From: Acidimicrobiia bacterium
Lineage (GTDB): Bacteria > Actinomycetota > Acidimicrobiia > Spongiisociales > ZC4RG35
DNA: 64,000 bases
Assembly (NCBI GenBank): GCA_963665765.1
Contig: OY762464.1
Location: forward strand, 1,513,741 to 1,577,740
Direction of reading: 5' to 3'
A program made the translations under genes and the position numbers. Below the pieces are notes generated by a model. The model saw only the letters and a program-made list of their open reading frames with translations, did no database searches and had not been told where the DNA came from. Position 1 is the first letter of the stretch. Every line of letters begins with the position of its first letter. Positions 1-64,000 of the stretch are shown here, one piece after another.

Positions 1-535
1 CATCCAGAATCCGATCAGCCAGAGAGTCGGAGGAGAACCCCCCGAACACCACCGAGTGCACCGCGCCGATGCGGGCGCAGGCCAGCATCGCCACCGGCAA
101 TTCGGGGATCATTCCCATATAAATGGCCACGCGGTCGCCCTTTTGAACTCCCAGGCTCAACAGGGCGTTGGCGAACCGGCACACCCGCCGGTGAAGTTGG
201 CGGTAGGTGATGGTCCGGGTATCGCCGGGTTCTCCGATCCAGTGATAGGCCACTTGGTCGCCGTGCTCGGCCAGATGGCGGTCCAAGCAGTTGTGGGAGA
301 GATTGAGTTCCCCATCCTCGAACCACTTGTAGAAGGGCGGGTTCTCGTCGTTGAGCACCTGGGTGGGCTCGGTGAACCAGTCGATCCGTTCCAGGGCCTG
401 GGTTCGCCAGAAATCGAGCCAGTCGGCATCAGCCTCGGCATGGACGCCCTCCCGAGCGTTGGCCTGTGAGGCGAAGGCGGCGGAGGGAGCAAAGGTCCTC
501 TCCTCGATCAGCAGGTTCTCCAGGGTTTCCGCCAT
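1..535 (-). CDS. acs: Acetyl-CoA synthetase, N-terminal part (gene continues beyond window start)
   Basis: Manual translation of the minus strand from ATG at 535-533 gives [88 protein letters not shown]...[20 protein letters not shown]...[36 protein letters not shown], the conserved Acs N-terminus. No stop codon before the window edge. Confidence 0.8.
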
Positions 536-703
536 GGTGCGCTCCTTCTTAGTTCTGCGTGACGCTCCCCGAATTTAGGGAGGCGCGTGACACAATCGGT
601 CGGGGTGGCCTTCCGATATGACCATGGTAGATGACCGCGCGGGTGGCGGGGAAAGGCCCACCGGGCGGGGAGGGGCGATCGGGTGGGTCTCGGGTGGTCC
701 GGT

Positions 704-2218
704 TCAGCGGCGTCGGACGGGATATCGGCGCCGGAAGAGAGCGTGAAGGAACTCGGCGGCCAGGGCGGCTATCGCCAGTACTTGTACCCAATCTCCCAGA
801 CGGACGTAAAGAGTGGGTCCTTGGTCTGCCGAGCGGGTCTGCACCTGGTCGATCAGAAGGGCCTCTTCGGCGAGGGCAGTGCGGGGGCCGGTCTCGCCGG
901 TGGAGGCTATGAAGGTGGACCGGCCGGTGACGGCCGTGTGGAGCAGAGGCATACCCAGTTCTGCTGCTCTCATGCGGGTGATGCCGATGAACTGATCGGA
1001 GGCGACTGAGTAGGGATAGCTTTCTTGGCTGGTCGCCAGGATCAGCAAGCCCGCTCCTGCTTGAGCGTTCTCCCTGCCATAGCGAGCGAACGATCCCTCG
1101 AACGAGATCACCGAGCCGAACCTCCCGAATCCCAGATCCCAGAGAACCGGCCCCTCTCCCCGCAGCATGTCCCGACCGGGTAGGTCATCGTGCAGTTCTT
1201 CCACCCATTTGAACCAGGATCGGGCGGGGATGTATTCGCCGTAGGGAACCGGGTGCTGCTTGTGGTATTCGCCAACGTATTCACCCTGTTGGTCGAACAC
1301 CACGTTGGCGTTCACCCAGTGGGTGTCATCGAGAGGCCGGTCGCCCCCGGCCAGCAGCACGGCGCCGATGCGAGCGGCCTCGGCGCCCATCGTCTGTCCC
1401 ACCTCGGGAGCGTTGACGGGATCGGCAGTCCACGAACCGGTCGATCCTTCCGGCCATATCACCAGGTCTACGCTGCCGGGCGCCAAGGTACGGGTGATCC
1501 TCAGGTGGTTCTGATAGGTTTGATAGCGCTCGTTGGCGCAATGCTCGCCCGGGCAGGGATTGTTGCCTTGGACCACCGCCACCCGCACGATCTCTCCCTC
1601 GACCTGCGGCGCCCACCAGGCGCCGCTCACCAACAGCGCCGCCATCGCCGCGGCCACGCCGGCGGCCCAGGGAAGGCCCCCCGCTCGGCGAAGGTGGCGG
1701 GTGGCCAGCAGGACCAACACGGCGGCGGCGGCTACCGACACCACTGTCCATCCCGAGGCGCCGATCCAGCGCGCCGCGCTCCGGGGCGGACTCCAGGCGC
1801 TCCAGGCGTAGCCGGACGATCCCCACTCCAATCCTCCCAAGGGCCATCGTACTCTGAGCCATTCCATCAGAGCCCATCCGCCTACCGCCCTGACCAACCA
1901 GCGCGAGGCTGACACAGCGGAGGCTCGGGAAAGGAAAAGGGCATAGAGAGCCGGCCAGAGCGAGAGCACCACCACCGGTGGCAGGAGCGCGATCAGTCCC
2001 AGTTCCCCGAGCCACGTCATCAAAAGCCCGAAAAAGGAAACGCCGAACAGAAAACCCGCCAGGCAGGCCGATGGGGCGGTTACGAGCCGTCTGGTTTGGA
2101 ATAGGAACAGCCCAATGGCGGGAACCGTTATCCACCACCATCCCCAGGGAGGGAAAGCCATCGACAGGGCGGCTCCGGCCACCGCCGAGAGCAGGATGGG
2201 AGCAAATCGCTTGGTCAA
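704..2218 (-). CDS. lnt: Apolipoprotein N-acyltransferase
   Basis: 504-aa ORF with multiple N-terminal TM helices and a C-terminal CN-hydrolase domain (VAVVQGN...IWPEGS...). Confidence 0.8.
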   Translation of the reverse strand: MTKRFAPILLSAVAGAALSMAFPPWGWWWITVPAIGLFLFQTRRLVTAPSACLAGFLFGVSFFGLLMTWLGELGLIALLPPVVVLSLWPALYALFLSRASAVSASRWLVRAVGGWALMEWLRVRWPLGGLEWGSSGYAWSAWSPPRSAARWIGASGWTVVSVAAAAVLVLLATRHLRRAGGLPWAAGVAAAMAALLVSGAWWAPQVEGEIVRVAVVQGNNPCPGEHCANERYQTYQNHLRITRTLAPGSVDLVIWPEGSTGSWTADPVNAPEVGQTMGAEAARIGAVLLAGGDRPLDDTHWVNANVVFDQQGEYVGEYHKQHPVPYGEYIPARSWFKWVEELHDDLPGRDMLRGEGPVLWDLGFGRFGSVISFEGSFARYGRENAQAGAGLLILATSQESYPYSVASDQFIGITRMRAAELGMPLLHTAVTGRSTFIASTGETGPRTALAEEALLIDQVQTRSADQGPTLYVRLGDWVQVLAIAALAAEFLHALFRRRYPVRRR

Positions 2219-2276
2219 CAGTCCACCTTGGTGTTGTCAGGCTACCCAGGTGGCGAGAGCGGGTATTCTGTGCCGA

Positions 2277-3080
2277 GTGATAAAGGTCGGCATCGCCAGC
2301 GATCTGGATTTGGCATTGGGGATCGCTCGCCGAGCAGCGGCCTGGCTGAGGGAGGCGCTCGGCAAGGGCGCCGAGGTGGAATTCAAGGGGCGGGTTGATC
2401 CGGTGACCGAGGTGGATCGCCGGGTGGAGAAGGACATGCGGGAGATGTTGAGATCGCATCGGCCCTTCGATGCCATAGTAGGGGAAGAGGAGGGCGGGAT
2501 TCTTCCCGAACAGGGACGGGCGTGGATCATCGATCCGCTGGACGGGACGGTCAATTTTATCCACGGGTTGGCGCCGGTGAGCGTGTCGGTGGCGCTATGG
2601 GAGAGCAAATCGCCCCTGGTGGGAGTGGTGATCGAGGCCATTCGTGGCGAAGAGTTCACCGCGGAGCGCGACAAGGGCGCCCGGCGCGACGGTCAACCCA
2701 TTTCGGTGAGCGCCAACCAGGCTCTTTCTCAGGCTCTGGTCGGCACCGGCTTCCCGTATGATCGTCAAGAAAGAGCGCGGGAATACACAGCCTTGTTGGG
2801 GGCGGTGCTGGCCCGATGTCAAGGAGTGAGACGGCGAGGCTCGGCGGCTTTGGATCTCTGCTACGTGGCGGACGGCAGATTCGACGCCTATTGGGAGCAG
2901 GGCCTGGCGGTGTGGGATTTGGCGGCCGGGATCCTGATAGTCGAAGAAGCGGGAGGCAGGGCGACCGGCCTCAAGAGCGAGGAGGCGCCCCGGGACGGGT
3001 CCATGGTGGTGGCCACCAACGGCGTCGTCCACGCCCGGTTCCGAGAGGTGCTGGCCCGCGCGGTCAGCCAGACGACTTAA
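2277..3080 (+). CDS. Inositol monophosphatase family protein (SuhB/ImpA-like)
   Basis: IMPase motifs (DPLDGT..., WDxAAG). Start placed at an in-frame GTG downstream of the divergent lnt start; the ORF track extends further upstream to 2115. Confidence 0.75.
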   Translation: MIKVGIASDLDLALGIARRAAAWLREALGKGAEVEFKGRVDPVTEVDRRVEKDMREMLRSHRPFDAIVGEEEGGILPEQGRAWIIDPLDGTVNFIHGLAPVSVSVALWESKSPLVGVVIEAIRGEEFTAERDKGARRDGQPISVSANQALSQALVGTGFPYDRQERAREYTALLGAVLARCQGVRRRGSAALDLCYVADGRFDAYWEQGLAVWDLAAGILIVEEAGGRATGLKSEEAPRDGSMVVATNGVVHARFREVLARAVSQTT

Positions 3081-3090
3081 GGAGGAGAAG

Positions 3091-5064
3091 ATGGAAGAGT
3101 CCACCGAGGATATGTTCGACTACCCGGCGATCACCGTTGCGTTGGTGGAAGAAATCACCTCCGGCGCCATCTCGGAAGGGGAGCGGCTGAGGGCGGCGGT
3201 GCTGGATGCCGGCCCGAAGCGTTCCTATGACGATACCCTAGCCTCCCTCGAGGAGGTGGGGGAAGTGTTCGGTCGGGCCCACGGCCAGGCGGGGTTCATG
3301 GGTTACGTACACCCCGACGAGGAACTCAGAGCGGCCGGCCGCGCCGCGGGCGAACAACTCTCCAAATGGCTAACGGAACTGGCTTTCCACCCCGGGCTCT
3401 ACCAGGCGGTGGAAGAATTCTCCGCCACCGATGAGGCTGCCCGGTTGTCGGGAGAACGCGCCCGGCTGCTGGAGTTTGTCCGTCGGGACCTGCGGCGCGC
3501 CGGTCATCACCTTCCGGCCCGATCCCAAGAGAGGGTGAAGGAACTCACCGGGCGGCTGATAGAACTGGGGGTCGCCTTCGCTCAGAACATCGCGGAGCAC
3601 GAGGATGCCCTGGAGGTGACCAGGGAGGAACTGGAAGGCCTGCCCGAGGCCTATATCGATTCCCTGCCGCTCTCCCCGGACTGCGAGCGCCTGCTGCGGG
3701 TGACCATGGACTACCCTCACGTCACGCCATTCATGGAGAACGCCCGACGCCGTGACCTGCGGCGCCGCCTGATGAGCAAGTTCAACAGCCGGGCCGTTGG
3801 GACCAACCGACCGCTGCTTGAAGAGGCGGTGGCGATTCGCTCCGAGATAGCGGCGCTGTTTGGCGAGCCATCTTGGGCGCACCATCGCCTTTCTGACCGG
3901 ATGGCCAAGACGCCGGAGCGGGTGGAGGAGTTTTACGAACTGCTGCTGGCCCCGCTTCAGGAGGCCGGCCGCCGGGAAATAGAGCGCATCGCCGAAATGC
4001 TGGAGGCCGATGGGGAGGAACGACCCGTGCAGGTTTGGGATTGGCGGTATTACGACAACCGGATCCGCCGGACCGAATACGGGGTGGACCAGATGGAGGT
4101 GGCGGGGTATTTTCCGCTGGAGCAGGTGGTGGAGGGGATGCTGGACCTGACCGGGGAGGTGTTCGGGCTGCGGTACCGTCCGGCGAGCGCGCCGGTCTGG
4201 CATGAGGACGTGGTCACCTATGCCGTCTTCGACCGGGCATCGGGAGAGCGGCTCGCCCATTTCCACATGGATCTGTTTCCCCGGGAGGGAAAGTTCAGCC
4301 ATGCGGCCGCCTTTACGCTTCGGGGAGGCCGTCGCCTCCCCGACGGGTCCTATCAGGCGCCTGTGTCGGCCATCGTTGCCAACTTCACTCCGCCGTCCGG
4401 CGATGCCCCTGCCCTTTTGCAGCATTCGGAGGTGCTTACGCTGTTTCACGAGTTTGGCCACATTCTGCATCAGGTTCTGACCCGCACGGAATTGGGACGG
4501 TTTTCGGGAACCAGCACGGAAGGCGATTTTGTGGAGGCGCCCAGTCAAATCATGGAGAACTGGACCTGGCAGCCCGAGGTGCTGGCGAGGTTTGCTTTCC
4601 ACTACCGGACCGGCGAGCCTCTGCCCACCGAGGTGTTGGAGAAGTTGTCGGGGGCACAACTGCTGAATGTCGCCATCTCCAAACTGCGACAGGCCGGCTT
4701 CGGGTTGCTGGACATGGCCCTGCACGGCCCCGATCCTGACCCGGACCTCGACGAGATTCTGGCCGCCACCACCGAGGTTGCCCTGTTTCCCCAGCAGGAG
4801 GGGACCTTTTTTCCGGCCAGCTTCGGTCATCTCCTGGCCGGATATGACGCCGGTTATTACGGCTATCTGTGGTCGGAGGTCTACGGGGACGACATGTGGA
4901 GGCGGTTTGAGGAGGAAGGGGTCACCAACCCGGGGGTGGGGATGGAATATCGTCGGGAGGTGCTGGAGAAGGGCGGTTCCCGGGATGCGATCGAGACGCT
5001 CCGCGCCTTTCTGGGTCGAGAACCCGACAACCGGGCTTTCCTCCGCAAATTGGGAATCGAGTAG
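3091..5064 (+). CDS. M3 family zinc oligoendopeptidase (Dcp/thimet-like)
   Basis: 657 aa with HEFGH zinc-binding motif and M3 peptidase architecture. Confidence 0.8.
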   Translation: MEESTEDMFDYPAITVALVEEITSGAISEGERLRAAVLDAGPKRSYDDTLASLEEVGEVFGRAHGQAGFMGYVHPDEELRAAGRAAGEQLSKWLTELAFHPGLYQAVEEFSATDEAARLSGERARLLEFVRRDLRRAGHHLPARSQERVKELTGRLIELGVAFAQNIAEHEDALEVTREELEGLPEAYIDSLPLSPDCERLLRVTMDYPHVTPFMENARRRDLRRRLMSKFNSRAVGTNRPLLEEAVAIRSEIAALFGEPSWAHHRLSDRMAKTPERVEEFYELLLAPLQEAGRREIERIAEMLEADGEERPVQVWDWRYYDNRIRRTEYGVDQMEVAGYFPLEQVVEGMLDLTGEVFGLRYRPASAPVWHEDVVTYAVFDRASGERLAHFHMDLFPREGKFSHAAAFTLRGGRRLPDGSYQAPVSAIVANFTPPSGDAPALLQHSEVLTLFHEFGHILHQVLTRTELGRFSGTSTEGDFVEAPSQIMENWTWQPEVLARFAFHYRTGEPLPTEVLEKLSGAQLLNVAISKLRQAGFGLLDMALHGPDPDPDLDEILAATTEVALFPQQEGTFFPASFGHLLAGYDAGYYGYLWSEVYGDDMWRRFEEEGVTNPGVGMEYRREVLEKGGSRDAIETLRAFLGREPDNRAFLRKLGIE

Positions 5065-5071
5065 ACAGAGG

Positions 5072-5101
5072 CCGGGGGCCCCCTCTCTGAAGTGCCCCCG
5101 G
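5072..5101. terminator. GC-rich inverted repeat between convergent genes
   Basis: ccgggggc ...14 nt... gcccccgg, a perfect 8-bp stem between the M3 peptidase stop (5064) and the LiaF-like gene stop (5108). Confidence 0.4.
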
Positions 5102-5107
5102 GCCGGA

Positions 5108-5854
5108 TCAGGACTTCAGTTCGATCCCTCCGAACACCGCCGTTCCGGTAAGAGTGAGCCGACTCTCGGCACCCGGCGAGGGTGAAGGATGGCGTTTGTC
5201 GTCCACGCCCCCGAAGAAATTGGTGATCTGTTGATCGACGGTCCAGTGGTGGGGGATACGAATAGCCGCTCCACCGAACACGGCCGTAACTTCCAAGGTC
5301 GCCTCGCCGTCGGCCAACGCTGCCTCACGCAGGTCTATCTCGGTGGAACCAAACACCGAGACCACCTGGCCCCCGGCCAGAGCCTGGTCGGTGATTCTTC
5401 GATGGTTGCTCCCGAAAACAGAGGTGATGTTCAGTTCCCCGGGAGAGGACTGGTCTTCGAGGTGTGGGAGAGAATTCGATGGCGAGGAGCTTTTTCTCCG
5501 GGCGAAGAGGATCTTGACCCCGATCAGAATCAGGACCACCGGCCAGAGGCGCCAGATGTCACCAATGGTGTAACTCCAAACATCCAGGGTGTCCAGCAGG
5601 AACAAACCTCCCAGCACGATCAGCACCGTCCCCCCGACCCACGAGTCGCCTTTCCGCACCAGGTTGCCGACCCCCATCACGATCAGGATGACGGGCCACC
5701 ATTCACCCCTCGGTGAAGTTTTCCAAAAGGAACAGAACTCCGAGAGCAAGTAATGCCAGGCCGAACGCCCTGCGCCCGCGTGTGGAGGTCGAAGTCGCCA
5801 TGTTGTTCCTTTTCTATCAGAGGATTGCGTGCACCTGAAGGATAGATGGCGCAA
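5108..5854 (-). CDS. LiaF-like cell-wall stress membrane protein (DUF2154 C-terminal domain); start uncertain, possible frameshift
   Basis: Three predicted TM helices followed by a repeated VFGG..I motif typical of LiaF/YvqF-like proteins. A short ORF from ATG 5801 (MATSTSTRGRRAFGLALLALGVLFLLENFTEG*) lies upstream in another frame and may be the real N-terminus. Confidence 0.45.
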   Translation of the reverse strand: MRHLSFRCTQSSDRKGTTWRLRPPHAGAGRSAWHYLLSEFCSFWKTSPRGEWWPVILIVMGVGNLVRKGDSWVGGTVLIVLGGLFLLDTLDVWSYTIGDIWRLWPVVLILIGVKILFARRKSSSPSNSLPHLEDQSSPGELNITSVFGSNHRRITDQALAGGQVVSVFGSTEIDLREAALADGEATLEVTAVFGGAAIRIPHHWTVDQQITNFFGGVDDKRHPSPSPGAESRLTLTGTAVFGGIELKS

Positions 5855-5961
5855 AGTTCTCCGGTCCCGCCGCCGGCCAAGGTGGCCCGGCCGTTAATCC
5901 GGTTGTTCAGCCTCCGGTTGGCAGGGATGGGAGGTTAAGTAAAAGTTCTTTTGTAAATATA

Positions 5962-5990
5962 GTTGACAAATGGCTACGGCGCCCGTACAC
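5962..5990 (+). promoter_or_regulatory. Near-consensus sigma70-type promoter (-35 TTGACA, 17-nt spacer, -10 TACACT)
   Basis: Read directly in an AT-rich patch (about 5925-5995) just upstream of the ROK regulator gene; coordinates are +/-1 nt. Confidence 0.5.
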
Positions 5991-6045
5991 TGCCATTTTG
6001 GGTAAGCGAAAGGTTTGGCCTGTGATCGAAGAGTCGGGAGCCGGC

Positions 6046-7227
6046 ATGCTTCGCCTGAGAAATGGCCAGGCGGTTTTCGACCAGTTCGTTGAGGCCGGCC
6101 GACAGACGATCTCCCGAGCTGAGATTGCCCGAATGACCGGATTGTCCAAGCCCACCGTGAACGCTTTGGTGTCAGACCTGGAAGAAGCGGGGGTGGTGAG
6201 GCAGGTGCCTTTGGTTCAGTCCCAAGGGAGGATCGGTCGGCCGGCGGCGGCTTATCAACTGGTGCCCGACGCGGCGGTGGTGGTGGGCATCGACATGGGC
6301 GCCACCAAGACGCTGGTGGGAGTGGCTGACCTGTTGGGCGAGGTCATAGCCGGCGAGCGGGTTCCAACCCCATCGCACGCGGAAGCGGCCGTGGAGTCCG
6401 TGGTGGCGGCGGTGGGGCGCCTTCTGGAGAGTCTCGGCCACCCCAACCCCCGTTTGGAAAGCGCCTGCCTGGGCGTTCCGGGCGTTTACCGGCCCTCCTT
6501 GGACAGGGTGGAGATGGCGCCCAACCTGCCCGGATTCGGAGATCTGGCCATCCGGGCCGAACTGTCCAACCGACTGGGCGTTTCGGTGACCATCGAGAAC
6601 GACGTCAATTTGGCCGCGGTGGGGGAGGCGAACGCCATGGCCACCGAGGGAGTTGCGGATTTTGCGGCGGTTTCGATCGGAACCGGAATCGGTATGGGGA
6701 TGGTGTTGGATGGAGAGTTGTACCGGGGCGCCCATGGAGCGGCCGGCGAGATCGGATCGGTGAAGCTACCTCGGTTGGGAGGCGAGGTATTCCACGCTCT
6801 CACGCTGGAAGAGGTGGCGTCCGCGCCCGCCATTCGCAAGTTGTTCCATCGGGCGGTGGAGGCCGGGCATCCCACCGGCCTGGAAGGCGACTTCGATGTT
6901 CCCGCCATCTTCGCGGCTTCTGTCCAAGGCGATCAGGCCGCGGTGGCGGCCCTCCGGATCGCGTCCGATGCGGTGGCGTTTGCCGTTTCCTACTTCTGCT
7001 GGGTAAACGACCCCGCTCTGGTGGTGTTCGGAGGAGGGGTGGGCGCCAATCCCATTTTCGTTGATGCGGTGAGGGCGCGAATAGGCCGATACCTGACCGT
7101 GGTTCCGGAAATGGTTCCTTCGACAATCGGTGGACAAGCGGCGTTCTTGGGAGCGGTCTCCACCGCCCTGGCCTCGGTGCGGAGGGGTTTGGTCATCCAA
7201 AGACTGGGACGAAGGAACCAGAGATGA
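6046..7227 (+). CDS. ROK family transcriptional regulator / sugar kinase-like protein
   Basis: N-terminal HTH (ISRAEIARMTGLSKPTV) plus ROK sugar-kinase fold (VGIDMGATKT...GAAGEIG). ATG at 6046 preceded by a GGGAG Shine-Dalgarno motif; the ORF track starts at 5998, which would coincide with the predicted TSS. Confidence 0.75.
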   Translation: MLRLRNGQAVFDQFVEAGRQTISRAEIARMTGLSKPTVNALVSDLEEAGVVRQVPLVQSQGRIGRPAAAYQLVPDAAVVVGIDMGATKTLVGVADLLGEVIAGERVPTPSHAEAAVESVVAAVGRLLESLGHPNPRLESACLGVPGVYRPSLDRVEMAPNLPGFGDLAIRAELSNRLGVSVTIENDVNLAAVGEANAMATEGVADFAAVSIGTGIGMGMVLDGELYRGAHGAAGEIGSVKLPRLGGEVFHALTLEEVASAPAIRKLFHRAVEAGHPTGLEGDFDVPAIFAASVQGDQAAVAALRIASDAVAFAVSYFCWVNDPALVVFGGGVGANPIFVDAVRARIGRYLTVVPEMVPSTIGGQAAFLGAVSTALASVRRGLVIQRLGRRNQR

Positions 7228-8483
7228 CCGAGGCAGCGGCCGTCATTGCCGCCGCGGTCGATGCGGACTCGCTGGTTGATCTGGCCCAGGATGCGGTGCG
7301 GATTCCCAGCATCACTCCCAACGAAGGCGCTTTCGCCGAATGGGTTGCCGGCCGGCTTGCCGAGGGTGGCTGGAACGAGGTCGATCTGGTGGAGGTAGCG
7401 CGCGGCCGCCCGAATGTGTATGCCCGGACCGGCGCCGGAGAGTGTGGCGCCCGATCCTTGGTGCTGGCCGGACATCTGGACACGGTCCATGCCGATGACT
7501 GGACACAGGAGTGGGCGGGGAGCGATCGAGCCGACCCGTTCGCCGGACAGGTTATCGACGGAGAGATCTGGGCCAGGGGGGTGACCGATCAGAAGGGAGG
7601 AATCTGCTCCATCATCGAAGTGGTTCGGGCGATCCGTCGGGCCGGATATCGCCTGCGGGGATCGGCGATCGGATTATTCGTGTGCGATGAGGAGTCCGGT
7701 CAACCGGGAAGCGGGGTTTCTTTGGGAATGCGGGCCGCCGTCAAGCATCTCTGGGAAGGCTCAGGGCGCCCGCCCGATTTTGCGATCTACACAGAGCCGA
7801 GCACCGGCGCCATCTACTCCGCTCAGATGGGGTTCCTGATAGCCGACATCACGTTGTTGGGGAAGTCGGCCTACTTTGGCAGGCCTGAACTGGGAGTGGA
7901 CGCCCTCAAAGCAGGGCATGCCCTGCTGAGCGCTCTGTGGGAGCACAACGGGAAACTGTCCTCGGGAAAGCCCCATCCTCTTCTGGGAGAGCGGTTTCTG
8001 CTGGTGACCACGGTGGGGTCGGGCGGCAACATCGCGGTGCCTGGAAAGTTCGAACTGTCGCTCATCCAAAAGTTTCTGCCGGGGGATGACCTCGATGCGG
8101 CATCGTCGGCCCTGCGGGACATCGCCGCCCAAGTTGCGGAAGAGCACGGGGTTTCTTCCGAGGTGATCTTCTCCGCTCCGAGGGATCACTCGGTGGGGGG
8201 TACCCCCGATGAGATATCGGTCGACCATCCGGGCGTTCGTGAACTGGCCGGCGCCATCGAGGCGACCACCGGCCAACCGGCGAGAATCGAAGGAGCGCCC
8301 TATTGGTCGGAGAAACCGTTGTTGCGGTCGGCGGGTGTGCCCGGCGTCTATTTCGCCGCCGGTGACATCGGCGCCTGCCATACCCCTTTTGAGCGATTGT
8401 CCATTGAAGAGTTCGTTTCTTTGACCCGTACCTTGGCGTACTTTGCGGCGTCGTGGTGCGGAGTCGAAAAGCCCACAACCTAG
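7224..8483 (+). CDS. M20 family metallopeptidase (ArgE/DapE-like)
   Basis: AGHLDTVHADDW ... GVTDQKGG motifs typical of the M20 deacylase/peptidase family; its start overlaps the ROK stop. Confidence 0.7.
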   Translation: MTEAAAVIAAAVDADSLVDLAQDAVRIPSITPNEGAFAEWVAGRLAEGGWNEVDLVEVARGRPNVYARTGAGECGARSLVLAGHLDTVHADDWTQEWAGSDRADPFAGQVIDGEIWARGVTDQKGGICSIIEVVRAIRRAGYRLRGSAIGLFVCDEESGQPGSGVSLGMRAAVKHLWEGSGRPPDFAIYTEPSTGAIYSAQMGFLIADITLLGKSAYFGRPELGVDALKAGHALLSALWEHNGKLSSGKPHPLLGERFLLVTTVGSGGNIAVPGKFELSLIQKFLPGDDLDAASSALRDIAAQVAEEHGVSSEVIFSAPRDHSVGGTPDEISVDHPGVRELAGAIEATTGQPARIEGAPYWSEKPLLRSAGVPGVYFAAGDIGACHTPFERLSIEEFVSLTRTLAYFAASWCGVEKPTT

Positions 8484-8491
8484 GAGGAACC

Positions 8492-10696
8492 ATGAAAGGA
8501 ACCGTGAAAATTCAACGTAACAGATCCGCAAGGTGGCTCATTACCGGTCTGGTGGCAGTGCTCAGCCTGGTCGCGGCGGCTTGCGGCGGCGATGCCGAGG
8601 AGGAAACGACCACTACCCGGGCCACCGCCGAAGCCACCACTACCCAAGCGCCTGCCACGACGGAAGCTCCTCCAGAGCCTGTGGCGCCGGTTACTCAGGG
8701 GCCGGGTGGTGAGGAGGCTACTGCGTCGGGTGAGGTTGTTTTGAGTGGTGATGAGATTGCGCGGGTGCGGTCTGGGGGGTACACGGCGGCTTTGTTGTGG
8801 CATACGGCGGGTGCTTTTACCGATGCGGTGAGTCAGGGTGCTCGGGATGCTTTCGCGGAGTTGGGTGTTGAGGTGATTGCTGAGACGAATGCTCAGTTTG
8901 ATGCTGCTCAGCAGGCCAATGATGTGGAGACTGTGTTGGCGCAGGATCCTGACATCATTGTTAGTTTGGTGATTGATCCGGTGTCGGGTGCGGAGGCGTT
9001 TCGTCCGGCGGTCGAGGCCGGGGTGCAGTTGGTGTTTTTGAGTAATGTGCCCGAGGGCTATGTGCACGGTGTTGACTATGTGGGGGTGGTTACCGATGAT
9101 TTGGCGGCGATGGGGATGGCGGCTGCGGATCTGTTGGCGGATGCTTTGGGTGGTGTGGGGAAGGTGGGTTTCATCTTCCATGATGCTGCCTATTACGTGA
9201 CTAATCAGCGTGATCAGGCGTTCAAGACTTGGATTGAGCAGCGTTATCCGGGGATCGAGATCGTTTCTGAGCAGGGGTTGGCTGATCCGGCTCGGGCTGA
9301 GGAGATCGCGGCGGCGTTGTTGACGCGTAATCCTGATCTGGATGGTATTTATGCGCCGTGGTCGGCTGGTCCGGCTGATGGGGTGTTGGCTGCTTTGCGG
9401 GCGGCGGGTGCTTCGGATGTGGCGGTGGTGACGTTGGATCTGGACACCAATGTGTCGTTGGACTTGGTGGAAGGCGGGAACATTGTTGGTATCGCGGCGG
9501 ACGAGGCCTATGCGTTGGGACGGACCATGGCTTTGGAGGGTGCCTATGGGCTGGTTGGCAAGCAGGCGCCGCCGTTCACGGTGGTGCCGGCTATCGCGGT
9601 GACCGCTGACAATATCGTGGAGGCCTACCGGCAGTCACTAGCCACCGACCCACCCGCAGAAATCATGACAGCACTCGGCGAGTCCGTGCCTGTGGCGCCG
9701 GTTACTCAGGGGCCGGGTGGTGAGGAGGCTACTGCGTCGGGTGAGGTTGTTTTGAGTGGTGATGAGATTGCGCGGGTGCGGTCTGGGGGGTACACGGCGG
9801 CTTTGTTGTGGCATACGGCGGGTGCTTTTACCGATGCGGTGAGTCAGGGTGCTCGGGATGCTTTCGCGGAGTTGGGTGTTGAGGTGATTGCTGAGACGAA
9901 TGCTCAGTTTGATGCTGCTCAGCAGGCCAATGATGTGGAGACTGTGTTGGCGCAGGATCCTGACATCATTGTTAGTTTGGTGATTGATCCGGTGTCGGGT
10001 GCGGAGGCGTTTCGTCCGGCGGTCGAGGCCGGGGTGCAGTTGGTGTTTTTGAGTAATGTGCCCGAGGGCTATGTGCACGGTGTTGACTATGTGGGGGTGG
10101 TTACCGATGATTTGGCGGCGATGGGGATGGCGGCTGCGGATCTGTTGGCGGATGCTTTGGGTGGTGTGGGGAAGGTGGGTTTCATCTTCCATGATGCTGC
10201 CTATTACGTGACTAATCAGCGTGATCAGGCGTTCAAGACTTGGATTGAGCAGCGTTATCCGGGGATCGAGATCGTTTCTGAGCAGGGGTTGGCTGATCCG
10301 GCTCGGGCTGAGGAGATCGCGGCGGCGTTGTTGACGCGTAATCCTGATCTGGATGGTATTTATGCGCCGTGGTCGGCTGGTCCGGCTGATGGGGTGTTGG
10401 CTGCTTTGCGGGCGGCGGGTGCTTCGGATGTGGCGGTGGTGACGTTGGATCTGGACACCAATGTGTCGTTGGACTTGGTGGAAGGCGGGAACATTGTTGG
10501 TATCGCGGCGGACGAGGCCTATGCGTTGGGACGGACCATGGCTTTGGAGGGTGCCTATGGGCTGGTTGGCAAGCAGGCGCCGCCGTTCACGGTGGTGCCG
10601 GCTATCGCGGTGACCGCTGACAATATCGTGGAGGCCTACCGGCAGTCACTAGCCACCGACCCACCCGCAGAAATCATGACAGCACTCGGCGGATAA
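8492..10696 (+). CDS. Lipoprotein made of two tandem type-I periplasmic substrate-binding domains (ribose/sugar-binding-like ABC SBP)
   Basis: GGAGGA Shine-Dalgarno motif then ATG 8492; signal peptide with lipobox (LVAAACGG). Two consecutive 337-aa PBP-type-I domains that are 100% identical at DNA level. Confidence 0.75.
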   Translation: MKGTVKIQRNRSARWLITGLVAVLSLVAAACGGDAEEETTTTRATAEATTTQAPATTEAPPEPVAPVTQGPGGEEATASGEVVLSGDEIARVRSGGYTAALLWHTAGAFTDAVSQGARDAFAELGVEVIAETNAQFDAAQQANDVETVLAQDPDIIVSLVIDPVSGAEAFRPAVEAGVQLVFLSNVPEGYVHGVDYVGVVTDDLAAMGMAAADLLADALGGVGKVGFIFHDAAYYVTNQRDQAFKTWIEQRYPGIEIVSEQGLADPARAEEIAAALLTRNPDLDGIYAPWSAGPADGVLAALRAAGASDVAVVTLDLDTNVSLDLVEGGNIVGIAADEAYALGRTMALEGAYGLVGKQAPPFTVVPAIAVTADNIVEAYRQSLATDPPAEIMTALGESVPVAPVTQGPGGEEATASGEVVLSGDEIARVRSGGYTAALLWHTAGAFTDAVSQGARDAFAELGVEVIAETNAQFDAAQQANDVETVLAQDPDIIVSLVIDPVSGAEAFRPAVEAGVQLVFLSNVPEGYVHGVDYVGVVTDDLAAMGMAAADLLADALGGVGKVGFIFHDAAYYVTNQRDQAFKTWIEQRYPGIEIVSEQGLADPARAEEIAAALLTRNPDLDGIYAPWSAGPADGVLAALRAAGASDVAVVTLDLDTNVSLDLVEGGNIVGIAADEAYALGRTMALEGAYGLVGKQAPPFTVVPAIAVTADNIVEAYRQSLATDPPAEIMTALGG
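8677..10691 (+). repeat. Perfect tandem duplication: 1,004 bp x2, period 1,011 bp (8677-9680 and 9688-10691)
   Basis: Direct comparison of the two copies at their starts, middles and ends shows identical sequence. The junction carries a 7-nt linker, agtccgt. Confidence 0.85.
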
Positions 10697-10739
10697 CTTC
10701 CATGAACAGCTGATCGCCCTTGGGAAACGGTCGCCAACG

Positions 10740-11753
10740 ATGAGAGTCCCTGTCCTGGCCGGCGCGGTAGTCCGGTTGAAGCGGGCATGGACCGAGCAGA
10801 GCGAAGACGGCGGGTTTCGACGATACGTGGTCTATTTGGCCTTCGTTTCGATTCTCGCCGTTTTCGCTCTGATGCTGTGGGACGATGGTTTTCTGAGTTG
10901 GTCGAATCTGCTCAACATCGGTCGGCAGGCTGCTCCGATCGCAGTCATGGCGGCGGGCATGGCCTTCGCCCTGGCCTCGGCGGAGATAGATCTTTCTGTC
11001 GGATCAACCGTGGCGCTCTCGTCGCTGGTGGCCGCTACGGTGGTTGGCCAATACGGGTTCTTGCTCGGAGCACTGGCCGCGGTGGTGGTGGGAGCGTTGG
11101 TGGGGTGGGTGAACGGCCTGATCACCGTCAAGGTGCGAATCCCGTCTTTTCTGGTGACCTTGGGGACGCTGGGCATCATCAGTGGCATCGCCCGCAACAT
11201 GAACAATCTGCAGTCCATGCCGATCAGAAACGATACTTTTTCCGCCTTGTTCGGCGCCGGGTCACTGGGTCCCATCTCCTCGTTGGTGATATGGACGGCC
11301 ATAGTCTTGGCTATGGGCCATTTTGCGCTGCACCATCTTCGTTGGGGAAGGCATGTGCTGGCGACGGGCGCCAACCGGGCCTCAGCCAAAGCGGCCGGTC
11401 TCAATACCGACCGAATCCGGATCAGCGCCTTGATGGTGAGTTCGGTGGCGGCTTCCTTCGCCGGAGTGTTGCTGGCCGGGCGGCTGGCCATCGGTCGGCA
11501 TGATCTGGGGGAGAACGACCTGCTGACTGTGATCGCCGCGGTGGTGATCGGCGGCACCAGTCTGTTCGGCGGACGCGCTTCGGTCGCCGGCGCGGTGATG
11601 GGCGCCTTGATCATGGCGATGCTCAACAACGGGTTGATTCTCATGGGCCTGGAGGTGGCGGACCAGTTGATCGCCCGGGGCCTCATCATCATTGTGGCGG
11701 TGGCGCTCAGCATGAGGGCGCCATCGGAAAGCGCGGGTGACGATGTTCCTTGA
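10740..11753 (+). CDS. ABC transporter permease (RbsC/AraH-type, about 10 TM)
   Basis: Hydrophobic 337-aa ORF with the conserved permease loop motif; directly downstream of the substrate-binding-protein gene. Confidence 0.75.
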   Translation: MRVPVLAGAVVRLKRAWTEQSEDGGFRRYVVYLAFVSILAVFALMLWDDGFLSWSNLLNIGRQAAPIAVMAAGMAFALASAEIDLSVGSTVALSSLVAATVVGQYGFLLGALAAVVVGALVGWVNGLITVKVRIPSFLVTLGTLGIISGIARNMNNLQSMPIRNDTFSALFGAGSLGPISSLVIWTAIVLAMGHFALHHLRWGRHVLATGANRASAKAAGLNTDRIRISALMVSSVAASFAGVLLAGRLAIGRHDLGENDLLTVIAAVVIGGTSLFGGRASVAGAVMGALIMAMLNNGLILMGLEVADQLIARGLIIIVAVALSMRAPSESAGDDVP

Positions 11754-12945
11754 ATCTCTGGTCAGAAGGAACCGAGCCTTTCTGGAGGCCGCAGTGCAGC
11801 TTCACCAGGAAAACCGGATTCCAGCCAACAGCTATGTCCTGGATTTGGACACCTTGGAGTCAAACGCTCGCCACATGACCACCGAGGCTCACCGTTTGGG
11901 CTTGACCGTGTATGCCATGAGCAAGCAGGTCGGGCGGGCGCCGGGCGCCCTGAGAGCAATCACGCAGGGTGGGGCAGATGGATATGTGGCGGTTGACATG
12001 GGATGCGCTCGGCCCATCGCCGCCAACGGACACGCCATCGGCAACCTCGGGCATCTGGTGCAGATACCGCGAGCCGAAGCGGCGGAAGCCGCGGCCTTGG
12101 GTCCGGAGTATTGGACGCTCTTTTCTCGGAACAAAGCCGTGGAGGCGTCACGAGCCGTGGCCGCCTCAGGAGGCAGGCAAAAGGTTTTGCTGAGAATCTG
12201 GGAACACGGCGATATCTTCTATCCGGGACATGAGGGGGGATTTCACACAGATGAGCTTTGCCAAGCGATCGACTTTGTCAACGGGCTGGAGGGATTGCGA
12301 TTCGCCGGACTCACCACTTTTCCGGCCCTTTTGTACGACGCCGCGGCGAAAAAGGTGAATCCCACGACCAATGTCGGAACTCTGGCCCGGGGAGTGGAAC
12401 TTGCTCTCGGCCACCTGGGAACGGCCTTTCCCATTGAGGTGAATGCCCCCGGGACAACCTCGACGGGGGTGTTGGATATGTTGGCCGAGATGGGCGCCAC
12501 GCAAGTGGAGCCGGGGCACGGACTCACCGGCACCACCCCGCTGCATGCCACAAGAGAGCTTCCCGAACGTCCGGCGGTGCTCTACCTGACTGAGGTGGCC
12601 CATGTGCATCAAGGCGTTCCGTTGTGTTTTGGCGGGGGATTCTATGTGGATCCGGTGTTCGAACCGTATCCAACCAAGGTGGTGGTGGCGGCCGGCCCCG
12701 AGCAGGTGGACGGAGGGCTCGTGCCGATCGACATGCCCGATCCGGCCGGAATCGATTACTACGCCCGCCTCCATCCGGAAGGGCGAGCTTTGCAGGAAGG
12801 CGACACCGTCATTGCCGGTTTCCGCATCCAAGCTTTCGTCACCCGGTCTCTGGTGGTGGGCGTGGCCGGCGTAGCCGCTTCGCAACCGGTTGTGACCGGG
12901 ATCTGGAATGTGGAAGGTGTCCCGGTGGGCTGGGGCGGCCGATGA
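11737..12945 (+). CDS. PLP-dependent alanine-racemase-fold protein (YhfX-like putative amino-acid racemase)
   Basis: 402 aa with an N-terminal alanine racemase-like TIM-barrel signature (VYAMSKQ...) embedded between permease and ATPase genes, overlapping both. Confidence 0.5.
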   Translation: MTMFLESLVRRNRAFLEAAVQLHQENRIPANSYVLDLDTLESNARHMTTEAHRLGLTVYAMSKQVGRAPGALRAITQGGADGYVAVDMGCARPIAANGHAIGNLGHLVQIPRAEAAEAAALGPEYWTLFSRNKAVEASRAVAASGGRQKVLLRIWEHGDIFYPGHEGGFHTDELCQAIDFVNGLEGLRFAGLTTFPALLYDAAAKKVNPTTNVGTLARGVELALGHLGTAFPIEVNAPGTTSTGVLDMLAEMGATQVEPGHGLTGTTPLHATRELPERPAVLYLTEVAHVHQGVPLCFGGGFYVDPVFEPYPTKVVVAAGPEQVDGGLVPIDMPDPAGIDYYARLHPEGRALQEGDTVIAGFRIQAFVTRSLVVGVAGVAASQPVVTGIWNVEGVPVGWGGR

Positions 12946-13700
12946 CCGCCCCAGCCCTGTCGGTTAGCGATATGTCCAAGTCCTTTCGCGCCGTGCAGGC
13001 GTTGGATGGTGTGTCTTTGAACATCCACCGAGGTCGAGTTACGGGTCTTTTGGGGGACAACGGCGCCGGAAAATCCACTTTGGTCAAATGTATCGCGGGG
13101 ATCTATCAGCCTGACGGAGGAACCATCAGCATCGATGGCGCGGTTCGCCGGATCTCCTCCCCGGATGTGGCTCGCCGACTCGGAGTGGAGACGGTACATC
13201 AGGACCTTTCGCTGATCGACAGCCTGAACGTAGTGGAGAATTTGTTTTTGAATCGGGAGTACACCCGGGGAGGCCGTCTCGGCGCCCGGATGGGATTTCT
13301 GAACAAGCGGAGAATGCATCGAGAGGGCCAAGCGACCCTGGCGAGACTGGATATTGCCATCCCCTCTCTGCGCAGGCCCGTTGGTCTGCTTTCGGGGGGT
13401 CAACGCCAAGCCATCGCCATTGGCCGGGCGGTGGCATGGGGACAACGGATAGTGTTGTTGGACGAACCGGCGGCAGCCTTAGGGGTGGAACAGGCGCAGA
13501 GGGTGGTTGACTTAATTCTCGCTCTTCGTGAGGCCGGGGTGGCGGTCTTGTTGATTACCCACAACATGGACCGCGTGGCGGCAGTGTGTGACAACGCCGT
13601 CATCCTGCGACAGGGCCGCAAAGCTGCCGAAGTGGAGATGGATCAGGTGACCAAGGATGACTTGGTGGGGTTCATCACCGGCGCCAAGACCGGTGGCTGA
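12942..13700 (+). CDS. ABC transporter ATP-binding protein (single, half-size NBD)
   Basis: Walker A GDNGAGKST, signature LSGGQRQ, Walker B LLDEP. ATG overlaps the upstream stop (ATGA). Confidence 0.85.
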   Translation: MTAPALSVSDMSKSFRAVQALDGVSLNIHRGRVTGLLGDNGAGKSTLVKCIAGIYQPDGGTISIDGAVRRISSPDVARRLGVETVHQDLSLIDSLNVVENLFLNREYTRGGRLGARMGFLNKRRMHREGQATLARLDIAIPSLRRPVGLLSGGQRQAIAIGRAVAWGQRIVLLDEPAAALGVEQAQRVVDLILALREAGVAVLLITHNMDRVAAVCDNAVILRQGRKAAEVEMDQVTKDDLVGFITGAKTGG

Positions 13701-13800
13701 TCCAACTCCATCCGCGGGTCACCGTGTTCTTCGGATTCTTGTTCTGCCCCGTTGACCCGGTTGGGATAAGGCGAACTCTCAACGGGAACTGCTAACCGGT

Positions 13801-14676
13801 TTAGCTGCTCGGTCTGGTGGTAACGGGCGCCCCGGTGGTGGTCGTGGTGGCTTGACTGGTGGTGGTTGTGGTGGCGGGTGCCTCGGTGGTGGTTGTGGTG
13901 GCGGGCGCCCGGGTGGTGGCGGTGGTGGCGGGCGCCCGGGTGGTCGTGGTAGTAGCAGGCGCGGCAGGAGCAGTGACGGTCAGGTCCCGGCTGACGATCA
14001 GGGAGGCTATCTCGTCGTCTCCGATGTACTCCGCGATAATCTCGGCGATGCCCTGGGTGAATACCCCGAACGCGGCCACCATGCCCGCTTGCGCGGCGCG
14101 GCGCTGTTCCCCGGCATCAGTCGATCGCAGGCCTTCCAGCATCTCCGCCGCCGTTACGGCGATCTGGCCGACCGCAGAGGCGACGGTCAGATGTTTCTCC
14201 GGGTACCGGCCGGTCGGAGGGGGTTGAACCAGGTCGAAATCGGCCTGGGCGGTTTGCAGGTTCTCTACGGCCGCCTCCAAATCCTCCTCGGTTTCCGAAT
14301 AAGTGGCCTCGGTTTCCGACCGATTGTCCCAGTCGTTGCTGATCGCGCTTATCTGATCCACCAATCGGCTGAAAGCCACTTCGTGGGCGAGGAGGCTTTT
14401 GAGAAAGTCCTGAACCACCTCGGTCGGAAAGGCGGCGCCGGTGGTTGTCTGGGTGGTGGCGGCGGCGGTGGTGACGGTGGTCTCCGGCGGTGAAGTGACG
14501 GTGGTTGTCTGGGTGGTGGGTGACCGAGGAGCGATGCTGGTTGTCGATGCGGTAGTGTCGACTGCCTCCTCCGCGTCGGAGGTGGCCGGGGGGGCCTCAA
14601 CCGGGTCGAGCAGGCACGAGGAGCCGCCCAAAAAAATCATGGAAAGAACCAGGAGCGCAATCGCGACTCTACGCAT
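13801..14676 (-). CDS. Secreted lipoprotein with Thr/Pro-rich low-complexity regions (hypothetical)
   Basis: Signal peptide plus lipobox (LGGSSC), TTTT/PATT repeats at both ends, and a central domain shared with the paralog at 15084-16007. Confidence 0.5.
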   Translation of the reverse strand: MRRVAIALLVLSMIFLGGSSCLLDPVEAPPATSDAEEAVDTTASTTSIAPRSPTTQTTTVTSPPETTVTTAAATTQTTTGAAFPTEVVQDFLKSLLAHEVAFSRLVDQISAISNDWDNRSETEATYSETEEDLEAAVENLQTAQADFDLVQPPPTGRYPEKHLTVASAVGQIAVTAAEMLEGLRSTDAGEQRRAAQAGMVAAFGVFTQGIAEIIAEYIGDDEIASLIVSRDLTVTAPAAPATTTTTRAPATTATTRAPATTTTTEAPATTTTTSQATTTTTGAPVTTRPSS

Positions 14677-15083
14677 GCTCGGCGCCCAGGGGATACCGAC
14701 CCCGAGGACGGGAGGCTGGGCCGCCATCGCCGAGGGGGTCTTTGGTGAATTCAAGAGAGGTCTTCATCAGGTGGAAATATACCCGCTGTCCGCCGCTAGA
14801 TGAGGTATTGATGGGGATGCCCACGCGCTTTATGTATTCATCCCTTCGAATCTCCGCTTGGCCGATGCGCCGGGAAATGTGCTTTTGCCTACCGAGGTCT
14901 CGGGCTTGGATCGGGATTCTGTAATAAACGTATCCCAGATCATCACTCTCGACAAGGCTGATCTGATCCAACCAAAGACGCGGGCGGATCCGGCACTGCG
15001 GTTGGTGGACAACGGGCTCTCGTTGGTTTTGGGCTTTTCGGGGAAGCTGTGAGGGTTTTCGCCGGCCCGATGACGTCCGTGTC

Positions 15084-16007
15084 TCAGGGCAAGGTTTCGC
15101 AAGCCACCCGGTTGCCGTTGGTATCCATCAGCGCCACGTCGCCGTAGAAGGGAAAGTAGGCGTCGAACCACTCTTGGGCTTCGGCCTGGGTGGAGAAGTC
15201 ACTGCAGTTTTTGGTGTTGCCCGGATTGGGGGGCGCCTCGGCGGCGACCGTGGTCGGAACAGTTTCCGGAACGTCCGTCACCGGAGGGGGAGCGAAGGTT
15301 GGGCCGGCGGCCAGCAACGCCTCTCCCTCCTCTCCGATGACCGCCGCCACCTGCGCAATCACTTCTCCCAAGAGATCGAAGGCGGTCAAGAATCCCACCA
15401 CCGCGGCTTGGCGAGCCTGGCCGGTGTCGGTGGAACGTAACCCGTCGAGCATCTCCTGGGAGGTATCTGCCATGATGGCCACCGCCGCGGCGGCGGTACG
15501 GTGCTCCTGCCCGAGCACGATCTCGGCCGGGGGTTCTATCAGGCCGAAAAAGTCTTGGAGACTCAGGGCGCGCCCGGCGGCGGCCTCCAAGGCGGATGCG
15601 GTGTCGGAGAAGGAGACACCTGTCCGGGAACGATCGTCCCAGTCGTCGTTGATGGCTCCGACGCTCTCCGCCAACTCGGAGAAACCGGCCTCGGTCGACA
15701 GCAGTTGCTCGAGGTAGCGGAGCGCGCTTCCCACCGAAGGGTCGGTGGTGGTGGTCGCAGCCGTGGTGGTGGTCGTTTCGGGAAGGGCGGCGGCGGTGGT
15801 GGGCGAGGGGCGGTCGGCGCCGGCGGTCGGCGACGGGGCAATGGCGGCGGGCACGGTGATAGTTGGGCTGGGGGATAGGGATTCTTCGGACTCGAAGAGC
15901 GCGCAGGACGAGCCGCTCGCCGCAATGGCCAGCAAAATGGCCACGGGCACCCAAGAAACCCGGCGCGCCCCGGGTCTTGGGCGGAAGGGTTTACGCCGCA
16001 CCGGCAC
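15084..16007 (-). CDS. Secreted lipoprotein paralog with a C-terminal Excalibur-like calcium-binding domain
   Basis: Lipobox ASGSSC. C-terminal NCSDFSTQAEAQEWFDAYFPFYGDVALMDTNGNRVACE matches the Excalibur DxDxDGxxCE-type motif. Central domain is homologous to 13801-14676. Confidence 0.5.
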   Translation of the reverse strand: MPVRRKPFRPRPGARRVSWVPVAILLAIAASGSSCALFESEESLSPSPTITVPAAIAPSPTAGADRPSPTTAAALPETTTTTAATTTTDPSVGSALRYLEQLLSTEAGFSELAESVGAINDDWDDRSRTGVSFSDTASALEAAAGRALSLQDFFGLIEPPAEIVLGQEHRTAAAAVAIMADTSQEMLDGLRSTDTGQARQAAVVGFLTAFDLLGEVIAQVAAVIGEEGEALLAAGPTFAPPPVTDVPETVPTTVAAEAPPNPGNTKNCSDFSTQAEAQEWFDAYFPFYGDVALMDTNGNRVACETLP

Positions 16008-16231
16008 GGTGGAAAATCTCGGTGGTGATGCCCGCTATGCGGGCCGGCCCTGGGGGATCAGACAGGTGTAATGCTTCGGTGGCCGCCCGCGGCAGGATGG
16101 CCGCGCAGACAGAGTCTGGTCTCAGCACCGAGGAGGTACGCACCTTATCGCCTTTCCCAACCTTCTCGTTTCTGACGGAAACTACTCACAGGACCATTCA
16201 GCAGATAGGATTGATTCCTCCGACCAGCCGT

Positions 16232-16945
16232 TCATGAGCGGGACCGGGATGCTTTTCGTTTCCAGACGTTGGCCAGATAGGGGATCGCCTCGGGGGTCTT
16301 GCACGAGGTCCGCCCGTGGTCAACCGACACTTTGCCGATCCGGGCCGCGGCTTGTTCGGCGGCCTGTCGCATCTTCGGGCTCCGACATCCGATGGCGATC
16401 AGGGCGCCGTTCATGGAGTGGCGGACCCGGTTGGCCGCTTGGCCGATGTTTTGTTCTATATAAGCCAGACGCTTGACGAAGTAACTGTCCGGCAATTGAC
16501 TTTGGCGGTCCGAGGCTTGGGCGGAAACCAGGGACCACCCGGTGGCCCCCGCCCATTCATCTCCGGGATCATCGGTCCACTCCCGGGCCAACTCATCTCG
16601 CAGGGAGGTTCGACCAACCAAGGAAGCCAAGGCGTCGGCCAGCACGTAATTGTCCACCTCCCCGAGCCTTTGACCAAGAGTCTGGGCCGAGACCCGGTGG
16701 GGATCGTCCACCATGGTGGCCAGCACCCGCGCGTCGTGGTTGCCCGAAGCCCACAGTTCGGCGGCCAGTTGGCGATCCGTGCGCAGTCGCTTGGCAAGTT
16801 TTCCAAGATTGGCGTAGCTGACTCCGAACAGGGCCCCCTTGACGCCGTGCCGGGGGTAGATCTTGCGATTCTGAGCCGTTCCGAGTTTTTCCAGCTCAGC
16901 CAGAGTTTCCTTGCTTACCACAGAGGAAACAACACCGGTTGACAT
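16232..16945 (-). CDS. DNA alkylation repair enzyme (AlkD/AlkC-like HEAT-repeat glycosylase)
   Basis: Sequence typical of pfam08713 DNA_alkylation. Start taken at the second ATG, which is preceded by AAGGGGG. Confidence 0.6.
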   Translation of the reverse strand: MSTGVVSSVVSKETLAELEKLGTAQNRKIYPRHGVKGALFGVSYANLGKLAKRLRTDRQLAAELWASGNHDARVLATMVDDPHRVSAQTLGQRLGEVDNYVLADALASLVGRTSLRDELAREWTDDPGDEWAGATGWSLVSAQASDRQSQLPDSYFVKRLAYIEQNIGQAANRVRHSMNGALIAIGCRSPKMRQAAEQAAARIGKVSVDHGRTSCKTPEAIPYLANVWKRKASRSRS

Positions 16946-17079
16946 GGGAACCCCCTTCATCGATTGGCCTGACCCTGATCCAGTCTACGGACGGGAACTA
17001 AAGTAATCCGTAGGCGGTAAGCCTTGAGTGCTCACCGTCCTTTACCATATCCCTCAGCAGTGGCTGAAAGGAGCCTTAA

Positions 17080-18252
17080 ATGAGCAATTTGACTGGCGCG
17101 GCGGACGCGGTTCTGGATGGGGTGACATCGGGTAGCCCACGGGTGCCCGGCGTGGTGGCTTTGGCAACCAACCGGGAAGGCAACATCTATGAAGGAGCGG
17201 CAGGAGTCCGTTCCCTTGCCAACGGCGCGGCCATGACCACCGACACCATCTGCGCGATCTTCTCGACGACCAAGGCCATTGCCGGCACGGCCTGCCTGCA
17301 GTTGGTGGAGGAAGGCCGACTCGATCTGGACGCACCGGCGAAAAACTACACCCCCGAAATCGGGGAGCTGCAGGTGCTCGACGGGTTCGACGACCACGGG
17401 GACCCTATGCTGCGTCCGCCCAAGCGGGATGTGACCACCAGGATGCTCCTGCTCCATACCGCCGGTTTTGCCTACGATTTTTTCAACGAGCAGTACACCC
17501 GCTTGGCGCAGGATCATGGCCAGCCCAGTGTGGTTACCTCTTCGAAAGCAGCCCTGATGTCGCCCCTGCTGTTCGATCCGGGAGACGAATGGGAATACGG
17601 ATCGAACATCGACTGGGCTGGTCAGGTGGTCGAAGGCATCACCGGGAAACGCTTGGGCGAGGTGATGGAGGAACGGATTCTCGAACCCCTGGGAATGGAT
17701 TCCACCTCCTTTGACTTGAGTGACGAGACGCGCAGCCGTATGGCCAAAATCCACCAACGCGGCGACGATGGAGACTTGACGCCGCTTGACTTCGAGTTGC
17801 CCCCGGATCCCGAGGTGCATATGGCCGGCCATGGCTTGTATTCCACTGCCGAGGACTACGTCAAGTTCATCCGGATGTGGTTGAACGATGGCATGGGTCC
17901 CGGCGGGCAGGTGCTTTCCAAGGACACCGTGGAGATGGCGGTCCGGAACGGACTGGGCGAGATGAAGATCAAGGGTCTTCCCGGCGTCAATCCCATACTT
18001 TCCAACTATGCGGAGTTCTTCCCCGGAATGCCCAAATCTTGGGCCTTGACCTTCATGATCAACGACGAGGACGCCCCCACCGGACGCCCGGCGGGCGCCT
18101 TGGCCTGGGCCGGTCTGGCCAACCTCTACTACTGGATCGACCGGCAGAACGGGGTCGGCGGTTTCTGGGCTACCCAGATTTTCCCATTTGCCGACGCCAC
18201 CTCGGTGGGAGGTTTTCTGGACTTCGAGACGGCGATTTACAGCAACCTCTAA
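17080..18252 (+). CDS. Serine hydrolase, beta-lactamase/esterase family (class C-like)
   Basis: S-x-x-K active-site motif (FSTTK) and the fold of the EstB/PBP-like family. Confidence 0.75.
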
Positions 18253-18288
18253 ACAGATGGGGCGGTGGGCCAACCCTGAGCAGAAAAG

Positions 18289-18310
18289 GGGGTCCCAGGC
18301 GCGGGACCCC
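18289..18310. terminator. Perfect 8-bp GC hairpin (ggggtccc-aggcgc-gggacccc) downstream of the hydrolase gene
   Basis: Read directly from the sequence; no T-tract, as is common in high-GC genomes. Confidence 0.4.
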
Positions 18311-18689
18311 TATTCCGCATGAAAAGTCTTGGCCCGAATCCGCCGTTTGGGGTGTTGGGGGTGGCGGGTTCGCGAAATAAAGACGGCGGCAGTGGTTGAT
18401 CATGTCTCAGGCCAGGGCGCATATTGAGGGGGTCGAACACCTCTCCCGGTCCTCCCCGACGTCGTGGGGACCGCGCCGGAGGTCATAAGAGTTCTTCGGG
18501 AAACTGCTTCCCGCCGCCAACCCGTGGCGAAGCGTGTCCCGATCCTGGTGGTGAGCGGCGGGGGTGGGGCCCGACGGGCGGAAAATTGGATGTCGATTTT
18601 CGCGGGTTAGGGGTAGGTTTGGCGGAGCCACGCCAATGACCGCCCTAGCAACTGGGCGGCTTGGGGCCTGATGGGCAACGGGAAGGTGA

Positions 18690-19640
18690 TCAGCGGTAGC
18701 CGCCGCCCCGCCGAAGGCTGTCCAGGGTAACGGCGATGATCAGGATGGCGCCCCGCACCACCGATTGCCAGTAGATCTGCACCTGGAGCAGGATCAGGCC
18801 GTTCTGCACGACTCCGATGATCAGCAGTCCCAGGAGAGTCCCCAGCAAGCCTCCCCTACCTCCGCTCAAAGCGATCCCACCCAGAAGTACGGCGGCGATG
18901 ATGTCCAACTCTGCTCCGTTCAAAGCGCTCGGCAGCGCCGTGCCGCTCTGGGATGTGAGCATCAGGCCGGCCAGCCCTGCCAGACAGGCTTGGACCACAT
19001 ATGTCCAGCCTCGCAGGCGGTCAACCCTGATGCCGACATTGCGGCAGGCCTCGCTGTTGCCGCCGACGGCGTAGAGGTGACTGCCCGCCACGGTAAATCG
19101 CATGAAGAACATGCCCAATACCACCACCGCCAGGAACAACCAAACGGTGATGGGGGCGCCCAGCCAGGAACCCCTTCCCAGGTTGCTCCAAGCGTTGACC
19201 CCGACCACGATGTTGTCGCCACCGGTGGACACGAAGGCCAAGCCTCGATAGAAGAGCAGGGTTCCCAGGGTGGCGATAATCGGGTTGATCCGGAACTTGA
19301 CTATCAGCAGGGCGTTGAACGATCCCAGCACTCCCGCGGCCAGTATGCCCGCCACTCCGACCACCACGCTGTTGACATCCAGAGATATCAAGCTGGCGGT
19401 GACCATGCCGGCCACCGCCGCCACCGCCGCCATGGACAGGTCCAAACCCCCGGTGATCATGACAACGGTCAGGCCGATGGCGATCAGGCCCCTGATGGAG
19501 ATCGCCTGGCCGATGTTGATGAAATTGCGGGTGGTGAAGAAGAACTCCGATTGCCAGCTGAATAACGCGATCATCAGGAGCAGCGTGATGAACAGACCGA
19601 TCAGGGTCCAGTTGTCCTGTTTTTTGAAAGCCGAGATCAT
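18690..19640 (-). CDS. ABC transporter permease (RbsC/AraH-type), paralog of 10740-11753
   Basis: Hydrophobic multi-TM ORF; its ATG overlaps the upstream ATPase stop (ATGA). Confidence 0.75.
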   Translation of the reverse strand: MISAFKKQDNWTLIGLFITLLLMIALFSWQSEFFFTTRNFINIGQAISIRGLIAIGLTVVMITGGLDLSMAAVAAVAGMVTASLISLDVNSVVVGVAGILAAGVLGSFNALLIVKFRINPIIATLGTLLFYRGLAFVSTGGDNIVVGVNAWSNLGRGSWLGAPITVWLFLAVVVLGMFFMRFTVAGSHLYAVGGNSEACRNVGIRVDRLRGWTYVVQACLAGLAGLMLTSQSGTALPSALNGAELDIIAAVLLGGIALSGGRGGLLGTLLGLLIIGVVQNGLILLQVQIYWQSVVRGAILIIAVTLDSLRRGGGYR

Positions 19641-20410
19641 TGGTCTGCGCCGTTGTGGATTGACGGTGGCATAACGCCGGTTATCCATCCGATGATGTGG
19701 TTGGTGGTGATCGTCTTGGACGGCGCGTACGCCCAGAGTTTCCCTTGTCTCAACACGGCGATCCGGTCGGTGATGTCCAGGATGTCGCTCAGGTCGTGGG
19801 TGATCACCACCACCGCCTTGCCCTGTTTGCGCATGCCGGTGATGAGCTGATGCACCTGCTGAGTCTGTTCCACTCCCAGAGCCGCGGTGGGCTCGTCCAG
19901 CAACAGGATGTTTCCGCCCATCGCGATCGCTCGGGATAAGGCTACGGCTTGGCGCTGTCCTCCGGACAGCAACTCGACATCCACTTTCTGGGAAGGCAAC
20001 CGGATATTGAGATCATCCAGCATGACCGTGGCGTCGCGTTCCATCTTGCGGCGATCCAAAAAGAGCCCGAAGCGGCGGGGTTCCCGGCCCAGGTAGATGT
20101 TGTGAGAGACCGGCCGGGTCTCCACCAGGGCCAGATCCTGATAGACGGTGGCTATTCCCAAGGCCTGGGCCTCGGCCGGATGGCTGATGGTGACCGGCTT
20201 GCCTTGGTACTCGAAAGAACCCTGGTCGGGGCGGTGGTTGCCGGACAGGATCTTGATCAGGGTGGACTTGCCGGCCCCGTTGTCGCCCAGCAGGCCGAGC
20301 ACCTCTCCTGCATACAGGTTCAAGCTGACATCGACCAGAGCGTGAACCTGCCCGAATGCCTTGGAGACATTCGACATCGCCATCAACGGTTGTTGGTTAT
20401 GCGTGTTCAT
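19637..20410 (-). CDS. ABC transporter ATP-binding protein (half-size), paralog of 12942-13700
   Basis: GDNGAGKSTL, LSGGQRQ and LLDEPT motifs. Confidence 0.85.
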   Translation of the reverse strand: MNTHNQQPLMAMSNVSKAFGQVHALVDVSLNLYAGEVLGLLGDNGAGKSTLIKILSGNHRPDQGSFEYQGKPVTISHPAEAQALGIATVYQDLALVETRPVSHNIYLGREPRRFGLFLDRRKMERDATVMLDDLNIRLPSQKVDVELLSGGQRQAVALSRAIAMGGNILLLDEPTAALGVEQTQQVHQLITGMRKQGKAVVVITHDLSDILDITDRIAVLRQGKLWAYAPSKTITTNHIIGWITGVMPPSIHNGADQ

Positions 20411-20494
20411 ACCTCAAATCGCTAAAGGCTTTCTGAGTGCCAGGCATCCAAACCGCAGTCGGAACGCCTGGCACTCTACGTGTCGTTTTCTCCT

Positions 20495-22518
20495 CTATCC
20501 AGGATAGAGATCGTGGACGTTTTCTCGGGTTACCGGGGAGACCGACGGGATCAGCCGTTCGGGGACGGTATTCCCTTCGATCAGGTCCACAATGGCCGGC
20601 ACCAGGTACTGGCCGTAGCGCTCGGGGAAGTAGGAGATGGTGGCTTTGAACACCGACTCGTCGTCGGAGCGTCCCCGCAGATCTACCAGCGCCTCGTCAG
20701 AGGCGCCCAGGCTGGCTGCGGCAGCGTGGCCCAAGAAGCCACTTTGCTCCAACGCCAATGCGCAGTCCACGCCGGGTTGGTCGCTGTGTCCGAAGCAGAG
20801 CACGTGCTTGGCGTCGGGGTTGCCGGTGGCCCAGGTGGTTACGTTGGGAAGGGTGTCGGTGAGACCCTCGGTGGGAATGTCGTGGACGTTCTCGTCGGGA
20901 ATGGCAAAGGTCTCCCGAACGCCGTCTCGGGCGCCGTCGGCGCGGGCCTTGTGGACGGGCACGTCCGGGGTCCAGATCAACAGCAGTTCGGTCTCTTCCG
21001 GCGCCCAACCCTGTTCCTGGGCGAAGGCGGCCAGGAAGCGTCCGGCCTCCAACGCGGCGTTGTAGTTGTCGGGGCCGAAGGCCACGCATCCGGGGTGGGG
21101 TCCGTCGTAGGAGACGCAGGGGATCCCGGCGTCGTGGAAGATCCCGGAGATGAGTTCTTCGGTGCCGGCGATCCAGTTGGCGAAGATCACTCCGTCAACT
21201 TCCTGGGTGACCAGCAGGTTGGAGCACTCCACGGTCCTTTCCTGGTCGTAGGCGTTGTCGCAGTAGACGATCTCCACGCCCATCTCGGCTGCGATGGCGT
21301 TGATGTTGTCGGTCACGCTGTCGGTGAACGGAATACCCGAAAGCCCGTCACCGTAACCTAGCCTCCAGGGTTGCTCGGCTGCCCTGATCACGGCCTCGTA
21401 TTCGTCGCCGGAACCCATGGCTTCTTCGTCCAGTTCGCCTCCGGGGTACAAGTCCTCGACGTTGTCGCGGGTGACTGGTTCAACCGAGGGGATCAGCCTT
21501 TCGGGTATGTCGGTGCGTCCCTCGATGAGGTCGACTATGACCGGCACCAGGTACTGGCCGTAGCGCTCGGGGAAGTAGGAGATGGTGGCTTTGAACACCG
21601 ACTCGTCGTCGGAGCGTTCGCGCAGTTCGACCAGCGCTTCGGTGGAGGCGCCGGTCCCTACCGCGGCGGCATTGCCCAGGAACCCGTTCTGTTCCAGCGC
21701 CAGACCGCAGTCCACGCCGGGTTGGTCGCTGTGTCCGAAGCAGAGCACGTGCTTGGCGTCGGGGTTGCCGATCGACCAGGTGGTTACGTTGGGAAGGGTG
21801 TCGGTGAGACCCTCGGTGGGGATGTCGTGGATGTTGTCATCAGGAATGTCGAACAACTCCCGAACGCCGTCGGTGGCGCCATCGGCCCGGGCCTTGTGGA
21901 CGGGCACGTCCGGGGTCCAGATCAACAGCAGTTCGGTGTCGGCGGGATCCCATCCTTGGTCCATTGCGTATTGGGCCAGGTAGCGACCGGCGGCCACGCC
22001 GGCTTCGTAGTTGTCGGGGCCGAAGGCCACGCATCCGGGGTGGGGTCCGTCGTAGGAGACGCAGGGGATCCCGGCGTCGTGGAAGATCCCGGAGATGAGT
22101 TCTTCGGTGCCGGCGATCCAGTTGGCGAAGATCACTCCGTCAACTTCCTGGGTGACCAGCAGGTTGGAGCACTCCACGGTCCTTTCCTGGTCGTAGGCGT
22201 TGTCGCAGTAGACGATCTCCACGCCCATCTCGGCTGCGATGGCGTTGATGTTGTCGGTCACGCTGTCGGTGAACGGAATACCCGAAAGCCCGTCACCATA
22301 ACCAATCTTCCAAACTTCTGTGGCCGGACGGATCACGGCCTCGTAGGGACCGCTGGGCATCGCCGGCTCTTCTTCCACCACGGTTTCCTCGGGGGTTTCT
22401 TCAACCGCGGCGGCGGTGGTTACGGGGGCGTCGGTGGGGGCGGGCGCCTCGTCGTCCTCTCCGCAGGCTGCCACCAACAGGGCGACAACCGCAATTCCAA
22501 CTATCAATTTGCGTGGCA
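20495..22518 (-). CDS. Lipoprotein with two tandem type-I periplasmic substrate-binding domains (ABC SBP)
   Basis: Start MPRKLIVGIAVVALLVAACGE (lipobox). Two roughly 315-aa repeats with high amino-acid identity, including a 290-bp core that is identical at DNA level (21062-21352 vs 22007-22297). Confidence 0.7.
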
Positions 22519-22669
22519 TTCTCAACCTTTCTCTTATGCATCTAAGTGGCGAGGAATCCTTCGCCAACCGGGACGTACCCCACGACCGGCAGGTCGGTAT
22601 AAAGCGGAGGTGCCCGGTAAAAAATATCCTAACCCCACCCGCCGGAAGAGGGGGGAGCCTCAACCGACA

Positions 22670-23968
22670 TTATTTTGGCCGAGATCGCCCTTGCGCGTAT
22701 CGGATAAGGCTCTGATTCACCGGATCGTCGGGACAGAAATCTCCGGGTTCCAGATTCGACACCCCCACTCTCTGGCCGCCCCGGAACACCTCTCGCACCC
22801 TTCTTATATCTGCTATTTCGGAGAGGGGATTTCCTTCCACAACCAGAAGGTCGGCGGCTTTTCCCTGCTCCAGGGTTCCGGTCAGATGATCCACCCGAAG
22901 CCTCCGGCCGGCCTCCCGGGTGGCGGCGGCCAGAACGTCGGCAGGGGCAAGACCCGATTGATGCAACATCGCCAGTTCATCGTGAAGACCGAAGCCCGGG
23001 ATCAGGTAGGGCCAGGGCGCATCGGTGCCGACGATGATGGGCACCCCGGCTTGATGGAACGAAGGAATGGCCTTCCGCATCTCTTCGATGGCCGCCCTCC
23101 GATCTCGGGAGCCTTCCGGATCATGGCGGTGCGGGAAGGCGTCCCATGCTTGCCTGATCTCGGAGGGAACCCAACGAAGCCGTCGGTCGGGTTGGCGGAC
23201 GAAATGGCTCAGGCGGGCCAGCCGATCCCACACCACCAGAGTGGGGCATAGGGCGGTATTGGCTTTCGCCATCGTCTCGGCCACTTGTTCGAGGTCCACC
23301 AGATGGGCGCCGTTGAAGGGATCGATGATCCCGCTCAGGTGCTGCAGTTCGGCTACTCCTGCCCGAGCCGCTTCCCGGGCGTTCACCTTCCCCAGGTGAG
23401 CCACCACCGGCACATCGTGGCGCCGTCCCGCCGCCACCGCCGCTTCGACCTGTTGCAGATCCAGGTGAACGTAGAGCTTGATCTCGTCAACCCCGGCGGC
23501 GGCCAGCCGCTTGATCTTGGCGGCCACGGCTTCGGGAGTGGAGTGACCTTCTCCCAGCAGGGGCCAGTTGACGTGCCGGCCGTCCAACACCGGTCCGCAG
23601 CAGCGAATCCGGGGAGTGGGCCGGGGATCGGCGGCCAATCGTCGCCGCAATCCCAATATCCATTCGAGATCGTTTCCGATATCCCGAACGGTGGTCACTC
23701 CGGCTGCCAACAGGGCAGGGATCATCCAGGAGGTCAGATGGGTGTGAGCATCAATCAAGCCAGGCAAGAGCGTGCATCCCCGAAAGGCCATCCGTTCCAG
23801 GTTTCCGGGAAGGCCCTTGGCATCTGTCACCCCTTCTATCCGGCCGCCGGAGATCACCAGGGCCTTGCCGGATCGAACCTCGCGATCTGGCGGGTTCCAC
23901 ACCAGGTCGGGGACGAGCGCCAGTCGCCCGGTGGGAGAGTTTCGAGAAGATGGGGATTGGTGTATCAC
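22670..23968 (-). CDS. Amidohydrolase family metal-dependent hydrolase
   Basis: GLIDAHTHL metal-binding motif; first gene of the minus-strand ABC operon. Confidence 0.7.
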   Translation of the reverse strand: MIHQSPSSRNSPTGRLALVPDLVWNPPDREVRSGKALVISGGRIEGVTDAKGLPGNLERMAFRGCTLLPGLIDAHTHLTSWMIPALLAAGVTTVRDIGNDLEWILGLRRRLAADPRPTPRIRCCGPVLDGRHVNWPLLGEGHSTPEAVAAKIKRLAAAGVDEIKLYVHLDLQQVEAAVAAGRRHDVPVVAHLGKVNAREAARAGVAELQHLSGIIDPFNGAHLVDLEQVAETMAKANTALCPTLVVWDRLARLSHFVRQPDRRLRWVPSEIRQAWDAFPHRHDPEGSRDRRAAIEEMRKAIPSFHQAGVPIIVGTDAPWPYLIPGFGLHDELAMLHQSGLAPADVLAAATREAGRRLRVDHLTGTLEQGKAADLLVVEGNPLSEIADIRRVREVFRGGQRVGVSNLEPGDFCPDDPVNQSLIRYAQGRSRPK

Positions 23969-24052
23969 GGAGAGTCAGCCGGTCGGGGCGTTGAATTACC
24001 CTACCGGTGGCGAGTTCTGCTGTCCCGCCTTCGCCCTAGCCTCTTTTAGACC

Positions 24053-24832
24053 ATGACAGATGACCGACTTTCTCTGGGAGCGGGACTGGCCGGCCGGGGG
24101 GTGATTGTTACGGGCGCGGCCAGCGGTATTGGAAGAGCCACGGCTCGTCTGGCGGCGGACTGCGGGGCGCGTGTGTGCGGAGTGGACTTGAACGGTGCCG
24201 CGTTGCGCCAGGAAATGGAGGAGTGGGACCACCCCGATCGCCACCTGGCCATCGAGATCGACTTGACCGGCCCCGACGCGCCTTGTGGGGTGGTTGACGC
24301 CGCGTTGGAAGAGTTGGGTGATCTGTGGGGATTGGTGCACTGTGCGGGAGTTCTGATCCGCCGATCGAGCACGGCGGAGATCACTCGGGAAGATTGGGAC
24401 ATCCAGCACGACATCAACCTGAAGGCGTCCTTTTTCTTGAATCAAGCTGTGGGAGAGGCGCTTCGAACCGGGGGCCAAGGCGGACGTATGGTCACTCTCA
24501 GTTCCCAGGGATGGTGGACGGGCGGAAGCCACGGATCGGTGGTCTACTCGGCTTCCAAGGGGGGAATCGTCTCCATGTGCCGTGGTCTTTCCACCGCCTA
24601 TGCTCCCTATGGGATCACGGTGAACTCCATAGCGCCCGGGGTGGTGGACACACCCATGCTGGGGGCCGGTTTGACGTCGGACGACCTGGAGGCTATTGCC
24701 GCCTCCTGTCCGATGGGTCGGCTGGCCCGCCCCGAGGAAATCGCCCGGGTGGCGGTTTTCCTGCTGTCCGACCATGCCGGTTACATTTCGGCGGCCACGA
24801 TAAATGTCAGTGGGGGGCTGCTCTTTTACTGA
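24053..24832 (+). CDS. SDR family short-chain dehydrogenase/reductase
   Basis: TGAASGIG Rossmann motif and catalytic YxxxK (YSASK). Confidence 0.85.
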   Translation: MTDDRLSLGAGLAGRGVIVTGAASGIGRATARLAADCGARVCGVDLNGAALRQEMEEWDHPDRHLAIEIDLTGPDAPCGVVDAALEELGDLWGLVHCAGVLIRRSSTAEITREDWDIQHDINLKASFFLNQAVGEALRTGGQGGRMVTLSSQGWWTGGSHGSVVYSASKGGIVSMCRGLSTAYAPYGITVNSIAPGVVDTPMLGAGLTSDDLEAIAASCPMGRLARPEEIARVAVFLLSDHAGYISAATINVSGGLLFY

Positions 24833-24909
24833 ACCTAATGCAAGTGGTGCTGTCAAAACAACCAGCGGGGAAGGTGGGGGCGGGGGTTGCTGGTCTATAG
24901 TCGGGTCAA

Positions 24910-26397
24910 GTGCAAACCAGCCGACCAAGGAGGGTTCTCATCACAGCTAACACCAGCTTGCGGGGAGGGGTAGGCCGAACCGACATAACTCCACCCGTTC
25001 CAGCCGACCTGGTTGGATACGTGCGCCGGTGGCGTCCCGCCACCGAGGTGCGGGCGCCGCTCACCGCCACCGCTCTGGTCCTCGATTCCGGCGCCGAAAG
25101 GGTGGCGATCTTGGGGATCGACCTGGCGATTCTCAGCCCCGACTACGCCACCATGATCCGAGAACAAATAGCCGAAGCCATCTCCACCAGACCCGAATCG
25201 GTGCTGCTCAATGTGAGCCACACCCACGGCGGTCCGCATACGCCCGCCCGGGTCAAGCTGGGGGGTCGGCTGGACGAGATCAACCCTTCCGAGCAGGCCT
25301 ACTTCGAGATTCTTCCGCACCAACTGGTTTCGGCGGCTCGGCTGGCTGCCGAGAACCTGACGCCGGTGCGGGTGGGCTCGGCCAGCACGGAGGTGAAGGG
25401 TCTGTCTGTGAACCGCCGAGAGCGGGTGCAGGGAGTGGAGGGGACGGTCGGCTCGCTCAACACCATCCTGGGATGGAATCCGGACGGCCCGGTTGATCGG
25501 GATGCGGGAGTGATTCGGGTCGATCGTGAGGATGGTTCGCCACTGGCGGTGGTGGTCAGCTTCGGATGCCACCCGGTGGTGGTGGGCCCCGAGGACCCCG
25601 CCATCAACCCCGATTTTCCCTGGCCGTTGCGGGAGGCGGTGGAGAAGGCGACCGGAGCGACGTGTGTCTTTCTGCAAGGCGCGGGGGGAAACATCCTTCC
25701 CCTGCAGGCGTTCCTGCCCGAGTCCGGCGCCGAAATAGCGTTCGGAGAAAAGCTGGCGTCCGAGGCTCTCCACGCCATGGGCAACATAGAGACCTTCGAG
25801 ACCCGGATCGACCGGCTCGCCTACGGATCGGTGACGCCCATTTCCCTCTATCGAGTGGTGCGTTCCGAGACGCAGCCGCCTCAGGAACTGGCAGTGACGA
25901 CCACCGTGGTGGACCTACCCCTCAAGCGGGTACCCACCATCGACGAGGTAAAGGCCGAACGGGATCACTATCGGGGCAAGTTGGCCGAGGCCAAGGAGTC
26001 CGGCGTCGGCCGGGAGGAAATCAACCCGATCCAATACCACATCAGTTGGGCGGAGTCGGCGATCGCCCAACTGGAGGAGGCTCCCTACGACCGGGTTCCG
26101 GCCTTTGTGCAAGCGATCCGAATAGGAGACACCGCCATCGTGACCATTCCCGGTGAGGCCTTTGCCGAGATTGCCCTGGCTATCAGGGGGCGATCTCCTG
26201 CCGGTCGGGCCAACACCATCTTCTCCGGCTATTCCAACGGGGTCATTTCCTATCTGCCCAGTGCTGCTGAGTACCCTCATGGTGGTTACGAGGTGGATTA
26301 CGCCCACCACAGTTACGGTTTGATCGAGCAGGTGGCCCCCGAGTCGGAGGCGATCCTGGTTGAGGCAGGAGTGGCGATGCTCAAGGAGTTGTGGTAA
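24910..26397 (+). CDS. Neutral/alkaline ceramidase-like hydrolase domain protein (hypothetical)
   Basis: N-terminal region (TDITPP...GY...LTATALVL) resembles the neutral ceramidase N-domain; assignment is from memory of the family. Confidence 0.4.
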   Translation: MQTSRPRRVLITANTSLRGGVGRTDITPPVPADLVGYVRRWRPATEVRAPLTATALVLDSGAERVAILGIDLAILSPDYATMIREQIAEAISTRPESVLLNVSHTHGGPHTPARVKLGGRLDEINPSEQAYFEILPHQLVSAARLAAENLTPVRVGSASTEVKGLSVNRRERVQGVEGTVGSLNTILGWNPDGPVDRDAGVIRVDREDGSPLAVVVSFGCHPVVVGPEDPAINPDFPWPLREAVEKATGATCVFLQGAGGNILPLQAFLPESGAEIAFGEKLASEALHAMGNIETFETRIDRLAYGSVTPISLYRVVRSETQPPQELAVTTTVVDLPLKRVPTIDEVKAERDHYRGKLAEAKESGVGREEINPIQYHISWAESAIAQLEEAPYDRVPAFVQAIRIGDTAIVTIPGEAFAEIALAIRGRSPAGRANTIFSGYSNGVISYLPSAAEYPHGGYEVDYAHHSYGLIEQVAPESEAILVEAGVAMLKELW

Positions 26398-27419
26398 TGG
26401 TCCGGATGCGGATGAACCAGGCGGTGGCAGCCGCTCTGGGCGACGAGATGCGGGAAGATCCCGATGTGGTGATGTTCGGCGAGGATGTGGCTGCCGCCGG
26501 GGGCCCTTTCAAAACGTCGGACGGACTGCTGGAGGAATTCGGGCCGCTTCGGGTCAGGGACACTCCGATCTCGGAGATGGGATTTTTGGGGATGGCGGTG
26601 GGCGCGGCGGCTTCGGGCCTGCGCCCGGTGGCCGAGATCATGTTCATCGAGTTTTTGGGGGTGGCGCTCGACCAGGTGGTGACCGAAGCAGCCAAATTCC
26701 ATTACCTGTCCAACGGGAGGTTCACCTGCCCGATGGTGGTCCGGGCCTCCATCGGCGCCGGGTTGGGTTTTGGGTGCCAGCACTCCCAGACGTTTGAAAA
26801 CTGGATGAGCCACGCTCCCGGATTGAAAATGGCGATGGTTTCGGGCCCTCAATCCGCCTACGGGCTGATGCGGTCGGCCATACGCGACCCCAATCCGGTG
26901 GTGGTGCTGGAGCCGCGGGCCCTATACGGCGGCCGCGGCCAGGTGACCACCGGTGAGGAGGGGATCATTCCGCTGGGAGAGATTGCCCGGGTTCGGGAGG
27001 GCAGCGATGTGACCATTCTCACCGCCGGGGCGATGCGGCGGGTGGCAATGGCCGCCGCCCAGGCTTCGGAGGACTGGTCGGCGGAGGTGATCGACCTGCA
27101 AACCCTTATTCCGTGGGATCGGGAGGGGGTTGTTTCAGCAGTGCGGCGGACTGGCCGCCTGGTAATTGTGGAGGAAAGCCCCTATACCTCCGGATGGGGG
27201 ACGGAGATCTCCTCCTATGTCGGCGCCCGTCTGTTCGGCGAACTGAAGGCGCCGGTGCTGCGAGTCACCTGCCCCGATGTCCCCGTGCCGTTCGGGCGAG
27301 AACTGGAGTTGCGCTACATGCCTAACCAGGAGTACGTAACCGAGCAGATCGATCAACTGATGGCCACCGGCCGGGTGCCCGACCCGTGGTGGGTGGGAGA
27401 AGGGAGGAGCGCCCGATGA
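26397..27419 (+). CDS. 2-oxoacid dehydrogenase E1 component beta subunit (pyruvate/acetoin/branched-chain type)
   Basis: Transketolase-like pyrimidine-binding and C-terminal domains (MNQAVAAAL..EM..DP.V...GEDV). ATG overlaps the upstream TAA. Confidence 0.85.
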   Translation: MVRMRMNQAVAAALGDEMREDPDVVMFGEDVAAAGGPFKTSDGLLEEFGPLRVRDTPISEMGFLGMAVGAAASGLRPVAEIMFIEFLGVALDQVVTEAAKFHYLSNGRFTCPMVVRASIGAGLGFGCQHSQTFENWMSHAPGLKMAMVSGPQSAYGLMRSAIRDPNPVVVLEPRALYGGRGQVTTGEEGIIPLGEIARVREGSDVTILTAGAMRRVAMAAAQASEDWSAEVIDLQTLIPWDREGVVSAVRRTGRLVIVEESPYTSGWGTEISSYVGARLFGELKAPVLRVTCPDVPVPFGRELELRYMPNQEYVTEQIDQLMATGRVPDPWWVGEGRSAR

Positions 27420-28408
27420 GCGATGGAACGAAGATGGAACGCCGCAAGGCGGTGGCCGAGAATCGGGTGGCGCGGTACGAGCGGATGGTGGAGATCCGCG
27501 CCTTTGAGGATCGGGTGCAGGGCCTGTTCGCCGAGGGCGTGGTGCACGGCACCACCCATACCGCCCAAGGGCAGGAAGCGGTGGCGGTGGGGATTGCGGC
27601 GGCGGCCCGCATCACCGATACGGTCACCTGCACCTATCGGGGACATGGAATGGGTTTGGCCTTGGGAATGACCCCCGAGTCGATCCTGGGAGAGATCATG
27701 GGCCGGGAGATGGGGTGCATTGGCGGCATCGCCGGTTCCATGCATCTGGTCGACCGGGAACTGGGCCTTTTCCCCACTTTCGCCATCATCGGCGCCGGTA
27801 TTCCGGTGGCTGCCGGAGCGGCCCTGACCGCCCAGGTGAAGGGAACCGACGATGCGGCGATCGGGGTTTTCGGCGACGGCGCATCCAACATCGGCGCCTT
27901 CCATGAGGGACTCAACCTGGCGGCCATCTGGAAGCTGCCGGTGGTGTTCATCTGCGAGAACAACCAGTACGGCGAATACAGCCGAATCAACCTGACCACG
28001 CCCATCGAAGACCTGGCTGACCGGGCGGTGTCCTATGGGATTCCGGGAATCATGGTTGATGGGCAGGATCCTGATGCGACAGCCCAAGCGGTGGGTGAGG
28101 CCCTGGACAGGGCGCGGTCCGGGCAGGGCCCGACGCTGTTGGAGATGAAGACCTATCGCTACGCCGGGCACTCCCGCGCCGACAAGGCCGAGTATCGACC
28201 AGAAGGCGAGTTCGACAGTTGGTATCAGCGGGACCCGATCAACACCTTTCGGGCAAGACTGGAGTCAGAGGGTCTCTTGGCCGTGGGGCAGGCGGCTCGA
28301 ATCGATCAGCAGGTTGCCGCTCGGATAGAAGCAGCGGTGGAGGCGGCGAAGCAGAGTCCCCCGGCCGGCGTGGACGCCATGTTTCGCAACATCTACGCGC
28401 CCGTATAG
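27416..28408 (+). CDS. 2-oxoacid dehydrogenase E1 component alpha subunit (TPP-dependent)
   Basis: GQEAVAVG..., TPP-binding GDG..N motif; ATGA overlap with the beta subunit gene. Confidence 0.85.
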   Translation: MSDGTKMERRKAVAENRVARYERMVEIRAFEDRVQGLFAEGVVHGTTHTAQGQEAVAVGIAAAARITDTVTCTYRGHGMGLALGMTPESILGEIMGREMGCIGGIAGSMHLVDRELGLFPTFAIIGAGIPVAAGAALTAQVKGTDDAAIGVFGDGASNIGAFHEGLNLAAIWKLPVVFICENNQYGEYSRINLTTPIEDLADRAVSYGIPGIMVDGQDPDATAQAVGEALDRARSGQGPTLLEMKTYRYAGHSRADKAEYRPEGEFDSWYQRDPINTFRARLESEGLLAVGQAARIDQQVAARIEAAVEAAKQSPPAGVDAMFRNIYAPV

Positions 28409-28425
28409 AGAGGAAGGGCTGACCA

Positions 28426-28662
28426 ATGCGTTTCGAGGTGAAGATGCCCAGGCTGGGCGAGACGGTGGACGAAGTTGTGCTTTTGGAATGGATGGTAAAG
28501 GTCGGAGAAGAGGTGGAAAAGGACTCCGAGTTGGCCTTGGTGGAGACCGACAAGGTGGAGACCGAGGTGCCTTCCCCGGTGGCGGGAACGGTGGTCGAGA
28601 TCCTGATAGAAGAAGACGCCGAGGTGATCACCGGCGAGGTGATCTGCGTCATCGAAACATAG
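28426..28662 (+). CDS. Stand-alone lipoyl-domain protein (78 aa)
   Basis: Biotin/lipoyl attachment fold with the E-T-D-K-V lipoyl-lysine motif; no E2 catalytic domain follows. Confidence 0.7.
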   Translation: MRFEVKMPRLGETVDEVVLLEWMVKVGEEVEKDSELALVETDKVETEVPSPVAGTVVEILIEEDAEVITGEVICVIET

Positions 28663-28769
28663 CTGCCCATCCCCGGTGCGGGTAAACAGAATAGGTCACG
28701 GCAAACGTAACTCCCGTTTGGTAGGTTTTGGAGCCTAGCCAGCCACAATTGTCTGGGAGAGCTTGAGTT

Positions 28770-29879
28770 TTGAGGGTACTGGCCTTTGCCGATCTCCACT
28801 TGGACGCGCCCTTTGCCGGAAGAGGTCCCAGGTTGGCTCGATTGCGCCGTGACGAGTTAAAGAACACCCTGGGCAGGATTATTCAATTGGCAGGGAGGCT
28901 AGAGGTGGATGCTCTGATGTGCGCAGGGGACTTGTACGAGCATGAGCTATTCACTCCCGACACCGTTCAGATGTTGCGTCGCCTTTTCGATGAGATAGCT
29001 CCCATCCCGGTATTGGTTTCTCCCGGGAACCACGACTGGTTTGGGCCGGGAAGCATCTATGTGACGGCCGACTGGTCACCCAACGTCCACATCTTTGGCT
29101 CAAGCAAAATGACACCATACGATGGCATTGACGGCGTTCGGGTGTGGGGTTTCGCTCATAGGAATCCTTCACAGACCGAGAACCCATTGGGTCGATTTAG
29201 GGTTGAAGGCCAGGGTTTGCACTTGGGGCTGTTACACGGATCGGAGGTTGGGGGCTGGGCCGGCGTAGCGCAATCCCATCCTGAAAAAATACGACACGCG
29301 CCATTTCGCTCCGAGAACCTCACCAGAGCGGGCTTGACTCATGGCATAGTTGGCCACTACCACAGTCCTTTCATGGGAGAGTTCCACACATACCCTGGGG
29401 CGCCCGCCCCGCTTTCATTTAAGGATCAAGGCAGAGGAGGAGCAGTTGAGATGCGGTTTAGTGCTCAGGGTGCCTTGATCGAACGTACTTCACATAGGGT
29501 TACCAGCTTGCCGGTCTACGATTTGCGCGTCGATGTGAGCGGATGCCTTGATTTCGGAGAAATACAGGACCGTATGGAAGCTGCGTTGGAGTCACTGGAA
29601 GGGGTAGCCAGAGTCACGATCTGTGGGGAATTGGGCAGTGCTGTGGAGCTCGACCTGGCCGTGCTCAGTCAGCGGCGAGGACAGTTACAAGATCTCGTGG
29701 TTCGCTCGGGCAGCATCTATCCCGGCTATGACATTGCAGCCATAAGAGATGAGTCCACGGTACGTGGGGCATTTGTTAGGGACCTGATGGCGGCCGATCT
29801 TGATGATGACGAACGACACCGGGTCATCATCACTGGATTGCGCGCTCTTGAGGGTCGTAACGATCTAGCGGTGGGCTGA
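28770..29879 (+). CDS. Calcineurin-like metallophosphoesterase, SbcD/Mre11-like nuclease (YhaO/SbcF-like)
   Basis: DLHLD, GDLYEH and GNHD phosphoesterase motifs. TTG start with GGAGAG 9-15 nt upstream (28755-28760). Confidence 0.7.
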   Translation: MRVLAFADLHLDAPFAGRGPRLARLRRDELKNTLGRIIQLAGRLEVDALMCAGDLYEHELFTPDTVQMLRRLFDEIAPIPVLVSPGNHDWFGPGSIYVTADWSPNVHIFGSSKMTPYDGIDGVRVWGFAHRNPSQTENPLGRFRVEGQGLHLGLLHGSEVGGWAGVAQSHPEKIRHAPFRSENLTRAGLTHGIVGHYHSPFMGEFHTYPGAPAPLSFKDQGRGGAVEMRFSAQGALIERTSHRVTSLPVYDLRVDVSGCLDFGEIQDRMEAALESLEGVARVTICGELGSAVELDLAVLSQRRGQLQDLVVRSGSIYPGYDIAAIRDESTVRGAFVRDLMAADLDDDERHRVIITGLRALEGRNDLAVG

Positions 29880-29882
29880 TCT

Positions 29883-30359
29883 ATGTGGTTCCGCAAGGTT
29901 ACGGCCGGGGCATTTGGTCACTTGCGCGACGAGAGCTTGAAGTTCGGGAAGGCTCTCAATATTGTCTACGGACCCAATGAGTCAGGAAAATCGACGTGGC
30001 ATGCCGCCTTGGTAGCAGCTCTGTGCGGACAGAAACACGGTAGTGGACGCACCAAGGCGGAGCGGAATTTCAAGAGACGCCGTAAGCCTTGGGACGACCC
30101 GGATCGATGGCATATCGCCTTGGAGTTGGTGTTGAATGATGGGCGAATATTTGAGATTGATCGCGACCTGAATGTTCCGAGGACCAGGGTTCTCGATATA
30201 GGTATGGGTGGGAGAGAACCAACCGATGACCTGATGAACCAGGGCAGTCCCGACGGCGCCAGATGGCTCGGGCTTGACCGAAACAACCTTTCCGCTGACA
30301 GCCTCGGTCAGCCAGGCAGACATACTTTCGATACTCAATCTGGGGACGCGACAGCGTAA
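29883..30359 (+). CDS. SbcC/Rad50-like AAA ATPase, N-terminal Walker A fragment (out of frame with the remainder)
   Basis: GPNESGKST P-loop. The ORF terminates at 30359 while the homologous protein continues in the +1 frame. Confidence 0.6.
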   Translation: MWFRKVTAGAFGHLRDESLKFGKALNIVYGPNESGKSTWHAALVAALCGQKHGSGRTKAERNFKRRRKPWDDPDRWHIALELVLNDGRIFEIDRDLNVPRTRVLDIGMGGREPTDDLMNQGSPDGARWLGLDRNNLSADSLGQPGRHTFDTQSGDATA

Positions 30360-33012
30360 AAGCGAGCGTGATGCTTTGCAAGAGCGTCTCGCTCGGGCGG
30401 CGGCGGGTGGAGCGGGTGATACGGCGGCGGGAGCTATTGAGCGCATTAGGAAGTTCTCAACTGAGAACGTAGGACTCGATCGCAGGAATGCGAAAAGACC
30501 CCTCCGACTTGCGATCGAAGGCGTGAAGAGAGCTGAAATCCAACTGTCGAAGACCCGTGACCGCCGTCAAGAATATGTGGATCTAGCAAGAAGAGCGGAT
30601 AGGACTCGGCGAAATGTCCGGTTGCTGGAGGGTCAGCAGGCAGCGCTAAGGGCATTAGGAGCCAGAGACGAAGCCGAAGCACGGGCAAATCAATTGCTGG
30701 AACAAACAACAAGGCTGGAGGAGTGGGAGCGGCGCTTTGTTGATGGGGATCCGCGTGCTCGGAGGGAAGTGAATATGGCGGAGTTGGTGGTTGCTCTGAG
30801 TGGTGCTCGGGGTGCGCCTGGGTCTGTTGGGACGGATCTTGATCCGTTGGAGGTTCTTGAGGGTCGGTTGGAGGAGTTGGATCGGCAGAGGGCGTTGGTT
30901 GAGGCGTTTGAGGGCTTGGAGGAAGCTGAGATGCGGGCGGAGGAGTTGGAGCGGGAGGTCAAGCGTCTTGAGAGGTGGGAACAACGGTTTCCTGATGCGG
31001 ATCCACGCAATCGGGAACTGATGAGTTTTACCGACATTGCTTCCGCGGTTACCCGATGCAACAACCTGCCAAAGCCCGGGTTCACGGACATTGATCCTCT
31101 GAAGATTCTTGAGGAACGCATCTCCATGCTCGATGACTCATCCCCGAAGCCATGCCCTAGCCCCGGTGATGTCCAGCGGTGGATAATCCCCTTGCGAGAA
31201 ACGCCTCCCCCTCCGAGGCAGGAACTGCAGTCACAGATATCGGAAGCCAGGCGCAAGAACGCACCCCCGAAGGCCAATTCGTTGGCCCGGGGGAGACTGA
31301 TCCTGTCCGCCATGGTCGGCGTTGCCGCGGCCGTCGCGGTCTGGATGGCTACAGCAAGAATTCTTTACGGAGTCTTGGCCGGAGTTCCGGTGGCTCTGGG
31401 ATTGATGTTTCTTCGAGTCGGTTCTTCCAGGCATGGACCCGTGGCATCTGTCGATATCAATTTGCTGGAACGGCAACTGCGGGAACGGGACACACTCGAT
31501 GCCAGGGTCGCGCAAGCCCATCGGTTCCTTCGGGAGTGGGAGCTTCCTCTTGACCCGGATGCCGCCATAGCCGAGTTCTATAACAGGGAACGCGCTTGGA
31601 GCGAGCAAACCACTGAACGGCGAAGGCTCGAAGAGATGGTCGCTCGGCGGAGGCGGCTTGATGATGATGAGGCGCAGCGGATTGCTGAACGGGAGAGCGC
31701 TTTTGGCGAGTTGCGGAACGTCGTTGTTCTGTACGGAGGAGATGCATCCGGTGACGAGGGCCAGATTCTCGGTGAGGCTACGTATTTGCTGAATGATCTT
31801 CAGCGGGTGGCGCGAGATCGACAACAGGATGCTGCGGAGTGGGGACGGTTTCAGGAAGCGCTGGCGGGCCGTTCCGTAGAAGAATGGCGAGCTGAAGCTG
31901 GAAGCTGTAGACAACACGCGGAGCTAGCGAGAAGTAGAGCGGAGAATTTGGCTGCCGGGTTTAGTGGTGAGATTTTGGAAATGAAGAGTATCGAAGCCGA
32001 ACGGGAAAAGATTAAGGGAGCGATCTTCCGCCGACGGCGGTTTGATGAGGATGAGGCGAGGCGGTGTGTGGCGAGGGAGGAGGCTTTTGGGGAGTTGCGG
32101 AGGGTGGTGGTCTTGTATGGGGGGGATGGTTCTGGTGGGGAGGGCGAGGTTTTGAGGGTGGCTGATGGTTTGTTGGATCGTTTTGAGCGTTTGGCGCAGC
32201 AGCGGAGTGGGGATGTTGCGGAGTGGGGACGGTTTCAGGAGGCGCTTGGGGGTCGTTCGGTAGAAGAATGGCGGGCTGACGCCGACCTTGCCAGTCGTGA
32301 AGCGAGGAAAGCCGGACAAAAGGCTGATGAGTTGGCGCCCGCTTTAGAGCAGGAATTGCTGCGTTCTGATAGCAGGGAGACGGATCGCTTCCTGCGAGAT
32401 GCGAAGGAGGAAGCGATCAGAACTGCCGGTCAACTGGAGCAGATAGACACAGACTTGGTGGATGTGGCCACGGCACAGTCCGTTCTTGATGAAGCCAAGC
32501 TTGAGTTAGAGCGGGTACAGCGCCTTCAGAGGACCTTAAACATCGCCAGTGAACACCTGCAACGAGCTGCTGAGCACGCCCATCGGCTGCTCGCGCCAAG
32601 GTTGGAAGCTCTCATGAAGGAGTGGATCCCGATCATTACCGGAGATCGTTATGTGGACGTGCTCGTCGATCCAGAGACACTTGAGGTGAAATTGCGTCAT
32701 ATGGATGGCATGATTAGGGAGGCGGCGCTCCTGTCATATGGAACAGCCGAGCAGGTGTACTTACTGTTGCGGATGATTCTCGCTCAGGTATTGACCGACG
32801 GACACGAACCATGTCCGGTGTTGCTCGACGATCCCACCGTGCATGCCGACCTCGATCGCAAGGAGCAGGTGCTGGAGTATCTTCTCCAGGCATCTGACAA
32901 CTTTCAGGTGATCCTATTCACCCAGGACCAACTCGTGGAGCAATGGGCCAGTTCCCGCCGTTCTGATCATAGAATCAAGCTCCTCGAACTCACGGTTCCC
33001 GTGGTTGGCTGA
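30274..33012 (+). CDS. SbcC/YhaN (SbcE)-like ATPase body: coiled-coil arms, central double TM hairpin, C-terminal signature/Walker B/D-loop
   Basis: C-terminus LLSYGTAEQVYLLLR...VLLDDPTVHADLDR is an SMC/SbcC-type signature and Walker B. Central LILSAMVGVAAAVAVWMATARILYGVLAGVPVALGLMFL reads as two TM helices. Two pairs of internal diverged repeats. Confidence 0.6.
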   Translation: MTETTFPLTASVSQADILSILNLGTRQRKSERDALQERLARAAAGGAGDTAAGAIERIRKFSTENVGLDRRNAKRPLRLAIEGVKRAEIQLSKTRDRRQEYVDLARRADRTRRNVRLLEGQQAALRALGARDEAEARANQLLEQTTRLEEWERRFVDGDPRARREVNMAELVVALSGARGAPGSVGTDLDPLEVLEGRLEELDRQRALVEAFEGLEEAEMRAEELEREVKRLERWEQRFPDADPRNRELMSFTDIASAVTRCNNLPKPGFTDIDPLKILEERISMLDDSSPKPCPSPGDVQRWIIPLRETPPPPRQELQSQISEARRKNAPPKANSLARGRLILSAMVGVAAAVAVWMATARILYGVLAGVPVALGLMFLRVGSSRHGPVASVDINLLERQLRERDTLDARVAQAHRFLREWELPLDPDAAIAEFYNRERAWSEQTTERRRLEEMVARRRRLDDDEAQRIAERESAFGELRNVVVLYGGDASGDEGQILGEATYLLNDLQRVARDRQQDAAEWGRFQEALAGRSVEEWRAEAGSCRQHAELARSRAENLAAGFSGEILEMKSIEAEREKIKGAIFRRRRFDEDEARRCVAREEAFGELRRVVVLYGGDGSGGEGEVLRVADGLLDRFERLAQQRSGDVAEWGRFQEALGGRSVEEWRADADLASREARKAGQKADELAPALEQELLRSDSRETDRFLRDAKEEAIRTAGQLEQIDTDLVDVATAQSVLDEAKLELERVQRLQRTLNIASEHLQRAAEHAHRLLAPRLEALMKEWIPIITGDRYVDVLVDPETLEVKLRHMDGMIREAALLSYGTAEQVYLLLRMILAQVLTDGHEPCPVLLDDPTVHADLDRKEQVLEYLLQASDNFQVILFTQDQLVEQWASSRRSDHRIKLLELTVPVVG

Positions 33013-33160
33013 GTCCTGACAGGCTGTGGGCAAGCAGGAGATCACAGAAGCGTCGCCTCCGTTCTCCGGGTTGGGAGACTCGAGACTCGTAGGCCGCTTA
33101 CCTCAGGCAAAGCGGAATTGTGATCGCTAGCATTGGCGAAACGACGGTTGACACAGGGAG

Positions 33161-33403
33161 GTGGCATCAGTGCAGATAACTCGACGGACGGCACTCCGGG
33201 AGTCAGGGTTCACCGAGGCTCAGACCAACGCCTTGGCTATGGCTCTGGAGCCGCTGGCAACCAGGGAAGACCTCCGGGCCATGGTGGAAATGGTTCGTTG
33301 TGATGTGGAAATGGTTCGTAATGATTTGCGGTGGATGAAGTGGGTTGGAGGGGCGATCGGCGTGGCGGTGCTTGCCGAACTGGTTAGGGGCCTCTTTCTT
33401 TGA
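33161..33403 (+). CDS. Small coiled-coil protein with C-terminal TM helix (XhlA/DUF1640-like, hypothetical)
   Basis: 80 aa with an N-terminal helical region, the tandem motif VEMVRCD/VEMVRND, and C-terminal WVGGAIGVAVLAELV TM segment. Confidence 0.35.
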   Translation: MASVQITRRTALRESGFTEAQTNALAMALEPLATREDLRAMVEMVRCDVEMVRNDLRWMKWVGGAIGVAVLAELVRGLFL

Positions 33404-33517
33404 ATCAACTCGGTTTCTGAATCTGCCTGCGATGATTTTGCGGGCGCTGGGCGGCGCAAAGCCCAGACTTGTAATGCACCTCTGTGATGGACCGCAACGT
33501 AAGGGAGCCCGCTGAGC

Positions 33518-34111
33518 ATGGCGATAGAACCGGACGACCATTCCACACTGCGGGAGCATTTCGCGTGGACTTACGGAACACTCGCTATGGTGCACGCGGC
33601 CATCGTTGACGGCGGGATCCGCTACAAGCCTCTCCACTTCATCATCCGAGGTCGATTCCGGAAGGGCTACCTATCCGGGAAAATGAATATGCGACCGCTA
33701 TATGACGACGAAAAAACAAAGATCGCGTATGCCACAACATGCTGCTACTGCGGACGTAAAGCAAAACTGACACTTGATCACCTAATTCCCCGACTGAAAG
33801 GTGGCGCCGACGCTGCCGACAACATCACCTACGCGTGCAAGAGTTGCAACTCGTCCAAGGGAGCAAAGGACATGGTGCTCTGGCTGAAATCCAAAGACCG
33901 CTTCCCGGCCGTACTCGTTTTCCGCCGGTATCTAAAGCTCGCCGCGCGCTGGTGCGAGGACGAAAAACTGATGGACACGCCTTGGGAAGAGATACCCGAT
34001 GCGTCTCTCCCGTTTGACAAGCGGTCTCTCCGAGTCGAGTGGCCAAGGCTGGCCAGCCAGCGGTTGTGGCCAGACCCATGGAACGGGGAGGGGGATGTCC
34101 GCCCCCTGTGA
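33518..34111 (+). CDS. HNH endonuclease
   Basis: CCYCG...LTLDHLIPRLKGG...NITYACKSCNSSKG matches the HNH/His-Me finger motif. Local GC is lower (about 55%). Confidence 0.75.
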   Translation: MAIEPDDHSTLREHFAWTYGTLAMVHAAIVDGGIRYKPLHFIIRGRFRKGYLSGKMNMRPLYDDEKTKIAYATTCCYCGRKAKLTLDHLIPRLKGGADAADNITYACKSCNSSKGAKDMVLWLKSKDRFPAVLVFRRYLKLAARWCEDEKLMDTPWEEIPDASLPFDKRSLRVEWPRLASQRLWPDPWNGEGDVRPL

Positions 34112-34246
34112 TTACAAGTACGGGCATGTGGAAAGAGTCGGCAGCATCTGAAGACACGCTGTGGTACGTCCCGACGCGGAGCGGGGAGGCTGGCTGACAG
34201 TGATGGCACTGAGGCGGTGGAAATGTCCACAGTAGCATCTTTTTGA

Positions 34247-35338
34247 ATGGGTGCTGATCAGACCTCCCTGCAAGTAGCCGTGATTGGTGCGGGGTGGTGG
34301 GCGGTGGAGAACCATCTTCCGGTGCTGGCGTCTCGTCCCGATGTGGAAGTCCGGGCTGTATGTCGGAAGGGCGCTGCTGAAGTGGAGACGGTGGCCGAAC
34401 GGTTCGGCGTACCTTTAGCGACCGAAGATTATGAACTTCTTCCGTGGGACGAGTTGGATGCGGTGGTGGTTTCTTCGCCGCATGGTCTTCACCATGAGCA
34501 CACGATGGCTGCCCTGGACCGTGGTCTGCATGTGATGTGCGAAAAGCCGCTGGCCATCACGGCTGCCGATGCCTTCGGCATGGTGAGACGGGCTCAGGAA
34601 CAGGGAGTTGTACTCCTGGTTCCGCACGGATGGCAGTTCCTCCCCCAGGCCGCGGCCGCCCGTGAGTGGATAAGAGAAGGCCGGATCGGACGCCTGGAGC
34701 ATGTGGTGGCCCAGATGGCTTCCCCTGCCCGGGGACTTTTCTCCGGCGAGGAGGACTCCATTCCCGGGGCGGAGAGCCCTCCGGAGCCTTCAACCTGGGT
34801 CGGCGAAGACGGCGGCTACGCCTATGGGCAGTTGAGCCACCTCTATTCCCTGGTGTTCTGGCTGACCGGTCTGATTCCTGCGGATGTGATGGGTGCGGTG
34901 ACTGCGGGCCCGGCGAAAAGCGACCTGTTTGACGCCTTCCTGTCCACCACCCGCCAAGGTCCCTTGGTGTCGGTCTCCGGAGGAGCGGGGGTCCCGACAT
35001 CGCAGCGTCACCACATGGAGGTGAGGGTGTTCGGAACCGAGGGAGTCGTGATTGTGGACTTGGAGAGAGACCGGATAGAGGTGGTTCGGGAAGACGGTGA
35101 CGACTACGCCTTCCCCTTGATGCGGGGCGCCACCCTGTATCCGGGAACTTTCCCGGTGCACGGTTTCTGCGATCTGGCTCTCGGCTATCCGGATGCGGTC
35201 AACCATGGTGACCCGGTCGCCTCTGCTCTGGGGATCGCGGTGATCGAAGCGGGTCTCCGCTCGGCCCACACTCGACGTGCCGAATCGATATCCGCGGCGG
35301 TCGCCGAAGCCGAAGCCAGGGGCGTCAGACTGGACTAA
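34247..35338 (+). CDS. Gfo/Idh/MocA family NAD(P)-dependent oxidoreductase
   Basis: N-terminal Rossmann VAVIGAGWWA and the EKP motif. Confidence 0.8.
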   Translation: MGADQTSLQVAVIGAGWWAVENHLPVLASRPDVEVRAVCRKGAAEVETVAERFGVPLATEDYELLPWDELDAVVVSSPHGLHHEHTMAALDRGLHVMCEKPLAITAADAFGMVRRAQEQGVVLLVPHGWQFLPQAAAAREWIREGRIGRLEHVVAQMASPARGLFSGEEDSIPGAESPPEPSTWVGEDGGYAYGQLSHLYSLVFWLTGLIPADVMGAVTAGPAKSDLFDAFLSTTRQGPLVSVSGGAGVPTSQRHHMEVRVFGTEGVVIVDLERDRIEVVREDGDDYAFPLMRGATLYPGTFPVHGFCDLALGYPDAVNHGDPVASALGIAVIEAGLRSAHTRRAESISAAVAEAEARGVRLD

Positions 35339-35629
35339 TCGGCCCCCGCAGGCGGGATAGTCTCCTCGCTTTCATCTGAACGCACCACCACAATGTCTTC
35401 GTGGGGTTCCGCCTTCCCTGATCTATCGTTCGGCGCGTGGGGTGGGCGAATGAGAACCCCTGGTTTGGTCATCCGGATGTTTTGACCTGCCGGTGGGCCA
35501 GAGCCCGATACGCTTCGTCACCGAAAAAAAACCGAGCTTACGGCAGTCGGTGAACAGCACTCAACCTAGCATGATCAATAATCGATCGGTTATCTAATAA
35601 TCGAGGCTTTCGTAAAAAGCAGGTGAGTC

Positions 35630-36406
35630 ATGGCAAGCATTCCGCCCGACGAACGCCCGCTTCTGGTGTGTCGTGTCGACTGTCCTCCCCCTTTGCAAGA
35701 GGAACTTGACGGTTGGACTCCTTGGCATTTTGACGACTTCGGTCGCCACTACGCGGTTCTCGGGGCGTCCAGTTACAAGATAATTCGAGACTTTGATCCT
35801 GAGGCCGGGCTTCCCGCGGCCTTCAATGCCTCTCAGGCCACCCGCTTCATTCCCTATGTGGCAACCAACATCCCGGACATGCATGCTTGGATTGGCAGCG
35901 AAGTAGTTACGGGAGGGCTGGACGAGCCCACTCTGGAACGCGAGTCGAAATATCCAACTCTGGAGCAGGAGCCGTTCAACGGAACGATGATGACAGTTAC
36001 CAAGGTGATTGGCGCCTTGGGCAGGGACCAGGCCGGAAGCGGCGGCTGCGTTGTCGAGCGATTCGAAGTTGGTGCCGAGCACGCCGAAGAGTTCGATAAG
36101 TGGCTTGATGGTCCTCATCTTGAGAGCTATGCCGACTTGGAAGGATGGGTAAGAATTCGCACCTTCCGAGCGGACCGGACCGCCGACTATGCCTTTCCCT
36201 GGAATCGCTATCTGGGCAAGGGAAACCGCATGATTTGGTGTGAGTTGAGAGGGGATGTGGATCCCAAAGAGTTCGTTCGACGTCCCCAATACAACGAGAT
36301 GCTCAAAAGGTCGCTGCGGTGGGATTCGGTGTTGCCGTATGTCACCCGTGAAGCTTGCGAAGAATTCATCGTCCGAGATCTGTCGCATATTCCTTCGGCC
36401 GTCTAA
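35630..36406 (+). CDS. Hypothetical protein with two internal ~120-aa repeats (paralog of 39763-40488)
   Basis: Shares motifs such as ERFEV...EFDKW and LRWDSVLPYVTRE with the paralog's QRFEV...EFDDW and LRWDRRLNYVRRE. Confidence 0.45.
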   Translation: MASIPPDERPLLVCRVDCPPPLQEELDGWTPWHFDDFGRHYAVLGASSYKIIRDFDPEAGLPAAFNASQATRFIPYVATNIPDMHAWIGSEVVTGGLDEPTLERESKYPTLEQEPFNGTMMTVTKVIGALGRDQAGSGGCVVERFEVGAEHAEEFDKWLDGPHLESYADLEGWVRIRTFRADRTADYAFPWNRYLGKGNRMIWCELRGDVDPKEFVRRPQYNEMLKRSLRWDSVLPYVTREACEEFIVRDLSHIPSAV

Positions 36407-36508
36407 CAGGTGGTCATCAAAAGCCGGCGCCGACCGGGTCAAAGAAGGCCTCTTTTTAGACCCATCCGGGCACGGTAAGAAACGACTAGAAGAAAGGTAC
36501 ATTCCAAA

Positions 36509-37894
36509 ATGAGATTGAAAAGGGAAAGGGAGATCATCCGGCGGGCAAGACAAGCCGGGATGTCCCGACGAGAGTTCATCAGGCTAGGCGGCACCGCGGC
36601 AGCCGCGGCGGCCTTTTTGGCGGCTTGCGGCGATGATGCAGCGCCCACCACCACGGCGGCGCCGGCCACCACCGCCGCGCCGGCTACCACGGCGGCGCCC
36701 ACCACCACTGCCGCTCCCGACTCCGACGACATCGGTGGCGAGATCACCCTTTGGGCCTGGGGCGCCGGGCTCGAGGGAGAGGTCATCCAGCAGCGCATTG
36801 ACTATTTCAACAGCAAGTATCCGAATGTGACGGTCAACTGGGAGCCTCTTGCCGCCAACGGTTACGAGGAGTACCCGCAGCTGCTGGCCCGGTTCGCGGC
36901 AGGAAACGCTCCGGATGTCATGCGGATGCTCAACTTCCAATTGACTCAGCTGACCGCCGAGGGCGAAGCGCTTCTGCAAATCGATGACTACATCGCACGG
37001 GACGCTGATGAACTCGACATGGGCGACTTCATTCCCACCACGGTCGAGGGCACCTTGGTCAACGGCAAGGCGTACGGAATGCCCGACAACACCGAGCCCT
37101 ACGTGATCTATTACAACCGGGATGCCTTCACGGCGGCGGGATTGGAAGATCCGCAGGTGCTCTTCCAAGCAGGCGAGTGGAACGAAGAGGCCTTCACCAA
37201 TTCGATCGACGCCCTGATCGCCAACGGCATGCGTTTCGGCGTCTCCTTCGAGTCGTGGAACTACGACACGTTCTGCTTCATGGGTGGCGGGACCATCATC
37301 AACGATGCCCTCGAGCCAACCATTCATCAGGGCGCCAGCCCCCAGATGCTCGGCTACTTCGCCAAGCTCATCGAGGACGGCAAGTCTCCCAACCCGGTGG
37401 TGGCCGGAGGAACTCACCTGGAGGCTTTCCGCAACCAGCAGACCGGTATGTACCTGATGGGCCCGTGGTGGTACGGGGCGCTGGCGGGCACCGTCGATTT
37501 TGACTACGACGTGACCGCTCTTCCCAGCTTCAACGGCGTTCGGGCCGGAAAACTCGAGTTGGGAACCATCTCGATTTCTTCCCAGTCAAAGAATCCCGAG
37601 GCTGCCTGGGCATTCACCAAGACCATCACGGACACCAGGGGTCTTGAAATATGGAGCCAGGTTGCCACGCCGACTCGTCGCAGTTCCCTGGAGATTGCCG
37701 GATTCAACGATGTCCAGTGGAAGAAGGATGCGGTCGCCATGGTCGAGGCCGGGACATGGACTCCGTTCACGACCAAGGGCTTCGCGGTGGACACCGCCGC
37801 CGGGGCAGCGTTGGATCTGCTGTGGGCCGGCGAGGCTACTGCGGAGGAAGCGACCCAGGACGCGGCGAACAGGATCGCGGAAGCGCTGGCCTGA
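36509..37894 (+). CDS. Carbohydrate ABC transporter substrate-binding protein (family 1), Tat/lipoprotein signal
   Basis: RREFIRLGGTAAAAAAFLAACGDD signal; MalE/UgpB-like family-1 SBP length and motifs. Confidence 0.8.
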   Translation: MRLKREREIIRRARQAGMSRREFIRLGGTAAAAAAFLAACGDDAAPTTTAAPATTAAPATTAAPTTTAAPDSDDIGGEITLWAWGAGLEGEVIQQRIDYFNSKYPNVTVNWEPLAANGYEEYPQLLARFAAGNAPDVMRMLNFQLTQLTAEGEALLQIDDYIARDADELDMGDFIPTTVEGTLVNGKAYGMPDNTEPYVIYYNRDAFTAAGLEDPQVLFQAGEWNEEAFTNSIDALIANGMRFGVSFESWNYDTFCFMGGGTIINDALEPTIHQGASPQMLGYFAKLIEDGKSPNPVVAGGTHLEAFRNQQTGMYLMGPWWYGALAGTVDFDYDVTALPSFNGVRAGKLELGTISISSQSKNPEAAWAFTKTITDTRGLEIWSQVATPTRRSSLEIAGFNDVQWKKDAVAMVEAGTWTPFTTKGFAVDTAAGAALDLLWAGEATAEEATQDAANRIAEALA

Positions 37895-37904
37895 TCCGCC
37901 CAGG

Positions 37905-38873
37905 GTGGCGACAATCACCAACATAGAAGCTGTCAGAGCGGATGCGGGGGGCTCGCAAGTCGAGTCCCCCGCATTCAAGAGTCCAAGGTTGCGCTGGAGG
38001 CGGAAGAGCACTCTGGTGGCCTATGCGTTCCTGGCGCCATGGATCATCGGCCTGGTGGTGTTCTACCTGGGGCCGGTGGTCACCTCGGCGGTGCTGTCGT
38101 TCACTGATTACAACATCATCTCTCCGGCGGAGTTCACCGGTTTCGACAATTACGAGAAGATGATCACCGATGGAGAGTTTGTACAAGCCCTGAAGGTGAC
38201 CCTCTACTACACGGTCTTCTTCTTGCTGATGTACGTCGTCCTGTCGCTGTTCGTTGCGATGCTGGCCAACCGGCCGGGACGAGGATCGGGCCTGTTCAGG
38301 TTGATCGTCTTCCTGCCATCCCTGATCCCACTGTTCGCAGCCGCCGTTCTGTGGGGATGGATCTTCAACACCGACTTCGGCCTGATCAACTACCTGCTGG
38401 AGGAGATTGGTCTCCCCCGGCAAGGGTTCTTTCAAAGTCCGCAGCAGGCGTTGCCCTTGGTGGGAATGTTGACCTTCTGGTCAATCGGATCGGCTTTTCT
38501 GGTTTATCTGTCGGGACTGCAGTCCATCCCCATTCACCTGTATGAGGCGATCACCGTCGATGGGGCGTCGGCCGTTCGCAGGTTCTGGCACGTCACTCTC
38601 CCGATGCTGAGCCCGGTGATCTTGTTCAATCTCATCATCGGTATCGTGCTTTCCTTCCAGGTATTCGACATTGCCTGGGTGCTCACTGACGGAGGTCCCG
38701 CCAATCGCACACTCTTCTGGGTGCTGTTGATTTTCCGCCGCGCCTTCCAAGACTTTGAGATGGGATACGCTTCGGCGCTGTCCTGGGTGTTGTTCATCGT
38801 GGTTGCCGGAGTGACCGGGCTGATCTTCCGCACATCACGCTGGTGGGTTCACTACGAAGGCAGATCCCGGTGA
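37905..38873 (+). CDS. Carbohydrate ABC transporter permease (MalF/UgpA-like)
   Basis: 6-TM permease with EAA-type loop; GTG start chosen downstream of the SBP stop. Confidence 0.75.
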   Translation: MATITNIEAVRADAGGSQVESPAFKSPRLRWRRKSTLVAYAFLAPWIIGLVVFYLGPVVTSAVLSFTDYNIISPAEFTGFDNYEKMITDGEFVQALKVTLYYTVFFLLMYVVLSLFVAMLANRPGRGSGLFRLIVFLPSLIPLFAAAVLWGWIFNTDFGLINYLLEEIGLPRQGFFQSPQQALPLVGMLTFWSIGSAFLVYLSGLQSIPIHLYEAITVDGASAVRRFWHVTLPMLSPVILFNLIIGIVLSFQVFDIAWVLTDGGPANRTLFWVLLIFRRAFQDFEMGYASALSWVLFIVVAGVTGLIFRTSRWWVHYEGRSR

Positions 38874-39763
38874 CGGCTTCCAGAACCACGCCGCGCCCGG
38901 TTCCCACCGGGAACCTTGCTCAACGGTTGCAACAGCGGCGCAAAGCCGTGTGGTACCTGAGCATGCTTTTCATAGCCCTGGTGATGATTCTCCCCGTCTA
39001 TTACATGGTCTATCTGGCGTTTTCCGAGCTCGGGAAGGAATTCGTGTTTCCGCCCGGGTTCATACCGGACCCGATCAAATTCGAGAACGTGATCCGGGCG
39101 CCGGAGGGCACCGCCACTCCGCTGTGGGGATTTGCCAAAAACAGCATCCTGTACGCGGGGTTGGGCACTCTGGGAGCGTTGGTAGCCGAATCAATGGCAG
39201 GGTTCGCGCTGGCGCGAATGCGCTTTCCCGGGCGAAACGTGATATTCGCGCTCACGGTGGGCATGCTGATAATGCCGTTCGTGGCGACCATCATCCCCAA
39301 GTTCCTGCTGTTCAGCAAGATCGGCCTGGTCGACACCTACTGGGCGCTGATCCTTCCCTGGTGGTTCGGAGGGTCGCCCTACGGAATCTTTCTGATGCGC
39401 CAGTTCTTTCTGACTATTCCCCGAGAGTTCGACGAGGCCGCCCGCATCGACGGCGCCGGTCCGTGGAGAACCATGTGGTTGGTGCTCATGCCCCAGGCGG
39501 TCCCGGTGCTGGTGGCTTTGGGGATGCTGCACTTCGCCTATTTTTGGAATGATCTGTTGGGCCCACTGGTGTTCTGCCAGACACGGGTTTGCAAGACTCT
39601 GCCCCAGGGCATTCTGTCCAACTACCAGTCGACCTGGGATCCCCAATGGGCACTGTTCATGATGTCCACCGTGCTGATGGTGCTGCCGGTGGCGGTGGTG
39701 TTCATTCTGGCCCAAAGGCGATTCAAGCAGGGGTTTTTGTTCTCGGGACTGGGTGGACGCTGA
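38870..39763 (+). CDS. Carbohydrate ABC transporter permease (MalG/UgpE-like)
   Basis: GTGA start/stop overlap; EAA loop (DEAARIDGAGPWRT). Confidence 0.75.
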   Translation: MTASRTTPRPVPTGNLAQRLQQRRKAVWYLSMLFIALVMILPVYYMVYLAFSELGKEFVFPPGFIPDPIKFENVIRAPEGTATPLWGFAKNSILYAGLGTLGALVAESMAGFALARMRFPGRNVIFALTVGMLIMPFVATIIPKFLLFSKIGLVDTYWALILPWWFGGSPYGIFLMRQFFLTIPREFDEAARIDGAGPWRTMWLVLMPQAVPVLVALGMLHFAYFWNDLLGPLVFCQTRVCKTLPQGILSNYQSTWDPQWALFMMSTVLMVLPVAVVFILAQRRFKQGFLFSGLGGR

Positions 39764-40488
39764 TGCCGCTGCATCTTGGCGCCGTCCTGATCGCCCGGGC
39801 ATGGCCACAACAACACGCTCTCTCGGAGTTCGATCGGTGGCAGCGGACCAAGCATCTTGTGGAACTCGTCGCGTTGCCGGGCGTACATCGGGTTAGCTAC
39901 TACGCCACCCGGACTTCCGACGTTCCCCAAGCCTGGCAGGGAAGCGGAAATCGGATGGCTGCCTACTGGGCGGAGGATCTCGACGGGCTCAAGCGCTGGA
40001 TGTCCGACCCCGGTTTGGCGCTGGCTATCGAGGATGGGAGCCAATTCTTTCACTCGTTCAATGAGTTGGACGAAAGCACCTACACGGGAAATGTTTACCA
40101 GCTCGGGCCCAGGTGGCCGGGGGATCCGCAACCGTCGTTGCAGGGGTGTTTGCTCATGCAGCGATTCGAGGTGGCCGATCATCAAAAGCAAGAGTTCGAC
40201 GATTGGATCATCCGGGAACACCTGCCGGCCCTGCGCAGTATTGCGGGATGGCGGTGGGCCCAATGGGGGAAGGCTGTGAGAGGACTGCCCGTGCAGTACT
40301 ACAACTCTCCGGGGAACCGGGTGGTGCTGGCGGAATTGGACCAACCGAAGGCGCCTGTCCTAACCACCCGGTCGGTCGACCGCGTCCTGGCCGATTCTCT
40401 TCGATGGGATCGGCGCCTCAACTATGTCCGGCGGGAAGTTGACGAGCCCGTCGCCTTTTTCGATAAGCCTCGGGGGGTACCCGCATGA
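39763..40488 (+). CDS. Hypothetical duplicated-domain protein (paralog of 35630-36406)
   Basis: ATG overlaps the permease stop (tgATG) and its stop overlaps the ATPase start; homology to the 35630 gene as described there. Confidence 0.45.
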   Translation: MPLHLGAVLIARAWPQQHALSEFDRWQRTKHLVELVALPGVHRVSYYATRTSDVPQAWQGSGNRMAAYWAEDLDGLKRWMSDPGLALAIEDGSQFFHSFNELDESTYTGNVYQLGPRWPGDPQPSLQGCLLMQRFEVADHQKQEFDDWIIREHLPALRSIAGWRWAQWGKAVRGLPVQYYNSPGNRVVLAELDQPKAPVLTTRSVDRVLADSLRWDRRLNYVRREVDEPVAFFDKPRGVPA

Positions 40489-41705
40489 CCTTTGTAACGC
40501 TGGACAACGTTTGGAAGGTGTATCTAGACGGTACGGTGGCGGTCAACAGCCTCAACCTCACTGTTGAAGAGGGCGAGCTGATGGTATTGGTGGGGCCGTC
40601 AGGCTGTGGAAAGTCGTCCATCCTGAGGATGGTTGCCGGTCTCGAAGAGATATCGGAGGGGTCTTTGTATATCGGAGGGGAGTGGGTGAACGAGGTCTCG
40701 CCGGACAAGCGCAACATCGCCATGGTCTTTCAGAACTACGCCCTTTACCCGCACATGACCGTAGCCGGGAACATGGGATTCAGCCTGAGGCTGCAGCATG
40801 TGGCCAGGGCCATCCGGGACCGGATCGTCGGCGAAACCGCCAACGTGTTGAGCCTGAGCGAACTCTTGAAGAGACAACCGGCTCAACTGAGTGGCGGTCA
40901 GCGACAACGGGTGGCGATGGGACGCGCCATGGTGCGAAACCCGCGGGTCTTTCTGCTGGACGAACCCCTGTCGAACCTGGACGCCAAGTTGCGCACGCAG
41001 ATGCGTTCGGAAGTACGGCAACTGCAGCGCCGTCTCGGTTCGACCATGATTTATGTCACGCACGACCAGGTGGAAGCCATGACTATGGCTGATCGGATTG
41101 CGGTCCTCAGGCGGGGCGTCCTACAGCAGGTCGGCACGCCACGAGAACTCTATTGGGCGCCGGCCAACCTGTTCGTGGCCGATTTCATCGGATCCCCTGC
41201 CATGAACCTGCTCCAAGGACGGTTGGAAGTGAAGGGTGACCGGGTGCAGATGACGTACGGCGAAGGCCGCAGATACCAATTGCCGTCCGGGTTGCTGACC
41301 GGTCCCCCTCGGTCTGATGCTCACGGGAAGGAGTTGATCCTCGGCGTTCGGCCCGAACACCTCACATTCGCCGACAACGGATCGACACTCGGCATACCCG
41401 TGAAGGTGCGGTTCTCCGAGGTGCTGGGGTCCGAAACTCTGGTGCATGTCGATGTTCCCACGCCCACAGTCGTCACCGAGGGCCTTCGGGAAATCGCTCA
41501 GGATATCGACGAGACCGTGCTGAGCCGGTTGGAGACGGCCCGAGAGAGCAGGTTCGTCATCAAGCTGAACGGTGATAGACCGGTTGAGGCCGGCGAGCAC
41601 CTTCATATCGTTGTGAACGAGGACAGCCGACTCTATTTCTTCGATCCGGAGTCGGCAGGAACGCCCGCCTGGTCGTTGAACCTCAAGGAGGAAGATCGTG
41701 AGTGA
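40485..41705 (+). CDS. Sugar ABC transporter ATP-binding protein (MalK/UgpC-like with C-terminal TOBE domain)
   Basis: GPSGCGKS, LSGGQRQR and LLDEPLSNLD motifs with a C-terminal regulatory domain. Confidence 0.85.
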   Translation: MTFVTLDNVWKVYLDGTVAVNSLNLTVEEGELMVLVGPSGCGKSSILRMVAGLEEISEGSLYIGGEWVNEVSPDKRNIAMVFQNYALYPHMTVAGNMGFSLRLQHVARAIRDRIVGETANVLSLSELLKRQPAQLSGGQRQRVAMGRAMVRNPRVFLLDEPLSNLDAKLRTQMRSEVRQLQRRLGSTMIYVTHDQVEAMTMADRIAVLRRGVLQQVGTPRELYWAPANLFVADFIGSPAMNLLQGRLEVKGDRVQMTYGEGRRYQLPSGLLTGPPRSDAHGKELILGVRPEHLTFADNGSTLGIPVKVRFSEVLGSETLVHVDVPTPTVVTEGLREIAQDIDETVLSRLETARESRFVIKLNGDRPVEAGEHLHIVVNEDSRLYFFDPESAGTPAWSLNLKEEDRE

Positions 41706-42717
41706 CCCGAGACCATCGAAGCTCGCTCTGGGCTGCTATCCGCTCGGCGGTGGATACGGGGATCTGGACCCCGAGACGGCACGCGCCACCGTGGACGCGG
41801 CTCTGGACGCCGGCTGGATATTCTTCGATACGGCCGAGGGGTATCTCGATTCGGAAGTGAGGTTGGGGAGATTCTTGGCGGGACGCCGCGACCAGGTGTT
41901 CCTGGCCACCAAGGTGTTTCCCAACGAGCCGTACACCTACGAGAACATGCGGGTCTCCCTGAACAACAGCCTCAGAAAGCTGCGCACCGACCGAATCGAT
42001 CTCCTGCAGTTGCATGGTCCCCCGGACTGGGTGATCACGTTTGATGACGCACCTTCCATGGCCGAGGTGGGGGAGTCCTTGGCGCGGTTGGTGGAAAGCG
42101 GCGACGTGCTCAACGTGGGGGTCTGCAACCTGCCGGTTGCGCTGATGGAGGAGTTGTCCACCACCGTCTCGTTGTTCTCCACCCAGAACCTGTGGTCTCT
42201 CTACGATCAGGTCGGCACGGACGACGGGATCCATCTGCCGGTGGGCGAGTCAATCATCCCTTGGTCCCGGGAGAACGGAGTGCATGTGTTTGCGTTCAGT
42301 CCGCTAGCCCGAGGCCTGCTGGCCGACGGGTTGTCGCCCGACCGTGCCTTTCCCACTCATGATGAGCGGTTCTACCTGCCCCGCTTCCAGCCCGATGTCT
42401 ACCCTGAGTGGGCGCGGCTTTCCAACCGGCTCGAGGGATGGGCTCGCGACCACGGGCGCACCCTGGTGCAGTTGGCGGTGGCCTGGACCCTGGCCACACC
42501 CGGCGTCACCTCCACCCTGATCGGCGCCAAGACACCGCGCCACATCGAGGCCATGGCCGGGGCCGATGAGTGGGACTTGTCAGAGAACCAGCTTCAGGAG
42601 ATAGACGACATCATTGCTACGCTCCCACGCAAGGCAGCTGCCGCCCTGTCCATCGTCTGGGATCATTTCCCCGAGGACGCCGTCCGGGCCATGGCCGACC
42701 GTCGCCACGGCCGGTAA
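41698..42717 (+). CDS. Aldo/keto reductase
   Basis: AKR TIM-barrel motifs (FFDTAEGY, LLQLHGPPDW). Confidence 0.8.
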   Translation: MSDPRPSKLALGCYPLGGGYGDLDPETARATVDAALDAGWIFFDTAEGYLDSEVRLGRFLAGRRDQVFLATKVFPNEPYTYENMRVSLNNSLRKLRTDRIDLLQLHGPPDWVITFDDAPSMAEVGESLARLVESGDVLNVGVCNLPVALMEELSTTVSLFSTQNLWSLYDQVGTDDGIHLPVGESIIPWSRENGVHVFAFSPLARGLLADGLSPDRAFPTHDERFYLPRFQPDVYPEWARLSNRLEGWARDHGRTLVQLAVAWTLATPGVTSTLIGAKTPRHIEAMAGADEWDLSENQLQEIDDIIATLPRKAAAALSIVWDHFPEDAVRAMADRRHGR

Positions 42718-42852
42718 ACCAGACACTCTCACGGTGGCATGCAGGGCGTGTCGGCCTATGCATAACTCAACCGTTGATGCCACTACCACTCAAGATCTGG
42801 ACAAAGCACAGTTACAGTAAGTTGCGAAACCCCCGGCTATGCCCGCAGTATC

Positions 42853-42877
42853 TCTACTCTAAGAATATTAGAGTAGA
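42853..42877. terminator. AT-rich perfect palindrome tctactcta-agaatat-tagagtaga between convergent genes
   Basis: Read directly; lies between the AKR stop (42717) and the minus-strand gene end (42878). Confidence 0.35.
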
Positions 42878-44329
42878 TTATAGAGGCAAATGGGGTTGCT
42901 TCTCTGATAAGACCCAATGCGCCTGCGGATCCCTCGGGGAGTTCCCTACCCACTCAACTAGCCCTAAGGCCTTCAGAGTCTTGACATGACGCAGAATGGT
43001 GGGTCGGGAACGACCGGTGGCGGCCATCAGATCACCCGTGGAGAGCTGTTTTTCAATCCGCATGAGTTGCAACAGATCACGGGCTGTTTTCGGTAGCTGC
43101 CTCTCCCGATCCAGATCGGCTGGATGGGCAAACAAGGTCAAGTGAACTGAGGATGCTCTCTGCTGATATACAGGGTCAACCAGACTCTCCCTCCGCATCC
43201 GGTCGAACATACGACGGATCCCTTCCCCCAACTCCTGACCAAAGCGCATATCTGCACAGACCCGGGCAATGTTGGGATTGCGGGCGTAACGTGTCACTTC
43301 AAAAGGATCTGCTCCCCCAGCTAAGCCGGGAAACCGTCCTGGGCTGTGAACCTCAATGCGGTCATGGAAAACCTCAACGCGAATGTGGTCTCCGGCCATG
43401 CTATATGAGCGATGCACGACTGCGTTCACCAGAGCCTCCGTCCACACTTCTCTCGGAATGATTGGTACAGATTCGAATCTGCCCTGCCCTCTGAAAGCTT
43501 CCCGTGTAGGTATCAAGCTCTCAAGAAGACGACGTGCCTCCTTGATCTGATTGAGCAGGGGTCCATCCACTTGCAGATCTGTTTCCAGTTGCTGGCCGCG
43601 GCCGACGCCCCGGGTAATTCCTCGATATCTCAAGAGGCGCACGCGAGCCTGTGGAAACCATGCTTGCGGTGTCCTCCCGAACAGCAAACCAGCGGCGACT
43701 GTGATCTGCCCAGCCCGATCTACCAGTCCCCTGGCCATCAGCAGGCGCTCTGCGTTAGTGGTGCCCATCGCTGAAACCCAGGACTCCACGGAGCGAACAT
43801 CCAAATCCGTGGAGTTGGCATCAGGTATTGGCGTTGCCTCATAAATGCTCTGGCCCTTTTCGTAGAGCAGCTCTCTTCGCTGATTGAACCGGAGCTTTCG
43901 GGTTTCGTCGCCCACACGTAGATACACGTCGTCGGCGACTGTGGCGTGGACCACATTTGATTTTCTGATGTGGATAACAAACAGATGATCTCTTCCACCT
44001 TCATCGTTGCGACATGCCAACATCTCGGTGGAGATGGGCACAACCGGTAAGGTAAAGTCGATTGCGGCCTGTTGCCAGGATGCCAGCAACTTTGGTCCAG
44101 AACGGTCGATTCCCACCCTGCATTTCTCGGTTGCTTTCTTGCGGTCCTTTTGTAGACCAACCACAATCACCCCCCCGTCAGCATTGGCAAACGCCACCAA
44201 GGCGTTTGCCAGATCTCTCGACGCAACACGCGGGCCCTTGCGCTCGAACCACTGGCCCTCGGGAACCTGGCAGAGCAACAGGCCGCGTTGAGATTCGTTT
44301 GATGACAGTGCTTGCTCGATGTCGATCAC
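42878..44329 (-). CDS. Schlafen/AlbA_2 DNA-binding domain plus HATPase_c_4 ATP-binding domain plus C-terminal HTH protein
   Basis: N-terminal AlbA_2-like region (EGQWFERKG...LVAFANADGG), a central ATPase-like domain, and a C-terminal winged-helix (ILRHVKTLKALGLVEWVG). Lower-GC context. Confidence 0.55.
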   Translation of the reverse strand: MIDIEQALSSNESQRGLLLCQVPEGQWFERKGPRVASRDLANALVAFANADGGVIVVGLQKDRKKATEKCRVGIDRSGPKLLASWQQAAIDFTLPVVPISTEMLACRNDEGGRDHLFVIHIRKSNVVHATVADDVYLRVGDETRKLRFNQRRELLYEKGQSIYEATPIPDANSTDLDVRSVESWVSAMGTTNAERLLMARGLVDRAGQITVAAGLLFGRTPQAWFPQARVRLLRYRGITRGVGRGQQLETDLQVDGPLLNQIKEARRLLESLIPTREAFRGQGRFESVPIIPREVWTEALVNAVVHRSYSMAGDHIRVEVFHDRIEVHSPGRFPGLAGGADPFEVTRYARNPNIARVCADMRFGQELGEGIRRMFDRMRRESLVDPVYQQRASSVHLTLFAHPADLDRERQLPKTARDLLQLMRIEKQLSTGDLMAATGRSRPTILRHVKTLKALGLVEWVGNSPRDPQAHWVLSEKQPHLPL

Positions 44330-44442
44330 TCGGTACCCATACTTCTAGTTCGTGGGCAGGAACCAGACTACCGTACTATACTATAAGCTTTTAATAGTAT
44401 GTTATTCTGACCGGGAGTGGTCATCGTTTTGCTGACCCAATA

Positions 44443-45309
44443 TCAGTCGGCGCGCAACCCAGCCAGAGCCTCGAGGATCTGGTCTCGGACGTAGAGGGTT
44501 TCTGACAGGTTGTCCACCCGGTCGCAGTCCCACTTCTGCATCCGTACGTATTCGGCGGCGATGAATCCGTCGTAGCCCAGGGCAACCAATTTCCGCACTA
44601 GCCGTTGGATGTCGATGGTTCCCTCGTAGGAGATGGCCTGCATCACGCCCTTAGCGGCTTGGCGGACCTGGTGATGCCTCGAGATGGGCAGAAGCGTCTC
44701 GATGCGGTCTTGGGAGATGCCCTGGTAGACGAAATGGGCGAAGTCGAGGCACACCTTGAGGCCCGGCACCTCCGCCACGAACTGGGCGGTGACCTCAGGA
44801 GTCTCGGTGATGGAGCCGATGTGCGGTTCAAACCCCAGTTCCAATCCGGCTTCCTGGGCCACCTCCACCCGCCAGGCCACCTCCTCGGCGGCCAGTCCCC
44901 AGTCCCGAGAGGGGTCGTTTCCTTCAAAGGGGCAACCGGGCAGGATGGTGAGTCCCGGAGATTCGCATACCAGGGTGAACTCCACAAACCGGCGGAAATC
45001 ATCCCGAGCCTTATGGCGCACTTCGGCCGCCGGGTTGTTGGGGGCCGCTGACTGCACGTCGAACACCGGACGGAAGTCGGTGATGACTATAGGAAACACA
45101 TCAGCCACCACCAAGCCCGCCTCACCGACCATGCCTTTTACTCGTCGGCCAACTCCGGTCGGATCGGCGATCACCTCCTCGGCGGAATTGTTGGGATTGC
45201 CCGAGAAGACCGCCACGTCCACCGCGTCGAATTCCAATCCCTTGATGAGAGCAAGATTCACCTCGTAAGGCAGGAGCGGGAAGGAATAGTCGGCGCACGA
45301 AAGCCTCAT
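44443..45309 (-). CDS. Sugar phosphate isomerase/epimerase (xylose-isomerase-like TIM barrel)
   Basis: AP-endonuclease/xylose isomerase TIM fold sequence features. Confidence 0.7.
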   Translation of the reverse strand: MRLSCADYSFPLLPYEVNLALIKGLEFDAVDVAVFSGNPNNSAEEVIADPTGVGRRVKGMVGEAGLVVADVFPIVITDFRPVFDVQSAAPNNPAAEVRHKARDDFRRFVEFTLVCESPGLTILPGCPFEGNDPSRDWGLAAEEVAWRVEVAQEAGLELGFEPHIGSITETPEVTAQFVAEVPGLKVCLDFAHFVYQGISQDRIETLLPISRHHQVRQAAKGVMQAISYEGTIDIQRLVRKLVALGYDGFIAAEYVRMQKWDCDRVDNLSETLYVRDQILEALAGLRAD

Positions 45310-45339
45310 AGTCGTTCCTTTCGGTGGTGGGACGGGCAG

Positions 45340-46782
45340 TTGTCATTAAAGTTAGGCGAACTGATGAGCGGCACCTTTCTACATGGCTCACCTCGTATCG
45401 GCCAACTGTCGGTCTACTTCGGATTGTTCGACGAGGCCATGCCTCCCGAGTTCCGCCGTGACCGGGAAGCCTTGGCGCATCGTTTCACAGAGTTTCTGTC
45501 TGCTGGCGGGGAGGTGGTCTATCCGGGTTTGGTGGACTCCGAGGAGGCTGGGCGTAGAGCTAACGAAGTCTTCGCGGCCGAACAGGTCGAAGTGGTGGTC
45601 TTTGTTCCTGCCATGGCCGCTCCCCCCAGTTACGGCCGGGCGGCGATTTCCGGTCTGGACGTTCCGGTCATCTCGGTGGCCGCTCAGGAACTCACCTCGA
45701 TTCCCGATGCGTACACCACCGAGGAGGGAACCCAGCGCAGCACTCTGGTGGGTCTGGTGATGTTCACCAACGTCATGGCCCGAGAGGGCAAACCGATGGT
45801 CACCATGGTGGGTCGGCTGGAGTCGAAGGAGTTCGCGGCGGAAGTGGCGGAGACTGTCCGGGCAGCGGCGCTGGCCAACCGTCTCCGGGGTTCACGGGTG
45901 GGGACCTTCGGAGCCCCGATCGGCGGGTATCTGGATGTGGAGGCCACCCCCGAAGAGGTAAGTCGGCTGGGTTTGGAGATGGTCCCGGTGTCCCGGGACG
46001 ACCTCAATTCGGCATTTGCCGGAGCATCCGAGGAGAGCGCCCGAGAACTGGTCGACAATCTGCGCCGGCGGTTCGAGGCAGATAAGACCCCTGATGATGT
46101 GCTGCAACGGTCGGCCCGGCTGGCTGTGGCGCTCCGGGACCTTTGCGAGCGCAAGGATCTGGCGGGGGGAACGGTGAACTGTCACGGCGACATGTTTCGC
46201 TGGAATCCCGAGGTGGGGATCACTGCCTGTTTGGGCGTGACCTGTCAGACCGAATCTGGAACGCCTCTATCGTGCACCGGCGATCTTCCCGCTGGGATCG
46301 CCTTGGTGATCGGAAAGGCTGTAGCGGGAGGGTCTTTGTACTGCGAGGTCTATGGCGTGGATTTCCAAGGAGACTGGGTGTTGTTGGCCAACGGTGGCGA
46401 GAGCGATGTGTCGATGGCCGATCCGGCCCGACCCATCACCCTTTTGCCCGAAGACCATTACATGGGTGTGGCAGGTCCGGGCACCGCCATCGTCTTCTCT
46501 CTCCCCACCGGTCCGGCCACTTTGCTCAGCATGTCACCCATCGCGGGGGCAGACGGAGGATGGGCGCTGGTGGTGGGCGAAGGGGAAATCATCGGCTCCC
46601 GGCACGAGGCCATTGAGGGTCCCAACGGGATGTTCCGTTTTTCCTCCGGCCCGGCCCCTGAGGCCTTCCAACGATTCTGCAATGCCGGCGCCACCCATCA
46701 CAGTGTGCTGACTCCCGGTCATCACCTCCGAACCCTGGAGTTGATGTCGCAGTGGATGGGTTTCGAGGTCCGGGCGGTCTGA
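45340..46782 (+). CDS. L-arabinose/L-fucose isomerase family protein (putative)
   Basis: 480-aa size and overall resemblance to the FucI/AraA C-terminal domain family; weak, from memory. Confidence 0.4.
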   Translation: MSLKLGELMSGTFLHGSPRIGQLSVYFGLFDEAMPPEFRRDREALAHRFTEFLSAGGEVVYPGLVDSEEAGRRANEVFAAEQVEVVVFVPAMAAPPSYGRAAISGLDVPVISVAAQELTSIPDAYTTEEGTQRSTLVGLVMFTNVMAREGKPMVTMVGRLESKEFAAEVAETVRAAALANRLRGSRVGTFGAPIGGYLDVEATPEEVSRLGLEMVPVSRDDLNSAFAGASEESARELVDNLRRRFEADKTPDDVLQRSARLAVALRDLCERKDLAGGTVNCHGDMFRWNPEVGITACLGVTCQTESGTPLSCTGDLPAGIALVIGKAVAGGSLYCEVYGVDFQGDWVLLANGGESDVSMADPARPITLLPEDHYMGVAGPGTAIVFSLPTGPATLLSMSPIAGADGGWALVVGEGEIIGSRHEAIEGPNGMFRFSSGPAPEAFQRFCNAGATHHSVLTPGHHLRTLELMSQWMGFEVRAV

Positions 46783-46923
46783 TACCGGCTTCGGCCCGGG
46801 GATTCTCCCCGTCAATTTAACTCTCTCTCCCACCGGAGCGCCGGAGGGTCTGTGCTCTACCATTACCTCATAGGGCTTCCTTGCAGAAGTAGGGGCTGAG
46901 TGGTCCCGGAACAGGAGATAGTG

Positions 46924-48048
46924 ATGCGCATAGCCAAAGTAACTCCAATCTCGGTCGCCTATCCCGAGCCCAACGACTCGGGCGCCACCCGGCACCTCAC
47001 CTTTTGCCGGATCGAGACCACCGATGGGACCGTGGGATGGGGAGAGTCGGTGACCATGTGGCCGGAGGCGTGCCGAGCCACCGAGCAGATCATCTCAGGG
47101 ATGGGGGAACTCATTCTGGGACGGGACGTGGCTGACAACATCGCCATCTGGCGGGAGTTGCGCAAGCACGCCTGGTGGTATGGATATCGGGGCGGGATTT
47201 CTCACTTCGCCCTCTCGGCGATCGACCTGGCCCTGTGGGACCTGAAGGGAAAGGACTTGGGCCAGTCGGTTCTCAGGATGCTGGGCGGGGCCGTCCGGGA
47301 TTCGCTTCCGGCCATTGCCAGCACCCACGCCTTCCTGACCATGGACGAGGAGATCGAAAAACACGGCCGGTGGGTGCAGGAAGACGGTTACCGGGGGGTG
47401 AAGATCGGATTGGGCAAGGCGGGGATAACCCGCCTGGGTTACGATGCCAAACGGGACATCGAATTCATGCGCCGGCTCCGGGAGGCGGTGGGTCCCGATG
47501 CCTGGATCATGCTGGACCGAGGTGTCAACTGCACTTGGGACCTGGAACACGCCATCCGACTGATCCGCGAATGGGAACAGTACGGACTGCGGTGGATGGA
47601 GGAGCCCTTCGAGCCCCGCGAGTACATCAACTACCAGAGACTTCGAGGCGCCGTGAACACCATGCTGGCTTGGGGAGAGCGGGAGTGGGACGAGGACGGC
47701 TACCGCGAGGTGATTGGCACCGGCAACGCCGACGTGTTGGGAGTCGACCCCGGTCGCGTCGGGGGCATCACCGGCTCCCTGCGGATCATTCGCCTGGTGG
47801 AAGAAGCAGGAGTGTGGTTCAACGCCCATGCGTGGAGCAGCGCAGTGGTGACCTCGGCCAGCCTGGCGCTGTCGTTTAGCACGGACCGATGTCTGCTGTT
47901 CGAGTTCAAGCCGATCGAGAATCCGATGCAGCATGAAATGGTCACCAACCCCTTCGTCCATGATCGGGGCACCGTCGGCATCCCGCCGGAGCGGCCCGGT
48001 CTGGGCATCGACGTGCAGGAGAAAGTGATCCACAAATACAAGATGTGA
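46924..48048 (+). CDS. Enolase-superfamily enzyme (mandelate racemase/muconate lactonizing, sugar-acid dehydratase-like)
   Basis: KIGLG Lys motif and metal-binding acidic residues in the barrel domain. Confidence 0.75.
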   Translation: MRIAKVTPISVAYPEPNDSGATRHLTFCRIETTDGTVGWGESVTMWPEACRATEQIISGMGELILGRDVADNIAIWRELRKHAWWYGYRGGISHFALSAIDLALWDLKGKDLGQSVLRMLGGAVRDSLPAIASTHAFLTMDEEIEKHGRWVQEDGYRGVKIGLGKAGITRLGYDAKRDIEFMRRLREAVGPDAWIMLDRGVNCTWDLEHAIRLIREWEQYGLRWMEEPFEPREYINYQRLRGAVNTMLAWGEREWDEDGYREVIGTGNADVLGVDPGRVGGITGSLRIIRLVEEAGVWFNAHAWSSAVVTSASLALSFSTDRCLLFEFKPIENPMQHEMVTNPFVHDRGTVGIPPERPGLGIDVQEKVIHKYKM

Positions 48049-48345
48049 CCTTCGGAGAAGAGCCGGGCGCTTTCTGAAAAGGTCCCTCCGAGACGAAATA
48101 CCGATAGTTCGCGAAACAATTGTTGGCGTGGGGGTGGCCTAATGTCCCAGGGGTGTTGCAGATTGGTAGGTAACCAAACACCTCACGGTCCGTTCCGACG
48201 TCGCTCAGGTCGTTTCCAGGGATCAATCAAAGGGGAACCGCGCTCCGTTCGGGCTGGACGGAGGTCGGGGTTGGTACTTTCCGACCCTTGTACCTAAGGA
48301 CGAGTTCTCGTTCCCTTTGGTTCGGCCTAATTAACATGAAGGACT

Positions 48346-49857
48346 ATGGAGTTGAATAGCTATACAAGTCTCAGAAGAGATCAGACAGCACAACGTCTCC
48401 GCTGGATTGCGGACTCCTTGAACAAGAAGCTGGAGACCGGGTCTGACCGAGGTGATCGGGCGACGAAGGGGCAGTTCGCGACTCCTTCAGAAGCTGCCAC
48501 CTCGGTCGTTGAACTCCTTGATCTGACCCATATGGAACGGTATCGGATCGTGGATGCAGGTGCCGGGTCGGGAGCACTCATGCTAAGCCTTGTTGCCTTG
48601 GCGATAGAGACTGGAGTCATCGCACGGCTGACTATAGACCTGGTCGAAAGAGACGAATCTGCGCTACTTCTTCTCCAGGATGCGGTAGCCGACGTATGTC
48701 TTGCAGCTGCTTCTCATAATCTTGATCTGGAACTCAATATCATTGAGGCCGACTTCCTAGACCCAAATCATTGGGGGTCTCAGCCCTACGACATTGCCGT
48801 AATGAATCCACCGTATAGCAAACTCGGCCCGGATTCGACTTCGAGGGAATTAACTCGCCTTGAGACCGGGGTCGATTGTCCAAATGCGTACGCTGCCTTC
48901 GTCGCGACTGCGTTGACACTTCTTACAGACGGTGGGCAGTTGGTTGCTATTACGCCCCGCTCGTTTGCCAATGGTCGCTACTTTTGTCCTTTCAGGAGGT
49001 TCCTTTCCGAGGTTGCCGCCTTCAGGCATGTGGTCCTCTTCGACCGTAGAGACCGAATCTTCCGTTCGTCGTCGGTGCTTCAGGAGACCGTAATCTTTAG
49101 GTTGGATAAGTCGACAAGACCGGAGGCCACACGGGTCGTTGTGGAGACTCGGTTGGATCACGAAACGATGGCCCATGACGTGCATGAGGTGCCGCAGTCG
49201 ACCATCATCTCGCCTGCGGATCCTGATCGGTTCATCAACCTTCCCGGCAATCCCGAGGTGATGGAGGTCGCGACACGGCTTCGCTCCTACGGAGAAACAC
49301 TCGGCTCGCTCGGTCTCTCGGTCTCCACCGGCCCAGTTGTTGACTTCCGATCGAAGGAGCTTCTGACAACCGCGGAGGATCCCGCAGCCGTTCCTCTCAT
49401 TTATCCACGTAATGTGCGCTCTGAGAGTGTTTCTTGGCCGGTCAGCGGTGCCAAGGCTCAAGGTTTTATTCGGACAGCTAAGTCTGCGAAACAGCTGTAT
49501 CCCAATGGACATTACGTCCTAGTCAAGAGGTTCACTGCAAAAGAAGAGAAAAGGCGAGTTGTCGCCGCTGTCTATGAGCCGATTGATGGGTTCAAGGAAG
49601 TGGCCTTCGAGAACCACATCAATGTCATCCATTGCAAAAGGTTACCAATCCCATGTGGCTTAGCGGAGAAGATCGCCGATTACCTGAACAGCGATGATGT
49701 AGACATCTACTTCCGTATGTTCAGCGGCAATACGCAGGTAAACGCCACCGATCTACGAAGGCTCCACTTCCCATTGGAGGCACCGCTCGGGCTCAACACC
49801 ACTCTTGATCCCAAAGGGCAACAGGTTTCGCTGTTTGGAGGCGCAGTGGCTGTCTGA
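48346..49857 (+). CDS. N6-adenine DNA methyltransferase (Eco57I/BsuBI-PstI M-type)
   Basis: AdoMet motif I (VDAGAGSGAL) and motif IV NPPY (AVMNPPYSKLG). Low-GC gene (about 52%). Confidence 0.7.
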   Translation: MELNSYTSLRRDQTAQRLRWIADSLNKKLETGSDRGDRATKGQFATPSEAATSVVELLDLTHMERYRIVDAGAGSGALMLSLVALAIETGVIARLTIDLVERDESALLLLQDAVADVCLAAASHNLDLELNIIEADFLDPNHWGSQPYDIAVMNPPYSKLGPDSTSRELTRLETGVDCPNAYAAFVATALTLLTDGGQLVAITPRSFANGRYFCPFRRFLSEVAAFRHVVLFDRRDRIFRSSSVLQETVIFRLDKSTRPEATRVVVETRLDHETMAHDVHEVPQSTIISPADPDRFINLPGNPEVMEVATRLRSYGETLGSLGLSVSTGPVVDFRSKELLTTAEDPAAVPLIYPRNVRSESVSWPVSGAKAQGFIRTAKSAKQLYPNGHYVLVKRFTAKEEKRRVVAAVYEPIDGFKEVAFENHINVIHCKRLPIPCGLAEKIADYLNSDDVDIYFRMFSGNTQVNATDLRRLHFPLEAPLGLNTTLDPKGQQVSLFGGAVAV

Positions 49858-50789
49858 TGGAGAAAGAGAGCGCAAGTGAACTTCTCCGGGCTCTGGGCTT
49901 CGACCAGGAGCGCCAGAATAATCGCTCGGCCTTGGTGCTGCTCGCGCTTCTCCACCTCGCGCCAAGAGATGACTGGTCGGATGCATCGAATCCGTTGATG
50001 AGAACCGTCGAGATCATGGCATGGATCAGAGATAAATTCGGTCTCGACTACAAGCCGAATACACGAGAGACGGTAAGGCGGCAGACACTTCATCAGTTCG
50101 TTCAGGGCCACTTAGTGGTCGAGAACTCCGACCAACCTGACCGGCCGATTAACTCGCCGAAGTGGTGCTACCAAGTCACAGATGAGGCTCTCAGGCTTGC
50201 GAAATTAACCGGTACCCAGGACTTTGACGAAGCGCTGGCGGACTACCTCCAGTTGCGACCTGGACTGGCGGCGACCTATCGGCGTGAGCGAGAGATGCAC
50301 CAAGTACCAGTACGTCTCCCAGACGGTGACGAGATCGCATTGTCAGCTGGTGGTCAGAACGATCTTCTGAAGGCGATGATTGAAGAATTCTGTCCACGCT
50401 TTACGCCAGGTGGGGAGGTGCTTTATGTTGGCGACGCGGGTTCGAAGTGGTTGATCTTTGATGAACGCCGCCTCGCCGCCCTAGGGGTGTGGGTTGACAG
50501 TCATGGGAAGATGCCGGATATGGTGGTCTACGTGGCGGATCGCAATCGGCTTGTTTTGATGGAGGCTGCGTCGTCACATGGGCCGGTAGATCACAAGCGC
50601 TATTTAGAACTGCGAGACTTGTTTGGTGTCAGCAGCGCGGGTCTGGTCTTCGTGTCTTGCTTCCCCGACCAAGCGACAGCAAGAAAACACCTAACGAGCA
50701 TTGCCTGGGAGACTGAAGTCTGGACGGCAGATCATCCGACCCACATGATTCATTTCGATGGCGAGATATTCCTCGGGCCCTACAATTAG
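49857..50789 (+). CDS. BsuBI/PstI-family type II restriction endonuclease
   Basis: Immediately follows and overlaps the methyltransferase gene (tgATG). Domain organisation and motifs resemble pfam06616; from memory. Confidence 0.6.
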   Translation: MEKESASELLRALGFDQERQNNRSALVLLALLHLAPRDDWSDASNPLMRTVEIMAWIRDKFGLDYKPNTRETVRRQTLHQFVQGHLVVENSDQPDRPINSPKWCYQVTDEALRLAKLTGTQDFDEALADYLQLRPGLAATYRREREMHQVPVRLPDGDEIALSAGGQNDLLKAMIEEFCPRFTPGGEVLYVGDAGSKWLIFDERRLAALGVWVDSHGKMPDMVVYVADRNRLVLMEAASSHGPVDHKRYLELRDLFGVSSAGLVFVSCFPDQATARKHLTSIAWETEVWTADHPTHMIHFDGEIFLGPYN

Positions 50790-50863
50790 GTCCAGGCATT
50801 TGCTCCACGATCCAGCGGGATAGTCAGGCATTGTTTCAGCACCCACTAGAAGGTGGGGCCGGA

Positions 50864-51721
50864 TCAGCGGTCGGTGCGGTAGGGGTTGAGGAGGTCGGTG
50901 AGGGTGTCGCCCAGGAGGGTGAAGATCAGCACCGTTATGAATATGGCGCTTCCCGCTCCCAACGCCAGGTAGGGATTGGTGGAGACCAGGGTCTTGCCGG
51001 CGAGGAGCATGGCGCCCCAAGACGGGGCGGGAGGCTGAGCGCCCAGACCCAGGAAACTGAGGGCGGCCTCGGTTAGCACCGCGGTGGCGAAGGTGAGGGT
51101 GAACTGCACCAGGATGATTGAGGTGAGGTTGGGCAGGAGCGACCGTTGCATCAGATATACATGACTGGCTCCCAAGGCTCTGCCGGCGGTGATGAATTCG
51201 CTCTCTTTGAGGGAGAGGGCCATTCCTCGCACCAGACGGGCGAAACGGGGGATCTGCACTATCCCGATGGCGATGATGGTATTGCGCAGGTTGGGTCCCA
51301 GCACCGCCACCATGGCCATGGCCAGGATGATGGGGGGGAACGCCAGCAGGCCGTCGGTGGTGCGCATCATTATGGTGTCGGTGAGCTTGCCGAAATACCC
51401 GCTGACAACGCCCATCGGCACCCCGAATACCACCGCGATGGCGGTGGAGGCAGAGCCCACGTACAGGGAGACCCGTGATCCGTGGATGATGCGGCTGAAG
51501 ATGTCCCTTCCTATCTGGTCGGTGCCCAGCCAGAACTGTGCGGTAGGCAACTCGAAGGGATAGGCGACCACTTCGGTGGCGCCGTAAGGCGCCAGGAGAT
51601 CGGCGAACACCGCCAACAGCACCAGTAGCGCCGCCATGCTGAGCGTGAAGAGGTGAAGGGGATTGCGGATGATCCTCCTCCAGATCTTGCGTCTCTCCGA
51701 GAACTGTGCGGCAGATGTCAT
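50864..51721 (-). CDS. Peptide/nickel ABC transporter permease (DppC/OppC-like)
   Basis: BPD-transport EAA motif region and N-terminal OppC-type TM segment. Confidence 0.8.
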   Translation of the reverse strand: MTSAAQFSERRKIWRRIIRNPLHLFTLSMAALLVLLAVFADLLAPYGATEVVAYPFELPTAQFWLGTDQIGRDIFSRIIHGSRVSLYVGSASTAIAVVFGVPMGVVSGYFGKLTDTIMMRTTDGLLAFPPIILAMAMVAVLGPNLRNTIIAIGIVQIPRFARLVRGMALSLKESEFITAGRALGASHVYLMQRSLLPNLTSIILVQFTLTFATAVLTEAALSFLGLGAQPPAPSWGAMLLAGKTLVSTNPYLALGAGSAIFITVLIFTLLGDTLTDLLNPYRTDR

Positions 51722-51743
51722 ATCCGGGTTGGTCCTTGTGCGT

Positions 51744-52687
<944 letters not shown>

Positions 52688-52691
<4 letters not shown>

Positions 52692-53697
52692 GACCAAGCG
52701 CCGGAGTGGTCTTCGGCGCCCGGGTAATGGCAGGCCACCAGGCTGTCGGAGACAGGCGCCAATTGAGGGTCCTGGTCGACGCAGAGTTGGTCGCCTCGCC
52801 AGCACCGAGTTCTGAACCGGCAACCCGATGGCGGATCGAGGGGATTGGGCAGGTCGCCGGTGAGAATTATCCGCTCCCGGGTCTGTCGACCCTGGGCGGC
52901 GGAGATATCGGGGATCGCCGACAGGAGGGCGATCGTGTAGGGATGCTGGGGGGAGTTGAAGACCGCGTCCCGGGGGCCTTCTTCCACAATGCGGCCGAGG
53001 TACATGACCGCCACGCGATCAGAGACTTGGCCCACCACCGATAGATCGTGGGCGATGAACAGATAAGCCAGGCCGAGTTCGGTTTGCAGGTCTTCCAGCA
53101 AGTTGAGAATCTGGGCCTGGATGGAGACGTCCAGCGCTGACACCGGTTCGTCCAGCACCAGAAGAGAGGGCTCCAGGGCCAGGGCTCGGGCGATGGCGAT
53201 CCGCTGTCGCTGCCCGCCGGAGAACTCGTGGGGGAACCGGCGCAGGGAGTCGGGCGGCAACTGAACCAGGGAGAGCAGTTCCGGAATCTTTTGGCTGGCC
53301 ACCGCCCGGGGGATGCCATGGATACGGAAGGGCTCGTACAGGATCTGTTGGACTTTGAACCGGGGATTGAGGGAGGCGTAGGGATCCTGGAAGACGATCT
53401 GCATCTCCTGGCGCAGGGGACGCATCTGTTGGTGGTCGAAGTGGGTGATGTCCTGTCCCGCAAAGCTGACCGTTCCCGCCGAGGGCTCCAGCAGTCGGAT
53501 GATGGTCCTCCCCAGGGTGGACTTGCCGCACCCCGACTCTCCCACCAGGCCCAGAGTTTCACCAGGCTTGATGGACAGGGTGACATCCTCCACCGCCACC
53601 AGGGTGGTGGCCTTCTGGGCGCCGCTGCGGCGGATGTGGTAACTGGTGGTGATGTCCCGGATATCGAGGATCGGCTTCTGGGCAGCTTCGGTGTTCA
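52688..53697 (-). CDS. Peptide ABC transporter ATP-binding protein (DppF/OppF-like)
   Basis: Walker A GESGCGKST, signature and Walker B motifs, plus the C-terminal oligopeptide-type extension. Confidence 0.85.
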
Positions 53698-54705
53698 TGT
53701 TGCTCTCTCGGTGAGCCAGGATGCCGCCTCCTCGGTGAAGTGACAGGCCGCCTGCTGTGCGGCTCCCACCTCCAGCAGCCGAGGAGAGTCGGATCGGCAG
53801 ACCGAACGCTCCCCTCCGATGGCGCATCGCGGATGGAAAGGACATCCCGGGGGTACGTTGGCCATGTCGGGAGGCTGGCCGGGAATGGAGTAGAGTTTCG
53901 TCCTCTTTTGCTTGATCGAAGGAATGGAAGCCAGCAGTCCGATTGTGTAGGGGTGCCGTGGCCGGGAGAAGATGTCGCCGATGCGGCCCTCCTCCACGAT
54001 CCGGCCGGCGTACATCACTATCACCCGGTCGGCAATCTGGGAGACCAGCCCCAGGTCGTGGGTGATCAGGATGGAAGCCGCCCCCATCTCCTCGCGGGCT
54101 GCCTTGAGGGTTTCGATCACCTGCGCCTGGATGGTCACGTCCAAGGCCGTGGTGGGTTCGTCGGCGATCAGCAGCTTGGGCCGGTTGGCCATGGCCATGG
54201 CGATCATGGCGCGCTGGCGCATTCCCCCCGAGTACTCGTGGGGAAACTGGTTGTAGCGCCGTTCCGGTTGTGGGATCCCCACCATGTCCAGCAACTCGAT
54301 GCCACGCCGACGGTGGCTGGACTTCGATTCGGAGGGCTCATGAGTCCACAGGGCTTCCCTCAGTTGTTCCCCCACCTTCATCACCGGATTAAGCGAGGTC
54401 ATGGGATCCTGGAACACCATGGAGATCTCCTGTCCCCGGATCGAGCGGAGCGCTTCCGTGGACAGGGGCAGCAAGTCCTGCCCTTCGAAGAGAGCCCTTC
54501 CACCGGTAATCTCCCCGGGGGGTTTGGGGATGAGCCCCAGGATGCTCAGCACCGTCACCGTCTTGCCGGATCCGGACTCGCCGACTATTCCGAGGGTCTC
54601 CCCGGTGTTGAGGGAGAAACTCACGCCATTGACGGCATTGATCACCTGATCAGGGGTCTTGAACCGGACCGAAAGGTTTTCGACGGTTAGCAACGGAATT
54701 GGCAT
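53695..54705 (-). CDS. Peptide ABC transporter ATP-binding protein (DppD/OppD-like)
   Basis: GESGSGKT, YSGGMRQR and IADEPTTALD motifs. Confidence 0.85.
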   Translation of the reverse strand: MPIPLLTVENLSVRFKTPDQVINAVNGVSFSLNTGETLGIVGESGSGKTVTVLSILGLIPKPPGEITGGRALFEGQDLLPLSTEALRSIRGQEISMVFQDPMTSLNPVMKVGEQLREALWTHEPSESKSSHRRRGIELLDMVGIPQPERRYNQFPHEYSGGMRQRAMIAMAMANRPKLLIADEPTTALDVTIQAQVIETLKAAREEMGAASILITHDLGLVSQIADRVIVMYAGRIVEEGRIGDIFSRPRHPYTIGLLASIPSIKQKRTKLYSIPGQPPDMANVPPGCPFHPRCAIGGERSVCRSDSPRLLEVGAAQQAACHFTEEAASWLTERAT

Positions 54706-54804
54706 CGAGATAGAAGATACTTTGCTGGGCGACGTTTGGGCGGGAGGAGAGGAGGGGACGCTGGGAGAACGTCCCCTCCTTCCTGAGTTTGCCTTTAGCG
54801 GGAC

Positions 54805-56679
54805 TTAGCCCCCTGTCAGGTAGACATCGGTGAGGTAAAGGGTCCCTTGAGTATGCGAGATGAAGCCTTGGACGTTGGGACTGTGGGGTATGGGGTTCAT
54901 TCGCCCTCCGAGGACGATCTGGGGTTGTTCCTCCATGGCCCACAACTGCAACTGGTGTATGGCTTCCTTGTACTCAATGTTGGAAGCGATGGATCGGGCA
55001 CTGGACAGCAGTTCGAAGAACTCGGGCTTGTGGTCGATCCATCCCATGGTCTCAACGAAGAGTTTGTTGTAGGGATGATTCAGCAAGTCGTACTCGTCCG
55101 GCTTGGGCACCATTGCGCACGCGGCCAAGTCGTACAGGCCAAGCTGTGAAGCGTCGCTCGTGTGCGTGGGGAGCGTTCTGTTCACATAGGTTGCCACATC
55201 CATGATGTTCAGCTCGATGTTGATGTTCAAGCTGGATCTCAGTTGCTCCTGAACGGCCTGAGCCAGCCAGGTGTGTTCGTCGTCCGTATGGCAGACTATC
55301 ATTTCCCCGCCGTCGAAGCCGTCGGGATACCCCGCACTCTCGAGAACGGCCTTCGCTCCGTCGACATCAGGAGCGTTGTATGAGGCCGCGTCCGGGTTGA
55401 AGAACTGCGCGTTGCTCTCCATGGGGTTGGAAAGAATCTGCATGTGGCCCAGCAGGGTTCGTTGCAGCGCAGGGCGATCAATCGCCATGCTGACCGCCTG
55501 GCGCACCAACGGATTCGACCAGATGTCCCGGCGGGTGTTGACGTGGAAGTGATACAGGCCGGTGTTCCCTGTTGGACTGGCGAGTACCATGCCCGCCTCG
55601 CTGAGGGTTGCCAACTCGGCCAACGGACCCTGGGCCAGCATGTGGACCTCGCCGGAGCGAAGCTGCAGCGACTGGACGCTGAAATCAGGAACGGTGACGT
55701 ACTCGATCCTGTCCAGGTAAGCGTCGCCCCAGAAATCGGGGTTGTGCTCTATGACAACCCGCTGATTTCTCTCCCAGGAGACGAACCTGTACGGGCCGGT
55801 GCCGGTAGGCGTCTGGTTCAAGTCGATGTCCTCAGAAGGCGATATATACACGTCGATCAGAGTGCTGTGCAATATGCGATCCGGCTCTGAGAGTCGAACC
55901 TCCACGGTGAGGTCGTCAATCGCGACAACTTCTGCGACCCGAGTCAGCAAGGAAGCTGTCCTTCCAGACCCAGGCTCCTGCGCGCGTTCGATTGAGCGAA
56001 CAACGTCAACGGCGTCCAGATCCGAGCCGTCGTGAAAGATCACGTCTGGACGAATATTGAAGACATGCGACAGACCGTCTTCTGAGACGGTCCACGAAGT
56101 GGCCAGCGAAGGCACAATCTCATAGGTGTTCAGGTTGAACTCAACCAGGGTGTCATAGATGTTGGTGACGACGTTACGGGAGGCCGTCGATCCGTAGCGA
56201 TTCGGATGAAGACCAGTGGGATCGGCGCTTTGGGCGATGACGAGAGTCCCACCACGGGGAATCATCTCCGCCATGGCGGCCTCTTCCAACTCCTGCTCGG
56301 CCATGGCCGCTGCCTCTTCGGCTTCGGCTGCCTTCGTTTCGGCTTCGGCTGCCATTGCTTCGGCTTCGGCTGCCTTCGCTTCGGCCTCAGCCAATGCTTC
56401 CATGGCTGCTTCGTCCCCTTCTTCGGCGGCCATCTTGGTGTCTTCCAGTTCCGCCATGGCCTCATCCAGGGCAGCCTGCGCTTCGGCAGCTTCAGCGGCC
56501 GCGGCCGCGGCATCAGCTGAGGCGGCTTCGGCTGCCGCTTCGGCTTCTGCTGCCTGTGCTTCGGCTTCGGCGCGGGCTTCGGCCGCGGCTTCGGCTGCGG
56601 CCTCAGCTTCCGAAGTGTCCTCTCCACAAGCCGTTGCAACCAAGGCCAGAATGGCCAGCAACGCGATCAATTTTTTCAT
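54805..56679 (-). CDS. Family-5 ABC substrate-binding lipoprotein (peptide/nickel) with a ~120-aa Ala/Glu-rich linker
   Basis: Lipobox LVATACGE, then an AEAEAA-rich low-complexity stretch (residues about 20-140), then a DppA/OppA-like family-5 domain. Confidence 0.8.
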   Translation of the reverse strand: MKKLIALLAILALVATACGEDTSEAEAAAEAAAEARAEAEAQAAEAEAAAEAASADAAAAAAEAAEAQAALDEAMAELEDTKMAAEEGDEAAMEALAEAEAKAAEAEAMAAEAETKAAEAEEAAAMAEQELEEAAMAEMIPRGGTLVIAQSADPTGLHPNRYGSTASRNVVTNIYDTLVEFNLNTYEIVPSLATSWTVSEDGLSHVFNIRPDVIFHDGSDLDAVDVVRSIERAQEPGSGRTASLLTRVAEVVAIDDLTVEVRLSEPDRILHSTLIDVYISPSEDIDLNQTPTGTGPYRFVSWERNQRVVIEHNPDFWGDAYLDRIEYVTVPDFSVQSLQLRSGEVHMLAQGPLAELATLSEAGMVLASPTGNTGLYHFHVNTRRDIWSNPLVRQAVSMAIDRPALQRTLLGHMQILSNPMESNAQFFNPDAASYNAPDVDGAKAVLESAGYPDGFDGGEMIVCHTDDEHTWLAQAVQEQLRSSLNINIELNIMDVATYVNRTLPTHTSDASQLGLYDLAACAMVPKPDEYDLLNHPYNKLFVETMGWIDHKPEFFELLSSARSIASNIEYKEAIHQLQLWAMEEQPQIVLGGRMNPIPHSPNVQGFISHTQGTLYLTDVYLTGG

Positions 56680-56701
56680 GTGAGCGCTCCTTTGTCGTAG
56701 G

Positions 56702-56733
56702 GCATGTCCATACAGCTACATGTCCATACAGCT
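56702..56733. promoter_or_regulatory. Tandem 16-bp direct repeat catgtccatacagcta x2 immediately upstream of the peptide SBP start
   Basis: Read directly; lies in the AT-rich divergent intergenic region 56680-56940. Confidence 0.4.
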
Positions 56734-56940
56734 ATAGGACCTCTAAGAGCCAGAATAGGCGGTGGGTTGGTAATGCTTGCAGAAAAGGGAAAGAATTTAT
56801 TACGAAAGCTCTGAAAAGTGAGATAGGGTTGAAGGGTTACAAATATCTGAAGCCAATGAAATTCTTGATTACACGTGGATTAGTTATCCCTGGAGGGGAC
56901 AGGCCGATCATCGCTCGTTTAAGATGGGTAACCGGAAGCC

Positions 56941-57279
56941 ATGTCTGATTTTCTGAAACGCCCCAGACTTCCTGCCGGCATCGACGGTTCCCGCCGCGAT
57001 CTGTGGGAGGAATTCCGGCGACAGCCGTTCGGCAAGCACTCTCCAGACCTTCAGGCGCTGCTGGAATACATGCGCGGCGGTCCCATTACGGGGAAGTATT
57101 TCCTGAAGCTGACCGGCCCTCATTCAGAGTGGACGCTGGCGCGGTACAGCGACACTTTTCCCCTGACCACCGCAAACCTTGACGAGCATGTCTTCACCAC
57201 CATCGAAGACGCCGAGTATTTTGTCTTCCGCCGCCGCTGGGAGGAGATGTTCGGTGTCGACCCGGGAGCGGGCTCGTGA
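56941..57279 (+). CDS. Small hypothetical protein, possible small subunit of the downstream DMFase-like enzyme
   Basis: 112 aa; its stop overlaps the GTG start of the large ORF (GTGA), suggesting translational coupling. Confidence 0.35.
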   Translation: MSDFLKRPRLPAGIDGSRRDLWEEFRRQPFGKHSPDLQALLEYMRGGPITGKYFLKLTGPHSEWTLARYSDTFPLTTANLDEHVFTTIEDAEYFVFRRRWEEMFGVDPGAGS

Positions 57280-59507
57280 CCGTTAAGGCCGCGGTCATGG
57301 GTTATGCCGACCGCCAGAGCCTGCGGCCGGGAGAACGCATCGAATTCAAGGTGAGCGCTCTGGGTCCGGAGACCTACCGGGCCGACATCGTCCGGTTGAT
57401 CGCCCCGGAAGTGGGTCTGGGAGATGACTGTCCCGACTTTTGCGAGATCGAACTCGATACCGAGGTCTGTGGTGACTATCCCACGGAATGGCAGCCCATT
57501 CATCCCGGTTCGGCGGTGCGGGTGCCGCTGCCGGACGGTCTCCCCCTGGAGGGCGGGATCACGCTCAAAGCCCACGTGTTCCCCACTTTGGCCTCGGCCG
57601 GTCGGCAGGCCATCGCGGGAACCTACAGCACCTCCGACCAGTCGGGGGTCAGCCTGGTGCTTGAAGACGGTGGGCTGGCGTTGCTGATCGGTGACGGCGA
57701 GTCAACGTCTGTCATCCCCAGTTCCATCTCTCCTTTCGAACACCGGTGGACGGCAGTCACCGTGACCTACCATGCCGGCTCCGGCTCGGTGGTCTTCTAC
57801 GCCCGGGGGATGGAGAGCACCCGGCTGGAAGAAGAGTTTTGGGCCGAGGAGGAATTGGGGGCGGCGGTGTGGGGTCCGTCGGGTGGTAGGCACTTCTACG
57901 TGGGAGCGGCTCGCGGGGAGGATGATCGGGGTACCGAGCATCCTGACCTGTGTTTCAACGGGAGGATCGAGAGACCCCGGGTGTACGCGGGGATCTGGAG
58001 GCCCAAGTCGTCCGGCAGGATTGATAGGACCCCCGGCATGTCCCGTCCGAAACTCTTCGGCGATTGGGACTTCTCCATCGGGATCGACACCGAGTGGGTG
58101 ACCGATGTTTCGGGCAACGGCCGCCACGGGGAGACGGTCAACCTCCCCACTCGGGGGGTGGGGGGCTCCAATTGGGCGGGGCAGACGGACAATTGGCAGC
58201 AAGCGACCGAGCAGTACGGCGCCATACATTTCCACAACGACGATGTTGATGACGCCCGGTGGCGGACCTCATTCACGCTCGTCGTCCCCGACGACTGGAA
58301 GAGTGGGTGCTATGCCGCCCGCCTCCGGGCAGATGACGCCGAGTTCTATGTTCCATTCGTGGTGCGAGCCGTACCCGGCAAGGAATCCGACGTGGTTCTG
58401 CTGCTGGCCACCGCCACCTACGGCGCCTACGCCAACCTCCGTCTGCGGGTGGTCTTTCCTTGGAACGAGTTAATCCACGGCCGGCTCACGGTGCTGGACG
58501 ACACGGATCTGCTGATGCTGCGGTTCCCCGAGATCGGCGGTTCCACCTACGACAGCCACACCGACGGCAGTACGGTGGTCTACTCCTCGATGCGCCGTCC
58601 GGTCACCAACTTCCGCCCCAAGGGCCGTATCTACAAGTTCTGCCAGGACATGTTGCTGGTTTCATGGTTGGAGGAGGACGGATACAACTTCGACGTGATT
58701 ACCGACGAGGATGTCCATCGGGAGGGTCTGGAGGCTCTGGAGCCTTACCGGGTGGTGATTACCAGTTCCCATCCCGAATACACGAGCACGGCGATGTTCG
58801 ATGCTACCGAAGAACATGTGAGAAGGGGAGGACGCATGATGTATCTGGGGGGCAACGGGTGGTACTGGCGGATCGGCTACCACCCCACCCGTTCCGGGAT
58901 TGTGGAGGTCCGACGGCCCGACGCTCCCCGGCTGTGGGCTGCCGATGTCAGTCAAGGTCATCTGTCGTTCTCCGGTGAGCGAGCCGGCACTTGGTCGTGG
59001 GCGGGCCGTCCCCCCCAGACCTTCTTGGGAGTGGGTTTCATCACGCAGGGATTTGACGAATGCTCCTACTACCGGCGCACTGAGGCTTCCAACGACGATC
59101 GGGCGGCGTTCATTTTCCAGGATGTCGATGACGAACTCATCGGGGACTTCGGGTTGCTGATGGGAGGGGCGGCCGGCTACGAAATCGACCGGGCGGACGC
59201 TCTCATGGGTACCCCTCGCCATGCCCTGGTGATGGCTTCTTCGGAGGGCCATTCCAATCTCTATGACCTGATGGTCACCTCCCTGGTAGATACGCTGCCT
59301 CCAACCAATCCCGATGACCCCGACCGTATCCGCGCCGACATGGTGTTCTACGAAACATCTGGTGGCGGGGCGGTGTTCTCGGTGGGTTCCATCGCCTGGT
59401 CCGGGAGCCTCAGCCACGCCCGCTATGACAACAACGTGGCGGCGGTGACCCGCAACGTTCTCAACCGTTTCTCAGATCCCCGGCCGTTCCGGATGCCCGC
59501 CGAATGA
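57276..59507 (+). CDS. N,N-dimethylformamidase large-subunit-like protein (putative amidase)
   Basis: 743 aa; size, N-terminal beta-sandwich-like region and overall features recalled for the DmfA2-like family. No HMM was run. Confidence 0.45.
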   Translation: MTVKAAVMGYADRQSLRPGERIEFKVSALGPETYRADIVRLIAPEVGLGDDCPDFCEIELDTEVCGDYPTEWQPIHPGSAVRVPLPDGLPLEGGITLKAHVFPTLASAGRQAIAGTYSTSDQSGVSLVLEDGGLALLIGDGESTSVIPSSISPFEHRWTAVTVTYHAGSGSVVFYARGMESTRLEEEFWAEEELGAAVWGPSGGRHFYVGAARGEDDRGTEHPDLCFNGRIERPRVYAGIWRPKSSGRIDRTPGMSRPKLFGDWDFSIGIDTEWVTDVSGNGRHGETVNLPTRGVGGSNWAGQTDNWQQATEQYGAIHFHNDDVDDARWRTSFTLVVPDDWKSGCYAARLRADDAEFYVPFVVRAVPGKESDVVLLLATATYGAYANLRLRVVFPWNELIHGRLTVLDDTDLLMLRFPEIGGSTYDSHTDGSTVVYSSMRRPVTNFRPKGRIYKFCQDMLLVSWLEEDGYNFDVITDEDVHREGLEALEPYRVVITSSHPEYTSTAMFDATEEHVRRGGRMMYLGGNGWYWRIGYHPTRSGIVEVRRPDAPRLWAADVSQGHLSFSGERAGTWSWAGRPPQTFLGVGFITQGFDECSYYRRTEASNDDRAAFIFQDVDDELIGDFGLLMGGAAGYEIDRADALMGTPRHALVMASSEGHSNLYDLMVTSLVDTLPPTNPDDPDRIRADMVFYETSGGGAVFSVGSIAWSGSLSHARYDNNVAAVTRNVLNRFSDPRPFRMPAE

Positions 59508-59550
59508 ATCACGGCCCTATTCCCCAAAGCCTCAACGAAAAGGCGAACAG

Positions 59551-60324
59551 ATGAGCCTCAAAGACTGGAGCTTGGGCGCCGGTCTCCAAGATCAAGCGGT
59601 GCTGGTGACCGGCGCGGCGAGCGGGATCGGAAAGGCGACGGCGCAAACCATGGCGTCTTTGGGTGCTCGGGTGGCTGCCTTGGATCGGCAGGAGACAGTG
59701 AGAGACGTTGTTTCGGAACTGGATGGACCCGGTCCGCACCTGTCGGTGGTTTTCGATCTGGCCGACTTCGGTTCGATGCCGGCCATGGTGGCCCAGGCCG
59801 AGGCGCGGTTGGGTCCTTTGTGGGCCCTTGCTCATGTGGCGGCGTATCTGCGCAGGAAGCAGTTGGAGGACGTGACGGAGGAGGACTGGGACGCCCAGCA
59901 TGATGTGAACCTGAAAGGCTCCTTCTTTTTGAACAAGGCGGTCGGGGAGGCAATGATCGCCACCGGAAGGGGGGGACGGATCATCAATTTCACTTCTGGA
60001 TCCTGGCTTACCGGGCCCGTGCATGAAAGTCATGTCTACGTGGCCAGCAAGGGTGGGGTGGTTTCCATGACCCGGGGGTTCGCTCGCGCCTACGGGCCTC
60101 ACAACATTTTGGTGAACTGTGTATCGCCCGGTCAGATAGACACCCCGATGCAACACCTGGACATGCCCCCCGAGATGGTGGCAGCCGGCATTGCTCAGTG
60201 TCCGTTGGGGCGGTTGGGCGACCCCGAGGAATTGGCGGCGGTGGTGGCCTTTCTGACTTCCACGCACGCCGGCTTCGTGAGCGGCGCCACCATCAATGTA
60301 AGCGGCGCTCTGCTCATGTATTAG
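59551..60324 (+). CDS. SDR family oxidoreductase (paralog of 24053-24832)
   Basis: TGAASGIGKATA and YVASK motifs; high similarity to the other SDR in the window. Confidence 0.85.
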   Translation: MSLKDWSLGAGLQDQAVLVTGAASGIGKATAQTMASLGARVAALDRQETVRDVVSELDGPGPHLSVVFDLADFGSMPAMVAQAEARLGPLWALAHVAAYLRRKQLEDVTEEDWDAQHDVNLKGSFFLNKAVGEAMIATGRGGRIINFTSGSWLTGPVHESHVYVASKGGVVSMTRGFARAYGPHNILVNCVSPGQIDTPMQHLDMPPEMVAAGIAQCPLGRLGDPEELAAVVAFLTSTHAGFVSGATINVSGALLMY

Positions 60325-60341
60325 CCGAGTTTGGATCGTTT

Positions 60342-61256
60342 GTGAAGACCATCCAGACCGTTCTGGGGCCGATAACCCCAAACGAGTTGGGACTGACTCT
60401 GCCCCATGAGCATGTGTTCTTGGATCTGTACGAGATAACCATGAACTCCCATCTGATCCTCAGCGACCCCGAAGTGGCCCGCTCCGAATTGGGCTTCTTT
60501 AAAGAGAGCGGCGGCCGCACCATTGTGGACCAGACCGTGCATGGGCTCGGGGCGGATCCGGAGGCGCTGCGCGAGGTCGCCCGGGAGGTGGGCATCAACA
60601 TCATTGCCGGCACCGGCTTTTATTGGGAGAAATTCCACCCGCCCTGGCTGAAGGACATGACCGACCGCGACATCGTGGCGATGTTGATCAAAGACCTGAC
60701 CGAAGGATTCTATGGGACCGATATCAGGGCGGGGATCCTGGGAGAGATCGGTACTCACCATCGGAGAGTCTCTGCCGCAGAAGAACGGGTGATCAGGGCC
60801 TGCGCCACCGCCCAGCGGGAGACCGCGGTGCCCATCTCCACCCACGCCCTCTTCACCCGCATAGGCATGGAGCAGGTCCGGCTGTTTGAGGACGCCGGGG
60901 CCAACCTCGACCAGTTGGTGATCGGGCATGTGGACACCACCCCTGACGTCGACTACCACCTCGAGTTGCTCCGGCGAGGAGTGTGGGTCGCTTACGACGC
61001 CATCGGCCAGTTGGACAAGCAAACCGACGAGCGGAGAGCGGATGCCATCGTCCGTCTCATCGACGCCGGGTATCGTAACCGCATTCTGCTCTCCACCGAC
61101 GTGGGGAAGCGAGGCGCCATGAGATCATACGGAGGAACGGGATTTGACCATGTGGTCACCAGGTTCCTCCCCCTCCTGTGGGAGCGGGGAATCACCGAGG
61201 ACGACACCACGGCGCTGACGGTGGACAACCCCCGTCGGTTGTTCTCGGGATCATGA
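60342..61256 (+). CDS. Phosphotriesterase-family protein (PTE homology protein / aryldialkylphosphatase-like)
   Basis: N-terminal GPITPNELGLTLPHEHVF, the binuclear-metal HxH motif of the PTE/amidohydrolase family. GTG start. Confidence 0.75.
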   Translation: MKTIQTVLGPITPNELGLTLPHEHVFLDLYEITMNSHLILSDPEVARSELGFFKESGGRTIVDQTVHGLGADPEALREVAREVGINIIAGTGFYWEKFHPPWLKDMTDRDIVAMLIKDLTEGFYGTDIRAGILGEIGTHHRRVSAAEERVIRACATAQRETAVPISTHALFTRIGMEQVRLFEDAGANLDQLVIGHVDTTPDVDYHLELLRRGVWVAYDAIGQLDKQTDERRADAIVRLIDAGYRNRILLSTDVGKRGAMRSYGGTGFDHVVTRFLPLLWERGITEDDTTALTVDNPRRLFSGS

Positions 61257-62311
61257 GCCGTCCTGTGAGTACCGGTCCGGTTGAGGTGATCCTGTTCGGT
61301 ATGGGGTCTGTGGGAAAGGCCGCTCTCCGACTGGCTCTGAGCAGGGAGTGGCTGCATCCGGTGGGGGCGGTGATCGGCAGGAGCGCCTCGACTCGAGAGC
61401 GTATTGAATCCGGGGAGCACCCGGCCGATCTGCGGTTGTCAACCGACGCCGACCTCTTACTGGACCAACTCCGACCGGAAGTCGCCCTGATAGCCACCCG
61501 CTCTCCGATTGCCGATGTCAAAGATGACATCATCAGATGCGTGGAGCGGGGGGTGAGCGTGGTCACCTCGAGCGAAGAACTGGCCTACCCGGACGTCACC
61601 GACCCGTCGGCGGCCGGAGAGATGGAAGCAGCCTGCCGCGCCGGGGGAGCGGCGGTGGTGGCCACCGGCATCAATCCCGGGTTCGTGTTCGATGTTCTCC
61701 CGGTGGTGATCGCCGGTGCTTCCTGGGACGTCCAGCGGTTGGCGGTGACCCGTGCGCTCGACTGCTCGGTGTTCGGGCGGACCATCCATCGCTCGTTGGG
61801 GGTGGGGTACAGTCCGGCCGGATTCGAGAGAGCCCGCCGGGCAGGAGTCATCCGCGGTCACATCGGGTTCGAGGAAAGCGCCCGGGTCATCGCCAGGGTG
61901 ATGGGCAGGGATCTCGACCGTTTCGAGGAGAATGTTCAACCATTGATCGCCGAGCGACCCTATCAACTCGCCGAGTATGCGATCTCCCCCGGGGAGACGG
62001 CTGGGGTAGTTCAGGATGCGACCGGTTGGGTTGGCGAGCGTCCCTGGCTCCGTTTTGATCTGTCCCTTCACGTGGATCCGGAGTCGGTGGGTATTCAAAC
62101 CCGTGATCACATCCGGATAGAGGGCGAGAACACCCTGGACGTAACCATCCAGCCCGGAACCCAGTCGATTCTTACCACATCGGCCCTGTTGGTCAACAGC
62201 ATCCCGGCGGTGTTGTCCGCGCCTCCGGGCCTCTACACCGCGGCCGAACTGCTACCGGCGGCGCCCTGGCTGGGAGATCGTCCCCCGCCCGGCATCCGCC
62301 GGCGGGACTAA
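61253..62311 (+). CDS. DapB-like NAD(P)-binding oxidoreductase (dihydrodipicolinate reductase N-terminal fold)
   Basis: N-terminal Rossmann ILFGMGSVGKA and overall family length; ATGA overlap with the PTE gene. Weak. Confidence 0.4.
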   Translation: MSRPVSTGPVEVILFGMGSVGKAALRLALSREWLHPVGAVIGRSASTRERIESGEHPADLRLSTDADLLLDQLRPEVALIATRSPIADVKDDIIRCVERGVSVVTSSEELAYPDVTDPSAAGEMEAACRAGGAAVVATGINPGFVFDVLPVVIAGASWDVQRLAVTRALDCSVFGRTIHRSLGVGYSPAGFERARRAGVIRGHIGFEESARVIARVMGRDLDRFEENVQPLIAERPYQLAEYAISPGETAGVVQDATGWVGERPWLRFDLSLHVDPESVGIQTRDHIRIEGENTLDVTIQPGTQSILTTSALLVNSIPAVLSAPPGLYTAAELLPAAPWLGDRPPPGIRRRD

Positions 62312-62703
62312 TCGCAGACGGCGGTAGCCTCGATCTCGATCAGATACTCCGGATCCAGAAACCGGGATACTTCCAGCATGGTGGATGCCGGCTTGATGTC
62401 GCCGAAGACCTCGGCGTGGGCTCGTCCGGCTTCTTCCCAACGGGAGATGTCGGTGAGGAACATTCTGGTGCGCACCACGTCCTCGGCCGAGGCGCCCAGC
62501 TTGGCCAGAGCCCGCAGGATTATCTGCAAACAGGCCTTGGTCTGTCCGTACATGTCGCCCGGAGCGATCACCGACCCGTCGGGGGCGCCGGCGGTGGTGC
62601 CGGCCACCTCGATCAGGTTTCCCACCCGAACCGCTCGCGAGTAGCCGACCGGATCCCACGGGCGGTTGGACGGCGCCTGCTGTCGGGGTCCTCCAAACAT
62701 CAA
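62308..62703 (-). CDS. RidA/YjgF family reactive-intermediate deaminase
   Basis: 131 aa with an RidA-like chorismate-mutase-like fold sequence. Confidence 0.75.
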   Translation of the reverse strand: MMFGGPRQQAPSNRPWDPVGYSRAVRVGNLIEVAGTTAGAPDGSVIAPGDMYGQTKACLQIILRALAKLGASAEDVVRTRMFLTDISRWEEAGRAHAEVFGDIKPASTMLEVSRFLDPEYLIEIEATAVCD

Positions 62704-62712
62704 GGCTTCTCC

Positions 62713-63173
62713 CTAGTTGTCCTCGGCCGGGTAGACATCCACCGTAATCGGGAATTGAACATCCTCATGAGGGCGTATGATGACCGGGAACTGCCCGATC
62801 TTGCGGATGGGCGAGTCCAGCACCACGTGGTCGGTCTCCAGACCAAACCCGGTGTCTCGACGAACTGCTTCCACCACGTCCGTGGGGCCCACCGAGCCAT
62901 ACAGATTCCCGGCTGGAGAGGTGCGGGCGGCAATGACCACCATCTTGCCCACCAACCGGGTGGCGACCTGCTCGGCCTGCGTCTTGCGTCGCATGTATTC
63001 GGCCAGTTTCGCCTGCTTGAGGGCCTGTATGTGGGCGACGGCCCTGGGGGTGGCCTTGATTGCCTTGCGGCGGGGGATGAGGTAGTTGCGGGCGTACCCG
63101 GGCGCCACCTCCACGACCTCTCCCTTGTAGCCGAGGCCCGTGATGTCCTCGGTGAGGATCAGCCGGGCGCTCA
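62713..63173 (-). CDS. rplI: 50S ribosomal protein L9
   Basis: [34 protein letters not shown] is the canonical L9 N-terminus. Confidence 0.9.
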
Positions 63174-63437
63174 TAGGTTGGTGTAGGGCAGAAGCGCCAT
63201 TTCGCGAGCATTCTTGACGGCCCGCCCCACCGCGTTCTGATGTCGTTGACAATTGCCGGTTGACCGTCGTCCGCGAATCTTGGCGCGGGCATCCGAGATG
63301 TATCTGCGCAATAGCGTGATGTCCTTGTAGTCCACGTAGCGGATCTTGTTGTCGCAGAAGTAGCAGGATCTCTTCTTGATCCGACGATAACTTGAGCCTG
63401 AGCGGGGACGTCTGCGGGGTGAAGATTTTCGGGCCAT
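63171..63437 (-). CDS. rpsR: 30S ribosomal protein S18
   Basis: CYFC...IDYKD...LRRYIS motif region typical of S18. Confidence 0.9.
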
Positions 63438-63448
63438 GCTGATTCCTT

Positions 63449-63910
63449 TTAGAAGGGGGCTTCGTCGTCGGGGTAGGTGGTGGGCTGGGCGGGGCCGGCG
63501 GGGGTACGGGAGCGACGCTGGGGACCGCTGTCATGGTATCCGCCTCCCGATTCGCGGGTGGTGCGTCTTACGTCGGCGGTCGCCCACCGAAGCGACGGAC
63601 CGATCTCATCGATCCGCACCTCTACGACTGACCGACGCTCTCCCTCCTGGGTTTCCCAGGAGCGCTGCTGAAGGCGGCCGGTGACGATCACCCGGGAGCC
63701 CTTCTCCAGAGACTCTGCGACGTTCTCGGCGTACTGACGCCAAACGGCTCCGCCAAAAAAACTGGTTTCTTCCTGCCACTCGTCGTTGGCGCCTCGCCAC
63801 CGACGGCTAACGGCCATGCGGATGTTGGCCCGAGGTATCCCCGAGGCGGTGAAGCGAAGCTCGGGGTCCTCTACCAGGTTTCCTACCAAGGTTACGGAGT
63901 TGTACGCCAT
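63449..63910 (-). CDS. ssb: Single-stranded DNA-binding protein
   Basis: OB-fold N-terminus ([18 protein letters not shown]), Gly/Pro-rich tail and a C-terminal acidic DDEAPF tip. Confidence 0.85.
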
Positions 63911-64000
63911 ATCTTTTCCCTCTCTTGTTGTCTGGGGGCCAAATTGCTGCTCAGGAACTCAAATCTCAGGACGGATGACTTTATGACGTAACACATCGTC

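Follow-up and report, generated by a model that had tools for sequence, protein, structure and literature searches.

G+T-skewed tracts on tandemly repeated modules of an SbcC/YhaN-type ATPase gene from an uncultured Acidimicrobiia bacterium

ATPase gene and its tandem arrays

The window, i.e., the whole 64,000-nucleotide stretch of DNA that was analyzed, carries on its plus strand an SbcC/YhaN-type ATPase gene (29883–33012) with a 1-nt frameshift near position 30281, preceded directly by an SbcD/YhaO-like gene (Table 1). These genes lie side by side in every relative examined, and the ATPase shows the features of SbcC/YhaN-type SMC-like proteins, namely, an AAA_23/AAA_27 head, a long coiled coil, a C-terminal lobe, and an adjacent SbcD-like phosphoesterase. 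The head joins the ORF at 30274–33012 (a +1 frameshift) only when one A of the motif cgaaacaacc (~30281) is deleted; the extra base is absent from the close relative L001 (L-numbers denote loci of relatives, and W denotes the window genome), and frameshifts of the ATPase gene were present in both W and L001. The intact ATPases of relatives are encoded by a single ORF (1038–1254 aa). The body of the protein matched database protein P0002 exactly (100% identity) and showed 60–94% identity to P0001–P0010, in the full-length members of which AAA_27, AAA_23, and SMC_N were found. An exact database look-up of the SbcD-like protein gave no match, and zero matches to Rfam families were found across the whole window.

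Self-comparison of the 912-aa ORF (30274–33012) revealed two tandem in-frame duplications with periods of 252 nt (R1) and 384 nt (R2), which bore out the two diverged internal repeat pairs of the preliminary description and their coordinates. The R1 repeat was present as described, but its size of 56 aa was an underestimate: residues 118–203 matched residues 202–287 with a period of 84 aa (30625–30882 and 30877–31134 in the DNA). In R2, residues 448–577 matched residues 576–705 with a period of 128 aa (31615–32004 and 31999–32388) and 55–62% identity; at the DNA level, units A and B were 72.9% identical, and the only nucleotide-level self-match of the ATPase gene was 247 nt long.

Table 1. Positions of the genes, repeat arrays, and skewed tracts in the window.
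Feature	Position	Strand	Remarks
SBP (Peripla_BP_4) gene, skewed mature-domain tract	8677–10691	+	Exact 1004-bp tandem duplication (8677–9680 = 9688–10691), 7-nt filler
Second Peripla_BP_4 gene (negative control)	20498–22345	−	906-bp tandem duplication, 87% identity; unskewed, |GC| 0.10–0.12, |TA| 0.12–0.13
SbcD/YhaO-like metallophosphoesterase gene	28770–29879	+	Pfam Metallophos (1.9e-10), Metallophos_2; directly upstream of the ATPase gene
ATPase N-terminal head (Walker A)	29883–30281	+	Pfam AAA_27 (8e-10), AAA_23 (6e-9); frame differs from the rest
ATPase body	30274–33012	+	Coiled-coil arms with two tandem arrays, central hydrophobic segment, C-terminal ATPase lobe (ORF list, translation)
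Array R1	30625–31134	+	Two 252-nt units (30625–30876, 30877–31128); ~40% aa and 41–51% nt identity
R1 skewed tract	30713–30981	+	G+T-rich, C/A-poor, one period long; GT 0.73, C 0.13, GT3 0.94
Array R2	31615–32388	+	Two 384-nt units; A core 31645–31893, linker 31894–32028, B core 32029–32277, tail 32278–32388
R2 skewed tract (B unit)	32029–32277	+	GT 0.76–0.78, GT3 0.90, C3 0.04; C-poor zone from 31876

Extent, direction, and age of the G+T skew

The maximal-segment scan detected two G+T-rich segments in the ATPase gene, 30713–30959 (GT 0.73, score 18.5) and 32036–32261 (GT 0.78, score 31.0), the top G+T segment score in shuffled sequences being 10.5, as well as C-poor tracts at 30716–30981 and 31876–32271; no G-poor tract was found by the same scan in the whole window. 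At the third positions of the R1 block, GT3 was 0.94, C3 0.04, and A3 0.02, while elsewhere in the ATPase gene GT3 was 0.40–0.60 in the R1 partners, 0.71 in the A unit of R2, and 0.53–0.56 in the remainder, with a mean of 0.51 over 1,719 80-codon windows of coding-like ORFs. Among the coding-like ORFs of the window, GT3 exceeded 0.75 in the SBP and ATPase genes only, and these shared the T/G-ending, TTG-rich codon style noticed earlier: TTG accounted for 7 of 11 and 6 of 7 leucine codons in the two ATPase tracts versus 23% in background genes. Each repeat pair thus has one strongly skewed copy (GT3 0.94 and 0.90), as the preliminary description had it; however, the R1 tract is out of phase with the units, running from the first to the last (second) 'EEWE.RF' anchor across the unit boundary, and the R2 A unit is itself mildly skewed. 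Nor was the skew purely synonymous, as had been supposed, since codon positions 1 and 2 were shifted too (GT1 0.70–0.75, GT2 0.52–0.61) and amino acid replacements contributed, the B units being enriched in Gly, Val, Arg, and Leu (TTG).

The mean GC and TA skews were 0.53 and 0.37 in the R1 tract and 0.70 and 0.42 in the R2 B unit (window-wide mean absolute values of 0.125 and 0.134 in 150-nt windows), and their correlation reached r = 0.95 in the R2 C-poor zone and 0.87 in the SBP tract versus 0.20 window-wide. All skewed tracts of the window lay on the plus strand, in agreement with the preliminary description, and were of positive sign only; this strand is leading-sense, with G3 > C3 in plus-strand genes and C3 > G3 in minus-strand genes. 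The skew is real: chance and low complexity were excluded by the shuffles and the GT3 distribution, and an assembly or sequencing artefact by the occurrence of the same tracts in independent JGI, SPAdes, and long-read assemblies, including the independent short-read assemblies L007, L008, L012, L014, and L015. The G+T-rich spots at 13834–13953, 14440–14558, and 15739–15889 represent a different phenomenon, i.e., Thr/Pro/Ala linkers of minus-strand lipoprotein genes. Antisense ORFs were observed opposite the tracts (30655–30984 and 31924–32319); they were set aside as a by-product, as the A+C-rich strand has no stop codons. A tract length equal to the duplication period, which would indicate newly inserted DNA, fits R1 (266 vs. 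252 nt) and was not relied on; in R2 the C-poor tract measured 396 nt against a period of 384 nt, but under the G+T-rich definition its length of 226 nt gave no match, and in L001 the C-poor zone spanned the entire R2 array.

The SBP duplication was 100% identical, with mean |GC skew| of 0.36, mean |TA skew| of 0.32, and a core GT3 of 0.91. In its orthologues, located in conserved synteny, GT3 rose from 0.31–0.41 (L009–L011) through 0.69 (L013) to 0.75–0.80 (L012 and W), while the neighboring genes remained at ~0.5; the SBP skew arose stepwise in situ. The skewed gene is single-copy in L012. The four-fold identity of W and L012 was 80% in the SBP gene versus 51% in five neighboring genes, and nucleotide identity was ~94% over roughly 8514–9500; to judge from this comparison, a ~1-kb block holding most of the skewed SBP tract was exchanged between lineages. 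The signal peptide and linker (first ~60 codons) keep C-ending codons, though they lie inside this block. The 737-aa 'double' SBP proteins of another lineage are read-through fusions with an upstream peptidase and not duplications. The link between skew and repeats drawn in the preliminary description therefore holds in part: the skew coincides with repeated modules, but repetition is neither necessary (single-copy SBP gene of L012) nor sufficient (unskewed duplication at 20498–22345). Equally skewed patches were not frequent in non-repeated genes, which had been named as grounds against that link, since no G+T-direction tract scoring above 14 was found in ~415 kb of loci with distant homologues.

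Changes in the SBP core were polarized by taking as ancestral the state of L009 where it coincided with that of L010. In W, 132 changes from A/C to G/T (C>T 83, C>G 37, A>G 10, A>T 2) were counted versus 7 in reverse, and in L013, 87 versus 0; the polarization controls were symmetric. At third positions the ratio was 100 to 0, with nearly all changes synonymous. C>T was the biggest single class (83 of 151 changes), and transversions were likewise one-way (C>G 37 vs. G>C 3 in W, 29 vs. 0 in L013); at four-fold sites C>G (22) was about as frequent as C>T (21), with a single C>A, although the apparent C>G may in part have been two-step, C>T and then T>G. In the B unit the per-site rate was 0.25 for A/C-to-G/T and 0.04 for the reverse, and the A units were symmetric. 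The C-to-T bias expected between the copies did not emerge from the DNA alignment and substitution tally, in which all kinds of A/C-to-G/T change took part, transversions included (A>G 30, C>G 16, T>G 14, C>T 13, and G>A 17 between the R2 copies). Where polarizable, the recoding is thus a one-way A/C-to-G/T process, and its one-way transversions argue against explanations by deamination only or tautomers only; the polarized changes point to a recombination bias filtered by mismatch repair or to selection on composition. W and L001 differed at 7 of 510 sites within the tracts and at 33 of 2220 outside, i.e., alike, which indicates no present-day hypermutation.

Both skews were common to relatives at ~70% protein identity, and that of R1 was also found in a 60% relative, the outgroup L006: the R1 tract had GT3 of 0.9–1.0 in W, L001, L002, L004, and L007, as well as in L006. 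The skew is thus orthologous and long-lived, and a recent event on a duplicate does not agree with orthology at 60–70% amino acid identity. Between W and L006, four-fold sites in the remainder of the ATPase gene were just 43% identical, i.e., near saturation; a one-off event would have decayed over this divergence, so a lasting force maintains the R1 skew. GT3 of the B units was 0.82–0.94 in five relatives and 0.65 in L006, and the R2 A and B unit types were orthologous between species. R1 arrays comprised two or three units in relatives, the tract covering one period in two-unit and two periods in three-unit arrays, including that of L006, and R1 modules were up to 83% identical; the R2 layout was A, B, B in L001, L002, and L008. 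Array size varied between two and three units within the species pairs W/L001, L004/L002, and L007/L008, and B cores were 95–97% identical within one genome versus 80–83% between species (concerted evolution). Consequently, the skewed modules are those that have been re-duplicated, deleted, and homogenized. A scan of the genome collection returned one relative only.

Possible causes of the skew

The ATPase tracts are probably small elements of the type known as GRINS, described by Nivina et al. (2021) and found most often in Actinobacteria (PMC8256042); they would sit on copy-number-variable, concertedly evolving modules of the coiled-coil arms and be kept up by a persistent recombination-linked bias. 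We infer that this is a lasting bias of fixation and not a mutation burst. The following stand against this reading: the ATPase tracts fall short of the GRINS thresholds of length and identity in the window, selection for G+T content predicts the same substitution pattern, the duplicated SBP gene at 20498–22345 is unskewed, and so are the SBP signal peptide and linker in spite of their position within the exchanged block.

As to the source of such a bias, our speculative candidate, to which we assign a rather low probability, is the mismatch blind spot of NucS. As probable Acidimicrobiia, the organisms are presumed to have NucS/EndoMS as their sole mismatch repair. NucS corrects G·T, G·G, and T·T in repair patches of ~6 nt but disregards A·C, A·A, and C·C. 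If heteroduplex of fixed strand polarity joined module copies or alleles, one strand would lose each of the four G/T-to-A/C changes and retain each of the four A/C-to-G/T changes, giving a net ratchet toward G+T. In vivo, with oligonucleotides on the lagging-strand template, dG-dG, dG-dT, and dT-dT were removed, and dC-dC, dA-dA, dC-dA, and dA-dC were kept (PMC11551744). Candidate sites of repeated one-polarity heteroduplex or annealed single-stranded DNA would be tandem modules, multi-copy elements, and recombination-hot conserved genes. The idea would explain the coupling of GC and TA skews, the one-way transversions, and the prevalence of GRINS in Actinobacteria; its extension, that GRINS-type skews generally are the footprint of keto-biased gene conversion caused by this blind spot, is less probable still. 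Against the NucS idea, the presence of the enzyme in the genome is presumed, GRINS have been reported from phyla and eukaryotes that lack NucS, and with skews of both signs along one strand (PMC8256042), and IS elements of the relatives flip skew sign mid-element, which calls for extra assumptions about strand polarity.

Selection on nucleic acid composition, favoring a C/A-poor, G+U-rich mRNA or a C-rich unstructured antisense strand, is an unlikely alternative, although it would accommodate the outlasting of saturated divergence by the skew and the almost entirely synonymous changes in the SBP gene, which encodes a conserved, probably abundant protein within an operon. Such selection could reflect evasion of actinobacterial RNase E, whose cuts fall 5′ of C (the mycobacterial enzyme prefers cytidine; PMC10641625), evasion of Rho, or a low complexity that aids useful recombination; for the antisense RNA of the tract, much less structure was predicted (−0.17 vs. 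−0.40 kcal/mol/nt). However, the ATPase is not plausibly highly expressed and is frameshifted in W and L001, yet has the most skewed tracts; the skew is limited to repeat modules inside one transcript; the first ~60 SBP codons escape it; and A was purged too, not C alone. Sense-mRNA structure was rejected as a cause, since predicted folding showed no difference, and so was translational codon bias, as codons in the ribosomal-protein genes of a relative end in C rather than in G/T and neighboring genes are normal.

Strand-specific damage or misreplication giving transitions, either by deamination of C and A in exposed single-stranded DNA (R-loops, lagging-strand template) or by the tautomer-driven mispairing proposed by the authors of GRINS (PMC8256042), is more doubtful. 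It agrees with the predominance of C>T in the SBP gene, with a G-rich non-template strand that would favor R-loops, with a G4-type motif at 32119–32158, and with a leading strand that is mildly G+T-rich genome-wide (PMC6159521), whereas transversions as one-way as transitions, sharp tract edges within a single transcript, and the unraised present-day rate in the tracts speak against it.

Import of segments from a donor with generally G/T-ending codon usage is very improbable: the abrupt change of composition at tract edges and the unusually low synonymous divergence of the W/L012 SBP block, which implies inter-lineage transfer, would suit it, but relatives fall into the same order by SBP identity as by identity of the flanking genes, the skew increases in steps along the lineage, the L013 SBP gene is partly skewed although it has diverged to the same extent as its flanks, all relatives have orthologous ATPase tracts, and no donor with such codon usage was found among 1,370 SBP homologues or 80 metagenome loci. 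RIP-like C-to-T hypermutation of one duplicate, or adenine mutagenesis of a variable repeat of the diversity-generating retroelement type, has a negligible probability, for beyond the compositional aberrance of one copy per pair, the copy differences are neither dominated by C>T and G>A nor confined to adenines (all four bases differ), coding capacity is kept, the skew is ancient and orthologous, the skewed SBP gene exists as a single copy, and in five relatives the genes called up to 10 kb away included none with a reverse transcriptase domain.

Comparison with known systems

Fungal RIP also ties composition change to duplicated DNA, but it makes C>T and G>A changes in both copies and destroys genes, whereas here transversions are common, one strand is affected, frames are kept, and the skew persists until silent sites elsewhere saturate. 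GC-biased gene conversion resembles the putative process in its recombination-dependent fixation bias and in a local composition change that mimics selection; the axis here, however, is keto (G, T) versus amino (A, C) and strand-specific. In organisms with NucS/EndoMS, the leading strand has an excess of C>T and A>G, as reported together with the in vitro specificity of NucS (Takemoto et al. 2018, PMC6159521). The leading-sense excess of G and T is shared with this asymmetry, and the enzyme recognizes only G- or T-containing mismatches; but that effect is chromosome-wide and weak, in contrast to GT3 of 0.9–0.95 over 250–1000 nt beside normal codons. If the NucS link were true, bacterial genes would be subject to a novel form of biased gene conversion, with relevance to the engineering of repeat-rich genes in Actinobacteria.

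GRINS are defined by duplication over more than 500 bp, DNA identity above 80%, and mean absolute GC and TA skews above 0.15 in 150-nt windows (PMC8256042). The SBP duplication satisfies these formal thresholds (1004 bp, 100% identity), whereas the ATPase modules fall below those of length (252 and 384 nt) and identity (72.9% for R2 and 41–51% for R1 in the window); the skew threshold was exceeded in the R1 tract, the R2 B unit, and the SBP gene. The correlation of the skews (r from the R2 zone and the SBP tract), the third-position maximum, and the amino acid shift typical of GRINS were also found. GRINS occur on repeated modules under gene conversion, although single-copy skewed regions are known as well, and outside polyketide synthases they are frequent in replication, recombination, and repair genes and in transposases (PMC8256042); here, evidence from relatives for gene conversion comprises the concerted evolution of B1 and B2, the copy-number variants, and the SBP exchange block. 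The tracts differ from typical GRINS in the size of the ATPase modules (252–384 nt) and the identity of their copies in the window (41–73%), in the host, an uncultured Acidimicrobiia bacterium and not Streptomyces, in the genes, a coiled-coil ATPase and a transporter binding protein instead of a polyketide synthase, and in the positive sign only of the skew in the window. As GRINS-type examples from genes other than polyketide synthases, they stem from uncultured actinobacteria with small genomes and come with an internal negative control; for the SBP gene, the skew grows in steps from L009 via L013 to L012 and W, and unskewed orthologues in conserved synteny allow changes to be polarized. Meanwhile, the tracts share with GRINS the intense same-sign GC and TA skews that make coding DNA G+T-rich with abrupt edges, the strongest effect at third positions with amino acids shifted toward Gly, Val, and Trp, and the location on converting repeat modules, in a repair-type gene, and in Actinobacteria.

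Compositional tracts in the ATPase gene

The skew in the tracts of the SbcC/YhaN-like ATPase gene is real and far above chance. Maximal-segment scans delimited two G+T-rich tracts, with scores of 18.5 and 31.0 vs. at most 10.5 in shuffled sequences, as well as two C-poor tracts (see the table). Across the 64 kb, no mirror-image G-poor tract was found, and the A+C-rich direction gave just six short spots (38–58 nt) with scores of 10–11, which is the shuffle level. The G+T fraction at third codon positions (GT3) was 0.94 in the tract of the R1 array and 0.90 in the B unit of the R2 array vs. a mean of 0.51 for all coding-like ORFs of the window; the R2 A unit had 0.71, the R1 partners had 0.40–0.60, and other parts of the gene had 0.53–0.56. 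Windows of 80 codons with GT3 above 0.75 occurred in no gene besides this one and the substrate-binding-protein (SBP, Peripla_BP_4) gene. The preliminary description, according to which one copy of each ATPase repeat pair follows the GT-rich codon style of the SBP duplication, was borne out by these values and by the codons common to all three tracts (TTG, GAT, GAG, GCG/GCT and GGG/GGT).

Coordinates of the genes, duplications and compositional tracts of the window
Feature	Coordinates	Strand	Remarks
SBP gene	8492–10696
SBP tandem copies	8677–9680; 9688–10691		exact, in frame, 1004 bp; 7-nt filler AGTCCGT
Paralogous putative lipoprotein genes	13801–14754; 15084–16007	−	Thr/Pro/Ala-rich linkers
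G+T-rich spots	13834–13953; 14440–14558; 15739–15889	+	arise from lipoprotein linkers
Second Peripla_BP_4 binding-protein gene	20495–22663	−	third positions C-rich (C fraction up to 0.8)
Tandem duplication in the latter	20498–21400; 21440–22345		906 bp, 87% identity, mature domain
SbcD-like phosphoesterase gene	28770–29879		directly 5' of ATPase gene
ATPase head	29883–30281		AAA_27/AAA_23; SbcC/YhaN-type, SMC-like
ATPase body	30274–33012		912-codon ORF, remainder of the protein
R1	30625–30882; 30877–31134		period 84 aa (252 nt); ~40% aa identity
R2	31615–32004; 31999–32388		period 128 aa (384 nt); 55–62% aa identity
G+T-rich tracts	30713–30959; 32036–32261		scores 18.5; 31.0
C-poor tracts	30716–30981; 31876–32271
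80-aa ORF	33161–33403		just 3' of ATPase gene; no Pfam match
G+T-rich, C-poor stretch in this ORF	33281–33353		4% C; 21–24-nt tandem micro-duplication (MVEMVRCD / VEMVRND)
HNH endonuclease gene	33518–34111		~500 nt 3' of ATPase gene
A-rich stretch	56752–56887		136 nt; C-poor (10%), picked up by C-poor scan

R1 and R2 are in-frame tandem duplications revealed in the ATPase body by protein self-comparison. The R1 tract is not congruent with one unit but spans the first to the last 'EEWE.RF' anchor, a distance of one period in arrays of two units and of two periods where relatives have three units. A protein search returned the source contig (2.94 Mb) together with relatives whose identities were 94%, about 70% and 60%, and the DNA of the relatives was compared. 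Both arrays were present in all relatives compared at an identity of at least about 60%, with variable copy number: R2 had the layout A, B, B in L001, L002 and L008 and A, B in their respective near-conspecifics (the window genome, L004 and L007), and three R1 units were found in L002 and L007. The A and B units were each orthologous between species. The GT3 of the B unit was 0.90–0.94 in the window genome and L001, 0.82–0.84 in L002, L004 and L007, with the outgroup L006 lowest at 0.65, while that of the A unit was 0.69–0.73 in every genome compared. The R1 tract had a GT3 of 0.9–1.0 in all relatives compared, the outgroup included; since the identity between the window genome and the outgroup was only 43% at four-fold sites elsewhere in the gene, the R1 skew has been maintained and is no relic. 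The cores of B1 and B2 were 95–97% identical inside one genome and 80–83% identical between species; as judged from the sequences, concerted evolution of the B cores is indicated. The divergence from the closest relative, L001, was 1.6%, equal within and outside the tracts, and the tracts are therefore not hypermutating at present. A long-read artefact was ruled out by the same tracts in JGI and SPAdes short-read assemblies. The surroundings of 78 distant homologues in other lineages (~415 kb) contained no G+T-rich tract with a score above 14 and only two A+C-rich ones, both weak.

The ATPase head and body are out of frame because of one additional A near 30281 (in 'cgaaacaacc', 30270–30290), absent from L001; that genome carries 1-nt deletions of its own at 29006 (window coordinates) in the sbcD-like gene and at 30342 in the ATPase gene. 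The differences between these two genomes were spread almost evenly over codon positions (11, 10 and 19). The frameshifts may represent decay of the operon in this species or homopolymer errors. The HNH endonuclease gene was found at its position only in these two genomes and was absent there from other relatives.

History of the skew in the SBP gene

Among the skewed tracts, the SBP gene has the clearest history; gene order around its orthologues is conserved (ROK regulator, M20 peptidase, SBP, permease, YhfX-like protein and ABC ATPase). The orthologues of L009–L011 (75–89% aa identity) were unskewed (GT3 0.31–0.41), that of L013 (90%) was intermediate (0.69), and the single-copy gene of L012 (96%) and that of the window genome had a GT3 of 0.75–0.80 overall and 0.9–1.0 in the mature domain; the flanking genes had a GT3 of ~0.5 in all these relatives. 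With the state shared by L009 and L010 taken as ancestral, the window gene had accumulated 132 changes from A/C to G/T (C>T 83, C>G 37, A>G 10, A>T 2) vs. 7 in reverse, with a ratio of 100 to 0 at third positions; the ratio was 87 to 0 in L013, and the counts were symmetric in control lineages. Because almost all of these changes were synonymous, they were gradual under purifying selection and not a single burst.

The block at ~8514–9500 had ~94% nt identity with L012 and its flanks ~75% (80% and 51%, respectively, at four-fold sites); the much lower divergence of the block at silent sites points to recent homologous exchange of the larger part of the SBP gene between the two lineages. In the window genome the tract is doubled, encoding a 734-aa double Peripla_BP_4 protein; this duplication may have arisen very recently, or it may be an artefact of assembly. 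SBP homologues with 81–84% identity were labelled Acidimicrobiaceae, and the host organisms are probably Acidimicrobiia.

Candidate explanations of the bias

A persistent one-way bias from A/C to G/T was observed, limited to modules that were duplicated, deleted, homogenised or exchanged. The proposed link of skew to repeats held in part: the 87%-identical duplication at 20498–22345 was unskewed, and repetition alone is therefore insufficient. (L001 encodes a comparable 674-aa double Peripla_BP_4 protein.) The implied C-to-T mechanism failed, since the R2 copies differed most often by A>G (30), followed by G>A (17), C>G (16), T>G (14) and C>T (13). The direction of change is hence A/C to G/T; both transitions and transversions contribute, and many amino acids are replaced.

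We infer that the bias is linked to recombination, and reading the tracts as recombination-linked skews of the type of GRINS, a published class of skewed repeats (Nivina et al. 2021, PMC8256042), appears moderately probable. Under selection for G+T content, the substitutions expected would be no different from those of such a bias. A step involving NucS, presumed to be present in the window genome, is a speculative and rather improbable component. NucS/EndoMS is the mismatch repair on which Actinobacteria depend, and it cuts G/T, G/G and T/T but not C/A (PMC6159521). In M. smegmatis, with oligonucleotides on the lagging-strand template, dG-dG, dG-dT and dT-dT were removed in ~6-nt patches, whereas dC-dC, dA-dA, dC-dA and dA-dC were retained (PMC11551744). 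On the template strand, this specificity would block all four changes from G/T to A/C and permit all four from A/C to G/T; the predicted pattern would equal the observed one on the strand read as leading-sense from third-position skews. The proposal is weakened by the occurrence of GRINS in taxa without NucS and of both signs on one strand.

Mutation by deamination or tautomers only is disfavoured, as transversions were just as one-way as transitions (C>G vs. G>C, 37:3 in the window gene and 29:0 in L013), although part of C>G was perhaps two-step, because G/T interchange made up 44% of the differences from L012 within the tract. Foreign origin disagrees with the relatives, which rank alike by SBP identity and by flanking genes, with a stepwise increase in skew. 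Sense-mRNA structure was unchanged, only the antisense RNA becoming unstructured, and no known RNA family matched the window. Codon adaptation was set aside given the C-ending codons in a relative's ribosomal-protein genes, and a DGR given the lack of adenine specificity and of a reverse transcriptase nearby. The G+T-rich spots of the lipoprotein linkers are an unrelated effect of amino-acid composition.

Comparison with GRINS

GRINS are coding regions that occur in duplicate and combine abrupt edges with intense GC and TA skews of equal sign; the skew peaks at third positions, and Gly, Val, Cys and Trp are enriched (PMC8256042). They are tied to gene conversion, are most frequent in Actinobacteria and, outside polyketide synthases, often lie in transposases or in genes for replication, recombination and repair; single-copy skewed regions were also observed by the same authors, who call the mechanism unknown (PMC8256042). 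None was offered in the later papers found. The dated series of this lineage and its polarised substitution spectrum could make the mechanism testable, and the case is of moderate interest mainly for that reason.

In relatives, IS elements that switch skew sign along their length (DDE_Tnp_1 and DUF772 at 4597–6340 in L004/L005; IS481-like at 932–1957 in L003) have a transposase coding strand that is G+T-rich in its 5' half and A+C-rich in its 3' half and still encode a recognisable protein, in agreement with the abundance of GRINS in transposases. A 449-nt A+C-rich stretch of L010 (361–809; A 0.31, C 0.46), with no called gene, resembles the A+C-rich end of the L004 element.

According to the GRINS thresholds (length >500 bp, identity >80% and skew criteria), the SBP duplication belongs to this class (1004 bp, 100% identity, |GC| 0.36, |TA| 0.32, r = 0.87). 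The ATPase tracts reach the required skews (|GC|/|TA| of 0.53/0.37 in R1 and 0.70/0.42 in R2) and in the window fall below the length and identity limits. They are a new, sub-threshold case of the known, mechanistically unexplained GRINS-type skews.
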